The notes below the pieces were generated by a model, which had not been told where the DNA came from, did not search any database, and saw nothing but the letters and a program-made list of their open reading frames with translations. DNA of 58,921 nt, counting the filler. It is 3 parts of 3 records of this genome, joined end to end, with 100 filler letters (N's around TTAATTAATTAA, not from the genome) between each part and the next. Parts side by side here need not be neighbours in the genome. Positions count along the whole stretch, not along the records: positions 52,513 to 58,921 come from SRR22947727_533; 2 more parts are not named here. One strand, written 5' to 3'. Below, one piece after another: positions 1-58,921 of the stretch. Positions within the stretch are counted from its first letter, which is position 1. Each line of letters starts with the position of its first letter. Both the position numbers and the translations under genes were made by a program.

Positions 1-1418
1 TTGAAGTACTCCGCATAATAAATGAACCAACAGCTGCTGCTCTTGCCTATGGTATGAATAAAGAAGATGGTAAGACAATTGCTGTATATGACCTTGGTGG
101 CGGTACCTTTGACGTATCAATCTTAGAAATAGGAGATGGGGTATTCGAGGTAAAAGCTACTAACGGAGATACTTTCCTTGGTGGTGAAGACTTTGACATG
201 CACATAGTTGAGTACTTCAATGACGAATTCAAAAAAGAAAGCGGTATTGATTTAAAATCAGATAAACTTGCGCTTCAACGACTAAGGGAAGAAGCAGAAA
301 AAGCTAAAAAAGAACTCTCAACTGCTTCATCATATGAAGTTAATCTGCCGTTCATAACTGCAGACGCGACTGGGCCTAAGCATTTCAATATGAAATTAAC
401 GCGAGCTAAGCTTGAATCGCTTGTGGCTGATTTAATAAAAAGAACAATTGCGCCATGTAAAAAAGCTCTTACTGATGCAGGCCTAAAAGCCGGGGATATA
501 GATGAAATTGTTCTTGTAGGAGGCATGACACGTATGCCTGCAGTTCAAGAAGCAGTAACCAAGTTTTTCGGTAAAGAGCCGCATAAAGGCGTTAACCCTG
601 ACGAAGTTGTGGCCATGGGCGCAGCAATTCAAGCTGGAGTTCTACAGGGTGATGTTAAAGACGTCTTACTCCTTGATGTAACGCCACTATCTTTAGGAAT
701 TGAAACAGAAGGTGGTGTTTTTACTCGGATGATAGATCGCAACACAACAATCCCAACTAAGAAAAGCCAGGTTTATTCGACAGCTGCAGACAATCAATCA
801 GCCGTTACAATTAGAGTATCTCAAGGCGAAAGAGAAATGGCTGCTGACAACAAATTACTTGGACAGTTTGACCTTGTTGGTATACCGCCCGCCCCCCGGG
901 GCATGCCTCAAATTGAGGTTACTTTCGACATTGATGCCAATGGTATTGTTAACGTTTCAGCCAAAGATAATGCTACAGGAAAGGAACAGCAAATAAGAAT
1001 TCAAGCTTCAGGTGGACTCTCCGATGCAGATATAGAGGCGATGGTTAAAGATGCTGAAATGAATGCAGATGAAGATAAAGAACGCCGTGAGCTAGCAGAA
1101 GCTCGTAACAAGGCAGAGGCTTCAATTCATCAAGCAGAAACATCTTTGAAAGACTATGGAGATAAGGCCGAAGAAGAACTTAAAGCTGATATTGAGACTG
1201 CAGTCAAAGAACTTAAAGAGCTTAAGGACTCAGAAGACACGGCAGAGATACAAGACAAGACTGAAGTACTTTCAGCTGCTCTAATGAAAATGGGTGCTGC
1301 CATGTATGAAAGTGCATCTGCAGATGAGGACACAGGTCCTGCAAAAGAGGCAGACGATGCTGAAGACGATATTGTTGATGCAGAATTTGAAGATGTAACA
1401 GATGAGGAAAAAGCTTAA
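1..1418 (+). CDS. dnaK: Chaperone DnaK (Hsp70), 5'-truncated by the window edge
   Basis: Frame is open from position 3 ([17 protein letters not shown]). Motifs [34 protein letters not shown]; acidic C-terminus [10 protein letters not shown]. Confidence 0.99.
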
Positions 1419-1444
1419 AACATTCCAAATCAATTTATAGTAAT

Positions 1445-1484
1445 AAAGCCCTATATACTTTTTATTTAGAGTATATAGGGCTTT
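1445..1484 (+). terminator. Intrinsic terminator-like hairpin between dnaK and dnaJ
   Basis: Perfect 15-bp inverted repeat AAAGCCCTATATACT / AGTATATAGGGCTTT with a 10-nt loop, ending in a short T run. Confidence 0.65.
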
Positions 1485-1602
1485 TCCATCAATAAATACT
1501 ACATCCAGGTATTTCATAACAAGCCTCGCATTGAATTATCAGTCTCCAATGATTATCTGACCACTATAATTATGATTAATATGACTCTTAAGAGGGCGTG
1601 CC

Positions 1603-2757
1603 ATGTCAAAACGTGACTATTACGACGTACTGGGTGTAGACAAGACAGCCGATGAAAAAACTATGAAATCATCCTTTCGGAAGAAAGCGATGGAGTGCCA
1701 CCCTGACAGACACCCTGACGACCCGAAAGCAGAAGCACGTTTCAAAGAATTAAATGAAGCTTATGGAGTACTATCAGATAAACAAAAACGTTCTGCCTAT
1801 GACAGAATGGGACATAGTGCCTTCGAGCAAGGTGGTATGGGCGGCGGCTCAGCAGGCTTTCAGGACTTTGGAGATATATTTTCACAAATCTTTGGTGGAG
1901 CAGGGTCAGGTGGAGGTTTCTCAGATATGTTTGGTGGTGGGGGCGGAGGACGTCGTCAGCAAGCTGCTAGAGGGTCTGACCTCAGGTATGAAATGGATAT
2001 TTCCCTTGAAGAGGCATACAGTGGAAAAGATGTAGATATAACAATTCCTATTGCTGGGGATTGCGATCGATGTGATGGCTTAGGTGCGGAGCCGGGCGCT
2101 TCAGTAGAAACCTGCAGTACTTGTAAGGGTTCTGGAAGAGTACGAACGCAACAGGGGTTTTTTACAATGGAACGTGCTTGCTCAACATGCGGTGGGCAAG
2201 GAGAATACGTATCCAACCCATGCAAAAAATGTGATGGTCAAGGCCAAATTAGACAAAAAACAGATCTTGATGTTACGATTCCAGCAGGAGTTGAAGATGG
2301 CACAAGGATTAGGCTATCAGGGCAGGGAGATGCGGCGCCTAGAGGTAGGGGGCAGTCAGGCGATCTCTATATTTTCATTTCAGTCAAACCACATGAATTA
2401 TTTGAACGCGAAGGCCCAAATTTATTCTGCAATGCACCTCTACCAATGACAACAGCGACCCTTGGAGGTGAAATAGAAATACCTACAATTGATGGGGGTA
2501 GGTCTAAAATAAAAATACCAGAAGGTAGTCAAAGTGGTAAACGCATGAGGTTAAGAGGCAAAGGGATGAGTGTTCTGCGGTCTTCCCAACGTGGGGATAT
2601 GTATGTGGAGCTCTCCATTGAAACTCCAACAAAATTAAATAAAAAACAGCGTAAACTACTAGAAGAATTCGCTGAAATTTCTGGTGACGATATTAGCCCA
2701 GAATCAGCTAACTTTTTTGGTAAGGCTCGTCGTTTCTGGGATAGTCTTGTTGAGTAA
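1603..2757 (+). CDS. dnaJ: Chaperone DnaJ
   Basis: J-domain with HPD, G/F-rich linker, four CxxCxGxG repeats; directly downstream of dnaK. Confidence 0.99.
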   Translation: MSKRDYYDVLGVDKTADEKTMKSSFRKKAMECHPDRHPDDPKAEARFKELNEAYGVLSDKQKRSAYDRMGHSAFEQGGMGGGSAGFQDFGDIFSQIFGGAGSGGGFSDMFGGGGGGRRQQAARGSDLRYEMDISLEEAYSGKDVDITIPIAGDCDRCDGLGAEPGASVETCSTCKGSGRVRTQQGFFTMERACSTCGGQGEYVSNPCKKCDGQGQIRQKTDLDVTIPAGVEDGTRIRLSGQGDAAPRGRGQSGDLYIFISVKPHELFEREGPNLFCNAPLPMTTATLGGEIEIPTIDGGRSKIKIPEGSQSGKRMRLRGKGMSVLRSSQRGDMYVELSIETPTKLNKKQRKLLEEFAEISGDDISPESANFFGKARRFWDSLVE

Positions 2758-2767
2758 ACTTTAATTT

Positions 2768-4213
2768 TCAAACAGACACATAACCTAAAATAATATAAAG
2801 TAGTGTGGTTATAACTCCGCCAATTAAAGCATAAGGCACTTGCGTCCTAATATGGTCAATATGATCACTTGCCGTAGCCATAGATGTAATAATTGATGTA
2901 TCGGAAGTGGGTGAACAGTGATCACCAAAAACTCCTCCTCCTAATGCAGCTGCTATTGCAAGACTAATGTTAGTTTCCATCCCCTGGGCAAGCGGGATAG
3001 CGATTGCAATCATAATAGCAAAAGTCCCCCAGCTTGTTCCAGTGCTGAAGGCAACGAAACAAGCTACTAGGAAGATTAATGCAGGAACAAGAGCTGGACT
3101 AACAAACTGTTTAGCAGTTTCAGCCACATAAAGACCCGTACCCAAATCGTTACACAATGATCCAATTGCGAATGCCAGCACCATAAGAATTGCCAGAGGT
3201 ACCATTCCAGACATTCCCTGTAATGAAAGTTTAAAGCTTTCCCTCACACCTAGCCTGCCGGCTAATTTATACATAATTATGGCTAGGGAACTTGCGGTTG
3301 TAGTGGCATATAGTACAGCCTTAGAGCCAGATCCTGACTGCAAGGCAAAAAACCATCCTTTATCACCATCTCCAGTCATAATTAAAAAAAATGGCATTAA
3401 TATTACCATAGAAACAATCGGAACAACCATGTATCTTGCGCAAGGCTTTAAACTCTCTTTCATTTGAATTTCTGAAGTCCCGCTACTCATCATAGGAACC
3501 GCGTTTTTGCGCAATAAAGACCCTCGCAATTCTGCTGTCTTCATTTCTCCGATATCTTTTCCAGAAATAATAACAAACACAACAGTAATAATAACAATCA
3601 TAGGGTAAAAATTGTATAATGTAGCTTTTAATAATTCTGCAAATCCATTTTCTAGACCCTGCGCCATTATCAATCCCGCAATGAAAGCGCCCCAAGCGTT
3701 AAAAGGTACTAAAATACAAGATGGTGCAGATGCACTATCGGTTATATATGCTAATTTTTCGCGTGGTATTTTAAGTTTATCAAAGACAGGTCTGTATAAT
3801 GTGCCGACTGTTAGTATGGAAATATTACTTTCTACAAATATTATCAATCCAGTAAAAAAGGCCATCAGTTCAACACGAATACGTGTTAGCCTTTTGCTTT
3901 TAAAATCTGAATTCTTTAAAGCTGAGAGCAAGATATTTATAAAACCACTTACCCCTCCTGACCTCTGGATAAGGGCAATTAAGGCGCCAACAATCAGTGT
4001 AAATATAATAATTCTTGTATTTCCAGGATCCTCAAAAACCTTAACAAGCCCATCTATTGTTTCTAATGATGCAGTAAATAAGTTTCCTTCAGCTAAAATT
4101 AAAAAACCAATCCATATACCAAATAATAATGAAAGAAAAATTTCACGCGTCCAAAGAGCAAGCCCAATAGCCACAATAGGTGGCAACAATGAAATTAAAC
4201 CATAATTATCCAT
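2768..4213 (-). CDS. Na+/H+ antiporter NhaC-family / amino-acid transporter
   Basis: Polytopic membrane protein with AFSTGTSWGTFAIM and GGVFGDHCSP motifs. Probable ATG start at 4213 (ORF track starts at a GTG at 4237). Confidence 0.8.
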   Translation of the reverse strand: MDNYGLISLLPPIVAIGLALWTREIFLSLLFGIWIGFLILAEGNLFTASLETIDGLVKVFEDPGNTRIIIFTLIVGALIALIQRSGGVSGFINILLSALKNSDFKSKRLTRIRVELMAFFTGLIIFVESNISILTVGTLYRPVFDKLKIPREKLAYITDSASAPSCILVPFNAWGAFIAGLIMAQGLENGFAELLKATLYNFYPMIVIITVVFVIISGKDIGEMKTAELRGSLLRKNAVPMMSSGTSEIQMKESLKPCARYMVVPIVSMVILMPFFLIMTGDGDKGWFFALQSGSGSKAVLYATTTASSLAIIMYKLAGRLGVRESFKLSLQGMSGMVPLAILMVLAFAIGSLCNDLGTGLYVAETAKQFVSPALVPALIFLVACFVAFSTGTSWGTFAIMIAIAIPLAQGMETNISLAIAAALGGGVFGDHCSPTSDTSIITSMATASDHIDHIRTQVPYALIGGVITTLLYIILGYVSV

Positions 4214-4300
4214 ATGGAACCTATAATCAATTTTCACTAAATAACAAAAAAATAATCTATATTGATTTTAACTGAACGCTATGGCTTAAGAAGAGATATT

Positions 4301-5599
4301 ATGGTCTTATTCTTTCAGCGTAAATTCTTACCGTTATTCATTCTTTTTCAAGCTGGAACAATAAACGATAATATATTGAAAAATGCGCTTATCGCGCTTG
4401 TTACATACGGCGGCATGATCCTATTTTCAGAAACAATGCCAAGAGACGGACTCGTAGCTACAGCCGCTCTATTATTTACTTTACCCTTTTTGATTCTCTG
4501 TACAATTGCGGGACAGATTGCCGATAAAATTGACCGCAGTATAGTTTTAAAGTGGGTTAAAAGGGCAGAGGTGATAATTATGATAATCGCGGCTATAGGG
4601 TTTTACTCTGAGAGCACGTATATCTTAGCCTTCGCTCTTTTTTTAATGGGCGCACAATCAGCATTTTTTTCTCCTACTAAAAATGCAGTTCTACCCCAAT
4701 GGCTTGAAGAAAAAGACCTTATAAAAGCTAACGGCATTCTAAGTGGTTTTCAGTTTTTTAGTATTTTATTAGGTATGATAATAGGAATTAAAGTTGTTTT
4801 ACTAGGCCCTATTGCAGAAGCACTTTCAGGTCCAAAATTAGTAGCATTTATATTGCTAACATTAAGTCTAGTCGGCTGGTATGCAGCTGAAAAATTACCG
4901 GAAGCTCCCGCCCCTCAGCCATTACTCAAAATAAATTACAACCCCATTACCTCTATCATAAATGTTATGAAAACATCTTTCAGGCACACCCCAGTATTAA
5001 GGCCTATGTTAGGAATTGCTTGGTTTTACGGATTTTCAAATATTTTAATTCTTGTTCTACCCGTTCTCGTAGCAGATATTTTAAAATATGATGCTAGTGT
5101 ATTAATCTATGTATTAGTTGCGTCTACAGTTGGTATTTTAATTGGCTCCTTACTTTGTCTTGTTTTAGCCAAAGGCAAAGAAGCTAGAGGTCTCATTGCT
5201 TTTGGTATCATTGGAGTAATGCTTTTTACTTTGGACCTCTATCTAAATACAGACACCTCAAACAGAACAACACTTGGCAACGTAGATGCATTCATGTCGG
5301 ACCCAGGAACTTTTAGATTTATGATAGCAATAATAGGTTCGTCAGTCTGCGCTGGAATGTATGTAGTTCCTTTACAGGCCATGGCTCAGAGACGTTCTCC
5401 AAACAAAGTTAGAGCACGTCTTATGAGTGCTGGCTCAGTATTACTAAATGCATCGGTTAACATAATTACTTTCGGATTAATTGGATTAAGCTTTACAGCA
5501 ATGAAGCCCGCAACTCCTTTTTTAGCTATAGTCATCATATCTGCTCCTATATCACTATATGCTGTCTATAAATTTTTCAAAACATTGAGGGAAAAATAA
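4301..5599 (+). CDS. MFS transporter, LplT/Aas-type lysophospholipid transporter-like
   Basis: About 12 hydrophobic segments; FLPLFILFQAGTINDNILKNAL, AGQIADK and QSAFFSPTKNAVLP match the MFS domain of Aas-like proteins. Probable ATG at 4301. Confidence 0.75.
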   Translation: MVLFFQRKFLPLFILFQAGTINDNILKNALIALVTYGGMILFSETMPRDGLVATAALLFTLPFLILCTIAGQIADKIDRSIVLKWVKRAEVIIMIIAAIGFYSESTYILAFALFLMGAQSAFFSPTKNAVLPQWLEEKDLIKANGILSGFQFFSILLGMIIGIKVVLLGPIAEALSGPKLVAFILLTLSLVGWYAAEKLPEAPAPQPLLKINYNPITSIINVMKTSFRHTPVLRPMLGIAWFYGFSNILILVLPVLVADILKYDASVLIYVLVASTVGILIGSLLCLVLAKGKEARGLIAFGIIGVMLFTLDLYLNTDTSNRTTLGNVDAFMSDPGTFRFMIAIIGSSVCAGMYVVPLQAMAQRRSPNKVRARLMSAGSVLLNASVNIITFGLIGLSFTAMKPATPFLAIVIISAPISLYAVYKFFKTLREK

Positions 5600-5603
5600 A
5601 ATC

Positions 5604-6128
5604 ATGCGGGGTTATTTTGGTGTTGGAATAGAGGGTATTTCTAAATCTTATAATTTAGGAGCTATACTTAGAACTTCCAATGCATTCGGGGCAAGTTTTG
5701 CCTTTACTATAGGCGCAACAAACAAAGCTTTGGAAGTAAAACGAACAGATACTTCTAAATCTGAAAACCATATGCCTTTTTATGAATGGGATAACCCCAA
5801 AAATTTAGTTATTCCTAAAAATTGCAAGCTTGTAGGTGTAGAATTAACTAGAGATTCAATTAATTTACCGAGCTTTCGGCATCCAATGAATTGTATTTAT
5901 ATGCTTGGGCCTGAAAAAGGTAGCCTTTCCAATGAAATCCAAGACCGGTGTGATTATCTTGTTAAAATACCAACGAAATTTTGTATTAATGTAGGCCTAG
6001 CTTGCGCTTTAACTTTATACGACAGATCTATAATGCTAGGGGGATATCCAGAGCGCCCTGTAAAAATTGGAGGCCCAAATGAAAACTGGGTTAAACCATT
6101 AAAAAAAGGTAATCAAAAATTTATATGA
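5604..6128 (+). CDS. SpoU/TrmH-family RNA methyltransferase
   Basis: SPOUT motifs NLGAILRT, LGPEKGSL, KIPTKFCINVG. Confidence 0.9.
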   Translation: MRGYFGVGIEGISKSYNLGAILRTSNAFGASFAFTIGATNKALEVKRTDTSKSENHMPFYEWDNPKNLVIPKNCKLVGVELTRDSINLPSFRHPMNCIYMLGPEKGSLSNEIQDRCDYLVKIPTKFCINVGLACALTLYDRSIMLGGYPERPVKIGGPNENWVKPLKKGNQKFI

Positions 6129-6171
6129 AGCATAACTTTCTTTTTGTAGATGAATAAAATATAGCAGAGAA

Positions 6172-6672
6172 ATGAAAATATTTATTCTTACACTGTTTAT
6201 ATTAATATCTTTACCAAAAAATGTCCTGGCCTCTAGTCCTACGCTTGAAGGTTCATTCGTAGATTGGAATGTTTTTTCCATCACAGATGGAGGCGATAAA
6301 ATATGTTGGGCTCTCACGAAGCCATTATCAAAATCTCCAAAATCCGTTAACCATGGAGATGTATATTTTATGGTGTCGAGTTGGAAGTCAGGCTCTGCTA
6401 AAGAACAACCAAGCTTTTATGCTGGCTACGATCTCAAAAGCAACAGAACGCCAATTGTACGTGTCAAAAATAATAGATTTAAAATGTTTGCTTCTGCAAA
6501 TGAAGGGTTTGTCGAAAATAATGCAGATGAACGGTCTTTAGTATCTAAAATGCGTTCAGGTGCGACAATGCAATTAGAGGCAGTTAGCAGTAGAGAAACA
6601 AAAGTAAATTATTCGTTTTCCCTCAAAGGTGTTACAGCTGCACTCAAAAAAGCACGTGCAATATGCAGTTGA
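6172..6672 (+). CDS. Invasion-associated locus B (IalB)-family exported protein
   Basis: Signal peptide; GSFVDWNVF...KICWALTKP and YSFSLKGVTAALKKARAIC with two paired Cys. Confidence 0.75.
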   Translation: MKIFILTLFILISLPKNVLASSPTLEGSFVDWNVFSITDGGDKICWALTKPLSKSPKSVNHGDVYFMVSSWKSGSAKEQPSFYAGYDLKSNRTPIVRVKNNRFKMFASANEGFVENNADERSLVSKMRSGATMQLEAVSSRETKVNYSFSLKGVTAALKKARAICS

Positions 6673-6686
6673 AATAGACTGCTTTT

Positions 6687-7859
6687 TTAAGCGCTTTCAA
6701 TAGTAAAAGTAAGACCGGCTTTAGAAATCAGACGCTCTATTAATGCCGCTCCCATTGCAGGAGCCGGGGTATATATACCACCAGGAGTTTTTTCGCGTGA
6801 TACATCCATTGCTAGACATAGAGCCGACTCCGCAATCATCTTTGAAGTGGATCCATATCCCGGATCTCTATCGCCTTTAACTGAAGCGATAAGGGTTTCG
6901 CCCCCCTTAAAGTTACCCACAAACATAATATCATAATAGCCCGTATCACGCTCTTCTTTACTAGGCCCATCGCCGGGTTTTGGAGGATTTTTAGCCAGTG
7001 AGTTATCTCCAGCTACATGATTAGCAACAGCTTTTCCCTCTTCGCCTGGACCTGTAAGCATCATTTCATCATAAATAAAGTCTACCCCGTAAAGGTGGCC
7101 TAATAAAGCATTTGAACGGTGAACGTTCTTTGTATTTATGGATGCCATAATAAAAGGTGCAGCCCAACTACCAAGATCTTTCTCTTCCATTGGCTTATTT
7201 CCTTTCGGCTGTTCAGGTCCACTAAAGCCTGGCACTAATGAAAATGGGTCTTTAAGCCATTTTAGAACTTCCGGCTCTTGCATGGCGCGCTTCATAGTCT
7301 CTCCAAAACTTGCCGCTGTTCCTCCTGAAAAAGTACCTTTCATTTTACGAACCCGTCCTCGGACTTTGAGGCATGGCCTACCATACTTTGTGATCGCATG
7401 TTGTTGTAAAAAATATACCCCAAGATCAAATGGGATAGAATCAAAGCCACATGAGTGAACTATGCGTGCACCACTAATTCTAGCTAAATCACTATATTTA
7501 TTTATCGTGTCCACCATCCAAGGAGGCTCACCCGATAAATCTACATAGTCTGTACCCTCTTTGACACAAGCCCCTAATAGATTTTCACCATATAACTGAT
7601 AAGGCCCAACTGTTGTGCATATGGATTTTGAACGCGACGCCATTAATTCTAGTGAATTTACATCAGATGAGTCAGCTATGATAAAAGGAATACTCTGGGG
7701 TATTTTCATTTCATCACGAACTTCCTCGAGCTTACTAGCTGATCGGCCTGCCATTGCCCATGAAATTTTTTGGCCATATGTATTTTGTAAGTATTCTGCT
7801 ACCAAACGGCCTGTGAAACCAGTGGCCCCAAAAACAATAACATCAAATTCACGATCCAT
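6687..7859 (-). CDS. Saccharopine dehydrogenase-like oxidoreductase (trans-acting enoyl reductase family)
   Basis: FGATGFTG Rossmann motif, TVGPY, DYVDLSGE, HSCGFDSIPFDLG, DPGYGSTSKM. Confidence 0.9.
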   Translation of the reverse strand: MDREFDVIVFGATGFTGRLVAEYLQNTYGQKISWAMAGRSASKLEEVRDEMKIPQSIPFIIADSSDVNSLELMASRSKSICTTVGPYQLYGENLLGACVKEGTDYVDLSGEPPWMVDTINKYSDLARISGARIVHSCGFDSIPFDLGVYFLQQHAITKYGRPCLKVRGRVRKMKGTFSGGTAASFGETMKRAMQEPEVLKWLKDPFSLVPGFSGPEQPKGNKPMEEKDLGSWAAPFIMASINTKNVHRSNALLGHLYGVDFIYDEMMLTGPGEEGKAVANHVAGDNSLAKNPPKPGDGPSKEERDTGYYDIMFVGNFKGGETLIASVKGDRDPGYGSTSKMIAESALCLAMDVSREKTPGGIYTPAPAMGAALIERLISKAGLTFTIESA

Positions 7860-7871
7860 ATATTTCTCTCC

Positions 7872-7903
7872 TACAATATATGCAATTTATTGCATATATT
7901 GTA
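7872..7903. promoter_or_regulatory. 32-bp palindrome abutting the RBS of the 6687-7859 gene
   Basis: TACAATATATGCAAT-TT-ATTGCATATATTGTA, perfect 15-bp arms. Function is not determinable from sequence. Confidence 0.45.
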
Positions 7904-7946
7904 TTTTGTAGCAAACTTTTATGGTTCCTAGCCAACTTAAATATAA

Positions 7947-8912
7947 CTACTCATTTGTGCTAGTAGCATTTGACTCACCCAACTCAAAAGACAATAGCCA
8001 ATCGTACAGTTCGTTGCTGGAGTACACACGTGTCCATGCATCGTGTCCCATATCTTCATGCACAGTAAAGCGTACATTTTCATGGCCGAGCTGCTCTAGT
8101 TTATCTAAACCTGCATAGAAATATTTAATCTCTACAGTAGCATCTCTACCTCCAGAAAATTGCCAAACAGGGAGATTTTGGGCTGCAATAGAATACATAA
8201 AACTTGGATGTCCCCAACCGACTACTGGTGCTATTGCTGCAAATCTATTAGGGTACTTACTGGCCATATACCAAGTCCCAAAACCACCATAGCTAAGCCC
8301 CGAAAGATATATTTTTTTTTGATTAACTCGGTATTTCTTTTTAACATTATCTAAAATAGTTATTAATTCTGGTGCAACTTTTTCCCATCCATCCGGTAAA
8401 AGCGGGGCAACCCTATCCATATTAATGAGTGAAGGTGTTCGCATTATACTTAATTCTTTTAAAAAGGCCGGTGGCCGATGCGGGACTCCCTTTAACAAAC
8501 GCACGGGTATATTTTTTTTAGAACGATTAGTTATGTAATCAATACCTTTATTGTCAAAATCAAACATTGGTAATTGAGGGGAAACAATAATAAATGGTAG
8601 GTCTTTTTTTTGAATCCAAGCTTCATATAAAGGTCCGTGCATTAATACATAATCGAGCTCATCTTTTCCATTTCCCCGCTCGCCATTGCCATGTAAAAAC
8701 ATTAAAATTGGCCAACTCATATTAGGTTGCGAATAATACTCTCTTGGCAAATACACAAAATAGTTTCGATCTTCTTGTTCAGATTGACTAAAATAAGTAT
8801 CTCTTTTGAGCTCAGATTCAGAAATTACTTTTTTTGTTGAGTTATCAATAGGAACATCACAGCCAATTATTAATATAAAAAAACTAATTACTAAGGATAA
8901 AAGAACTTTCAT
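7947..8912 (-). CDS. Alpha/beta-hydrolase (predicted peptidase/esterase), probable lipoprotein
   Basis: Lipobox-like LIIGC, FLHGNGE, nucleophile elbow GLSYGG, catalytic His in GHDAW. Confidence 0.8.
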   Translation of the reverse strand: MKVLLSLVISFFILIIGCDVPIDNSTKKVISESELKRDTYFSQSEQEDRNYFVYLPREYYSQPNMSWPILMFLHGNGERGNGKDELDYVLMHGPLYEAWIQKKDLPFIIVSPQLPMFDFDNKGIDYITNRSKKNIPVRLLKGVPHRPPAFLKELSIMRTPSLINMDRVAPLLPDGWEKVAPELITILDNVKKKYRVNQKKIYLSGLSYGGFGTWYMASKYPNRFAAIAPVVGWGHPSFMYSIAAQNLPVWQFSGGRDATVEIKYFYAGLDKLEQLGHENVRFTVHEDMGHDAWTRVYSSNELYDWLLSFELGESNATSTNE

Positions 8913-8925
8913 AAAAATCTCATAC

Positions 8926-10008
8926 TCAGTTTATTTTTACACGGCCAAGCTTTTCTGCGGTAAGGCTGGAAACATATAAATATCCATTATCAGTTATGAT
9001 GGCGCCTGTTGTACTAGGGTAGGACGATGTGGGGTCTTGCCATGTTTTTATAACATTCCCGTTAGCATCTATCTGTAGTATAAAACCATAGCTTACAGCT
9101 TGTGGGCGCATAAAAGGTGGAAAACGCATCGCTACCTTTCTATTGATTGGGTTGTCAGAATTATTATCAAGCCACTTAGATCGCTGAGAAACTAACCCGA
9201 TTAGAAATGTTTCTCGACCATCATTCATTATTGGCCCTCGATTTATATTATCGGGAAAGCCGGGTAAGTTGTCTAAGATAATTTTAGTATCACCATTAGG
9301 CAGTAATTTATGGAGTCGATACTTTCCTGTTTCTATCAAGAGAATTTCATTTTTAGAAGTGATAGCAACACCATTGGAAAATACATAACCTTCCTTTACC
9401 ACCTTAGTTTCTTTTGTCTTGGGGTTAAACGACAACAATCTTCCAGTTCCGCTATGTTCCATTAATTCTAACAAGCTAGCATCTAATGTTGTTCCAATAT
9501 TTTTAGCACCAAATTTTGTAGAAGCATCAGAAAAATAAATTATACCATCCCCAGCAATATCAAGGTCGTCTGCATATAAAATGGGGCTATTATCAACACT
9601 ATTTGTTAAAACATCAACTTTACCATCTTTAGAAATAGATAGCAGACCTCGAAAAGCATCAGCAACAATAAGGTTGCCATTTTTATCCATTTCCATTCCT
9701 AAGGCCGATCCTCCTGTATTGGCGTACTCTTTATGAGTTAGACTAATGGGGTCAATTTCAAGAATTATTCCCTCTTGTGATGAAGTATAGATTTTATTTT
9801 GATAAAAAACTATATCCTCAGGTCCATGCGTTGCACCAATATCAATTAGCTCTAATTTAGATAGATCTGAATTGGGGGCATAATCATCAATGTACCCCGC
9901 ATCTTCTAAAGCGGTCCAAGAAACAGGGTTGACGGGGACAGGCCATAAGAGCAAATATGCCACGATTGAAAGCAAACCTACAGCTATCAAAAATAAATTC
10001 CTCTTCAT
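8926..10008 (-). CDS. Strictosidine synthase / SMP-30-like beta-propeller protein
   Basis: N-terminal anchor, GPED, IYFSDAS, FSNGVA, LPGFPDNI. Confidence 0.9.
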   Translation of the reverse strand: MKRNLFLIAVGLLSIVAYLLLWPVPVNPVSWTALEDAGYIDDYAPNSDLSKLELIDIGATHGPEDIVFYQNKIYTSSQEGIILEIDPISLTHKEYANTGGSALGMEMDKNGNLIVADAFRGLLSISKDGKVDVLTNSVDNSPILYADDLDIAGDGIIYFSDASTKFGAKNIGTTLDASLLELMEHSGTGRLLSFNPKTKETKVVKEGYVFSNGVAITSKNEILLIETGKYRLHKLLPNGDTKIILDNLPGFPDNINRGPIMNDGRETFLIGLVSQRSKWLDNNSDNPINRKVAMRFPPFMRPQAVSYGFILQIDANGNVIKTWQDPTSSYPSTTGAIITDNGYLYVSSLTAEKLGRVKIN

Positions 10009-10120
10009 ATGAATCCCCTCAAACTATTTTAGCTTTTTTAATCCCTAATAAAAATTATAAATATTGACTTAATCTATGAAAATTTCTTATTAAAAGAAAC
10101 TTTCAACAATATGGCAGAGT

Positions 10121-11302
10121 ATGATGAAAATTTTTAGTACTTTATTTATTTTATTTTTATTAACTTTTCCGGAAATATCTTTTTCTAAAGATAAGGTTTA
10201 TTATGCGGGTCTTTCTTTCATTGGAAACCACTCGGACAATCAGAAGTCTTACCCTTACAGCTACAAACTAGCTGAGGTAAAAAATGAAGAAGGCATTCCG
10301 TTACTTGAGAAAATTTTAGTCGAAAAAGTAAGAGGTGTCCAAAGGGATGATTTAGATTTTATCATTAACGACCTTGGGGATTATAAATCAGGGGACTCGG
10401 TTAGTATAGCACTAGCTATTGACTGGGAGAATGTAGCAATCGAGCAAATCGGAGGTCTTTATAAGCTGGTTCTTGATTTACATGCACAGGTACTAATTTT
10501 TGACTATGGCAAACAAAAAGTTGTGGGGAGCTATCCCATTGCTGTGCAGTTAAGGGACGTTTCACCCGAACAACCAAGTACTGAAAAAATAGAAAGTTTA
10601 TTCAAAACGTTATTCTATGGAAACGATAAAAATATAAATATACTTGATGTATTTTCCAGTCGGATTCAAACTGTAAGTATAAAAAGGTCATACGGACAAT
10701 ATCTTCGAGTAACAGAAGTAAATATAGAAGATAAAGCCCGGCCCTTTTTCCCCGATGATCATTCGGATTTTGAGAGGGCCTTTTCTGGGCTGTTAGCGCA
10801 AAGCTTTGGAAAGTTTTTATCTACCAATCAAGATGTTTCGATGCTCCCTTTTTCCAGGGGAGAAGCGCTTGGTAATAAAATGGCCATGAGGTTCGCAAAC
10901 GGGGATATTTTTAATTTGGAAATACCCTCAACCGATTTTGGTATAAAATTGACGCTAAGAGGCTTTAAAAAAGGCAGCGTAGGTAAAACTAGCTCAAAAG
11001 AAGCATTTGCATACGGTAGCTATATGCGTATCAAACTTGAACAGCCTGATTTTGGAAAAGTTTATTTTGACAGGCCCATAAGAAATGTAGCCGTAAAAGA
11101 GGTTCCTGTAACCCAGACTGATGTAGATGACTGGGCAGCATTTCAAGAATCACTCTTTGCTCTATTTGATACATTCTCAAAAGAAATAACGGACACGGAT
11201 AAAAAATGGGCTCAAAAAACGACAGGTAGTAAAAAAAATGATATTAAATTAGTTCTAAAAGAGTTTGACCAATTCAAAAAAATATTGAACAAGTGCCGGT
11301 AA
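10121..11302 (+). CDS. Hypothetical exported protein, 393 aa (gene 1 of four-gene operon)
   Basis: Long ORF with Sec-type signal peptide (MKIFSTLFILFLLTFPEISFS); no family recognised. Confidence 0.8.
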   Translation: MMKIFSTLFILFLLTFPEISFSKDKVYYAGLSFIGNHSDNQKSYPYSYKLAEVKNEEGIPLLEKILVEKVRGVQRDDLDFIINDLGDYKSGDSVSIALAIDWENVAIEQIGGLYKLVLDLHAQVLIFDYGKQKVVGSYPIAVQLRDVSPEQPSTEKIESLFKTLFYGNDKNINILDVFSSRIQTVSIKRSYGQYLRVTEVNIEDKARPFFPDDHSDFERAFSGLLAQSFGKFLSTNQDVSMLPFSRGEALGNKMAMRFANGDIFNLEIPSTDFGIKLTLRGFKKGSVGKTSSKEAFAYGSYMRIKLEQPDFGKVYFDRPIRNVAVKEVPVTQTDVDDWAAFQESLFALFDTFSKEITDTDKKWAQKTTGSKKNDIKLVLKEFDQFKKILNKCR

Positions 11303-11319
11303 ACTAAGGGTAAGTAATC

Positions 11320-12450
11320 ATGAAGCTTCTAAAAAACTTTATTATAGTGTCAATAATTAGTTTGGCTATCCAAGCAATAACAAGCACTAATGCGATGTCT
11401 TTTGAAAGTATAAAGGGCATGGGCGAGTATACTTACGAAGGTAAGTTCAAGAAAAAAAACTACAGTACATATCAGAAAAAAGCTAAAGAAAAAGCTATAG
11501 AATCAGCTTGGACTAGATATATAGCGAGGCTACCGCAGGCACGACAAATAACTTACCAAAAGCTAGATGCAGAATTTAGGATGGATCTATCCCCTTATAT
11601 CGGAAATGTTGAAATTCTTGATGAAACGCATGATAAAGACCTTAAATCTGTTCAGATAATTGCAAGAGTTACTGTTTTTAGTGATGCAGTTGATACAAAA
11701 TTAAATATGGCATCCGCTGTTAACAGGGCGGGTGATGATGCAAGTTATTTTAGTTTTATATTTTTAGCACGGCAAACCACCGCTATTAAATCTTTTAATG
11801 ATAAAGTCGTTTCTATAGAGGCTAAAAGTGCATCAGCAGACCTGAATTCACAAAGCATTCAAACTAGCGAAGAAAATGAAGTGGCTAAATCATCCGAAAC
11901 CGTAGCATCTTCCGAAGCTAATTTAACGACCAAAGTCACAACAGGCGGTAGTACTGAAAGAAAAGCAGATCGTGTGTCTTATGATGTATCAAGCCCGCAG
12001 GATATTGATGCCGCTATGGGGGATATACTCAGTACGGCTGGGTATGAGGTAGTTTCATATGATGATATAGTGAGTGAATGCGGAGGCGTTGAGCCGGATG
12101 ATATCAAATTTGAATTTAGTCAAGCGGATGATATGTCTAGACAAACAAGGCGATCTGCTATCAATGGCGCTAAAGACTGCGATGTAACTTATTTCTCAGT
12201 TGGAACAATCGATATAGGATTAAAGGATACTGATCCCGTATCCGGTAACCAAAGGGTCTATGTGTCTGTGAGGGCACAAGTCTGGGATATTACTAGAAGG
12301 CTGCCCAAAAAAGTGGCCTCGGTTGGACCGATCCAGTATGCTGGACTTGGACCAGATCAAATAGTAGCCCAAAGAAATGCTTTGATCCTTGCTGCTAAAG
12401 AGGGCGCCAAAAGCCTTGTAGATCAAATGAATGCCAAAGGACTATATTAA
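11320..12450 (+). CDS. Hypothetical exported protein, 376 aa, possible FlgT-N/LPP20-like N-domain and CsgG/TolB-N-like C-domain (gene 2)
   Basis: Signal peptide; KGMGEY...AKEKAIESAW strand-helix pattern; C-terminal strand-strand-helix VYVSVRAQVWD...ALILAAKEGAKSLVDQM. The fold call is an inference. Confidence 0.65.
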   Translation: MKLLKNFIIVSIISLAIQAITSTNAMSFESIKGMGEYTYEGKFKKKNYSTYQKKAKEKAIESAWTRYIARLPQARQITYQKLDAEFRMDLSPYIGNVEILDETHDKDLKSVQIIARVTVFSDAVDTKLNMASAVNRAGDDASYFSFIFLARQTTAIKSFNDKVVSIEAKSASADLNSQSIQTSEENEVAKSSETVASSEANLTTKVTTGGSTERKADRVSYDVSSPQDIDAAMGDILSTAGYEVVSYDDIVSECGGVEPDDIKFEFSQADDMSRQTRRSAINGAKDCDVTYFSVGTIDIGLKDTDPVSGNQRVYVSVRAQVWDITRRLPKKVASVGPIQYAGLGPDQIVAQRNALILAAKEGAKSLVDQMNAKGLY

Positions 12451-12470
12451 TATTAATAAAGGAAAATATT

Positions 12471-13145
12471 ATGAAAAAACTTTTAATAGTAGCTGTATCA
12501 ACAGCTTTATTTGCCTCATCTTTTCCAGCAAACGCACAAATGGGAATGCTAAAAAAAGCTAAAGGCTTAACATCTTCCAGCGATGCAGGGATAGGGGATT
12601 TGACTAGCCAGCAAGAGGGAATTGTCAACCGTTTGGTTTCAGGAATGACAAATATGACCTCAGGCCAAGCGCAAGTTGCCAGAGCCCTTGGATTAAAAGA
12701 TCAAGCAGACCTACTCGAGAGTGAAAGGGACGCACTCTCCAGCGGTAACGTCAAAGATAAAGATGGAATCAAGCGCAGCATGAAAGTAAGTGAAGATGCA
12801 CAGGAAGCTATTAACACAAAGATGGCAGAAGAAACGGTTATAGATGCTGAAGCAAAGAAAGAATTTGGAAAAGCTCTTCCATTTTATGCCAGGGGAACAG
12901 CGGATACTATTAGACTGCTACCTGAAATAAAAAAATGGGCCTCATCCGCTAGCTCCACAATGAAGGGGGCGGGTATGAGAGAGTTACCAAAGCTTAAGAA
13001 AACCTTAGGAACTGGTCTTTTTGTAGCTAAAAACTTACCAAAATATGCTAAAAAGTCACAAACAAGCTATAAAGCATTATCTGATTTCTCTAAGAAGAAT
13101 GAAATTGATACATCTGAAGCTGACGATATGCTTGGAGATCTTTAA
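12471..13145 (+). CDS. Hypothetical exported, mostly alpha-helical protein, 224 aa (gene 3)
   Basis: RBS AAGGA; signal peptide ending ANA-Q; Ala/Lys/Leu-rich amphipathic helices. Confidence 0.8.
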   Translation: MKKLLIVAVSTALFASSFPANAQMGMLKKAKGLTSSSDAGIGDLTSQQEGIVNRLVSGMTNMTSGQAQVARALGLKDQADLLESERDALSSGNVKDKDGIKRSMKVSEDAQEAINTKMAEETVIDAEAKKEFGKALPFYARGTADTIRLLPEIKKWASSASSTMKGAGMRELPKLKKTLGTGLFVAKNLPKYAKKSQTSYKALSDFSKKNEIDTSEADDMLGDL

Positions 13146-13156
13146 TAGGATATATC

Positions 13157-14005
13157 ATGAATAAGCTTTTAACTTATCTTGTAGTTTTTACTGGGTTTTT
13201 ACTCATCTCGCTTATGGATGTTGGAGCCCAAGAGAACCCAGATGTAGTTGTTGTAACCACTGAGGGTTCTGGAAACACAAGGCAAGCCGCAATCAATGAT
13301 GCACTTGCCTTGGCTGTTTCTCAGGTAAATGGCATTACTATTTCAGCTAATGAGAATTCAAATGTAACCTCGGCTGATGTATCAAGCACATCTAGCTATG
13401 AGTCTGCAAATGCAATGGCCGGGCGTGTTGACACTCAAGGAAAAGTTAAAGCTAAAAAACGACAATATAAAGAGGGATCCGAAATACCAGAAAAAGATGT
13501 CGCTGAGCTAGAGGGTAATTCAACTCAAAGAGTTCAGGCCGCCTCTGTTAGTGCGGGTGCACAAAAGTCTAATTTTCAAGGAACGGCAAACGTCTCTAAT
13601 CGTGGTATAAACACCTCCACAAAAGGGCAAGTCCAAAGCTTTAAGTTAATAAGCTCCAGTCAAACAGAGGCTGGTTATCAAGTGACAGTTGAGGCGTCCG
13701 TTTTTTCTGCTGCAGCAAGAAATAGGCGTGTTAAATCTGAACAAAGAGAGAGCGCCTTAGCAAGAGAAAAGTCGAGGCAAGCCTCAGATAAAAGAAGAGC
13801 GGCTGAGGCTCGAGCAAGAGCCGCTGCCGATAGGCGCGCAGAAGCTGAAGCCTTAGCTAGGGCTGAAGAAGAAAAAAGGTTAGCTGAAGAAGCTAGGCAA
13901 AAACGGATTGAGGAAGCTAAGATTGAGGCTCAAAAAAAGAAAGAAGCCCTTAGAGAAGAAATTAAAAATAGAAAAAGAGAGCAGGCGATGGATGACGACT
14001 GGTAG
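13157..14005 (+). CDS. Hypothetical exported protein, 282 aa, LPP20/FlgT-N-like domain plus charged coiled-coil tail (gene 4)
   Basis: Signal peptide; TEGSGNTRQAAINDALALAVSQVNG...GQVQSFKLIS...YQVTVEASV; last ~95 aa are A/E/K/R-rich, TolA-like. Confidence 0.7.
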   Translation: MNKLLTYLVVFTGFLLISLMDVGAQENPDVVVVTTEGSGNTRQAAINDALALAVSQVNGITISANENSNVTSADVSSTSSYESANAMAGRVDTQGKVKAKKRQYKEGSEIPEKDVAELEGNSTQRVQAASVSAGAQKSNFQGTANVSNRGINTSTKGQVQSFKLISSSQTEAGYQVTVEASVFSAAARNRRVKSEQRESALAREKSRQASDKRRAAEARARAAADRRAEAEALARAEEEKRLAEEARQKRIEEAKIEAQKKKEALREEIKNRKREQAMDDDW

Positions 14006-14016
14006 TCGATAGGCGC

Positions 14017-15222
14017 CTATAGTGATCTAATATTTAAACTCTCTAGTATTTTTGGAATTTTCTTTTTAACCTTAAAGAAGCCTTTGTTTGCAAATGGCCA
14101 GATCTTTTTATCCCACTCTCTTAATACATAAGATATCTCTATTTGGTTTTCTTTTAGTTCTGGCTCCGCTTTTTTTATTGCATCCGCCGTTGGGCCTGCT
14201 GGTGCATAGGGCATCAAAATGTTACTAATACCGTGCTTTTTACATGCGGAAGTTAATTCTCGGCCCCAATCTTGTTCTATTATTTTATTATTTGGGCCAT
14301 ATTTAAAAAGTGAACTTTCTAAAGCACCTCTAGCAAATTCCGATACATTTTTACTTATTTTATTAACCGACCTCAATGCTGTTGACTGTAGCCCAATAGC
14401 TGCTGAGATATTTAAGTTTTCTGAGAAACAGCCACCCGCTTGACAATCGTCCTCATGAATGAGGAGTAAATATTCTTTTGCATCTTTAAGGTGTGTCGTT
14501 GGTAATCTAGCATCAATAAAATCATTTTCTTCTTCTAAAGCATTAGCCTCCTCAACCAATTGACCATACGGAGCAAATCTACCGGATGTAAATCGCTCTA
14601 TATTATCAGCTCTCGCAAGGTAGTGTTTTCCCTTGGTATGCAAGCCTGCTACCCATCTCCAAGATAGGGTATTACTAGCAGCGTCACCATCAATTAAATT
14701 ACAAAGGAAAAAGTCAGCTCCGAGAACCCATGGTAATTTAAGAGTAAAAATCCATATACTCGCAAACCACATGCGTGAATGATTGTGAAGGTAACCCGTC
14801 TCTAAGAGTTCATTTATCCAAAAATCAAAACATTCAATTCCTGTTTGTCCGGCAAGGGCTTGCTCATAAGCTTTATTTAAAAATTTATTTTTACTTATTA
14901 AGCCTAGCTGATTGTTGAGTACAGATTTATATTGTTCCCAAACATATGGTCTATGTTCCATCCAGCCCTTAAAATATGATCTCCAAAACACTTCTTGTAT
15001 ATATTTTTCAGAATCCCGTAAACTATGCTTAGCTAACACACTTGAGACAACTTCTCTTTCTGTTATTAGGCGATGCCTCAGATAAGGAGATAATAGAGAA
15101 ACTGATTTATGGTTGTTTGGGCCATAATCATAATTACGGAACTGGGTATAATTCGAACCCGATATATTTAAAAAAATATCCAGCCGGTTTAGACCCTCCT
15201 CTCGAGTTGCTACCATGGCCAT
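14017..15222 (-). CDS. Photolyase-family protein with N-terminal FAD-binding domain (inverted architecture, NewPHL-like)
   Basis: SLLSPYL, IQEVFWRSYF, GYLHNHSRMWFASIW, DGDAASNTLSWRW all lie in the N-terminal half of a 401-aa protein. Confidence 0.85.
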   Translation of the reverse strand: MAMVATREEGLNRLDIFLNISGSNYTQFRNYDYGPNNHKSVSLLSPYLRHRLITEREVVSSVLAKHSLRDSEKYIQEVFWRSYFKGWMEHRPYVWEQYKSVLNNQLGLISKNKFLNKAYEQALAGQTGIECFDFWINELLETGYLHNHSRMWFASIWIFTLKLPWVLGADFFLCNLIDGDAASNTLSWRWVAGLHTKGKHYLARADNIERFTSGRFAPYGQLVEEANALEEENDFIDARLPTTHLKDAKEYLLLIHEDDCQAGGCFSENLNISAAIGLQSTALRSVNKISKNVSEFARGALESSLFKYGPNNKIIEQDWGRELTSACKKHGISNILMPYAPAGPTADAIKKAEPELKENQIEISYVLREWDKKIWPFANKGFFKVKKKIPKILESLNIRSL

Positions 15223-15224
15223 AC

Positions 15225-16745
15225 TTAGTGCCTTATCTTAGTTTTAGAGTTTTGTGATCTACGGCTACCATGTTTGTCATAAATGTTTTTTGCAATTTCG
15301 CGATGCCCTTGTTTTTTACGAATTGCATATATTTGTGCTTTAGCTTTTTTTGCGGCCTCTAAGTGATCCACAACTCTCTGTGGATATTCATGGCTGGTAT
15401 TTTGCTCATAATCCGGCCACTTCCATGGCTCTTGAATGAAAGAGTCTGGGATATCAACTAGTTCAGATAACCATTCGCGAGTGAAAGCGTTAGTAGGGTC
15501 CTGATCATAACCTTGCTTTACTGGGTTATAAACCCGTAAAGTATTAATCCCAGTTGTTCCTGATTGCATCTGGACTTGCTGCCAGTGAATTCCAGGCTCA
15601 TAGTCTGTAAATTTTTTAGCAAGAGCTGAACCTGCCGCGCGCCAGTCTAGCCAGAGGTGATAACTAGAAAAAGCCATAAGCATCGCCCGCATTCGGAAGT
15701 TTATCCATCCTGTATAATTTAAAGACCGCATACAAGCATCAACAAAGGGGAATCCAGTTTTGCCCTCACTCCAAGCCTTTAGACGAATACGTGCTTCAGG
15801 ATTGTTGAAAGGGTTATCTCTCAAGTCATTATAAAAGGGGTGAATAGCTTCCAACTGATGTCTCGGTGTATCTTCGAGTTTTTGAATAAAATGGCAATGC
15901 CAATGTAACCTTCCATTAAAAGAAGACATTGAGCCTCTCCAACTACCTACAGGTTGGCCTTCACTAGCCATGTGCTTTAATTCTCTTTGGCGCAGCCAAA
16001 CCGACTGCGCAGTTTCTCTCATAGAAATCGTTCCAGATGATAAAAATGTCGACATGCGGGAGCACTCCCATTGTGCAGTTATGGGACTACTCATTCCCTT
16101 TTGATAATTTTTACCCCTTTCATCAAGGAAACTGTTCAGGGTTTTAATGGCCTCTTCATGGCCTCCTCTTTGGCGCCCGGGGCAGACATCTTTCAATCCA
16201 AGCTCCTCTTGTGTTGGAATATTGAAAGTTGGTTTTTTAAAATATGGCACAAGTGAGCTTGGCGTTGGCACTGGTTCAGCGGACATAAAATGATCCCATT
16301 TTTTTGCCCAGCCATCTCTATTTATCAATCCGCGCTTCACTCCAAATTGGGCATATTCCTTCCAGTCACAATTATATTTCTTAACTAAACTCTTAATCCG
16401 TAGATCACGCTGATATGTCCAAAAATTACCTGTTTCTTGATGGGATATAATTGACCTTGCTTTAGTTTCTAAAATTAGCTTCTCTAAAACCTCTTCAGCT
16501 TTACCCTTATATATAAATAATGGAGCACCTAAAGCAGTAAGCTTATCATTTAAATCCTCGAGACTGTCTTTAATAAATAGCCATTGGCGCCCGGAAGTAT
16601 CAGGCAGCTTCCAGTAATCAGGCTCTATAATATATAGTGGAATAATTTGATCGGATTTACTACCCAGATAAAGCGGCATGTGATCATGCACTCGCAAATC
16701 TCGCTTAAACCATACAATAGAGGGTGCGTTTTCTTTAGTATCCAC
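15225..16745 (-). CDS. Cryptochrome/DNA photolyase family protein, canonical domain order
   Basis: VWFKRDLRVHDH, GKTGFPFVDACMR, GWINFRMRAML, DYEPGIHWQQVQMQSG, RVYNPVKQ. Confidence 0.93.
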   Translation of the reverse strand: MDTKENAPSIVWFKRDLRVHDHMPLYLGSKSDQIIPLYIIEPDYWKLPDTSGRQWLFIKDSLEDLNDKLTALGAPLFIYKGKAEEVLEKLILETKARSIISHQETGNFWTYQRDLRIKSLVKKYNCDWKEYAQFGVKRGLINRDGWAKKWDHFMSAEPVPTPSSLVPYFKKPTFNIPTQEELGLKDVCPGRQRGGHEEAIKTLNSFLDERGKNYQKGMSSPITAQWECSRMSTFLSSGTISMRETAQSVWLRQRELKHMASEGQPVGSWRGSMSSFNGRLHWHCHFIQKLEDTPRHQLEAIHPFYNDLRDNPFNNPEARIRLKAWSEGKTGFPFVDACMRSLNYTGWINFRMRAMLMAFSSYHLWLDWRAAGSALAKKFTDYEPGIHWQQVQMQSGTTGINTLRVYNPVKQGYDQDPTNAFTREWLSELVDIPDSFIQEPWKWPDYEQNTSHEYPQRVVDHLEAAKKAKAQIYAIRKKQGHREIAKNIYDKHGSRRSQNSKTKIRH

Positions 16746-16773
16746 AATAAAGCATTAATCTAAGCAAAATAAT

Positions 16774-17040
16774 TCAAAATAGTTTCGCGGCATGCTTACT
16801 AGCTCGACCACTCACACGTTTTCTCCACATACGAAAGCTGCTTGGTTGCATATGGTTTCTCATAATTTTGATAATTTCTTTTTCTGCCAAACCAGATTGA
16901 GCTTTTATGTTATCAAAGCTTGTCTCATCGTCCCAGGCCATAGCCACCAGCTCGGAGTCTGTAATACAGCCGGCGTCCTCTCTTCGCGTGGAAGGAATGA
17001 AGTTATCTGGGAATTTTCTTTTCATGAATTGAATACGCAT
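16774..17040 (-). CDS. TIGR03643 / DUF2805 family small protein
   Basis: MAWDDETSFDNIKAQSGLAEKEIIKIMR...SSFRMWRKRVSGR is the family pattern. Confidence 0.85.
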   Translation of the reverse strand: MRIQFMKRKFPDNFIPSTRREDAGCITDSELVAMAWDDETSFDNIKAQSGLAEKEIIKIMRNHMQPSSFRMWRKRVSGRASKHAAKLF

Positions 17041-17163
17041 TATGCTTTTAAAAGGTTCGGAAATATGTGTCTTAATAAATTAAACTCTAGTTACTGATTC
17101 CGCCAACTTTGACCTAATAATATTTGTTGGATAACAGTAAGTTATACATAATTTGGGGAATTT

Positions 17164-17571
17164 ATGATTGAGCTAATATACATAAGCAACACACCTAATA
17201 CACTTGATCGGTCGACTATTTTAGAAATACTTAATTCATCACTTACGAAAAATAAGCTTAATGACCTTACTGGGCATTTATACTATGATGGTAATAGTTT
17301 TTTACAAATTATTGAAGGAGAAGAAAATGCTGTATGCTCCTTATACGAAAAAATAAAAATAGACCCTCGACATACTAATGTAGAAATTCTTTATGAAAAC
17401 GAAATTAATGAAAGAGCTTTTGAAGGTTGGGAAATGGCATTTAAAGAATTAGAAAGATCAACCGTTCATAACTCTATGGTCATGTTCAACAACTTAAAAC
17501 AAAATAGCAAACGACGCATTACTAATTTTGGCGCAGGACTTTTCGGATTGTTCAAAGACTCTATTAGCTGA
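17164..17571 (+). CDS. Stand-alone BLUF blue-light sensor
   Basis: LIYIS (Tyr), N...LTG, FLQIIEG (Gln), DPRH, FEGWEMAF (Trp/Met); no output domain. Confidence 0.93.
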   Translation: MIELIYISNTPNTLDRSTILEILNSSLTKNKLNDLTGHLYYDGNSFLQIIEGEENAVCSLYEKIKIDPRHTNVEILYENEINERAFEGWEMAFKELERSTVHNSMVMFNNLKQNSKRRITNFGAGLFGLFKDSIS

Positions 17572-17619
17572 TATTGTGTTAATTATTTTAAGCTTGCCTC
17601 TAATCCATTTCTTAAAAAG

Positions 17620-20600
17620 CTACCCTGCTGATAACAGATTAACGTTACCGCCAGCTGCAGTGGTATCAACGCATACGTGCCTTTCAATGATGCAATGATC
17701 ACTCATATCTGTTTCTAACATTAAAGGAATAATGGGGCCTTTTCTTTTTGATAAAGCAATACGAATTTTTTTTAAATCTCTACTCTTTCCCCAAAAGGCA
17801 ACTGCTTGTATGTCAGTTGACGTCTCAAGATATGAAAAGGTTTCATCATTTTCCAAATAACTTCTTCTTACGGTAGTCTCACATCCATTCAGCTGAGCAA
17901 TTCTAATTTGTTTTTTAACGTCAATTGGCTCAGGCCCCAAACAAAGAATTTTGCCTCTAGGGTAATCATAAGTCTTATTAGACTCTCCCGTTGGTCCATT
18001 CATTTCTCTAATACAGGCAACCATATTCTTTCTCGGGTGTTGCTTTACAGAAGAATTCTCTGAAGTAGTAAACCGCTTAACGTATCGCGGCCCTCCCGCT
18101 TTTGGTCCAGTTCCTGATAGGCCCTCGCCGCCAAAAGGCTGGGATTCAACCACTGCACCAATCTGGTTTCTGTTTATATATACATTTCCTACTTTCACAC
18201 TATTTGAAATGAATTCTACTCTCTTATCAAGCCTAGTATGCAAACCGAAAGTTAGCCCATACCCTGCGGCATTTATATCCTCTATAATTGAAGGAATTTG
18301 CTCCGGTCTAAAACTTGCAATATGCAAAACAGGTCCAAATATTTCTGACTTTAATTCCTTAATACCCGTTACAGAAATTATCTTTGGACCTATGAAATAA
18401 CCAGAAGATGGAGCCTCATTAGAAAATATTAATCGTCCATCTTTTTGTGCGCCGTGAACATGTCTTAAAATATTATCATAGGAGTTTTTATCGATAATTG
18501 GTCCTATGTCGGTTTCAAAGTCCCAGGGGTTCCCAACCGACTGCTCCTTAATTGCCTCTTTTAACATATGTGTAAATTTTTTCTCTATGTCTTCTTGTAC
18601 ATACAGAACTCTTAATGCAGAGCACCTTTGCCCTGCACTATGAAAGGCTGAAGCAATAACATCCTTTATCGCACGCTCTAAAAGTGCAGTTGAGTCAATA
18701 ATCATTGCATTAATTCCCCCAGTTTCAGCAATGAAGAGAGCATCAGGTGAAAGAAACTTAGCAATATTTTTATTTATTGAACAAGCAGTAGTAGTTGATC
18801 CCGTAAAGCATACGCCTGCTATGTTTACATTAGAGACTAATTTTTTTCCGATAGTTTCTCCTCTGCCTAGCAAAAGCTGAAGTGTGCTTTTTGGCACACC
18901 TGCTTCATACAATAAATTAACTGCAAAATGTGCAATTATAGGCGTTTGTTCTGCTGGTTTAGCAAGAACAGCGTTGCCGGCAGAAAGGGCCCCAGAAATT
19001 TGTCCTGTAAAAATCGCTAAAGGAAAATTCCAGGGGGAAATACATGTTATTATACCCCTTGCTACCCTCGTTTCCTTTTGGTTTATTCTCACACACTCTG
19101 AAGCATAATAACGTAAAAAATCTACCGCTTCCCGTAATTCTGCTACAGCATCTAAAATAACTTTTCCCGCCTCACGGGTTAATATAGCAATTATTTGGCC
19201 TGCATTTTTTTCATAAAGATCAGCAGCTTTATTTAAAATATTTGACCTTTCTTCCGCTTGAATATTTTGCCATGATTTAGCATTCTTTATAGCTAAGTTT
19301 ACATCTTCCATTGATGCTTCTGCAGCACTTCCCACTCGCTCACTTGGATTAGAGGGATTATATATATTATATATATTTTTACCCTTAACCGTCCCATCTA
19401 TAAAAGAACTAACATTCCACTCAATTGCTTTAAATGGAGCTCTTTCATTATCAATTATGAAAAGGTCAGTAAAATCATTTAGGTTCCACCCTTTTGCATT
19501 CTTCCTATTTGGTGAATATATATTTACAGGTAGCTGTATGCTTGGTGACAAGCCTTCTAAACCGTCTAGTTGGTCAAAAGGGTCTCTTATAATATCATCG
19601 ATTAGGTTGTTCTTATCTAAGACCTGATTAACAAAAGAAGAGTTCGCTCCATTTTCTAAAAGTCTTCGAACAAGGTATGCTAACAAATCTTCATGCTTAC
19701 CTACCGGTGCATAAACCCTGCATGATGTTTGATTTGTTGTCATGACTTTTTTGTGAAGGGCGGCGCCCATCCCGTGCAACCTTTGAAATTCAAAGGGTTT
19801 TCTATTTTCACATAACTCTAAAACACTCGCCATTGTGTGCGCGTTATGCGTTGCAAATTGTGGAAATAAGTGTTGTCCATCATCGAGCAATTGTTTGGCG
19901 CAGCATATGTAGGATACATCTGTTGCGGCCTTAGTTGTAAATACAGGATAATAACTAGTTCCGTTAACTTGCGCTGTTTTAATTTCTGTGTCCCAATAAG
20001 CTCCCTTCACTAGTCTTACCATTATTTTTCTATTGTACTTACATGATAAAGCTGAGAGCCAGTCAATTACCGCCGATGCAGATTTATTATAGGATTGCAC
20101 AACTACACCCAAGCCATCCCATCCGGATAACTTTGGATCGCCTATTAGTTCCTCAATTACATCTAATGAAAGCTCTAATCTATCGGCCTCTTCAGCATCA
20201 ATAGTAACAGCTATATTTAATTCCCTAGCCATTACTATTAATGCTAATGCTCTCTCCACAAGCTCGGTCATTACTCTTTTTGACTTGCGAACTTCATAAC
20301 GTGAGTGAAGTGCAGAAAGCTTTAGTGAAATTCCAGGATTTAAAAGAATGTCATCATTGTGAGCTTCTAAGCCTAATCTTTCTATGGCTGCTTTATAACT
20401 ATTAAAGTACTTTTCAGCGTCCTCTTCGGTTATGGCTGCTTCGCCAAGCATATCAAATGAATATAAAGTTCCTTTTTTCTGGTTAGATTTTGAACTACTA
20501 ATGGCTTTATCAATGCTTTCGCCAAGAACAAATTGCTTTCCCATTAATTTCATAGCCCGCGATATAGCAACTCGGATTACTGGCTCGCCTAATCGACTGA

Positions 20601-21042
20601 CGGCAGCACTTAATAAATCTACTAAACTTGATGATTTTTTTTCATTTAAAATTTTCCCCGAAAGCATTAAAGCAAATGAAGAAGCATTTAGCGCTAATGA
20701 GTTAGATTTCCAGAGATGTCTTTCCCAATCAGATGGTGCTACTTTATCACTTATGAGGTCGTCAACTGTCGCCTTATCAGGAATTCGAAGCAACGCTTCA
20801 GCCAAACACATAAGGGCCAGTCCCTCATCATTTGATAAACCATATTCACTCAATAGAATTTCCATCAATCCTATTTTTCCGTCTGTTCTCAAATAACTAA
20901 CTAGTTCATAGGCTCGTGATTTAGCTTTTTTTCTCAGCGTTTTATTTATTAAAAATCTCTTCCGTAATTGATTTATTACATAGGCCTCATCAGTTCTTAA
21001 AAGAATTAAAATCTTTTTTCTCAATACCAATAAATCATCCAT
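17620..21042 (-). CDS. putA: Bifunctional proline dehydrogenase / P5C dehydrogenase PutA
   Basis: SFDMLGEAA, IDAEE, VRLVKGAYWD, FATHNAHT, YLVRRLLENGANSSF, AETGG, SAGQRCSALR, QPFGGEGLSGTGPKAGGP. Confidence 0.98.
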   Translation of the reverse strand: MDDLLVLRKKILILLRTDEAYVINQLRKRFLINKTLRKKAKSRAYELVSYLRTDGKIGLMEILLSEYGLSNDEGLALMCLAEALLRIPDKATVDDLISDKVAPSDWERHLWKSNSLALNASSFALMLSGKILNEKKSSSLVDLLSAAVSRLGEPVIRVAISRAMKLMGKQFVLGESIDKAISSSKSNQKKGTLYSFDMLGEAAITEEDAEKYFNSYKAAIERLGLEAHNDDILLNPGISLKLSALHSRYEVRKSKRVMTELVERALALIVMARELNIAVTIDAEEADRLELSLDVIEELIGDPKLSGWDGLGVVVQSYNKSASAVIDWLSALSCKYNRKIMVRLVKGAYWDTEIKTAQVNGTSYYPVFTTKAATDVSYICCAKQLLDDGQHLFPQFATHNAHTMASVLELCENRKPFEFQRLHGMGAALHKKVMTTNQTSCRVYAPVGKHEDLLAYLVRRLLENGANSSFVNQVLDKNNLIDDIIRDPFDQLDGLEGLSPSIQLPVNIYSPNRKNAKGWNLNDFTDLFIIDNERAPFKAIEWNVSSFIDGTVKGKNIYNIYNPSNPSERVGSAAEASMEDVNLAIKNAKSWQNIQAEERSNILNKAADLYEKNAGQIIAILTREAGKVILDAVAELREAVDFLRYYASECVRINQKETRVARGIITCISPWNFPLAIFTGQISGALSAGNAVLAKPAEQTPIIAHFAVNLLYEAGVPKSTLQLLLGRGETIGKKLVSNVNIAGVCFTGSTTTACSINKNIAKFLSPDALFIAETGGINAMIIDSTALLERAIKDVIASAFHSAGQRCSALRVLYVQEDIEKKFTHMLKEAIKEQSVGNPWDFETDIGPIIDKNSYDNILRHVHGAQKDGRLIFSNEAPSSGYFIGPKIISVTGIKELKSEIFGPVLHIASFRPEQIPSIIEDINAAGYGLTFGLHTRLDKRVEFISNSVKVGNVYINRNQIGAVVESQPFGGEGLSGTGPKAGGPRYVKRFTTSENSSVKQHPRKNMVACIREMNGPTGESNKTYDYPRGKILCLGPEPIDVKKQIRIAQLNGCETTVRRSYLENDETFSYLETSTDIQAVAFWGKSRDLKKIRIALSKRKGPIIPLMLETDMSDHCIIERHVCVDTTAAGGNVNLLSAG

Positions 21043-21158
21043 ATTGGGCCTAACTGATTAAATTTAAGGTTTTAGTAGCATTTTATTAAAAGACGTTTAG
21101 ACTTTAAAATAAACTATTAGATGCTAATTTAATTTAATATTATTAAATAAAAGAACTT

Positions 21159-21632
21159 ATGAATAAAATTATGAATAAAAAAAATAAAATAGACCGAATT
21201 GATAAAGCGATTATAAAACATCTTTCAAAAAATGGTCGGCTGTCTGTGGCAGATATCGCAAGACGCATAGGGGCGTCTAAAACACCAGTCCAGGTTAGAT
21301 TAAAAAGACTACAAGAAGAAAAATATATTTTAGGATTTCGAGCAGTTCTTAATCCAAAAAAACTTGAAAAACAGCATATTGCTTTTACTGAAGTTAAGCT
21401 TTCAGACACAAGAGAAAAAGCTCTTAATGAATTTAATAGTGCTGTTGTCGAAATACCAGAAATTGAACAGTGCCACATGATAGCTAGTTCTTTTGACTAC
21501 CTATTAAAAACAAGAACAAAAGATATACAGGCTTACAGGTATATTTTAGGTGAGGTGATTTCATCTCTTCCGAATGTATCAAGCACATCTACATTTGTGG
21601 CGATGGAGTCTATAAAAGATAATAGTTTTTAG
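21159..21632 (+). CDS. putR: Lrp/AsnC-family regulator divergent from putA (PutR-like)
   Basis: N-terminal HTH (IDRIDKAII...GRLSVADIARRIGAS), ECHM-like QCHMIASSFDYLLK; divergent from putA. Confidence 0.8.
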   Translation: MNKIMNKKNKIDRIDKAIIKHLSKNGRLSVADIARRIGASKTPVQVRLKRLQEEKYILGFRAVLNPKKLEKQHIAFTEVKLSDTREKALNEFNSAVVEIPEIEQCHMIASSFDYLLKTRTKDIQAYRYILGEVISSLPNVSSTSTFVAMESIKDNSF

Positions 21633-21636
21633 GCCA

Positions 21637-22095
21637 TCAAAACTCAAAAGCGTTTGCTGGTGTCTTGGTGGGTTTGGTTAGTGGGTTATTATTTAAAGCC
21701 GCTTCAGCTAATGCTGAATCAAAAAATTCCCATACCTCTGCTATTAGTCCGTCTTTAAACCCAAACATATGACAATAAGTTTGATTATAGCGCACTCCGT
21801 TTAATGCGTAGCCATCGGCTTGCATAATTGTCACAACTCTGTGTTCGTCAGCGCATACAATTTTTAATTTTGTACAAAACTTGAAAGTATCCATCTGTAG
21901 CATTCCCATAACTTTAGGAAAAATGTCATTTACTAGAATATCTTTTCCTTGAAAACGGCCTGAAACAGGGGTTGTTCCATGAACATTATAAATAACATCG
22001 TCTTGCTGAACAGCAAGCATTGCAACGGCATCGCTAGCTGCTAAAGCTCTGTACCACTCTTTAACCAGTTCTTTTTGTGATTCTCTTTGTTGCAT
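21637..22095 (-). CDS. NTF2/SnoaL-like (ketosteroid isomerase-like) protein
   Basis: GTTPVSGRFQGK, YNQTYCHMFGFKDGLIAEVWEFFDS. Confidence 0.8.
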   Translation of the reverse strand: MQQRESQKELVKEWYRALAASDAVAMLAVQQDDVIYNVHGTTPVSGRFQGKDILVNDIFPKVMGMLQMDTFKFCTKLKIVCADEHRVVTIMQADGYALNGVRYNQTYCHMFGFKDGLIAEVWEFFDSALAEAALNNNPLTKPTKTPANAFEF

Positions 22096-22193
22096 AATTT
22101 CACGCTCTCTAAAATCCTGTTAGAATTTTGCCCTAACTTAATTAAGGTTAATTACTGATTGTTTTAAAGGTATTAGTGAAGCTACTAAAATTA

Positions 22194-22901
22194 CTAGCTA
22201 AAAATAATTTTACTGGTTTTATCGCTTTTAGCCCGTTTGCCCTCAGGCCAGTCACCAGTTGTCATATAAATTATCTCTTTTGCAATATCGGCAATATTAT
22301 CGCCCATTCTTTCAATATTTTTTGCAATAAATAAAACATGCATACATGCAGATATGTTACTGGCGTCTTCCATCATATATGTTACGAGTTCGCGAAAAAG
22401 TGAATTATGAGCCATGTCTACTTTTTCGTCCTGCGCGCGCACCTTTTTTGCTAGTTCACCATCACGGGACTTATAAGCCTCCAAAATAGTTTCCGTCATG
22501 CCTTGAACAAGTTTACTCATTCGAATTAAAGTTTCAATTGGACCAGTTTCGGCTTCAGCTTTTGCAATTGTCCTCGTTCTCTGAGCCATATTCCTTGTTA
22601 GGTCGCCCATGCGTTCTAAGTGACCAGCGCTCTTGAGCGTTGTAAGAACATAACGCAAGTCTATAGCAAATGGTTGCCGCAAGGCTAAAATTTTAATCGC
22701 TAGGTCATTGAGGTCTCTTTCGAGCTCATTAAGCTGCTTGTCTCCCTTAACAACTTTTTTGGCAAGATCGCGATCTTCCTTTCGGAGTGCCCGGGTGGCA
22801 TCTTTGAGTTGCACCAAAACTATATCCCCCATCTCCTGAAAAAGAGATTCAAGTTTACTCATATCATTATCAAAAGATGCTACAATATGGTTTTCACTCA
22901 T
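22194..22901 (-). CDS. phoU: Phosphate signalling protein PhoU
   Basis: LALRQPFAIDLR, LERMGD and IERMGD repeats; follows pstB. Confidence 0.97.
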   Translation of the reverse strand: MSENHIVASFDNDMSKLESLFQEMGDIVLVQLKDATRALRKEDRDLAKKVVKGDKQLNELERDLNDLAIKILALRQPFAIDLRYVLTTLKSAGHLERMGDLTRNMAQRTRTIAKAEAETGPIETLIRMSKLVQGMTETILEAYKSRDGELAKKVRAQDEKVDMAHNSLFRELVTYMMEDASNISACMHVLFIAKNIERMGDNIADIAKEIIYMTTGDWPEGKRAKSDKTSKIIFS

Positions 22902-22904
22902 TAT

Positions 22905-23705
22905 TTATCCAATCCGTCCTGATATATAGTTTTGAGTTCTTTCTTGAATAGGGTTTGTAAAGATAGCCTGAGTATCTCCGCTTTCCACCAATTCGCCCAA
23001 ATGAAAAAAAGCTGTTTGCTGTGAAACTCTAGCAGCCTGTTGCATAGAGTGGGTAACAATAACAATAGTATATTTTTCTTTCATCGTTTCCATCAGGTCT
23101 TCAATGATTGCGGTTGCTATTGGGTCAAGAGCAGAGCAGGGCTCATCCATTAGAATGACTTGCGGGTCAACTGCGATCGCTCTTGCAATACATAGACGCT
23201 GTTGTTGACCGCCTGAAAGGCTAGTACCTGGTTCACTTAAACGATCAGAAACTTCGTCATATAACCCGGCACGTTTTAGTGATCGAATAACAATGCTTTC
23301 CAGCTCGTCTTTAGATTCTGCAAGTCCATGAATGCGCGGACCGTAAGCTACATTTTCAAAAATTGACTTAGGAAAAGGGTTTGCTTTTTGAAACACCATC
23401 CCAATACGAGACCTAAGAGCCACAACATCCACTTTTGGGTCGTAAATATTTTGTCCTGAAAATTTTATTTCGCCGCTAACGCGGCATATATTTATAGTAT
23501 CATTCATGCGATTGAAGCAGCGTAAAAAGGTTGACTTTCCGCAACCTGATGGCCCTATCAAAGCTGTTATCTGATTTTCTGGGATATTCAAACTTACATT
23601 GCAGATAGCTTGTTTTTTTCCATAGAAAACATCAACATTGTTAGCGGTCATTATTGTGGGCATGTTAGATTGTATTGCCTGTGATGTCTTTGTTTCAATA
23701 ATCAT
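22905..23705 (-). CDS. pstB: Phosphate ABC transporter ATPase PstB
   Basis: [39 protein letters not shown]. Confidence 0.98.
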
Positions 23706-23715
23706 ATTAGCTATA

Positions 23716-24993
23716 TCACCAACGTCTTTCTAATCGTTTACGTAAGTATACAGCACATATGTTCATTAGTATCAAGAAAGCAAGCAAAACCATTATAGCT
23801 GCTGAGGTGCGCTCGACAAAACCCTTCTCGGGACTATCCGCCCACAAGAAAATTTGCACAGGTAAGGATGTGGCGACATCAGTAACCCCCTTGGGTATGT
23901 CTACAATAAATGCTACCATTCCAATCATTAGTAGTGGGGCAGTTTCTCCCAAAGCTCTCGCCATACCCAATATAGTTCCTGTTAACATGCCAGGCATAGC
24001 TAAGGGAACAACATGATGAAATGTAGTTTGTGTTTTACTCGCGCCTAACCCCAATGCTGCATCTCTTATGCTTTGAGGTATCGATCGTAAAATAGAACGC
24101 GACGCTATAATAATTGTTGGTAAGGTCATTAGAGCCAAGACTATTCCTCCTACGAGCGGCGTAGAGCGAGGAAGGTGAAAGAAATTTAAAAAGATTGAGA
24201 GGCCTAAGAGTCCAAATACAATTGACGGAACAGCTGCAAGGTTGTTAATATTAACCTCTATAAAGTCAGTTATAAAATTTTTCTTTGCATACTCCTCCAA
24301 ATATACCGCAGTCAAAATACCTAAAGGGAAAGCGATTAGGAAACAAACAAGTAAGCTAAAAAAAGAACCAATTGCAGCTCCTAAAATTCCCGCCATTTCT
24401 GGCTCCCTAGAATCTCCATTAGTAAATAAAGTTTTATTAAACTTCTTTTTAATTCTTCCTTCTGACTTTAGTATTTCTATCCATTCTATATCCCTGTCCT
24501 TTAAACGCCTTAAATCCTCACTAACATTTGGATCTATCTTGCCCTTCATAAATAGGTCAACCTCGGAGGATGCCAATAACCAGACCTTTTTACTTTTACC
24601 CAAAATACTAGGGTCGTCAGCAACTTTTTCACCAAGGTCAAAGACAGCTCCTGTACTAAGTAATTTATATAGACGGTTTCTGTCTCGCCGCTCAGTTACC
24701 TCAGGAATTACACTTAATAAACTTTCCACCACTATGGGCTTATAGTTTGCTCTTTTTAATAAGTCGGGGTCACGGGATGATGAAGGGTCTAGAATAGATT
24801 CTGAAAAATTTATATCGAGAGAAATTTTTGTTTGTTGAAAAGCGCTTGCTCCTCTGAATATTATAGCAGAAAACATGAATACTAAAAAAGCGATCGATAT
24901 AAATATCGCTATTCTACCATACCACTTAAACCGCTTTTCACGGGCATGTCGCTTTGCCATCTGTCTAGATGTACTGAGAATATAGTTAGGCAT
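23716..24993 (-). CDS. pstA: Phosphate ABC transporter permease PstA with long N-terminal periplasmic insert
   Basis: [28 protein letters not shown]. Confidence 0.96.
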
Positions 24994-25532
24994 ATTTTTT
25001 CTTATATTTATCTACAATACGAAGGGCTATAATGTTTAAGCCCAGGGTGAGAATGAGTAAAAATAATGCAATAGCGAAAGCTGCTAAAGTTTTAGCACTA
25101 TCAAACTCCTGGTCTCCCGTGAGCAAAGTAACAATCTGAACCGTCATTGTTGTTACAGCCTCAAACGGGTTAAGTGTTAAATTAGCCGCCAAGCCAGCTG
25201 CCATAACCACAATCATAGTCTCTCCAATTGCACGAGATATAGCAAGTAACAGACTACCTATAATTCCTGGTGTTGCGGCAGGTATAATCACTTTTGTTAC
25301 AGTTTCCTCGTGTGTTGCTCCCATTCCAAAAGAAGCGTCCCTTAATGCTTGAGGAACTGCATTTATAACATCATCCGATAGAGATGAAATAAATGGTATA
25401 AGCATCACACCCATAACCAATCCCGCTGCCAATGCACTTTCAGAGGAGATGTCAAAGCCTGCGCCTGATCCGGTAGCTCGTATAATAGGCGCCACAACTA
25501 AAGCTGCAAAAAAACCATATACAACTGTTGGA
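24986..25532 (-). CDS. pstC: Phosphate ABC transporter permease PstC, 5'-truncated at contig end
   Basis: Frame is open to the N run (PTVVYGFFAA...); SRAIGETMIVVMAAG, GDQEFDS; overlaps the pstA start. Confidence 0.95.
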
Positions 25533-25632
25533 NNNNNNNNNNNNNNNNNNNNNNNNNNNNNNNNNNNNNNNNNNNNTTAATTAATTAANNNNNNNNNNNN
25601 NNNNNNNNNNNNNNNNNNNNNNNNNNNNNNNN
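25533..25632. other. Artificial contig-joining spacer
   Basis: 44 N + TTAATTAATTAA (stops in all six frames) + 44 N; genes on both sides are truncated. Confidence 0.98.
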
Positions 25633-28102
25633 TGATGTTATCGGTAAATACCATCCTCATGGAGACCAGTCCGTATATGATGCATTAGTTAGGCTTGCTC
25701 AAGATTTTTCGATGAGACTACCTCTTATTGATGGTCAGGGGAACTTTGGTTCCATGGATGGAGATAGAGCAGCAGCCATGAGATATACAGAAGTTAGGAT
25801 GCATAAGATTGCTAAATACCTTCTTGATGATATTGATAAAGAGACTGTTGATTTCAGACCTAACTATGATGAGTCTGAATATGAGCCATCTGTTTTACCT
25901 TCTAAGTACCCAAACCTATTAGTAAACGGTGCTGGAGGTATCGCTGTTGGTATGGCTACAAATATTTTACCACATAATTTAGGAGAAGTCATTGATGCTA
26001 CTGTTGCTTATATAAAAGATGAAGATATTAGTGATGATGAAATATACAGTCATATTAAAGGACCAGATTTTCCAACTGGTGGAACAATAGTAGGCACAAA
26101 CACAATTAAAGTTTCACAAAAGACTGGAAGAGGCTCAATTATAGTTCAAGCTAAAAGTACTATTGAAGAATTTAAAGCCGATAGAGATGCAATAATATTT
26201 TCTGAAATTCCATATCAAGTAAATAAATCAGTGTTAATACAAAGAATAGCTGAGCTTGTTAGAGATAAAAAAATTGAAGGCATTAGTGATCTAAGAGATG
26301 AATCTGACAGAGATGGAGTTAGAGTTGTCATTGAGCTTAAAAAGGGAGTTATTGCAAATGTAATTCTTAATAAACTTTATAGATATACACCTTTACAATC
26401 ATCTTATGGAGTTAATGCTTTGGCACTAACTGGAGGTCGTCCAAAACTTATGGGAATAAAGGAATTCCTCTCTAGTTTTGTTAAATTTAGAATTGAAATT
26501 ATTACAAATAGAACAAAATTTGATCTTAACAAAGCAAGAGATAGAGCGCACTTACTAATTGGGCTTGGTATTGCAATTGCTAATGTTGACAAGGTAATTG
26601 AGATTATTAAAAAATCTAAAGATCCTGCTGATGCTAAAGGGGAGCTATTAAAAACTAAGTGGGCTAATTCTGATATTGCAGATTTGCTAGCTATTGTTGA
26701 TGATCCTAGACAAATCATTAACGAGAAAGAAATTTACCTTACCGACGAGCAGGCTAAAGCAATACTTGAGCTAAGACTTCAAAGGCTGACTGCTTTAGGT
26801 AAAAATGAAATTGAGTCTGAACTTAAAGAACTTTCAAAAAGTATTAACGGTTACCTTGAAATCTTAACTAATAAAGAAATTTTATTAAAGGTTATTGAAG
26901 ATGAGCTTACTGAAGTTAGAGAGCAGTTTGCAACTCCAAGAAAGACAAATATTACTGAAATTGAACTTACAGACTTTGATCAAGAAGATCTTGTTCAAAA
27001 AAGTGATATGGTCGTAAGTGTTTCAAATTCTGGTTATATAAAAAGAGTTCCACTTGAAATGTATCGTGCTCAAAAAAGAGGTGGTAAGGGCAGATCTGGA
27101 ATGAAAACTAGTGAAGAAGATTTTGTTACCCAGGTATTTACAGCTAGCACTCATGACAACATGCTATTTTTCACTGCAACAGGTATTGTTTATAAACTCA
27201 AAACCTGGAAAATTCCAGAATCATCAATTACGGCAAAAGGTAAAGCGATAGTTAATCTCTTAGAAATGAAAGAGAACAGTCAACTTTCCAGTATATTGGT
27301 GCTTCCAGAAAGCAAGTCATCGTCGGACAAAGAACTATTTTTAATTTTTACAACATCTGATGGGACTATTAGAAAAAACAGCCTTGATGACTTTAAGAAA
27401 ATTCAAAGCAGTGGAAAAATTGCAATGAAACTATCTACTAATAATTCTATTGTGGGAGTTAAGGTATGTTCAGATGATGATGACTATCTCTTAACTACAT
27501 CAGAGGGTAAATGCATCAGAACACCTGTTTCGAAATTAAGAACTACTAAAAGTAGAACATCTGAAGGAGTAAGGGGTATAAAGCTTTCTTCTAATGATAA
27601 AGTTATTTCTGTGTCTATTTTATCTCACACGGAATCAACTAGCGCTGAAATTAAAGCATATTTAAAAATGCAAAGAGATAAAAAGAATGAACATCATGAT
27701 GAGGATGATGAAGAAATAGAGAATGATGATGGAAGTATAGAAACTGTCAACTTAACAGAAGATATATTTTCTGAAATGCAAGCGCGAGAGCAATTTATAT
27801 TAACTCTTACAGAAAATGGGTACGGTAAACGAACATCCTCTTATCAATTTAGAATAACAAATCGTGGTGGATCAGGAATTAAATGTATTACTACATCTAA
27901 AAGAAATGGAAATGTTTTAGCCTCATTTCAAATCGAAAATGCTGATGATATAATGTTAATTACAAAATCAGGACAACTGATCAGATGTCCTGTTAAAGAT
28001 GTTAGGGTTGCTGGTAGAAATACCCAAGGAGTAAGTATTTTTAAAACGTCTGATGAAGAAAAAGTTGTTTCCGCATCAAGGGTTGAAATAGATGCTGAAT
28101 AA
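25633..28102 (+). CDS. gyrA: DNA gyrase subunit A, 5'-truncated at contig start
   Basis: Frame is open from 25634 (DVIGKYHPHGDQSVYD); catalytic AAMRYTE; GyrA box QKRGGKG distinguishes it from ParC. Confidence 0.98.
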
Positions 28103-28142
28103 TTTACTAGAGCAATTTGAGTATTAGTTATATAAGATAAGC

Positions 28143-28619
28143 ATGAAGAGAATTGCTATATACCCTGGCACATTTGACCCAATTCATAGGGGTCATAGTG
28201 ACATTATCAATAGAGCAGCAAATTTGTGGGATGAGCTATATATTGCCGTTGCAGACAGTCCTCATAAAAACACTCTTTTTTCACTTGATGAAAGAAAAGC
28301 AATGATTGATCATGAATTTAATTCTATCAAAAATATTAAGGTTATTTCTTTCAATAATTTACTTATAGACCTTGCTAGTTCCTTGGATGCAAGAATTCTA
28401 GTAAGAGGTCTTAGAGTTGTTTCAGACTTTGAATATGAATTTCAAATGTTAGGTATGAATAGAACAATGAATCCTGACATTGAAACAGTTTTTTTAATGG
28501 CTGAACCACAAAATCAACCAATTTCATCAAATTTTGTTAAAGATATTGCAAGATTGAATGGTAATATTTCAAAATTTACTAGCGCAAATGTTGCTAATAA
28601 ATTAAAAGAAAGATTCTAA
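28143..28619 (+). CDS. coaD: Phosphopantetheine adenylyltransferase
   Basis: YPGTFDPIHRGH, RGLRVVSDFEYE, ISSNFVK. Confidence 0.97.
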   Translation: MKRIAIYPGTFDPIHRGHSDIINRAANLWDELYIAVADSPHKNTLFSLDERKAMIDHEFNSIKNIKVISFNNLLIDLASSLDARILVRGLRVVSDFEYEFQMLGMNRTMNPDIETVFLMAEPQNQPISSNFVKDIARLNGNISKFTSANVANKLKERF

Positions 28620-29176
28620 TGATATCTATTTTAAAAGTTTTAACTATTTTTACATTTTTAACTACAGCAGCTTTAGGGCAGGAAGAGCATAGTATGGTAA
28701 ATGATCCAGAGAACAGTATCAAAATTGAATTAACAAGTGGCGATGTTTACATCGAGCTTTTACCAGATGTTGCTCCAGGGCATGTCGATAGAATTAAAGA
28801 ATTAGCGCGAGAAGGTTTCTATGATGGCGTACCATTTCACAGAGTAATTGATGGTTTCATGGCGCAGACAGGAGATGGTCAGTTTGGCAATGGCACTGGC
28901 GGCTCTAGTAAACCTGATTTAAAAGCTGAGTTTAATAATACTTCACACCTAAGAGGAACTGTATCAATGGCTAGAACGGCAGTACCAGACTCTGCAAATA
29001 GTCAGTTTTTTATCTGCTTTGGTCCAACACCCCATCTTGATGGCCAATATACTGTCTTTGGACAGGTTGTTAAGGGGATGGAATTTATTGATGGCCTAAA
29101 GAAAGGCTCTGGTCAAGGTGGTGAAGTGACTGACCCTGATAAAATGATTTCTGTTAAGGTCGTGGCTGATATTTAA
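28619..29176 (+). CDS. Cyclophilin-type peptidyl-prolyl isomerase with signal peptide
   Basis: FHRVIDGFMAQTGD, SMAR...SANSQFFI, LDGQYTVFGQV. Confidence 0.95.
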   Translation: MISILKVLTIFTFLTTAALGQEEHSMVNDPENSIKIELTSGDVYIELLPDVAPGHVDRIKELAREGFYDGVPFHRVIDGFMAQTGDGQFGNGTGGSSKPDLKAEFNNTSHLRGTVSMARTAVPDSANSQFFICFGPTPHLDGQYTVFGQVVKGMEFIDGLKKGSGQGGEVTDPDKMISVKVVADI

Positions 29177-29183
29177 GGAATAA

Positions 29184-31314
<2,131 letters not shown>

Positions 31315-32109
31315 TTATTTTCCTTGAAAATTAGGTTTTTTCTTTTGTAAAAAAGCCACAATACCATTATAGCAGTCTTCTGTTTTTCCAGCCACTGACT
31401 GTGCAGCACTTTCAGCTGATAGCTGTGTCTCAAAATCATTAGATAAACTATCCCAATATAATTTTCGTGTTAGACTATAGGCAACAGTAGGACCGTTTGC
31501 TATCTCCGTTGCAATATCCATTACTTCGATCATGAAATTTGGATCACTAAAGACATCATTGATAAGTCCCCATGAAAGTGCTTTTTCAGATGATATTTTT
31601 TCTCCAAGCAGTGATAACTCCATTGCCCTTGCCATACCAATTTTTCTTGGCAAAATGTAAGTTGAACTTGCATCGGGAACTAAGCCAATAAATTTAAATG
31701 CTTGATAAAAATAAGCTGATTTTGAGGCATATACAAGATCACCAATTATTGCTAGTGAACAACCTGCACCTGCAGCTGGACCGTTAACTGCAGTTATAAA
31801 TGGTATATTTAAATTTTTTAAGTCAATTAGCATTGGGTGATAGTGACTATTAAGAGCAGCACCCATATCTAATTTAGAAATATCTGCTGATCCAGGATTA
31901 TCTACTAAATTAGCACCAGAACAAAAACCTTTTCCTTCTCCAGTTATAACCAAACAACGAGCATTGGTCTTACCTTCATTTATATCTTTTATTTTACTAT
32001 GTATTTGTGTGATCATCGCCATAGAAAGAGCATTAAGCTTTCCCGGATCATTCAATGTTAAAATAGCTACATTATTTTTATTAATTTCGAAACTAATTAA
32101 ATCACTCAC
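31315..32109 (-). CDS. Enoyl-CoA hydratase/isomerase, PaaG-like
   Basis: FCSGANL, AVNGPAAGAGCSLA, IGLVPD (Asp rather than the crotonase Glu pair). Confidence 0.88.
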   Translation of the reverse strand: MSDLISFEINKNNVAILTLNDPGKLNALSMAMITQIHSKIKDINEGKTNARCLVITGEGKGFCSGANLVDNPGSADISKLDMGAALNSHYHPMLIDLKNLNIPFITAVNGPAAGAGCSLAIIGDLVYASKSAYFYQAFKFIGLVPDASSTYILPRKIGMARAMELSLLGEKISSEKALSWGLINDVFSDPNFMIEVMDIATEIANGPTVAYSLTRKLYWDSLSNDFETQLSAESAAQSVAGKTEDCYNGIVAFLQKKKPNFQGK

Positions 32110-32132
32110 ATAAAACCCTTCTTTAAAAAATA

Positions 32133-32819
32133 TTATCTAGCAACTACATCAGTTATTTGATCAATGCCACTAGTAATCTTTTTAATCACATTCTCTTGAT
32201 CAAGTATTTTTGTTTCATTGTATTGTGGGTGAGCTAATACCGCTAAATCTTTTGCTTTTGCCAAAGCTAATTCAAAAACTTTGTCTGTATCAGCTACTTC
32301 ATCCAGATAGCCTGGTTCTATAGCATCTTCGATAGCGTACATTTCTGCATTAAGCAAAGCTCTCTGCTTATGTGATTTAGTGAGCTTAAATTTTGCAATT
32401 TCTAAAATTGGAGTTGGGACAATCATATTGTTTCTCAATTCATTTGCTCCAATCTTATATTCTCCCTTTGCACCAATTCGATAATCGCTGCTGCATAATA
32501 AAAAAGCACCTAGTGCAATTGCATGACCAGAACATGCAGCTACAACAGGCCGTGGAAAAGAAAAAACCCTTTTTAACATTGTAAATCCTGATTTGACCAT
32601 TTCAACAGCTGGTCCAGGTCCAGACATCATTACCTTTAAATCAAATCCAGCTGAAAATATTCCCTGTCTTCCTTGGATTAAAAGTGAGCCTTTATTTGTG
32701 GGAACTTGGTCTAATAATGAGTTAAATTCTGCAATCATAGCAGGAGAAAATACATTTGCCTTACCATCATCCATTGTAATTATAGAGACATTTTCCTCAG
32801 TTTTGATACTAGCCAACAT
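32133..32819 (-). CDS. Crotonase / enoyl-CoA hydratase family protein
   Basis: MDDGKANVFS, FSAGFDL, PVVAACSGHAIALGAFLL. Confidence 0.88.
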   Translation of the reverse strand: MLASIKTEENVSIITMDDGKANVFSPAMIAEFNSLLDQVPTNKGSLLIQGRQGIFSAGFDLKVMMSGPGPAVEMVKSGFTMLKRVFSFPRPVVAACSGHAIALGAFLLCSSDYRIGAKGEYKIGANELRNNMIVPTPILEIAKFKLTKSHKQRALLNAEMYAIEDAIEPGYLDEVADTDKVFELALAKAKDLAVLAHPQYNETKILDQENVIKKITSGIDQITDVVAR

Positions 32820-32982
32820 AAGTGGTTATCCTTCTAGGTTGTATTTTAAAATATTAAAATATATCAATATTTAAATATTAAAAGTTATTATTATAAAGAT
32901 AGTAAATACTTATAAAATAGTGCACCTATTTATAATAATTTAGTTATAATAAAAATTAGTAATATTTAATGAGGATATAATT

Positions 32983-34437
32983 ATGGGTTTAGGTGGAATT
33001 TCAATAAAAAATAGTTTAGCTGATACTTCTTTTGAGACAATGCAAGATAAGCTTTTAAATCTTAAAAAACCTTTTTTAAAAAGCTTCAATCCAACAGTAG
33101 AATCTAGAAAAGACCGTATTCGTCGCATTATTAAACTTATTGAAGAAAATTCTGAAAATATTCATAAAGCAATATCAAAAGATTTTGGTTCTAGGCATGA
33201 GCAGTTGAGCCAGTTAACTGATACGCTCTCTACAGTTGCACATGGAAAACACGTGCTTAAAAAAATTAACTCATGGGTTAAGCCAGATAAACGCAAAGCT
33301 AGGTTTCCACTTAATTTGTTAGGTTCAAAAGCTCTTGTACACCATCAACCTTATGGTGTTGTTGGAATAATATCACCTTGGAATTTTCCTGTTGCCTTGT
33401 CTCTTGGACCATTAATAGAGGTATTTGCAGCTGGCAACAATGCAATGATGAAATTGTCTGAGTTTGTACCTGAAACTTCTAAACTAATTGCTGATCTAGT
33501 TAATAAATATTTTTCTGAAGATGAATTAGTAATTATAAATGGTGGAACTCAAACTTCAGTAGATTTTACAACACTAGACTTTGATCATTTGCTTTATACT
33601 GGTTCAACCGCTGTAGGAAAAAAAGTGTGTGCAGCTGCAGCAAATAATTTAGTACCAGTTACAATGGAGCTTGGTGGAAAATCACCAGTAGTTGTTAGCA
33701 ATCAGTCAAATTTAAAAAAGAGTGTGAATCAAATTATGACTGGTAAAACAGTCAATGCGGGCCAAATCTGTGTAGCCCCAGACTATGCATTTGTCCCCAC
33801 TGAGTCTCAAGATGAATTTGTTTCTCTTGCTAGAGACTTTGTAAAAAATTCATTTCCAACAATTAAAAATAACCCTGATTATACGTCCATCATTCACTTG
33901 AACCATTATGATAGACTAAATGCATTAATTGAAGATGCAAAAAATAAGGGTGCAACTGTAGTAGAATTAAACCCTGCTAATGAAAATTTTAGTCAGCAAG
34001 AACATCATAAAATACCACCAACTCTAATCTTGAATCCAACAGATGATATGGATGTTATGAAAGAAGAAATATTTGGTCCAATCATGCCGATTAAGACGTA
34101 CTCAAACTTTAATGAAGTTGTAGAATATATAAATTTCCAACCAAAGGCATTAGCTGTTTATTATTTTGGAGATAACAATAAAGAAATGAATACTGTCATA
34201 AATGATACTTCGTCTGGCCAAGCTGTGATGAACGAGTGGGGATTTCAATATGCATTTGAAGATTTACCATTTGGTGGAGTTGGTCCTAGCGGCTCAGGTG
34301 CATATCATGGTAAAGAAGGGTTTTTAAATTTTAGTCATAATAAGGCTGTCTTAAAAGGGCAAAAGCTAATCAATCTATGGTCTTTAATTGGTGCACCTTT
34401 TACTGAAAAAACAGACAAGATGGCTAAAAAGTTTTAA
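32983..34437 (+). CDS. Aldehyde dehydrogenase, coniferyl-aldehyde dehydrogenase (CalB)-like
   Basis: ISPWNFP, YTGST, MELGGKSP, NAGQICVAPDY, EEIFGP, LPFGGVGPSG. Confidence 0.9.
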   Translation: MGLGGISIKNSLADTSFETMQDKLLNLKKPFLKSFNPTVESRKDRIRRIIKLIEENSENIHKAISKDFGSRHEQLSQLTDTLSTVAHGKHVLKKINSWVKPDKRKARFPLNLLGSKALVHHQPYGVVGIISPWNFPVALSLGPLIEVFAAGNNAMMKLSEFVPETSKLIADLVNKYFSEDELVIINGGTQTSVDFTTLDFDHLLYTGSTAVGKKVCAAAANNLVPVTMELGGKSPVVVSNQSNLKKSVNQIMTGKTVNAGQICVAPDYAFVPTESQDEFVSLARDFVKNSFPTIKNNPDYTSIIHLNHYDRLNALIEDAKNKGATVVELNPANENFSQQEHHKIPPTLILNPTDDMDVMKEEIFGPIMPIKTYSNFNEVVEYINFQPKALAVYYFGDNNKEMNTVINDTSSGQAVMNEWGFQYAFEDLPFGGVGPSGSGAYHGKEGFLNFSHNKAVLKGQKLINLWSLIGAPFTEKTDKMAKKF

Positions 34438-34439
34438 TC

Positions 34440-36437
34440 TTATAAAACTGTCTCAGCTGTAGCCTTTTTAGAATTCTCTTGAATAAATTTAAACCTTAAT
34501 TCAGGTTTTTTGCCCATTAGTGCCTCAACACTTTTTTCGGTCTTCTTTTTATCGCTCTTAATAATTTCAACCTTTAATAGAATTCTATTCTCTGGAGACA
34601 TAGTAGTTTCTTTTAGTTGAGCTGGCATCATTTCACCCAAACCTTTAAACCTGCTTATGTCCACATTTTGAGAATTTTTAAACTCACTTTTAATTAATCT
34701 ATCTTTATCTTTGTCATCAGTAGCATAAAAAACTTTTGGACCCTTGGATATTTTATAAAGTGGGGGAACAGCTAAATACAAATGGCCATCTTCTATTAAT
34801 TTAGGATATTCACTGTAAAAAAAAGACATAATTAAAGTCGATATATGAGCACCATCAACGTCAGCATCAGTCATAACTATTATTTTTTCATACCTAAGTT
34901 CTTTTGAACTATATTTATCGCCACGCTTACAACCTATAGCTTGAATTAAATCGATTATTTCTTGATTTGCATTAATTTTATCTTTGGTGGCACTAATTAC
35001 ATTTAAAATCTTTCCCCTAAGCGGAAGTATTGCTTGTGTTACACGATTTCGAGCTTGTTTTGCAGAACCACCCGCAGAGTCACCCTCCACTAAGAAAAGT
35101 TCAGTTCCCTTATTGCCGTCCTTTGAGCAGTCAGCTAACTTTCCAGGCAACATTACTCTTTTTCTTTTAATTTGTTTTTCAATGTTTTGATTAGATTTAT
35201 TTTGAAGTCTTATTTGAGATCTGTTGTATGCATAGTTAAATAAAATTTCAGCAGTTTGACGTCTTTTTGCAAGCCAAGCTTCAAATAATTGTCTCACTTT
35301 TAATTCAATATTTTTACCAGGCTCTACACTTGAAAGCCTTTCTTTTGTTTGACCCTGAAATTCTGGATTTTCAATAAAAATAGATAATATGGAAGCTGAT
35401 GATCCAAATAAATCTTCTTGATTAATTTGATTGGATTTCTTTTCATATTTTATTTTTGAATAGTCTTTAAAAGCTTTAAACATACCTTGTTTATAACCAG
35501 TTTCATGTGTACCACCTTGTGGTGTTAGTATTGTATTGCAGTATGAGTTAGCAATAGGCTCAAAAAATTCATACCAATTAATTATGGCCTCAATACTTTC
35601 ATCATCATTAAGTTTTTCATTGATATAAAAACTATCTTCAATTACAGATTCATTTTTTTGAGTAATATTATCTAGATAGTCATTTATGCCATTTGAATAA
35701 TGAAGCTTATCAGAAACAGGAATATTTTTTCCAACAAGAGACTTTGGGCAACTCCAATTTATTTCTACATTTGAAATTAAATAGGCTTTAGCTTTTGCCA
35801 TGTTGTAAATTATAGATGAATCAAAATCAGTACCATCGTTAAAGATTATAGGATCAGGAGTAAACGTAATTTTAGTTCCTTTTTTAATCGAATTTTTAGT
35901 AACAGTTTTTAGTTTAGACTTGGGTGAACCTTGAGAATATGTTTGAAGGTAAAACTTTTTATCTCTTGAAATTTCAAGTGTAAGATTAATTGAAAGTGCA
36001 TTTACAACCGAGACTCCAACACCATGTAAGCCGCCTGAAGTCTTATAACTTCCTTCACTAAACTTACCTCCTGAATGTAAGGTAGTCATTATTACTTCAG
36101 CTGCAGGAATTTTAAATTTAGGATGCTTATCAACAGGAATGCCTCTTCCATTATCGGAAATTTCAATTGTATTTGAATTAATTAATTTGATTTCAACTTT
36201 ATCAGCGTATCCCGCTACGACTTCGTCCATAGAGTTATCTAAAACTTCACTTACCAGATGATGCAGGGCAGCTGTATCTGTTCCACCAATATACATTCCA
36301 GGACGTTTTCTTACTGGTTCTAGCCCCTCTAAAACTTCTATGTCTTTTGCTGTGTAATTTGATTTAGATGTAGAAATAGATTTTTTATTGATTATTTTCC
36401 TTTTGATAGGCTTTTTTTTATTACTTTTTTTTGGCAT
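34440..36437 (-). CDS. parE: DNA topoisomerase IV subunit B
   Basis: EVLDNSMDE, VEGDSAGGSAKQAR, MTDADVDG, ISRFKGLGEMMPAQLKETTM; 665 aa, without the proteobacterial GyrB insert. Confidence 0.92.
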   Translation of the reverse strand: MPKKSNKKKPIKRKIINKKSISTSKSNYTAKDIEVLEGLEPVRKRPGMYIGGTDTAALHHLVSEVLDNSMDEVVAGYADKVEIKLINSNTIEISDNGRGIPVDKHPKFKIPAAEVIMTTLHSGGKFSEGSYKTSGGLHGVGVSVVNALSINLTLEISRDKKFYLQTYSQGSPKSKLKTVTKNSIKKGTKITFTPDPIIFNDGTDFDSSIIYNMAKAKAYLISNVEINWSCPKSLVGKNIPVSDKLHYSNGINDYLDNITQKNESVIEDSFYINEKLNDDESIEAIINWYEFFEPIANSYCNTILTPQGGTHETGYKQGMFKAFKDYSKIKYEKKSNQINQEDLFGSSASILSIFIENPEFQGQTKERLSSVEPGKNIELKVRQLFEAWLAKRRQTAEILFNYAYNRSQIRLQNKSNQNIEKQIKRKRVMLPGKLADCSKDGNKGTELFLVEGDSAGGSAKQARNRVTQAILPLRGKILNVISATKDKINANQEIIDLIQAIGCKRGDKYSSKELRYEKIIVMTDADVDGAHISTLIMSFFYSEYPKLIEDGHLYLAVPPLYKISKGPKVFYATDDKDKDRLIKSEFKNSQNVDISRFKGLGEMMPAQLKETTMSPENRILLKVEIIKSDKKKTEKSVEALMGKKPELRFKFIQENSKKATAETVL

Positions 36438-36516
36438 AGGCTTAGTATTTAATTATATACTTTAGATTCTTTACATTGTGTATTATTAAAATACTCTAGT
36501 TTAATAAAAATTTATT

Positions 36517-38136
36517 ATGCCTATTATTGAATCCAAAATAATGATTAACACCAAAGCTTTCAAAAAGAATGCTGAGGATCATACAAAATTAATAGACGAA
36601 TTTAGATTGTTAGAAAAAAAAGTTTCTGATAATTCTTCACGGGCTAAACCTAAATTTGATAAAAGAAATCAGTTGTTACCTAGGGAAAGAGTAAAAAGAT
36701 TGCTTGATCCTGGAAGCTATTATTTACCTATTTCAACGTTAGCAGGCTATAAAATGGGAGATGACGATGGTGACAAGAATATCATGGGAGGTAATTCTGT
36801 AAGTGGCATTGGTATTGTTGAAGGTGTTAGATGTATGGTTACCGCATCAGACTCAGGTATAAAAGGTGGTTCAATGACTCAAATGGGAGTTGAAAAAAGT
36901 TTAAGGTGTGCTGAAATTGTAAAGGAAAATAAACTTCCAATGATTAATTTAGTTGAAAGTGCAGGTGCAAATCTACTTAAACAATCTGAAGTTTTCATTC
37001 GAGGTGGCCGAAGCTTTGCAAACCTAGCCAAAATGAGTGCGATAGGTATTCCAACAATATCAATTGTTCATGGATCTTCTACTGCAGGCGGCGCTTATTT
37101 ACCTGGTTTATCAGATCAGGTTATCGTTGTTAAAAATAAGTCAAAAATATTTTTAGCTGGACCTCCGCTACTTAAGGCTGCATTAGGTGAAATTGCAACT
37201 GATGAGGAGCTTGGTGGTGCGGATATGCATTACACTATATCAGGTTTGGCTGAACATATGGCCAAAGATGATGATGATGCAATTAAAGTATGTAGAGATG
37301 TAGTTAGGAATCTTGGTTGGAATGATAACTTTGAATCAACACAAAAATATGATTTTAAGGAACCGATATATTCTCCAGATGAACTTATAGGTGTTGTGCC
37401 AACAGATTATAAAAAAAGTTATGACGCAAGAGAAGTAATTGCAAGAATAGTCGATGGCTCTGAATTTTTAGATTTTAAACCAGAATTTGGTAAACAAACT
37501 GTTACCGGTACAGCTGCAATTCATGGATACAGAATTGGAATTGTTGCAAATAATGGTCCAATATTTGCTGACGGCGCTGTAAAGGCAGCTCAGTTTATTC
37601 AAATGTGCTCAAAATTAAATATTCCACTGATATTCCTACAAAATACAACTGGTTACATGGTTGGCACTAGGGAAGAGAGCAAGGGTATTATAAAACATGG
37701 TTCAAAAATGATTCAAGCTGTTACTAATTGTACGGTACCAAAAATTACACTTCGTATTGGTGCATCATTTGGTGCGGGAGAATATGGAATGGCAGGGAGG
37801 TCTTTTGACCCTAGATTTATGTTTTCTTGGCCAAATAATAAACTAAGTGTCATGGGTGGTGAACAAGCAGGTAAAACTATGTCCCAAGTTGCAACAGAGT
37901 CTGCTAAGCGAAGAGGGGAAGAACCAAACATGGAAATGATAAAAGCTATAGAACAAAAAATTATTGATACATATAGTGAAGAAGGTGAAGCACTTTTTGC
38001 GACAGCAAGGCTTTGGGATGATGGAATTATTGATCCACGCGACACTAGAAAAGTATTAGCTGAGTGTTTAAATATTGTTTCAGATGCTGGCAAAAGAGAG
38101 CTACGCCCAAGTACTTTTGGCGTTGCAAGAATGTAA
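36517..38136 (+). CDS. Acyl-CoA carboxylase beta subunit, geranyl-CoA carboxylase (AtuC)-like
   Basis: LVESAGANL, HGSSTAGGAYLPGLSD, IFLAGPPLLKAA, LWDDGIIDPRDTR, C-terminal FGVARM. Confidence 0.85.
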   Translation: MPIIESKIMINTKAFKKNAEDHTKLIDEFRLLEKKVSDNSSRAKPKFDKRNQLLPRERVKRLLDPGSYYLPISTLAGYKMGDDDGDKNIMGGNSVSGIGIVEGVRCMVTASDSGIKGGSMTQMGVEKSLRCAEIVKENKLPMINLVESAGANLLKQSEVFIRGGRSFANLAKMSAIGIPTISIVHGSSTAGGAYLPGLSDQVIVVKNKSKIFLAGPPLLKAALGEIATDEELGGADMHYTISGLAEHMAKDDDDAIKVCRDVVRNLGWNDNFESTQKYDFKEPIYSPDELIGVVPTDYKKSYDAREVIARIVDGSEFLDFKPEFGKQTVTGTAAIHGYRIGIVANNGPIFADGAVKAAQFIQMCSKLNIPLIFLQNTTGYMVGTREESKGIIKHGSKMIQAVTNCTVPKITLRIGASFGAGEYGMAGRSFDPRFMFSWPNNKLSVMGGEQAGKTMSQVATESAKRRGEEPNMEMIKAIEQKIIDTYSEEGEALFATARLWDDGIIDPRDTRKVLAECLNIVSDAGKRELRPSTFGVARM

Positions 38137-38137
38137 A

Positions 38138-39313
38138 TTAATTTTTTCCTGGCAAAATATCGAGATATTTAGAAATTATACCAAGCATAATTTCGTCAGC
38201 ACCACCACCAATTGATCCTAGTCTACCATCTCTAAATCTTCTAGATATTGAGGTTTCATCCATATAGCCCATGCCACCCCAGTATTGTAAACATGAATCA
38301 TTTACTTCTCTTGCTAGTCTTGTTGATTTTAGTTTTGACATAGAAGCAAGCTTTGTACAATCACCGCCGTTAACATGAATCTCAATACCTTTCCACGTTA
38401 AAGCTTTCAGTGCTTCTACTTCTGTCATTAATTCGGATAATCTAAAATGAACTATTTGATTATCTAAAATTGGTTTTCCAAAAGTTTTTCTTTGTCGTGT
38501 ATATTCAATTGTTTCTGCGATTGCTAATTCACACCCTGCATAATTGCCAATTGCTGCATAGAGCCTTTCTTCTTGAAATTGCATCATTTGATATACAAAG
38601 CCTTGGCCTTCTTCTCCAATAAGATTTTTTGTTGGTACTCTTACATCATCAAAAAATATTTCAGCAGTATCAGATGAGTTCATACCTAATTTTTTTAGCT
38701 TTCTATTTATAGTAACACCTTTAACTCTTTTACCATTTTCTTTTAAAGGAACACATATCAAGGATTTATTTAGATGTTTGTTTGTGCTGGCACTATCAGT
38801 GTTAACCAACATACACATCCAGTCTGCTTGAGTTCCATTTGTAATCCACATTTTTGATCCATTGATAACATAATCATCCCCATCTTTAACTGCGGTGGTT
38901 TTAATTGCTGCCACATCAGAGCCTGCATGGGGTTCAGAGACTCCAATGCAAGATACAAAATCACCAGTAATTGAAGGTTTTAAAAATTCATTACATACAT
39001 ATTCGGAACCAAATCTTGCAAGAGCAGGTGTTGACATGTCAGTTTGAACACCAATTGCCATTGGCACGCCTCCGCAGTTAATAGTAGCTAAGGCTTCATT
39101 TAAAACTGCTCCATAAGAGTAATCAAGACCAGCGCCACCATATTTTTCAGGCTTAGTTATGCCTAATAAACCTTGGTCACCAAGTTTTTTAAAAATTTCA
39201 TGAGCTGGAAATATTTCAGCTTCTTCCCATGCATCTACATGTGGATTTATTTCACTTTCTACAAATTTTATTGCAGAACGCTTTAGCTCTTCATGTTCAG
39301 TAGTGAGTTCCAT
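38138..39313 (-). CDS. Acyl-CoA dehydrogenase, citronellyl-CoA dehydrogenase (AtuD)-like
   Basis: GGVPMAIGVQTDMSTPALARFG, GVSEPHAGSDV, QFQEERL, SIGGGADEIML. Confidence 0.85.
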   Translation of the reverse strand: MELTTEHEELKRSAIKFVESEINPHVDAWEEAEIFPAHEIFKKLGDQGLLGITKPEKYGGAGLDYSYGAVLNEALATINCGGVPMAIGVQTDMSTPALARFGSEYVCNEFLKPSITGDFVSCIGVSEPHAGSDVAAIKTTAVKDGDDYVINGSKMWITNGTQADWMCMLVNTDSASTNKHLNKSLICVPLKENGKRVKGVTINRKLKKLGMNSSDTAEIFFDDVRVPTKNLIGEEGQGFVYQMMQFQEERLYAAIGNYAGCELAIAETIEYTRQRKTFGKPILDNQIVHFRLSELMTEVEALKALTWKGIEIHVNGGDCTKLASMSKLKSTRLAREVNDSCLQYWGGMGYMDETSISRRFRDGRLGSIGGGADEIMLGIISKYLDILPGKN

Positions 39314-39376
39314 TGTTATTACTTTATATTATCGTAATATAAATATAACCCCCTTTTTTTTGTTAAAAGGAAGTGA

Positions 39377-40786
39377 TTATACACTAAAATAGTTTTTGAA
39401 CTCGATTGGATGAGGTGAATGCTCAAGATCGTAAACATCTTGCATTTTTAATTCAATATAACCATCAATTTGATCGTCAGTAAATACGCCACCTGCAGTT
39501 AGAAAAGCTCTATCTGCATCCAATGATTCTAATGCTTCTCTTAATGAGCCACAAACCGTTGGAAGTTTTGATACCTCGGCTTCAGGTAATTCATATAGAT
39601 CTTGATCGGAAGCATCACCGGGATGAATTTTATTCCTAATTCCATCCATGCCAGCCATAACCATAGCAGCGAAAGCTAAGTACGGATTTGCTGTTGGGTC
39701 CGGAAATCTAACTTCAACTCTTTTACCTTTTGGGCTATCTGAATGTGGAATTCTACAAGCGGCAGATCTATTTCGTGCTGAATAAACAAGAATAACGGGA
39801 GCTTCAAAACCTGGTATTAATCTCTTGTAACTATTTGTACTTGCATTAGTAAATGCGTTGAGTGCTTTTCCATGTTTAATAATTCCACCAATATAATGCA
39901 ATGCAGTTTCAGATAAGCCTGCGTAAGACTCACCTGCAAATAATGGTTTACCATCTTTCCATATAGATTGATGTACATGCATACCTGAACCATTATCTCC
40001 TTTAATAGGCTTTGGCATAAATGTTGCAGTTTTTCCAAATGAGTTTGCCACCATATGAACACCATATTTATACAGTTGTATTGCATCTCCTTGTTTTAGA
40101 AGAGTATCAAATATTAAGCCTAGTTCATGTTGACTTGGGGCTACTTCGTGGTGATGTTTTTCCATTTTAAGTCCTAAATTTTTAAGTTCTTCCAAAAATT
40201 CAGTCCGTATATCTTGTGCGCTATCAACAGGTGGGACGGGAAAATAACCTCCTTTGACACCTGGTCTATGTCCAAGGTTACCACTTTCATAATTTCTACT
40301 ACTATTGTAGGGACCTTCAGTGCTATCAATTTCAAAACTTGACTTATTCATTTCAACTTGAAATTTAACATCATCAAAAACAAAAAACTCAGCTTCAGGA
40401 CCTACATAAATTGTATCCCCAACACCACTAGATTTTACAAATGCTTCCGCTTTTTTTGCAGTTCCTCGTGGATCTCTCTCGTAAGGCTCTTTAGTAACTG
40501 CATCAAGAATGTCACAAAACAACATCATAGTTGGCTGAGCAGTAAATGGATCCATTACTAATGTAGACAGGTCCGGTTTCAAGACCATGTCTGACTCGTT
40601 GATGGGTTTCCACCCTGCAATAGAAGAGCCGTCAAAAAATGTTCCTTCGTTTAGAAAATCCTCATCAACAATAGTTCCGTCCATTGTTAGATGTTGCCAC
40701 TTCCCCTTCACATCAGTGAATCTGAGATCCAAATACTTGGCACCAGAGTCTTTAATCACCTTTAGAGCTTCGCTTGCAGTTGTCAT
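39377..40786 (-). CDS. glnA: Glutamine synthetase type I
   Basis: FDGSSIAGW, HHHEVA, TFMPKP, NGSGMHVHQS, EVRFPDP; adenylylation-site Tyr retained (DLYELP). Confidence 0.98.
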   Translation of the reverse strand: MTTASEALKVIKDSGAKYLDLRFTDVKGKWQHLTMDGTIVDEDFLNEGTFFDGSSIAGWKPINESDMVLKPDLSTLVMDPFTAQPTMMLFCDILDAVTKEPYERDPRGTAKKAEAFVKSSGVGDTIYVGPEAEFFVFDDVKFQVEMNKSSFEIDSTEGPYNSSRNYESGNLGHRPGVKGGYFPVPPVDSAQDIRTEFLEELKNLGLKMEKHHHEVAPSQHELGLIFDTLLKQGDAIQLYKYGVHMVANSFGKTATFMPKPIKGDNGSGMHVHQSIWKDGKPLFAGESYAGLSETALHYIGGIIKHGKALNAFTNASTNSYKRLIPGFEAPVILVYSARNRSAACRIPHSDSPKGKRVEVRFPDPTANPYLAFAAMVMAGMDGIRNKIHPGDASDQDLYELPEAEVSKLPTVCGSLREALESLDADRAFLTAGGVFTDDQIDGYIELKMQDVYDLEHSPHPIEFKNYFSV

Positions 40787-40861
40787 TACGTTAAATTTCC
40801 CTTAATTAAAAATTAACCTACAACAGTTCTACTTTTTTTTAAAGTATGTCTTTGATTCTTA

Positions 40862-41839
40862 TTAGATTAAAGTACCAACAATATGTGACAGTATCTTATA
40901 TGGATCTGCATTTGATGCAGGCCTTCTATCCTCTAAATATCCATTCCAATTGTGTTCAACTGTGTATACAGGAATACGTATACTTGCACCTCTGTCACTA
41001 ACACCATAAGAAAACTGATCAATACTTTGAGTTTCATGAAGCCCTGTAAGTCTCATATCATTGTCGGAACCATATGAAGCAATACCATCAGCATGCACTT
41101 TGCCTAATTTTTCACACATCGATGAAAATAGCTCTTCAGATCCAGCACTTCTCATTGCTTCATTGGAAAAGTTTGTGTGCATACCTGACCCATTCCAATC
41201 TCCAGTTTTAGGTTTTGGATGAATGTTAACGCCGACACCATGTTCTTCGGCAATTTTAAATAATAAATATCTACTTATCCATAAATCGTCTGCAGCTTTA
41301 ATACCTTTTCCAAAACACTGATATTCCCATTGACCAAGTGCAACCTCTGCATTTGTTCCTGTTAAAGTTATGCCTATATCTATACATGCTTGAAGGTGAG
41401 CATCAGAAATTTTTCTTCCAACAACATTGCCTGCACCAACTCCACAATAGTATTCCCCTTGTTCTTTTGGAATACCATCTTGCCAACCAAGCGGCTCTCC
41501 AGTTCTAGCATCAGTGAAGAAAAATTCTTGTTCGAAACCAAACCACCATTCATCAGTAACAATTTCAGCAGCAGCAGCTCTGAAATTTGACGGATGAGTT
41601 TTATGATCTGCAGATTGAACTTGTGTCATAACTAAATCATGTCCATTTGGGTTAGAGTAGGTTTGTACTGGAAGAAGTAAGCAGTCGGAACTGCCACCCT
41701 CAGCCTGTTGAGTTGATGATCCATCGAACGACCAGTCTGGAGGAGATGTCTCATCAGTTGCTTTTACTTTACTTCTCATGAAAGGTTCAGGTTTATAACC
41801 ATCTAACCATATGTATTCGTATGTTTTAGTACTTGCCAT
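40862..41839 (-). CDS. glnII: Glutamine synthetase type II (eukaryote-like)
   Basis: EYIWLDG, WSFDGSST, FGFEQE, NAEVALGQWEYQ, DWNGSGMHTNFS, RLTGLHET, DRGASIRIP, GYLEDRRPASNADPY; 325 aa. Confidence 0.95.
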   Translation of the reverse strand: MASTKTYEYIWLDGYKPEPFMRSKVKATDETSPPDWSFDGSSTQQAEGGSSDCLLLPVQTYSNPNGHDLVMTQVQSADHKTHPSNFRAAAAEIVTDEWWFGFEQEFFFTDARTGEPLGWQDGIPKEQGEYYCGVGAGNVVGRKISDAHLQACIDIGITLTGTNAEVALGQWEYQCFGKGIKAADDLWISRYLLFKIAEEHGVGVNIHPKPKTGDWNGSGMHTNFSNEAMRSAGSEELFSSMCEKLGKVHADGIASYGSDNDMRLTGLHETQSIDQFSYGVSDRGASIRIPVYTVEHNWNGYLEDRRPASNADPYKILSHIVGTLI

Positions 41840-41864
41840 TTTTTTCTCTTTCTTATTTAAATTT

Positions 41865-42203
41865 TTATAATGCTTCTGATCCAGTTTCTCCAGTTCTTAT
41901 CCTGATAACTGTCTCTATGTTAGTAACAAAAATTTTACCGTCACCGATTCTATTTGTGTTAGCAGATTTTTTTATTGCTTCAATTGCTGGCCACAACATA
42001 TCGTCATCAACCACCAATTCAAGTTTCATTTTAGGAATAAAATCAATCAAGTGTTCGGAGCCTCTGAATATTTCTTCTTTACCTTTTTGTCTTCCATATC
42101 CAACGGCTTCAACTACTGTCATACCTCTTACCCCAACTTCTTCTAAAGCCTCTTTGACATCATCAATTTTAAAAGGCTTTATAATGGCTTCAATTTTTTT
42201 CAT
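41865..42203 (-). CDS. glnB: Nitrogen regulatory protein PII
   Basis: 112 aa; MKKIEAIIKPFK, GYGRQKG, IGDGKIFV, RIRTGE; upstream of glnA. Confidence 0.95.
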   Translation of the reverse strand: MKKIEAIIKPFKIDDVKEALEEVGVRGMTVVEAVGYGRQKGKEEIFRGSEHLIDFIPKMKLELVVDDDMLWPAIEAIKKSANTNRIGDGKIFVTNIETVIRIRTGETGSEAL

Positions 42204-42403
42204 AATTTAAATAAGCTACTTAATTCGAACGTTAATTTAATCTGAAAAAAAGTATTCCCCAACACCAAATTTATATAAGTATCTGCTAGAAACTAACGCG
42301 ATTACATGCCAATATGACATCTATTAATTAATTTATTATCAATTAATAAATTGTCTATTTTAATCAGATAGATAGAAATATAACTTAATAATTAATATTA
42401 GTA

Positions 42404-43255
42404 ATGACTATCAAAATAAATAACCCTGATCTTTGGATTTCAAGTTTTCCAATACCAGCTAGATCAGACCATAAATATACTAGAGGCATGGTTCTTATAA
42501 ATTGTGGTCCTAAGTCTAAAACAGGGGCCGCGCGCCTTGCAGCTAGATCTGCAATGAGAGTTGGAGCTGGAGCAGTTAAGATAGTTTGTGATGCAAATGT
42601 TATTGATATCATTGAGCCTCAAATATCAGTTGAGCTAATTGAGATAGCTCGTAACAAACAAGATTTTCAAAATATATTAAAAGATAAAAAAATTTCTGCT
42701 GCTTTAATAGGCCCTGGTAATGGTGTTAGTGACGAAACTAAGGCACGAGCCTTAATGGCTCTAGCTTTTATTGATTATGTTGTTTTAGATGCTGATGCGC
42801 TAACAGTTTTTTCTGAAAACCCTAAAGAACTTTTTATTGATTGCTATCCTCATACAATTTTGACACCACATGAAGGTGAATTTAAAAAAATTTTTGGTAA
42901 CGAAATTAATAATATAGAAGAACGATCTTTTAAAACTGCCGAGGCAGCAAAAATATCTAATACCATAGTAGTTTTAAAAGGTGCAGATACTATTATTGCA
43001 TCACCAAGTGGTGAAGTGGTTGTAAATAAGTCATCAGCAGCATATTTAGCTACAGCTGGTTCTGGTGATGTATTGGCTGGAATTATTTCTAGCTTAGTCG
43101 GGAAAAACAAAATGAACGCTTTTGATGCCGCTTGTGCTGGTGTATGGATTCATTCAGAAATTGGAGAAATATTAGGTTCAGGAATGATAGCGGAGGATAT
43201 TATTGATATGATACCAATTACTGTTAAAAAATTAATTAAATCAAAACAACTCTAG
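42404..43255 (+). CDS. nnrD: NAD(P)H-hydrate dehydratase (YjeF C-terminal domain only)
   Basis: HKYTRG, GAARLAARSAMRVGAG, IGPGNG, VLDADAL, TPHEGEF, LATAGSGDVLAG. Confidence 0.92.
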   Translation: MTIKINNPDLWISSFPIPARSDHKYTRGMVLINCGPKSKTGAARLAARSAMRVGAGAVKIVCDANVIDIIEPQISVELIEIARNKQDFQNILKDKKISAALIGPGNGVSDETKARALMALAFIDYVVLDADALTVFSENPKELFIDCYPHTILTPHEGEFKKIFGNEINNIEERSFKTAEAAKISNTIVVLKGADTIIASPSGEVVVNKSSAAYLATAGSGDVLAGIISSLVGKNKMNAFDAACAGVWIHSEIGEILGSGMIAEDIIDMIPITVKKLIKSKQL

Positions 43256-43284
43256 ATATTCTCTAAATAGAAAGTATATATAAT

Positions 43285-45108
43285 ATGTATATGCATAATA
43301 AAACGCTCTTTATAATTATATTCATTCTTATATCTAATTTTTCCTATTCGTTAGCTAATGAGTCAACTGTAACAGTTCAAGGATTTCAAATTCAAGGTAC
43401 AAACATTTATGAAGGTAATAATCGAAATGTTTTTGGTTGGCTAGGCCTACCTTACGCAGAACCTCCTGTAGGAAATTTAAGATGGAAAGCACCAAGAGAC
43501 TTTTCTGGTTTTAAAGGTAATTTTAATGCAATTAATTTACCTAGTAGGTGTACGCAAGTTTCAAATACTTATGATGAAATTATGGAGGATCTTAAGCCAG
43601 GTCAAATTATTGGCAATGAAGACTGCTTATATTTAAACGTTTATCGTCCTGATAACATTGATTTTAATGAAGAAAAATTGCCTGTTATGTTTTGGATACA
43701 TGGCGGTGGTAATACTTGGGGTTACTCAGCAAGTGACATGACTACGCCAAAAGAATTTCTTAATAAACATGATGTTATTTTGGTTACAGTAAATTATCGA
43801 TTAGGACCCTTTGGATGGCTTGCCTTAAATGACTTTAATAAAGACTCAAGCAATTCACTAGATCAAACTTATAATTTTGGAACATTAGACCTAGTAAAAG
43901 CACTAGAATGGGTTAACCAAAACATTGAAGATTTTGGTGGTGACAAAAGTAATGTGACTATCTTTGGTGAGTCTGCCGGGGCTAGAAACGTCATGTCATT
44001 AATGGTTGCACCTCAAAGTAAAGATTTATTTCATCGAGCTATTTCCCAAAGTGGCTATTTAAATGGTGATACTTTAGAGGAGGCTATTAATAAACCAAGA
44101 GCGGGTTCTCTTGAGTTCGTTAAAAATAAATTAAAAAGTAAATTTCCGAATATTTCTAAATCAGAAATAAATGAATTCATTCTAGATAACAAAAAATTAG
44201 AGAATTTTTTAAGGTCACTGTCAGCAGATGAAATAATATCATTTTATAGAGTAAGAGAAGGGGTAGGCGGTCTTATTGATGTACCTAATTCAATACCTGA
44301 TGGAATTGTAATACCAAATGAAGGCCTATTTAAATCATATGAAAATGGTCTAGCTCATGATGTACCAATAATTTTTGGAACAAATAGAGATGAGCACAAA
44401 CTTTTTATGTTCGACAATCCTGAATTTGTTGAGTCAAAAGGATTCTTTTTTCTTGAAAAAATATTTGATTTTTTGAATTTTAGATATGTTCCGCTAGATG
44501 AGAACTACTACAATGTTTACTCAAAGTATATGTCAATGTCATGGAAAATTGGTGGAGCAGATGATCCAGCAAACATATTAAATAAATACAATAAATCACA
44601 CGTTTATAGCTACAGATTTGATTGGGATGAAGAACCTACATTTGCATGGATTGATTATGCAAAATATTTAGGTGCGGCCCATGGTTTGGAAATACCATTC
44701 ATTTTTGATAATATTAACCGAACCAATTTATTATCTTACATTCTGTATGATGATGATAATATTGAAACTGATCAAGAGCTTGCAAATCAAATGGGTAAAT
44801 ATTGGACTAACTTTGCTTATACTGGGAGTCCAAATAGTGGACCTTACAATGATTTAGTTGGGTGGAAAACTTGGTCAAAAGAAACACAACAGTATATTAT
44901 TTTTGACAGTTCAAATGATCAAGGTATTAGAATGCAAGTAAATACAGATAGTGGTTCATCACTAATGCAAGGCTTGGCAGGCGAAACTATTTCTACTAAA
45001 CAAAAATGTTATATTGTTGAGAAAATTTTTGTAAATACAACGTTACCGATCGAAAAAGTTAATATTTTTTATGACAATTTTTTAGATGGTGCATGTAATA
45101 AAAATTAG
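43285..45108 (+). CDS. Type-B carboxylesterase/lipase, exported
   Basis: Signal peptide, PYAEPPVGNLRWKAP, EDCLYLNV, WIHGGG, FGESAG, AAHGLEIPFIF. Confidence 0.93.
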   Translation: MYMHNKTLFIIIFILISNFSYSLANESTVTVQGFQIQGTNIYEGNNRNVFGWLGLPYAEPPVGNLRWKAPRDFSGFKGNFNAINLPSRCTQVSNTYDEIMEDLKPGQIIGNEDCLYLNVYRPDNIDFNEEKLPVMFWIHGGGNTWGYSASDMTTPKEFLNKHDVILVTVNYRLGPFGWLALNDFNKDSSNSLDQTYNFGTLDLVKALEWVNQNIEDFGGDKSNVTIFGESAGARNVMSLMVAPQSKDLFHRAISQSGYLNGDTLEEAINKPRAGSLEFVKNKLKSKFPNISKSEINEFILDNKKLENFLRSLSADEIISFYRVREGVGGLIDVPNSIPDGIVIPNEGLFKSYENGLAHDVPIIFGTNRDEHKLFMFDNPEFVESKGFFFLEKIFDFLNFRYVPLDENYYNVYSKYMSMSWKIGGADDPANILNKYNKSHVYSYRFDWDEEPTFAWIDYAKYLGAAHGLEIPFIFDNINRTNLLSYILYDDDNIETDQELANQMGKYWTNFAYTGSPNSGPYNDLVGWKTWSKETQQYIIFDSSNDQGIRMQVNTDSGSSLMQGLAGETISTKQKCYIVEKIFVNTTLPIEKVNIFYDNFLDGACNKN

Positions 45109-45130
45109 GCTTATTATTTTATAAATAGCT

Positions 45131-45277
45131 ATGCACAATAAAAAATTGTTGCCTTCAAAAATCTGCTCTGTCTGCAACTTACAATTTAATTGGCGAAAAA
45201 AATGGGAAAAAAATTGGGAGAATGTTAAGTATTGTTCAGAAAAATGTTCTCGTAGTAAAAAAAAATTGCTTAAATAA
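45131..45277 (+). CDS. DUF2256-family small Cys/Trp-rich protein (48 aa, absent from the ORF track)
   Basis: Manual translation: [48 protein letters not shown]; CxxC...WRKKW...W..VKYCSxxC pattern. Confidence 0.88.
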
Positions 45278-45300
45278 AAATTAGAATCCATAATATTTTT

Positions 45301-45483
45301 ATGGACACTGATGAACTAGAATCTGTTATTAAAACAAAAGGGATTGATTTTGATACATTAAGTATATCAGAGCTTGAACTTTACATTCTTGAACTTGAAG
45401 CTGAAATTATAAAGTGTAAAAATTTTATCGTAAGCAAGGGAAGAGATAAAGAGTTTGCTGAGAGTGTCTTTAAAAAAAAATAA
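45301..45483 (+). CDS. DUF1192-like small coiled-coil protein
   Basis: DTLSISELELYILELEAEI...K...AESVFK resembles the alphaproteobacterial DUF1192 pattern. Confidence 0.7.
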   Translation: MDTDELESVIKTKGIDFDTLSISELELYILELEAEIIKCKNFIVSKGRDKEFAESVFKKK

Positions 45484-45496
45484 AGGAAAAAAAATT

Positions 45497-45847
45497 ATGA
45501 GTTCTATAGAAATTAAAAATTTTAATAATCCAGATGAAACAAATACCAAATTTAATAATGCAAAAATAGATGCTGTAAATGTTGGTGGACAGCGTGTTAA
45601 TCGTTTGACACTCCAACCTGGATGGAAATGGTCAGTTGATATAAAGCCTAATGTTGGTGGTGACTCTTGCCAAGCATCTCATCTAGGAATTGTTCACTCT
45701 GGCACTATTCATTGCGTTTGCGATGATGGAAGCGAGGCTTCTTATACTGAAGGTGATGTTTATTCTATAAAGCCCGGTCATGATGCTTGGGTAGTAGGCG
45801 ATGAACAATGTGTTGTTACTGAGTTTGCAGGAATTTGGGGCGAATAA
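45497..45847 (+). CDS. Cupin-domain protein
   Basis: LQPGWKWS, CQASHLG, IKPGHDAWVVGDE; probable ATG at 45497 after AAAGGA. Confidence 0.85.
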   Translation: MSSIEIKNFNNPDETNTKFNNAKIDAVNVGGQRVNRLTLQPGWKWSVDIKPNVGGDSCQASHLGIVHSGTIHCVCDDGSEASYTEGDVYSIKPGHDAWVVGDEQCVVTEFAGIWGE

Positions 45848-45926
45848 TAATTTTATTATTCAGTCTTATATATATATATCGATCTAAATTTAAGTGTTAT
45901 GGTGAAATTTATTCATTGTAACACTT

Positions 45927-46799
45927 ATGCAGCCCAAACATTTAGCTTTAGTTTTATTGGTAATGGTCCTTTATGGAAGTGCTTATCCAGTAGGTAAAAT
46001 AGGAACTTTAGACGCACCGCCATTATTTCTTTCTGCAATGAGAGTGCTTTGTGTTTTTTTATTTTTCCTTCCTTTTTTTAAATTTAGATTACCTCCTAGA
46101 CAACTCTATTTACCATTAGTTGGTTTTGCAGCTTCAATGGGAGTTTGTACTTATGCATTTATGTATTATGCCCTTAGTTTTACATCTATTGTTGCACCTA
46201 TTATTATTGGTGCTCAATTAGCAATACCATTTGGATTGATTTTAAGTTTAATTTTTTTAAAAGAAGAAATCTCATTATTTAAATGGATACTTATTTTTTT
46301 TGCATTCGCAGGTATCGTAGTTATTGCTTATGATCCAAATTTTATAAACGAACGAATTGCTCTTATATTTTGCATACTTATGGCTTTCTTTTACGCTCTA
46401 GCAAACATGATGGCAAGAAGGTTAAAAGATATTGATACTTCTGTTTTAAATGGATGGTGCAATTTTTTAGCTTTTTTTCCTTTAATAATTGCTTCTTTTA
46501 TTTTAGATGGAAATCCGATTAACATTATTACTAATTTAAATAATTCAACTTTCATAGTTATTTTACATGCATCTTTAATAGTATCAGTAATTGGTCATGC
46601 GGGTATGTTTTACCTATATCGATTTTATCCAGTAGCTATGGTGCTTCCTTTTTATTCACTGTTTCCAATTTTTGGAATAATATTAACCTATCTTATGTTT
46701 AGAGAAATTTTAACGACGCAACAATTTATTGGCAGTGTACTAGTTATCGGCTCTGTTTATTTAATACATCGTGAAAATAAAAAAGAGATAGGTGTTTAA
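45927..46799 (+). CDS. EamA/DMT-family transporter
   Basis: About ten hydrophobic helices in two repeats (LIFLKEEIS / LMFREILT). Confidence 0.88.
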   Translation: MQPKHLALVLLVMVLYGSAYPVGKIGTLDAPPLFLSAMRVLCVFLFFLPFFKFRLPPRQLYLPLVGFAASMGVCTYAFMYYALSFTSIVAPIIIGAQLAIPFGLILSLIFLKEEISLFKWILIFFAFAGIVVIAYDPNFINERIALIFCILMAFFYALANMMARRLKDIDTSVLNGWCNFLAFFPLIIASFILDGNPINIITNLNNSTFIVILHASLIVSVIGHAGMFYLYRFYPVAMVLPFYSLFPIFGIILTYLMFREILTTQQFIGSVLVIGSVYLIHRENKKEIGV

Positions 46800-47678
46800 A
46801 TGATTTTATTGGATGGTGGAATGGGTAGGCATCTCAAATTTATCGGAGCACCCTTTGGTCAACCTGAATGGTCTGCATTGGCTTTAATAAAAGACCCAGC
46901 TTTTGTATTAAAAGCTCACAATGATTTTATTGACGCTGGATCGGATTATATTAGCACTAACAGCTATGCAATAGTTCCATTTCATTTAGGTGAAGAAGTA
47001 TTTAAAAAAAAGGGAAAAGATCTTTTAAATCTTGCTGGAGAATTGGCAAAACAAGCAAAAGAAAATAGCAATACCAATGTAAAAATTGCAGCAAGTATCC
47101 CACCAGTACTTGGATCTTACAAGCCTGAGACATTCAATTCTGAGGAGGCTAGACCAATTTTAGAATTGTTTAGAGATGTGCTGGTACCATATGGAGATAT
47201 TATTTTAGGCGAAACTCTAAGTAGTATTAAGGAGATAGAATTAGTGCAAAATATTTTTAAATCATGTGGAGTGCCTCTGTGGTTAAGCTTAACTCTAGAG
47301 GATGATACTACAGATGTGTCACATTCTACCTTAAGATCCGGTGAATTATTATTAATGGCTCTTGAAAAAATTGATTTATCTATAGTCGATTCTATTTTAT
47401 TTAACTGCAGCCAACCTGAAGTAATGGAAACTGCAATTAAAACGACAAGTAACTTTTGTTCAGGCAAAGCTAAAATTGGTGTTTACGCCAATGCTTTTCC
47501 AGCAATTAATAGTTCACAAAAAGAGGCCAACAATCAAATTCGTGAAATAAGATCTGATCTAACACCTTCGGGATACATGTTTTTTGCCGAAAAATGGCAA
47601 AAAGCTGGCGCAACTATTATTGGTGGTTGCTGTGGGATTGGTCCAGATCACATTCAAGAACTTAATAAACTGAGATAA
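46800..47678 (+). CDS. Homocysteine S-methyltransferase family protein (MmuM-like)
   Basis: ILLDGGMG, PEWSALAL, LFNC and IIGGCCGIGPDHI zinc ligands. Confidence 0.9.
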   Translation: MILLDGGMGRHLKFIGAPFGQPEWSALALIKDPAFVLKAHNDFIDAGSDYISTNSYAIVPFHLGEEVFKKKGKDLLNLAGELAKQAKENSNTNVKIAASIPPVLGSYKPETFNSEEARPILELFRDVLVPYGDIILGETLSSIKEIELVQNIFKSCGVPLWLSLTLEDDTTDVSHSTLRSGELLLMALEKIDLSIVDSILFNCSQPEVMETAIKTTSNFCSGKAKIGVYANAFPAINSSQKEANNQIREIRSDLTPSGYMFFAEKWQKAGATIIGGCCGIGPDHIQELNKLR

Positions 47679-47827
47679 CTCATAGTAAAAAATATATAAC
47701 TATATTTTATGCATAATTTTCAGTGTTTTATAATGCTCAAAACTAGTTAAATTTTTTATGTTTCCTAACTTTTATTTAGGAAAATAATGGATTTATTCCA
47801 GATAATAATTAATTAGGGGGAAAGCAA

Positions 47828-49042
47828 ATGAGCTTTATTAAAATTTTTAAATCAGTACTGATTACAGCTTTATCAGTGCAACTATTTAGCAGTATAGCTT
47901 TGGCAGAATCGCCAAAATATTCTGTAGATAGTTCAAACTATATGCAACATGCTGACAAGCTAACAGATGGCCAAATGAAGGCTTTCGAAAATTATGCAGA
48001 ATATAGAATTGATGTGTATGCAACTTCAGCAGAATGTAGATTACCTGATGCGGTTAGAGCAGTAAGTAATTCAAATGCAACAATGATTAATGGTAATGAA
48101 GGTTTGGAAGGCTATACTCTAGGAGCAAAACCCTTTCCTAATCCAACTGAAGCCCAACATTACATTTGGAATCATAGAACTGCACCACATTACAATGGGA
48201 GTATTCATAGAACATTAGTTGCATACATCGTCAAAAATGATGGTTCATTTACTATCGGTAAAGGTGATAATTACATTGAAGCACCCAATGCTTTAAATTC
48301 TCCTTTAAGAGGAACTGTTGATGAAAATATATATGTTTTATACATGGTAAAAAATAACTCACCAGCAAGAATTGCCGGCACATTAACAATGTTACATGAT
48401 TTCTACGATAGTGCAATTCAAGCACGTAAAGCATGGCAATACAGCCCAGCAACACGTCGTGTACGAAGAGCACCAGACGTAGCTTACGATTCATTTGTGG
48501 ATCAAACTGGTGGCTTAGCAACCATTGACTCATATAATATGTTTTCAGGAGCTCAAGATCGTTTCGATTGGAACTTGGTTGATAAAAAAATGATGCTAAT
48601 TCCTCATGCAAATACTGCTATCTCACAAGTTGGTGCTGCTGATAAAATTACTTCCAGCCGAAACTTTGTTGATCCAAGTCTTTATAGATACGAAGAGCGC
48701 GAAGTAGCAATTGTTGAAGCAACCCTAAAAGAAGGCTCACGTCACATCTTCCCAAGACAAATGATGTATGTAAGTACTGATGAGCACAACGGAATCATGA
48801 TTAGAGATCACTATGATGGTCAAGGTAATCTAGTAAAACACCAAATTGGTTCACGTGCTTATGAAGAAGCAGCTGGTAATTGTCAATATAATGGCGAGCA
48901 AACTATTGATTTTGCAACTAGATCTTTTGTGATCCAAAACACTTTAGGCCCCGGTCATGATGATATGGCTGTTACTTATGACACGATTAATATGGGAATG
49001 AATTTTTATTCTCCAGATGGTCTAAGAAGATTTGCAAGATAA
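47828..49042 (+). CDS. DUF1329-family exported protein (lipoprotein-sorting-like fold)
   Basis: Signal peptide; PFPNP, WNH, RKAWQYSPATRRVRRAP, DRFDWNLV, C-terminal YSPDGLRR. Confidence 0.8.
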   Translation: MSFIKIFKSVLITALSVQLFSSIALAESPKYSVDSSNYMQHADKLTDGQMKAFENYAEYRIDVYATSAECRLPDAVRAVSNSNATMINGNEGLEGYTLGAKPFPNPTEAQHYIWNHRTAPHYNGSIHRTLVAYIVKNDGSFTIGKGDNYIEAPNALNSPLRGTVDENIYVLYMVKNNSPARIAGTLTMLHDFYDSAIQARKAWQYSPATRRVRRAPDVAYDSFVDQTGGLATIDSYNMFSGAQDRFDWNLVDKKMMLIPHANTAISQVGAADKITSSRNFVDPSLYRYEEREVAIVEATLKEGSRHIFPRQMMYVSTDEHNGIMIRDHYDGQGNLVKHQIGSRAYEEAAGNCQYNGEQTIDFATRSFVIQNTLGPGHDDMAVTYDTINMGMNFYSPDGLRRFAR

Positions 49043-49062
49043 GCAAACAAACCTTAATTAAG

Positions 49063-49094
49063 AAAAAAGGCCTGTTTATTCAGGCCTTTTTTTT
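49063..49094 (+). terminator. Intrinsic terminator after the DUF1329 gene
   Basis: AAAAAAGGCCTG-TTTATT-CAGGCCTTTTTTTT. Confidence 0.9.
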
Positions 49095-49154
49095 ATTCAA
49101 TAGCTAAATTTATTTCATTTCATTTATTGTTAATAGTGGTAATCTCCGCTCAAT

Positions 49155-49622
49155 ATGGCTGAAAATTTCGATAAAACATTATTAAAAAAATCATTTGGTT
49201 CGTTTGCCACTGGTGTTTGCGTTGCTACGTCGCACTCTGGTGGGTTTACTGTAAATTCATTTGCATCGTTAAGTCTTGAACCACCATTGATGATATTCAA
49301 TATATATAAAACTGAAACTGATCATGTAAGTTTTTTAAACCTAGGACATTTTGCAATAAATTTTCTTGCATCAGATCAAAAAGATATTTCAAATCTCTTT
49401 GCTTCAAAAGATACAGATAAATTGTCTAAAGTTAAACATTACAAAACTAAAAATAATATTGCAGTGCTAGATAACACGCTTGGACATTTAGAATTATCTG
49501 TTTTTCAGCAAATAGATATAGCTGATCATGTATTAGTAATTGGTAAAGTCGAGAACTTAGCCATTAATGAAAATAAAGAACCTCTTATTTACTATCGTAG
49601 TAATTACAGAGAAATTAAGTAA
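49155..49622 (+). CDS. Flavin reductase-like protein
   Basis: FGSFATGVCV, TVNSFASLSLEPPL, ADHVLVIGKV, PLIYY. Confidence 0.9.
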   Translation: MAENFDKTLLKKSFGSFATGVCVATSHSGGFTVNSFASLSLEPPLMIFNIYKTETDHVSFLNLGHFAINFLASDQKDISNLFASKDTDKLSKVKHYKTKNNIAVLDNTLGHLELSVFQQIDIADHVLVIGKVENLAINENKEPLIYYRSNYREIK

Positions 49623-49659
49623 AAAGATAACTGTCGGAGACCAGAAGTTTAAAAAGGCT

Positions 49660-50109
49660 CTAGCTAATTAACTTGCTTTCAGATCCATATTTATTTTCTC
49701 CATTGTCACTTTTAAGGCACCAGAAAATAATCAAATTTATGTAGCCTAGAAATACAATAAGAGAGAGTCTTTCATTAAAAAAACTAATGAGATAAATTAT
49801 GATGAATGCCAAATACCAGAATCCAGATCTATTTGTGTCATGTAATCTTCTTATTCTCAATGCAGTAAGTGGGATGAGAGTAAGAAAAAATGATACTATA
49901 AGTAGAGGACCAATATTTAAGTCAATCGTTTGATTGTCTATATACAATTCAAAAGATCTTACGCTAAAACCAAAAAGGTTATCTAGAGTTAAACTTATTA
50001 ATGTAAGGATCTCTGCAAATAAATAGAAATACCATAATTCAGATCTTGTTGCCCTTGAATTAAAATCAAAGCAATTTGCAAAGCCTTTTTTTATTGAGTG
50101 AATAAACAT
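49660..50109 (-). CDS. DUF805 (YhaH-like) membrane protein
   Basis: FNSRATRSELWYF, IRRLHDTNRSGFW, GENKYG. Confidence 0.9.
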   Translation of the reverse strand: MFIHSIKKGFANCFDFNSRATRSELWYFYLFAEILTLISLTLDNLFGFSVRSFELYIDNQTIDLNIGPLLIVSFFLTLIPLTALRIRRLHDTNRSGFWYLAFIIIYLISFFNERLSLIVFLGYINLIIFWCLKSDNGENKYGSESKLIS

Positions 50110-50188
50110 ATTGTTGGTATTTTAAGTATTATAATAGTTATTTTTTTAGATCATATTATTATAAAAAATAATATATAATTATACTTAG

Positions 50189-51976
50189 ATGAATAAATCA
50201 ATAAAAATAGGGGGCGCAAGTGGGTTTTGGGGTGATTCATTTATAGCAACATCACAACTTTTAAATGCTGACAATAATTTAGATTTTATTGTCTACGATT
50301 ATCTGGCTGAAATTACAATGTCAATTTTAGCAAGAGCTCGCTCAAAGGATCCTAAGCTTGGATATGCTACAGATTTTGTTAGTACAGTCATGAAGCTGAA
50401 TTTAAGGCAAATTTCTGACCAAAAAGTTAAAATAATTTCAAATGCTGGTGGTGTAAATCCACTTGCATGTGCTGAAGCAATAAGAGAACTAATTAAAGAT
50501 CAAAACTTAAATCTAAAAGTTGCAGTAATTACTGGTGATGACTTGTTAGATCATAAAGCAGCTGTATTTGACTCAAATATAACTGAAATGTTTTCAGGTG
50601 AAGCGTTACCAGATCAAAAAAATGTTGTTAGCATTAATGCTTACCTTGGAGCATTTCCAATAGCTGAAGCACTGAAGCAAGGCGCTGATATAGTTATTAC
50701 TGGTAGATGTGTTGATAGCGCTGTTACATTAGCTGCATGCATATACAGTTTTAATTGGCATGAAGAAAATTGGAACTATTTAGCTAGTGGAAGCTTAGCG
50801 GGGCATATTATTGAATGCGGTACACAAAGTACTGGTGGCAATTTCACAGATTGGGAGCTTATAGCAGATCAGATTGATACTATGGGCTATCCAATTGTAG
50901 AAATATTTGAAAACTCAGATTTTAATTGTCTGAAATCCAATAAATCTGGTGGCTTAGTAAGTGTAGGGACTGTATCAGAACAAATGTTATATGAAATAGG
51001 AGATCCTCAAGCTTATGTACTGCCTGACGTAATATGTGATTTTTCAGAAGTGCAAATTAAACAAATGGATAAAGATATTGTAGAAGTAAAAGGAGCTATT
51101 GGTTATCCGGCTCCTAAAGATTACAAAGTATCAATGACTTATTCTGACGGTTTTAGGGGCGGACATTTAATGTCTTTTGTTGGTATAGACGCTAGCAAAA
51201 AAGCTAATGCATATGGCAAAGCAATTTTTAAGAGATCACGGAATATAATGAAAAAAATGAATATTTCTGACTTTACAGAAACAAGCATAGAAATTTTAGG
51301 AGATGAAAGTCAGTATAGTAAAAAAAACAAATCATTAAATAGTAGAGAAGTAGTACTCAAATATGCTGCAAAGCATGAGGATATAAAAGCTATAGGTATA
51401 ATGTTAAAAGAATCTGTTGGATTGGGTTTATCAACACCACCAGGATTATCAGGATTTGCTGGTGCAAGACCTAAGCCATCACCGGTAGTTAGACTATTTT
51501 CATTTTTAATTCCAAAATCTACAGTAAATATTAAAGTTTTATTTGAAGATAAAGATTTCGACACTAAAGTTTATCAGGGACAAGACTTTGATCTCGCTAA
51601 GATCAAAAGACCCATAGAAATAAATACTGACATCGATGAAGATTTGATAGATGTTCCTTTAGTTAAGATTGCTTATGCCAGAAGTGGTGATAAGGGCAAC
51701 AAAGCTAATATTGGTATTATTGCTAGAGATGCAAAATTCTTTCCATCAATATGTAAATATATAAATGAAAAAATCATTGAGGAAAATTTTTCTATCTTTT
51801 TAAATGGTACTACTAAGCGATATTTACTGCCAGGATCATATGCAGTTAATTTCTTACTGGACGATGTGCTTGGTGGTGGTGGTGCAGCAAGTCTTAGAAA
51901 TGATCCACAAGGAAAAGCTTATGGACAAATTGTACTTGATCAGATGATACCTATACCTAAAAAACTATTAAATTAA
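50189..51976 (+). CDS. atuA: Acyclic terpene utilisation AtuA-family protein (DUF1446)
   Basis: GGASGFWGD, DYLAEITMSI, NAGGVNP, GHIIECG, ARSGDKGN, SLRNDPQGK. Confidence 0.88.
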   Translation: MNKSIKIGGASGFWGDSFIATSQLLNADNNLDFIVYDYLAEITMSILARARSKDPKLGYATDFVSTVMKLNLRQISDQKVKIISNAGGVNPLACAEAIRELIKDQNLNLKVAVITGDDLLDHKAAVFDSNITEMFSGEALPDQKNVVSINAYLGAFPIAEALKQGADIVITGRCVDSAVTLAACIYSFNWHEENWNYLASGSLAGHIIECGTQSTGGNFTDWELIADQIDTMGYPIVEIFENSDFNCLKSNKSGGLVSVGTVSEQMLYEIGDPQAYVLPDVICDFSEVQIKQMDKDIVEVKGAIGYPAPKDYKVSMTYSDGFRGGHLMSFVGIDASKKANAYGKAIFKRSRNIMKKMNISDFTETSIEILGDESQYSKKNKSLNSREVVLKYAAKHEDIKAIGIMLKESVGLGLSTPPGLSGFAGARPKPSPVVRLFSFLIPKSTVNIKVLFEDKDFDTKVYQGQDFDLAKIKRPIEINTDIDEDLIDVPLVKIAYARSGDKGNKANIGIIARDAKFFPSICKYINEKIIEENFSIFLNGTTKRYLLPGSYAVNFLLDDVLGGGGAASLRNDPQGKAYGQIVLDQMIPIPKKLLN

Positions 51977-52412
51977 TGACCGAATTTAATGTCATTATAG
52001 CAAATGGCGAATTTCCAATTCATAGCTATCCATTAGACCTAATAAAAAAAGCAAAAAATATTATTTGTACAGATGGTAGTGCTGAAAAATTATTAAATAT
52101 AAATATTCATCCAGATATTTTAATAGGAGATATGGACTCGACAAAAATAGATTCTGCCGATATTAAAAGTAAGATATTAGAAGATAAGAATGAGAATAAT
52201 ACAGATCTTGAGAAAGCATTAATTTACTATTCTGAAAATTTTAACAATGAAAAGTTATTTATTCTTGGAGCAACAGGCTTAAGGGATGATCATAATTTTG
52301 CAAACCTATTGTTACTTAATAAATATTCTGAAAGTCTAAGTGTTATGTTTATTACCAATTACTATAAAATATTGGTCAATAAAGGTAAAAATATCTATCC
52401 CTCCACACCATC
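51976..52412 (+). CDS. thiN: Thiamine diphosphokinase, 3'-truncated at contig end
   Basis: IANGEFP, ICTDG, IGDMDS, TDLEKAL, LGATGLRDDH. Confidence 0.85.
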
Positions 52413-52512
52413 NNNNNNNNNNNNNNNNNNNNNNNNNNNNNNNNNNNNNNNNNNNNTTAATTAATTAANNNNNNNNNNNNNNNNNNNNNNNNNNNNNNNN
52501 NNNNNNNNNNNN
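52413..52512. other. Artificial contig-joining spacer
   Basis: Same N44-TTAATTAATTAA-N44 structure as the first spacer; abrupt rise in GC after it. Confidence 0.98.
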
Positions 52513-53205
52513 GCCTTCGTCATGATCCTCCTCATGGCCTTCTTCATGGTCCTCGTCATGATGTGCACCGATGACCGCACCGTTGGGGATTTCATAATCC
52601 TCCATGTCGACATCTTGATAGCTATAGGTGAGATTCACTCCGCCTAGGTTTCCGCGAAGCGACACGTCAGCTGCTTCGCCGTCATTGACTGACTGGGCTT
52701 CTGCACCCATTGAACCACTAAAAGCGTCGAGGTCCGACTTCGGAATGATGTTGTCGACCACATTCACGATGCCGCCGATCGAGCCATTTGAATACAGCAA
52801 CGCTGAGGGGCCTCGAACGACTTCTACCTGTTGAACATCATTAAGACTGACGTCGACGGCGTGATCTGGACCGAGCGCAGAAACATCACGAACGACCGAG
52901 CCATTATTCAATACTCTGACACGATTGCCGCTCAAACCACGAATGATGGGTTGCCCCACAGCCGCACCGAAATCGGCATATGCCACGCCCAGCAGCGAAT
53001 CGAGGTGCGCGCCCAGTGTCTGAACGCCGTTTTGCTCCAGGGTTTCCTCATCCAATACATAAATGGGCCGTGTCGCCATCGACTCGTTGACCCCAACAAA
53101 TGAGGCCGTGACAATAATTTCTTCTAATAATGTTTCTTCGCTCCCCGCGACCGTCATGGGTATGACGACAACCGCGAGTAGCGCATAAGCTGAAATGCGC
53201 TGCAT
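52513..53205 (-). CDS. TonB-dependent receptor, ZnuD-like, 3'-truncated at contig end
   Basis: Signal peptide, TonB box LEEIIVTAS, plug PIIRGLSGNRVRVL, GPDHAV, RGPSALLY..GSIGGIVNVVD, and His/Asp/Glu-rich HHDEDHEEGHEEDHDEG. Confidence 0.85.
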
Positions 53206-53251
53206 GCTGAACTCCTAAGATAAGCTGTATGGGACGAACTAAGGGTGCTGT

Positions 53252-53536
53252 TCAGCTAATCGGCGGGGCGCGTGCTTGGCAAGCGTATGAAGCGGCTGCA
53301 AATGGCGTAAAGCAGGAAGTGGTATTGAGCAGGGAAGCGAGTGGAGATGGCTCCGTGGGAACCGATGCATCCACTAGAGTGGACTGCTCATCGATACAGT
53401 GAAGGCACTCGACATGACCTTGAGTGACGTCTTCAGAAAAGTCGTGCTCAGCCGCGTGCACCACGTTGGTGGCGACAAAAAATATCGCGACGCAAAGTGC
53501 CAAGCGGCTAAATTTTTTGAGCACGTTGAACGTCAT
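53252..53536 (-). CDS. Small exported His/Cys-rich leader protein ending in RAPP (DUF2946/CruR-like upstream ORF)
   Basis: Probable ATG at 53536 (94 aa); signal peptide, HAAEH, HVECLHC, C-terminal QARAPPIS; 46 nt upstream of the receptor ATG. Confidence 0.75.
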   Translation of the reverse strand: MTFNVLKKFSRLALCVAIFFVATNVVHAAEHDFSEDVTQGHVECLHCIDEQSTLVDASVPTEPSPLASLLNTTSCFTPFAAASYACQARAPPIS

Positions 53537-53675
53537 TGGTTGGCGTCTTGCAGGTGATGGTCTCACTTTAGTCGGGTCTTAGTCGCCAATGCAAGCCCGA
53601 TGGGAAAGTTGACATAATCAACACCAAACTGGGCAGAACGGTCTTGGGGGGGTAATGCAAGCCTTAGTGGCGTAT

Positions 53676-54845
53676 TCAGGCCTTGGTCATGAGCCGGCTG
53701 AAGACACTATCGAATACCTCGAGCTCTTCGAGGCGCCCCATGCTGACGCGAGAGTAATGAGGATAACCGTCATACGCGCCCCGAATCATCACATTATTGG
53801 CCGCCATCTCGTTTTTAAACTCACTCGCGTCACGACCAATATCGGCATAAACAAAATTAGTTTGCGACGGTAATGGCTCAATACCATGCCGCCGGAAGGT
53901 CGCATTCACCATGGCTCGGCCTTGCAGGATCTTTTGCCGAGAAAAAGTAATAAACGCTTCGTCGAGGTAGCTGTGGTAAGCGGCATAAAGACCGACCCCA
54001 TTAGGCCAGGCCATCACATGATCTTTGACCACTTTGACCAGATCGGGGTGTCCCATACCGTACCCCACGCGCAGCCCTGCCATGCCAAAAATTTTTGAGA
54101 ACGTTCGCGTAATAAGGACATTGGCGCCCTCCCGTACCAAATCGACCATCGACGTATAGTCTGGCTTATCGGTGAGCTCGTTATAGGCTTCATCAATCAG
54201 AATCGGTACACGTGGACTGACTTCACGACAAAAGGCGCGTAACTCATCACCGTCGAGGGCCATTCCAGTGGGGTTGTTAGGATTACAGAGATAGACGAGG
54301 CTCACCGTGTCATCCACCGCGCGCGCCATGGCCTCGAGGTCGATACTCATCTCTTCGCGAAGCGGTATGCGAGTGACCTCTACCCCCAAGCGCTCAGCAT
54401 AAGCCAGGTGATCTGAGTAAGTGAGACTAGGTGATATCACCTTGCCTTGCTTGCCGAACGCCATCATAGCCGCCTGCAACCCCTCGTTAGATCCTGAGGC
54501 TAAGAACACCTGATCGGCATCAAGCCGATGGCGCTCCATAAAGAGTGCCGGTAACTCCTGTTCTATTGCGCCCGGGTAGTAAGCTGTTTTCGGCAGAATG
54601 TTAGCGACGGCCTCTAACGCCTTGGCACTGGGGCCATAAGGATTCTCATTGAAAATCAGACGGATTTGACCCTCAGGAATCTCAATTTGGCCCAGCGTAA
54701 AGGGTGATACGGCCAGTCCAGCCGTGCCCAGTAATAATCCCTGTAACGCCGATCGGCGACTCATGCCAACCCCAGAGCACGGCTTATCGCTCGGTAGCGT
54801 GTCAACTGATCTCAGTAAAGGTCCACTGCGGATCTTGTTCAACAT
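53676..54845 (-). CDS. PLP-dependent aminotransferase class I/II (HisC-like) with twin-arginine signal
   Basis: NENPYGPS, YLCNPNNPTG, IDEAY, RTFSKIFGMAGLRVGY; SRRSALQG plus hydrophobic stretch. Probable ATG at 54845 after GAGGGG (alternative 54764). Confidence 0.88.
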   Translation of the reverse strand: MLNKIRSGPLLRSVDTLPSDKPCSGVGMSRRSALQGLLLGTAGLAVSPFTLGQIEIPEGQIRLIFNENPYGPSAKALEAVANILPKTAYYPGAIEQELPALFMERHRLDADQVFLASGSNEGLQAAMMAFGKQGKVISPSLTYSDHLAYAERLGVEVTRIPLREEMSIDLEAMARAVDDTVSLVYLCNPNNPTGMALDGDELRAFCREVSPRVPILIDEAYNELTDKPDYTSMVDLVREGANVLITRTFSKIFGMAGLRVGYGMGHPDLVKVVKDHVMAWPNGVGLYAAYHSYLDEAFITFSRQKILQGRAMVNATFRRHGIEPLPSQTNFVYADIGRDASEFKNEMAANNVMIRGAYDGYPHYSRVSMGRLEELEVFDSVFSRLMTKA

Positions 54846-55232
54846 TCGGACACCCCTCGCTCGCCGCTCGACACACTTCCCTCTCTGAGACGCCATTTGT
54901 CCCGGCGCTCAGAACACACAATGATCATAGCGCTTTTGATCCAATAAGCGAGCGCGCTGGTTATTCAGGTTTTTATTTCAGATAGTGTGCGGGTGCCAGC
55001 AAATGGCGCCTGGCTGATCATCGGACCCGTTTCATTATCATGTGGTGCGGCTAACGCACATGGCTCGCCCCTTATCGTGCGCTCATCTAGACGCAATGTT
55101 CTCGCCTCCCTCTCCACTCATCGGCTCGTTCACCGGCTCAAAACGAGAAGCTATCAGCAATTAGCAGGCCACCCCTCGGTGCTTTCGGTTTATCATATGG
55201 CCTCTCGATGACCGACCGACTAAGGAGTCACC

Positions 55233-56270
55233 ATGGGTGGCCGCAACCCTGTTGCAGATCTAATTGCTGATAAAGGCTGGTGCGTTGCCGACGGCGCAAC
55301 CGGATCAAACTTTTTTGGTCGAGGTCTGGAAGCCGGCTATCCCCCCGAACTGTGGTGTTTAGAAAAACCGGAGGAAGTTGCGGCCTTGCACGACGCGTTT
55401 CTTGATGCCGGCGCCGACCTGATCTTGACCAACAGTTTTGGTGGCAATGCACTGCGGCTCAAGCTGCATGCCTCGGAGCATCGCGTTGCAGAACTCAATA
55501 TCGCCGCCGCTCGACTCGCGAGCGAGGCGACTCAGCGCCACTTTGCCACCACCGGTCGAAAAACCCTCGTCGCGGGGTCAATAGGCCCTACCGGTGAATT
55601 GTTTATGCCCATGGGAATGCTAGATCATAGGCAAGCCTTCGAGGCTTTTTGTGAGCAAGCCACTGCCCTAGCCGACGGGGGTGCAGACGTACTCTGGATA
55701 GAAACGATGTCGTCGACAGAGGAGGTCGCCGCAGCAACCGAGGCGGCGAAGACCACCGGGCTACCCGTCTGCGCCACCTTGTCATTTGACACGGCGAGAT
55801 GCTCAATGATGGGTGTGACACCGGCGGACTTTGCGCAATTCGCGCTGGATATTGAGCTCGACATGCTGGGATCCAATTGCGGAGTCGGTCCTGCTGAACT
55901 CCTCGATTCCACTCAAGGCATCGTGGCTTCTGGTATTGCCCTGCCGATAGTTGCCAAGGGCAACTGTGGTATTCCTCAATATCTCGACGGCGCCATTCAT
56001 TTTCATGGTAGTCCTGAACTGATGGCGCAATATGCACTGTTTGCGCGTGATGTGGGAGCCACGATCATTGGTGGTTGCTGCGGTACGACGCCTGAGCATG
56101 TGGCCGCCATGGTCAACGCCCTAAAAACCACCGCGCCTCGTCCATTCGACGCACACGCGATGAATGACGCGCTGGGTATCCCTTGGGCTAATCTGCCCAC
56201 GCAAGATGAGCAATCAGCTAACTCAGAGACTACCGGCAGGCGGCGACGCAGCCAGCGGCGCGAGCACTGA
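55233..56270 (+). CDS. bmt: Betaine-homocysteine S-methyltransferase-like protein (stand-alone MetH homocysteine-binding domain)
   Basis: RBS TAAGGAG; ADGATGSNFF..GL, ILTNSFGG, AGSIGPTG, GSNCG, KGNCGIP, IIGGCCGTTPEH; Arg-rich tail. Confidence 0.8.
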   Translation: MGGRNPVADLIADKGWCVADGATGSNFFGRGLEAGYPPELWCLEKPEEVAALHDAFLDAGADLILTNSFGGNALRLKLHASEHRVAELNIAAARLASEATQRHFATTGRKTLVAGSIGPTGELFMPMGMLDHRQAFEAFCEQATALADGGADVLWIETMSSTEEVAAATEAAKTTGLPVCATLSFDTARCSMMGVTPADFAQFALDIELDMLGSNCGVGPAELLDSTQGIVASGIALPIVAKGNCGIPQYLDGAIHFHGSPELMAQYALFARDVGATIIGGCCGTTPEHVAAMVNALKTTAPRPFDAHAMNDALGIPWANLPTQDEQSANSETTGRRRRSQRREH

Positions 56271-56319
56271 CACACCCTGCGCCACACGCGTTCATCGCGC
56301 ACTGATCGATATCAGACAT

Positions 56320-56348
56320 AAAAAAACGGCCACATAATGTGGCCGTTT
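56320..56348 (-). terminator. Intrinsic terminator between the convergent bmt and TonB receptor genes
   Basis: AAACGGCCACA-TAA-TGTGGCCGTTT hairpin; the A run at its left end gives a U tract on the minus strand. Confidence 0.85.
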
Positions 56349-56373
56349 CTGGTGCTCACCTTGCCTCGCAGGC

Positions 56374-58803
56374 TTAGAACTCTTGCGACCAACGAATACC
56401 GATTGTCCTAGGCCGCGCTCTTACACCATAGTTCTGCGTACCACAGGTGCCTGTCGCACACTGCGAGGTGTAATACAGCGCAGCATCCTCATCGGTGAGA
56501 TTACTCACGTATAGCTCAACCGCATATTGGTCATTGCGAATACCTGCAGTGACATCCATGAAGGTATTGGCAGGGATCTCACCTTTTACCAAGTTGTCTT
56601 TGACTCTGAGATCCGAATTGCGCTTGCCCTCATGAGAAATAGCCCCTTGAAGATGCGCGTCAAAACCAGCGAGATTAAAGCTATACCGCGCTACTAAGTT
56701 GCCCTTGAACTCAGCAGCGATAGGGAGCTGAGTGCCAGCCGGCGCCCAAGCACCCCCATCTGATTCACAACCTGCGCAGTATTCGTCCTTCAACTCACTG
56801 TCTAAAAACATCACCGATGCTGAGATATTGAAAGAATCCACCGGCAACCATTGAATCTGGCTTTCGATGCCGTTGACGTCTGCAGTCGGACCATTATCAA
56901 CCTGCGTGATGGCATTGGCGCCAACAAAGGATACTTGGAAGTCCTCCCACTCTTGCATGAATGCCGCACCGTTAAACTGGAATCGGCCATCTGCCCAAGT
57001 CGTTTTCCAGCCAAGCTCATAATTCGTCAGGAAGTCTGACACATACTCGCCCGCATCCGGCTTACGGTTAATCCCGCCAGGACGATAGCCCTCTGACCAA
57101 GTACCGTAAATCATATGGTCGTCGGTCATCTTCCACGTCAGGTTGGCACGATAAACAGAGTCGCTCTCTGAAATGCCCTTATCGACATTCTTACAAGGCT
57201 TCCCTTTCCAATCATCCTGGGTGGGGCATTGGGCTTCGCCGGTACCAGACCACACGGGAGTAAAGCCTAGGCCAAATCCATAAAAGCCCTCAACCGATAC
57301 CTCTGGCTTAAAGTAGCGCGCACCCACAGTCGCCTCGAGGCGGTCTGTAATGTCAAAGCTCACGCTGCCAAAATAGGCCTCGTCCTCGTCCTCCCGAAAA
57401 AGGCTATTATAATAGACGATATCTTTGAACTCCGGACTCGCACCCTGGTTGGGCCACATCGACTCAGCGAGCCCCTCGACCAGCCAACGCTGGTCGAAAT
57501 CATGCTCCTGCTTCTGGTAGAAAAAGCCAACCTGAAATCGTACTCGACGATCTTGCGGTGAACTGATGCGTAATTCGTGGCTGGTTTTCTCGTAGCCATC
57601 ATCGTTCACATAACGGGCGCCCGGCATAATGCGGGTGCCCGCGTCGGCAAAGAACATGTTTGGCGCCGACCGATCACCACTATTTAAAAAGTGCAAATCT
57701 GCGTAATAACCCGACGTATAGGCAGTGTCGTACCAATACGAATAATCGGAGTAATCAAAAGACCCATCCACTTCTCGATCCAAATAGGCACCCGCGTAGA
57801 CGACGTCGAAGTCACTGATCTTGCCTTCAACCGTCAGGCCTACCTGATACCATTCGTCATCCGTGAACTCATCCTTGAAGTGCGTCACCGCACTGTCACC
57901 ATCGACAAAATCACTCAGGTCCTCGCCCCAAGAGCCTTTACCCTCTTGCTTCTGGTACTGCACTGTCGGGGTGATTGACCAGTCATCGTTGAGGTTAATC
58001 AACATAGATAAACGGGCGCCTTGGGTTTCGACCGTGTTGTAGTCGTCCTTCGCTACCGCCGCATTGTCTAGAGTGATGTCGTCTGCCGTGGTCGAGGCCA
58101 CACCAGGAAAGGTTCGGGTGCCGCGCTTATTGTCGATCCAGCCCGCATCTTCGCGCATCCACGCTACCAGACGAATGGCGGCGTTCTCGCCGACCGGCGC
58201 GTTGATAAAACCTTCAGCGGTATAGCCGGTATCATTACCGTCGACACTGTTGCCCTCTAAACCATAGCCTGCAGAAAACCCGCTGGGATCAGGCTTGTTG
58301 GTGATGATACGGATCGTGCCCGACTGCGAGCTCGCCCCGTATAAAGTGCCCTGTGGGCCAGACAGCGCCTCGATTCGAGCAATGTCGTACATGTGAATAT
58401 CGAGGTTGCCTTGAATCGTAGTGATCGGCTGCTCGTCGAGATACATGCCTACGCTCGGCTGCGAGGTCGTCGCCTGTCCGTCTCGCCCCGTCGTAACGCC
58501 GCGCATGTAGACATTAAAAAATCCGACACCACCTCCCGCCGGTGGTTGGACAGAGATACTCGGGAGCATCCGTGCGTAATCGTTAAAGTCTTGAATACCC
58601 AGCTCGGCAATTTTCTGGGTGCTCAGCGTCTCGATGCTAATCGGCACGTCCTGCAGGTTTTGAGCTCGCTTTTGAGCGGTCACCACCACTTCTTCGAGGC
58701 CCTGAGCGTATAAGCCAGGGCTTGCAGCGATTAAGGCGGCCACCAGCGGTGTGCGCACAAAGCGTCCAGGGCCATTTCGTGAGGATCGGGGGAAATTCGA
58801 CAT
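56374..58803 (-). CDS. TonB-dependent receptor, substrate unknown
   Basis: Signal peptide, LEEVVVTAQKRAQNLQDVPISI, RIEALSGPQGTLYGASS, terminal Phe (WSQEF). Confidence 0.95.
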   Translation of the reverse strand: MSNFPRSSRNGPGRFVRTPLVAALIAASPGLYAQGLEEVVVTAQKRAQNLQDVPISIETLSTQKIAELGIQDFNDYARMLPSISVQPPAGGGVGFFNVYMRGVTTGRDGQATTSQPSVGMYLDEQPITTIQGNLDIHMYDIARIEALSGPQGTLYGASSQSGTIRIITNKPDPSGFSAGYGLEGNSVDGNDTGYTAEGFINAPVGENAAIRLVAWMREDAGWIDNKRGTRTFPGVASTTADDITLDNAAVAKDDYNTVETQGARLSMLINLNDDWSITPTVQYQKQEGKGSWGEDLSDFVDGDSAVTHFKDEFTDDEWYQVGLTVEGKISDFDVVYAGAYLDREVDGSFDYSDYSYWYDTAYTSGYYADLHFLNSGDRSAPNMFFADAGTRIMPGARYVNDDGYEKTSHELRISSPQDRRVRFQVGFFYQKQEHDFDQRWLVEGLAESMWPNQGASPEFKDIVYYNSLFREDEDEAYFGSVSFDITDRLEATVGARYFKPEVSVEGFYGFGLGFTPVWSGTGEAQCPTQDDWKGKPCKNVDKGISESDSVYRANLTWKMTDDHMIYGTWSEGYRPGGINRKPDAGEYVSDFLTNYELGWKTTWADGRFQFNGAAFMQEWEDFQVSFVGANAITQVDNGPTADVNGIESQIQWLPVDSFNISASVMFLDSELKDEYCAGCESDGGAWAPAGTQLPIAAEFKGNLVARYSFNLAGFDAHLQGAISHEGKRNSDLRVKDNLVKGEIPANTFMDVTAGIRNDQYAVELYVSNLTDEDAALYYTSQCATGTCGTQNYGVRARPRTIGIRWSQEF

Positions 58804-58921
58804 AATAACTGGGCTCCAGTAGTTACATTCACTTCTTGAAAAGCGCGGTCTCGAGAAAAAGACCCGCCATGAACTAAGGGCAAGTTACTATTTTTGACCG
58901 CTTTTTGCTACCCGCAAAGTA

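Follow-up and report, generated by a model that had tools for sequence, protein, structure and literature searches.

A conserved RAPP-ending leader ORF upstream of a ZnuD-like TonB receptor in marine Halieaceae, a candidate metal-sensing arrest peptide

Metal control by nascent peptides has so far been shown for copper only, in CruR and CutF. CruR of Bordetella pertussis (Bp2923) is a copper-responsive upstream ORF (uORF) of the DUF2946 family, located upstream of the gene for the TonB transporter BfrG/CrtA (PMC9426467). Its RAPP motif is required for regulation and arrests ribosomes in vitro (PMC9426467, PMC12992588), and its output is Rho termination over a 162-nt spacer (PMC9426467). RAPP-dependent elongation arrest in vitro is reported for CruR, ApdA and ApdP (PMC12992588). 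The cruR/crtA loci are typified by PepSY_TM (>75%; PMC12914433), PCuAC, YcnI and Sco neighbours. CutF of Rhodobacter capsulatus is DUF2946-like and precedes the multicopper oxidase gene cutO; there, a stem-loop shields the downstream Shine-Dalgarno sequence (PMC9973294). As proteins, CruR and CutF are described as undetectable or rapidly degraded (PMC9426467, PMC9973294). More recently, RAPP/RGPP-ending uORFs upstream of TonB-dependent receptors were catalogued (PMC12992588, EMBO J 2025), and the part of its supplement that was searched counts 5450 RAPP uORFs before genes labelled 'TonB-dependent receptor' against 722 AAPP controls. The word zinc has 0 occurrences in the main text of that paper, and six strings specific to the leader family described below were not found in the part of its supplement that was searched.

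The window analysed here, i.e., the whole stretch of DNA of 58,921 nucleotides with filler, joins three contigs end to end. Positions 52414-52513 are the Ns around TTAATTAATTAA at the joint between two of them, where GC content is about 0.33 on the left and about 0.53 on the right. The 1.0-Mb genome G001 gave no leader match, and its relation to the window is probably limited to the AT-rich contigs. For the right-hand contig, the original prediction had described a 94-aa ORF with a signal peptide, HAAEH, HVECLHC and a terminal RAPP-IS-stop, 46 nt upstream of a TonB receptor. Direct reading of the sequence confirmed these motifs, the position of the RAPP codons and the distance, the signal peptide being judged by eye. 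Two other figures had to be corrected. The spacer, put at about 50 aa, counts 41 aa from C47 to R89, and the start coordinate 52513 is an N of the contig joint, with the receptor cut at 52514. The leader region is made up as follows.

53252..53536, minus strand: leader ORF, 94 aa plus TGA stop, read directly (ATG at 53536-53534, TGA at 53254-53252)
53453..53536, minus strand: predicted Sec signal peptide, residues 1-28, by eye (n-region with K7, K8 and R11, hydrophobic core, V-H-A/A-E-H site)
53396..53458, minus strand: candidate metal-ligand cluster, H27 to C47, from alignments A2 and A4 and codon variation
53273..53395, minus strand: spacer, residues 48-88, 41 aa, predicted disordered, from gap counts and pLDDT
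53261..53272, minus strand: RAPP codons CGC GCC CCG CCG, presumed arrest site, from invariance in 33/33 leaders and synonymous variation
53565..53594, minus strand: weak candidate promoter TTGCAT-18 nt-TAAAGT, 28 nt 5' of the leader ATG, by eye

In this numbering, HAAEH spans residues 27-31, HVECLHC residues 41-47 and RAPP residues 89-92, followed by Ile, Ser and the stop codon. An alternative in-frame GTG start at 53566 would give a leader of 104 aa. The AlphaFold2 model has a low overall pLDDT (60.8) and consists of one long helix, confident over residues 1-30 (pLDDT 81-94), and a disordered spacer, with pLDDT <50 for residues 48-84; it is uninformative on the metal site. A consensus promoter and terminator scan of 53100-53800 returned 0 sites, so that the TTGCAT/TAAAGT candidate was not retrieved either and the leader-receptor interval was free of intrinsic terminators. 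In one study, two runs labelled as metatranscriptomes yielded contigs that bridge an aminotransferase gene, the leader and the receptor start, and one run of another study holds two 151-nt pieces of the leader only, at depth 2; DNA carry-over is possible in both cases. These hints are weak, and such RNA-library contigs carry no transcript-end or strand information.

The gene downstream of the leader is truncated by the contig joint after 230 codons, at 52514.

52514..53205, minus strand: first 230 codons of the gene for a ZnuD-like TonB-dependent receptor with ATG at 53205, covering the plug and the first H/D/E-rich loop (Pfam Plug 5.9e-17; top NCBIfam match ZnuD, under its cut-off)

The full-length receptor, read from the near-identical locus L003, has 804 aa, with both plug and barrel present. 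A His/Asp/Glu-rich loop and a ZnuD-like nature had been proposed, and both hold, as the L003 receptor carries nine runs of at least five consecutive H/D/E residues, the longest of 23, and ZnuD (NCBIfam NF038289) is the top family in all three receptors scored: the full-length L003 orthologue (223 bits), a subfamily-2 receptor (207 bits) and the L063 receptor (399 bits). Since 223 bits lies far below the cut-off of 950 bits, under which all three scores remain, the receptor is considered a distant ZnuD relative and not an equivalog. Its best solved relative is ZnuD (4rdr, E 2.5e-37; next best match 9.7e-09), and a TonB-copper model scores the receptors at only 38-52 bits, against 207-399 for ZnuD.

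The coupling between leader and receptor is consistent. In two collection scans, the leader lies directly 5' of an H/D/E-rich ZnuD-like receptor in 17/17 loci, heading the unit. From the receptor side, the proposed survey for ORFs with H/CxxC and RAPP upstream of ZnuD-like receptors recovered an intact RAPP leader at 28 of 33 loci. The intergenic region is exactly 46 nt in the window and 42-49 nt across leader loci. The leader-receptor unit was found in marine Halieaceae, including streamlined Luminiphilus-like bacteria. One locus from a gammaproteobacterium outside the Halieaceae (L119) also has a leader with a gap of 40 aa and SRAPP, separated by 47 nt from the gene for an H/D/E-rich receptor. 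In the literature searched, no characterised example of such a device for a ZnuD-type gene was found, as the original prediction had stated.

Conservation of RAPP and CxxC in orthologous leaders had been named beforehand as one of the points on which the prediction would stand or fall, and the outcome is in its favour. Among 33 distinct homologous leaders (23 of subfamily 1 and 10 of subfamily 2, together alignment A4), H27, H31, C44, C47 and R-A-P-P are invariant, HxxxH being kept along with CxxC. Spacer length is equally strict: the C47-R89 gap is exactly 41 aa in 23/23 subfamily-1 leaders, all of which are exactly 94 aa long, and 40 aa in 10/10 subfamily-2 leaders, despite a hypervariable spacer sequence. 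In both subfamilies, RAPP is followed by two residues and the stop codon (33/33). Subfamily 1 also conserves E30, D32, Q39, H41, E43 and H46. The codons vary at each invariant residue. Both codons are used at H27, H31, C44 and C47, all four codons occur at the RAPP Ala and at each Pro, and the Arg is encoded by CGC (20), CGT (9), AGG (2) or AGA (2). Being invariant in 33/33 leaders with synonymous variation at every invariant residue, the motifs are beyond chance, and the alignment indicates that H27/H31/C44/C47 and RAPP are under protein-level selection. A further leader-like ORF, at L111, reads RARP instead of RAPP in a record that contains Ns.

Neither Pfam nor NCBIfam matched the leader, and the DUF2946/DUF2607 HMM check proposed earlier came out negative for the window peptide, with no PF11162 (DUF2946) match even at E <= 1 (gathering score 23.7 bits). 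Among ten relatives, DUF2946 gave sub-threshold matches in four (best E 0.022) and DUF2607 matched one (E 0.12). When 301 Halieaceae genomes were searched in six frames with PF11162, 29 gave matches, none of them a carrier of the leader family, and a precomputed Pfam domain was present in 0/55 related protein clusters. When alignment A4 was compared by hhalign with the small set A5 of seven DUF2946-type proteins, only ten columns around RAPP were aligned (probability 59.8%), a weak comparison given the size of A5. The leader nonetheless has the DUF2946-type features of CxxC, a C-terminal RAPP, conserved spacing and, by eye, an export signal. Given the negative HMM result, it probably works like CruR, but membership of DUF2946 is not supported. 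The output looks more like the masking of a ribosome-binding site (RBS), as in CutF and SecM, than like Rho termination.

The RNA elements on which this distinction turns lie between the spacer codons and the receptor start.

53212..53216, minus strand: receptor Shine-Dalgarno AGGAG, 6 nt before the ATG, read directly
53206..53256, minus strand: intergenic region and flanking bases, from fold analysis
53283..53360, minus strand: tract rich in C (0.42) and poor in G (0.14), candidate rut site for the loading of Rho, from a percentile scan

The GGAG of the Shine-Dalgarno is invariant in the alignments. Of 31 distinct segments comprising leader end, intergenic region and receptor start, 28 fold better than their shuffles (z <= -2), the median z being -3.18. 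The leader stop codon is paired in 31/31, the Shine-Dalgarno is at least three-quarters paired in 26/31, and in 23/31 it pairs with bases within +16 of the P-site codon. A second, independent fold tool gave z <= -2.35 at 7/9 loci. A stable fold involving the stop codon and the Shine-Dalgarno is thus a family-wide property. The bases that pair with the Shine-Dalgarno are mostly those that a RAPP-stalled ribosome would cover. In one clade, the best sampled, 94% of cells are paired against 28-49% in slid controls, and one hairpin pair switches between C-G, U-A and A-U, a thin covariation resting on two pairs. Other clades reach an equivalent hairpin with sequences of their own, and because their arms differ, RNAalifold on an 11-sequence MAFFT alignment found a weak consensus only (-6.6 kcal/mol). 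In the window, pairing is possible between GCUGAAC (53256-53250; last sense codon, stop codon and two further nt) and GUUCAGC (53212-53206), which consists of the final G of the Shine-Dalgarno and the bases between it and the AUG. The window's own segment does not outdo its shuffles (z +0.68, -0.34 and -0.09), and its relatives L016 and L034 also fold weakly.

Selected anti-Shine-Dalgarno complementarity of the leader end was considered and dropped. The probability of an unpaired Shine-Dalgarno was not below that obtained with shuffled 5' parts (mean fraction 0.59), and against synonymous recodings the native duplex energy had a median percentile of 0.24, with 0/33 leaders at <=0.05. These null controls indicate that the RAPP codons are anti-Shine-Dalgarno by nature.

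One competing explanation concerns the output. The main effect might be Rho-dependent termination, as demonstrated for CruR, the closest characterised system, with the stalled ribosome shielding a rut site and the Shine-Dalgarno pairing a by-product of the RAPP codons. The C>G tract in the 3' half of the leader is indeed extreme: among 12,662 windows of 78 nt taken from the same contig, ours ranks at the 99.97th percentile, and comparable tracts are at or above the 99.7th percentile in 9/9 related loci, and the recoding and shuffle controls just described, with no excess Shine-Dalgarno complementarity, are in line with such a by-product. However, the intergenic region is much shorter than that described for cruR (42-49 against 162 nt), the C-richness may simply follow from a spacer rich in Pro, Ser, Thr and Ala, and the stop-codon hairpin is kept across clades from different sequences in a segment that beats shuffles in 28/31 cases. 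Rho termination as the main output is therefore regarded as possible but doubtful, and output mainly by unmasking of the RBS as marginally favoured. The two are compatible with each other.

The nature of the metal was approached through the operators of the receptor family. The palindrome ATGATAYnnKGTATCAT precedes the Zur-like gene in 3/3 genomes and also a COG0523 gene, occurs in operons with ZrgA and DUF3299, and is found upstream of 9 of the 33 receptor loci. From its position before Zur-like and COG0523 genes, we infer that it is the Zur operator. Four of the nine loci lack a leader and five have a leader-like ORF, with RAPP intact in four; these four, with both a Zur-like box and an intact leader, suggest that the leader might sense something that Zur does not. 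The window locus has the leader only. Living genomes thus hold three locus types, i.e., operator only, operator with leader, and leader only. The statement that no canonical Zur box lies upstream was upheld for the window: TGTTATnnTATAACA, an enterobacterial-type Zur consensus, gave 38 matches with <=3 mismatches against 43.9 expected, none of them in 52514-58921. A simple palindrome search upstream of nine leaders found none common to them. The proposed zinc coupling gains independent support from the palindrome shared with Zur-like and COG0523 genes; CxxC with RAPP is so far a copper signature, and we hold the case for zinc to be evenly balanced.

The same device could serve another metal, with the leader sensing copper (or nickel or cobalt) and the H/D/E-rich receptor importing that metal or its chelate. 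If the signal is cleaved as predicted, all 33 leaders would have a mature N-terminus of X-X-His, the ATCUN pattern, which binds Cu(II)/Ni(II). Moreover, the CxxC with C-terminal RAPP is the signature of CruR/DUF2946, whose characterised ligand is copper, weak DUF2946 matches occur in the family as noted, and copper-related downstream genes dominate the RAPP-uORF table in the part consulted (PMC12992588). On the other side, both the best family and the best solved relative of the receptor are ZnuD and not copper receptors, and PepSY_TM, PCuAC, YcnI and Sco are absent from the two annotated leader loci. Furthermore, the operator of the receptor family is common to Zur-like, COG0523 and ZrgA genes, and the invariant His2Cys2 is the classic zinc ligand set. 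Taken together, another metal appears unlikely.

Two further explanations dispense with metal-dependent arrest. The ORF might encode a small peptide that is secreted and binds metal, serving the receptor as a periplasmic chaperone or a metallophore-like partner, in which RAPP has no regulatory role; the export signal, the conserved His and Cys and the adjoining metal receptor would agree with this. It is nevertheless very improbable, as conservation is limited to the ligand cluster and RAPP, the predicted disordered spacer is free in sequence but exact in length, RAPP stands exactly two codons before the stop in every aligned leader, and CruR and CutF, as proteins, escaped detection or were quickly degraded. 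A secretion monitor of the SecM/ApdA/ApdP kind, reporting Sec activity rather than metal, would account for the signal peptide and C-terminal RAPP, as in ApdA and ApdP, but is scarcely credible given a TonB receptor, and no Sec/YidC component, downstream at every locus examined and a fixed-tether His/Cys cluster that would be left without a role.

That the ORF is a regulatory RAPP arrest leader is very likely. It is fairly probable that leader and receptor belong to a single regulatory unit comparable in kind to CruR, CutF and SecM, a metal-sensing arrest leader with the following full mechanism. The 94-aa leader would be translated and targeted for export, and the ribosome would arrest at R89-A90-P91-P92, two codons before the stop, presumably with its P and A sites occupied by Pro91 and Pro92, a placement carried over from the CruR toeprint (PMC12992588). 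The arrested ribosome would sit over the end of the leader sequence, stop codon included. In free mRNA, those bases would pair with the Shine-Dalgarno and start region of the receptor, forming a hairpin over the stop codon; once they are covered, the RBS would be open and the ZnuD-like receptor made. Stalled and queued ribosomes may also keep Rho off the C-rich tract.

With an ample supply of the cognate metal, most likely Zn2+, the metal would be bound by H27/H31/C44/C47, fixed 41 residues from the arrest point, and the resulting compaction of, or pull on, the nascent chain would release the arrest. The ribosome would then terminate, the mRNA refold and receptor synthesis fall. Metal-triggered release is suggested by the His2Cys2 cluster, which is invariant and held at a fixed tether length, and release rather than prolongation of the arrest is judged likely. 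At arrest, the distance to the peptidyl-transferase centre would be about 44-47 residues for C44/C47 and about 60-64 for H27/H31, so that a single four-ligand site in one compartment is not assured. The sequences themselves show the layout, the conservation at protein level, the pairing of leader and receptor, the RNA fold across the family and the tie between the receptor family and a Zur-like operator; the arrest, the sensed metal, the sensing compartment and the sign of the response are what we infer. In the Halieaceae lineage, the leader might add to or replace Zur-type transcriptional repression of the same receptor family. Taken to its full extent, the proposal would make this the first zinc-sensing nascent peptide, in which Zn2+ on His2Cys2, 41 residues from RAPP, shuts off a ZnuD-type receptor, a sensor layered onto and then replacing Zur repression in Luminiphilus-like bacteria; this most specific version is put forward tentatively.

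If true, a zinc version would extend nascent-peptide control to a metal whose control is textbook Zur repression, and would be a natural counterpart to laboratory experiments on zinc-dependent folding near the ribosome exit. In work with ADR1a and SecM, zinc-dependent folding of a small domain near the exit reportedly relieves arrest. The leader family combines four invariant ligands with a tether whose length is exact and whose sequence is free, and with a short RNA switch, and sister loci use the Zur-like operator in place of, or alongside, the leader. It is carried by Halieaceae that are abundant in coastal and oceanic waters, where zinc is scarce, and the tuning of an H/D/E-rich receptor would therefore bear on marine trace-metal uptake. 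Should the metal be copper or nickel, this would still be a distinct CruR-like family missed by Pfam.

Among the known systems, CruR comes closest. Both leaders are the first gene of their unit, carry an export signal and CxxC, and end a few residues after RAPP, and the CxxC-to-RAPP spacing is conserved in both (45 aa in CruR, 41 or 40 here). In both cases a TonB-dependent metal transporter lies downstream, the promoter is without a metalloregulator box, and the expected logic is that metal would relieve arrest and lower uptake. CruR differs in its length of 145 aa, against 94 aa with two extra invariant histidines here, and in its intergenic region of 162 nt, against 46 nt with a stop-codon hairpin and Shine-Dalgarno pairing here. 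The receptor is CrtA-like there, whereas it is ZnuD-like here with no PepSY_TM gene after it, and the metal here is probably zinc.

CutF shares a Sec-exported leader with a Cys motif, a proline-rich C-terminus and a short intergenic structure which shields the Shine-Dalgarno and which a stalled ribosome is proposed to open. There, however, copper prolongs stalling and turns on a detoxifying enzyme, while an uptake receptor calls for the opposite sign, and CutF has CxxxC and a weaker stalling motif in contrast to the CxxC and canonical RAPP found here. The catalogued uORFs (PMC12992588) belong to the same class, small ORFs with a signal peptide and C-terminal RAPP before a TonB receptor; in the parts of that paper that were searched, such cases are not analysed for their ligand residues or tether length, nor for RNA structure or Zur boxes.

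SecM, ApdA and ApdP share the C-terminal RAPP/RAGP arrest chemistry but are translocation reporters controlling Sec components, unlike the present leader with its metal-ligand cluster and metal receptor. In SecM, the stalled ribosome unmasks the downstream RBS, and the same is proposed here. Finally, ZnuD, the Zur-regulated zinc piracy receptor of Neisseria meningitidis, has His/Asp-rich surface loops, as predicted from sequence for the present receptor, and receptor paralogues in the same bacterial family carry the Zur-like operator. The window copy differs in having a leader peptide and no operator, and the H/D/E runs of its receptor are far more numerous and longer than those of ZnuD.

The leader and the receptor are encoded on the minus strand of the right-hand piece of the window (52514-58921), which matches loci of Luminiphilus and other Halieaceae. 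GC content is about 33% up to 52413 and about 53% from 52514 to the window end, and the leader was not found in the nearest related genome, G001 (1.0 Mb). The assembly or bin behind the window may be a mixture of two organisms. The following features were located:

52414-52513, contig joint, Ns around TTAATTAATTAA
53536 (ATG) to 53254-53252 (stop), minus strand, leader ORF of 94 codons, read directly
Leader N-terminus, minus strand, basic (K7, K8, R11), then a hydrophobic core and a V-H-A/A-E-H site
Leader residues 27-31, minus strand, HAAEH
Leader residues 41-47, minus strand, HVECLHC
Leader spacer, minus strand, 41 residues between HVECLHC and RAPP
Leader residues 89-92, codons 53272-53261, minus strand, RAPP, then Ile-Ser-stop
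53360-53283, minus strand, C-rich, G-poor tract (C 0.42, G 0.14) in the 3' half of the leader
53216-53212, minus strand, receptor Shine-Dalgarno AGGAG
53205, minus strand, start ATG of the TonB-dependent receptor, 230 codons, then cut by the contig joint

The intergenic region between leader and receptor measures 46 nt. The receptor fragment carries a Plug domain, has ZnuD as its top NCBIfam family and ends in HHDEDHEEGHEEDHDEG. The original prediction had motifs and layout right; its spacer of about 50 residues has to be shortened to 41, and the window contains only part of the receptor.

The leader has relatives elsewhere. A word-indexed search returned three clusters, each of 94 aa, and an exhaustive HMMER search with a four-sequence profile against 1.84 billion representatives (E <= 0.001) gave eight proteins. 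Six of these are exactly 94 aa, and one owes its extra length to an upstream start call. Two of the eight (91 and 74 aa) are without the C-terminus. DNA scans added eight metagenome loci and nine genome loci, and all named genome loci were from Luminiphilus or Halieaceae MAGs. The leader profile matched 44 of the 301 Halieaceae genomes sampled (E <= 0.01). Twenty of these carry subfamily 1 (E <= 2.3e-31) and 18 match at 1.2e-8 to 7.5e-4, the inspected ones being subfamily 2 (about 88 aa); the remaining six are weaker matches and stand outside the leader comparison.

Thirty-three distinct leaders from these loci were compared. A17, H27, H31, C44, C47, R89, A90, P91 and P92 are invariant, so that both RAPP and CxxC, on whose conservation in orthologous leaders the original prediction hung, are present in 33/33. 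The spacer holds hardly any conserved residue, and its length is fixed: the gap between CxxC and RAPP is exactly 41 residues in subfamily 1, where all 23 leaders have 94 aa, and exactly 40 in the ten leaders of subfamily 2. This pattern shows that the ends of the leader are constrained in sequence and the middle in length only. An AlphaFold2 model (confident N-terminal helix, disordered spacer; mean pLDDT 60.8) fits the pattern modestly. The codons of the invariant residues vary: CGC, CGT, AGG and AGA occur at the arginine, four codons each at the alanine and at both prolines, and both codons at the histidines and cysteines. Selection thus acts on the translated peptide.

The leader is coupled to its receptor. 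At 17 of 17 loci from two collection scans, it precedes one kind of receptor, 770-807 aa long and rich in H/D/E runs; L003, which holds an orthologue of the window receptor, has nine such runs, the longest of 23 residues. With starts set by the Shine-Dalgarno sequence, all 33 leaders end 39-49 nt from the receptor. The scan of the 17 loci listed 31-49 nt, the 31 being an upstream start call in L013. ZnuD is the best NCBIfam model for all receptor types, which score 207-399 bits where the cut-off is 950, so the receptors are ZnuD relatives and not equivalogs. The best solved structure is also ZnuD (4rdr, E 2.5e-37; next best 1e-8).

An orthologue of the receptor (E <= 1e-80) was found in 51 of the 301 Halieaceae genomes, all of them small (1.7-2.9 Mb). 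Thirty-three loci with at least 391 nt upstream were surveyed, two more with only 2 nt upstream being dropped. The survey upstream of ZnuD homologues proposed with the original prediction supports it, with an intact RAPP-ending leader at 28/33 loci, including a partly N-masked one in which ...FKARAPPLS is visible (L114). One locus (L111, in a record containing Ns) has a leader-like ORF with RARP in place of RAPP, and the leader is absent at four. The neighbours of the pair differ by locus and are not metal-related (Tat-signal aminotransferase, alpha/beta hydrolase, P450, MFS exporter and others), which makes leader plus receptor the conserved unit.

Directly upstream of the leader in the window lies a 406-aa class I/II aminotransferase (53676-54896, minus strand) whose signal (RRSALQGLLLGTAGLAV) is of the twin-arginine type. 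Similar to the periplasmic pyoverdine transaminase PtaA, with a score below the cut-off (205 bits), it is in the same place at 5/9 related loci. A homocysteine S-methyltransferase (55233-56270, plus strand) and a second, unrelated 809-aa TonB-dependent receptor (56374-58803, minus strand), also upstream of the leader, are syntenic in L003 and L008/L009.

A class-wide sample of 400 genomes gave eight matches to the leader profile at E <= 0.001, including G002 itself. Five of the seven other loci were inspected; L122, whose genome is flagged as unpublished, was left out, and L125 is broken by in-frame stops. Among the five, L119 (G342:C6), from a gammaproteobacterium (genome about 0.9 Mb) beyond the Halieaceae sample, holds an AT-rich version of the leader-receptor device: HEISHD...ECHVC, a 40-residue gap, SRAPPLV and, 47 nt later, an H/D/E-rich receptor. 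The other four are CxxC-RAPP leaders before other genes, or before receptors without H/D/E runs in the part examined. A third leader subfamily (...SEHL..DC...CAQC...HFYARAPPAQ) occurs at L110 (G004:C113), L097 and L111 (G297:C14), where a receptor paralogue (66-69% identical) follows and a Zur-like palindrome precedes the leader. Another Halieaceae locus, L063:3083-3364 (minus strand; G247), encodes a 93-aa DUF2946-type leader (HSHADHDDATHCVAC ... IRGPPPVS) before a receptor that is closer to ZnuD (399 bits, matched end to end); RGPP-type leaders thus head zinc-type receptors in Halieaceae too.

The metal was approached through the regulators. Fur is present in each of five leader-bearing genomes, and three of them have a second Fur-family gene with Zur as best model, below the cut-off. 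In all three, the palindrome AAAnGATAYnnKGTATCnTTT lies upstream of the Zur-like gene, whose operon also encodes MerC-like, ZrgA-family and DUF3299 proteins; in G138, a second copy precedes a COG0523 (CobW) GTPase gene. The candidate operator sites are:

L077:1959-1979, candidate Halieaceae Zur operator
L078:1394-1414, candidate Halieaceae Zur operator
L079:1947-1967 and 998-1018, candidate Halieaceae Zur operators
G138:C1:307356-307372, candidate Zur operator

These genes behind the palindrome are hallmarks of Zur regulons. At up to one mismatch in the five genomes, the palindrome occurs only at these sites and upstream of a receptor paralogue; a reversed control pattern had no match in them.

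Allowing up to three mismatches, the palindrome is found at 9/33 receptor loci: all four leaderless ones (128-170 nt upstream of the receptor), the RARP locus, and four whose leader is intact. In these last four it precedes the leader ORF, at a distance from the receptor start of 384-386 nt in three and 203 nt in the other. The remaining 24 have the leader without the palindrome, and the window locus is of this type: a scan with the Zur consensus found no Zur box, as originally noted, and a separate scan found no local palindrome either. G004 carries two copies, one with the leader only and one with operator and leader. The receptor paralogues with the palindrome and without a leader are those at L098, L099, L100 and L106; L100 keeps, immediately ahead of the receptor, a short frame with the ending ...SSRAPPGP, possibly the remnant of a lost leader.

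Through this distribution, the receptor family is linked to the presumptive zinc regulon, and the leader seems to act as a second control layer that in most lineages is the only one. Zinc sensing by the leader is not proved by it. At loci with both operator and leader, the leader could report another metal or compartment. The predicted mature N-terminus after signal cleavage is X-X-His in every leader, and such N-termini bind Cu(II) and Ni(II). The pairing of CxxC and RAPP has until now pointed to copper.

The mRNA between leader and receptor is likely to fold. Segments starting one codon ahead of RAPP and ending nine bases after the receptor AUG (31 distinct sequences) reached z <= -2 against dinucleotide shuffles in 28 cases and z <= -3 in 18 (median -3.18), and a second, independent folding tool gave z <= -2.35 in 7/9. 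In the minimum-energy structures, the leader stop codon is paired in 31/31 and at least three of the four bases of GGAG in 26/31. The Shine-Dalgarno partners lie at most 16 nt from the first Pro codon in 23/31, a stretch that would lie under a ribosome stalled at RAPP. The largest clade pairs GGAGGCG with the Pro-Pro-Leu codons CCGCCUCU and AUG-CGG-CGC with the Ala-Arg-Ala codons, and a hairpin CAG-C-UGAAC...GUUCA-CUG spans its stop codon. Of the cells in a 16-sequence alignment, 94% are paired; with partners slid, the share is 28-49%. One hairpin pair, at a synonymous site, switches between C-G, U-A and A-U. In other clades, different sequences form the same architecture, e.g., CCUAAGUUUUAAGU...ACUUAAAACUUAGG in subfamily 2. 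The window's copy folds weakest (z +0.68, -0.34, -0.09), its sole clear element being GCUGAAC around the stop codon with GUUCAGC between Shine-Dalgarno and AUG.

Shine-Dalgarno accessibility was not reduced relative to a shuffled 5' part. Compared with synonymous recodings, native RAPP-region codons improved pairing with the ribosome-binding site by only about one standard deviation (median percentile 0.24; 0/33 at or below 0.05). Complementarity to GGAGG-type Shine-Dalgarno sequences is inherent in the R-A-P-P codons (CGN/AGR GCN CCN CCN) of all 33 leaders, so the masking may come free rather than be selected. This property may help explain why RAPP leaders are often found near the next gene. 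Within its contig, the C-rich tract ranks at the 99.97th percentile in the window and at or above the 99.7th in 9/9 related loci. It looks like a Rho loading site, recalling the C>G region of cruR, which was given that role.

In the proposed mechanism, the ribosome on the leader would arrest with Pro91 in the P site and Pro92 in the A site, the placement given by the CruR toeprint (PMC12992588). It would keep the stop-codon hairpin and the start-region pairing melted and cover part of the C-rich tract, and the receptor would thus be transcribed through and translated. C44 and C47 would then lie just about 44-47 residues from the peptidyl-transferase centre. Metal binding to H27/H31/C44/C47 would compact or pull the chain and end the arrest; termination would follow two codons on and the mRNA would close. 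The sign of the response is presumed because an uptake receptor should drop when metal is plentiful.

This sign is that of CruR and the opposite of CutF, in which copper prolongs stalling and induces a detoxifying oxidase (PMC9973294). CruR responds to copper through a DUF2946 leader, Rho termination and a 162-nt spacer (PMC9426467); in CutF, also copper-responsive, a stem-loop masks the Shine-Dalgarno sequence (PMC9973294). The signal peptide is dispensable for the former (PMC9426467) and required for the latter (PMC9973294). The suggested check against DUF2946 came out negative: the Pfam model misses the window peptide and the genomes carrying the family, none of 55 related clusters has a Pfam domain, their only name being "hypothetical protein", and in profile-profile comparison with DUF2946-type proteins the RAPP end alone aligned. 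The leader is therefore CruR/CutF-like in its working, while membership of their Pfam family is unsupported.

A 2025 catalogue reports signal-peptide RAPP/RGPP uORFs as strongly enriched upstream of TonB-dependent receptors (PMC12992588), with 5450 RAPP against 722 AAPP for "TonB-dependent receptor" in its supplement. The word zinc occurs nowhere in its main text, and six strings specific to the leader family were not found in the searched portion of the supplement. Among titles and abstracts on RAPP or arrest peptides, zinc and TonB-dependent transport, no zinc-type case was found. Published supplements may already list members of the family. The observation of leader and receptor is confirmed, and its reading as a metal-sensing arrest leader is supported as far as sequence analysis reaches. 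Set beside CruR and CutF, the system is distinguished by its own leader family, a His2Cys2 set of candidate ligands and a 40-41-residue tether, together with a putative short RNA switch, a ZnuD-type receptor and an apparent evolutionary exchange with a Zur-like operator.
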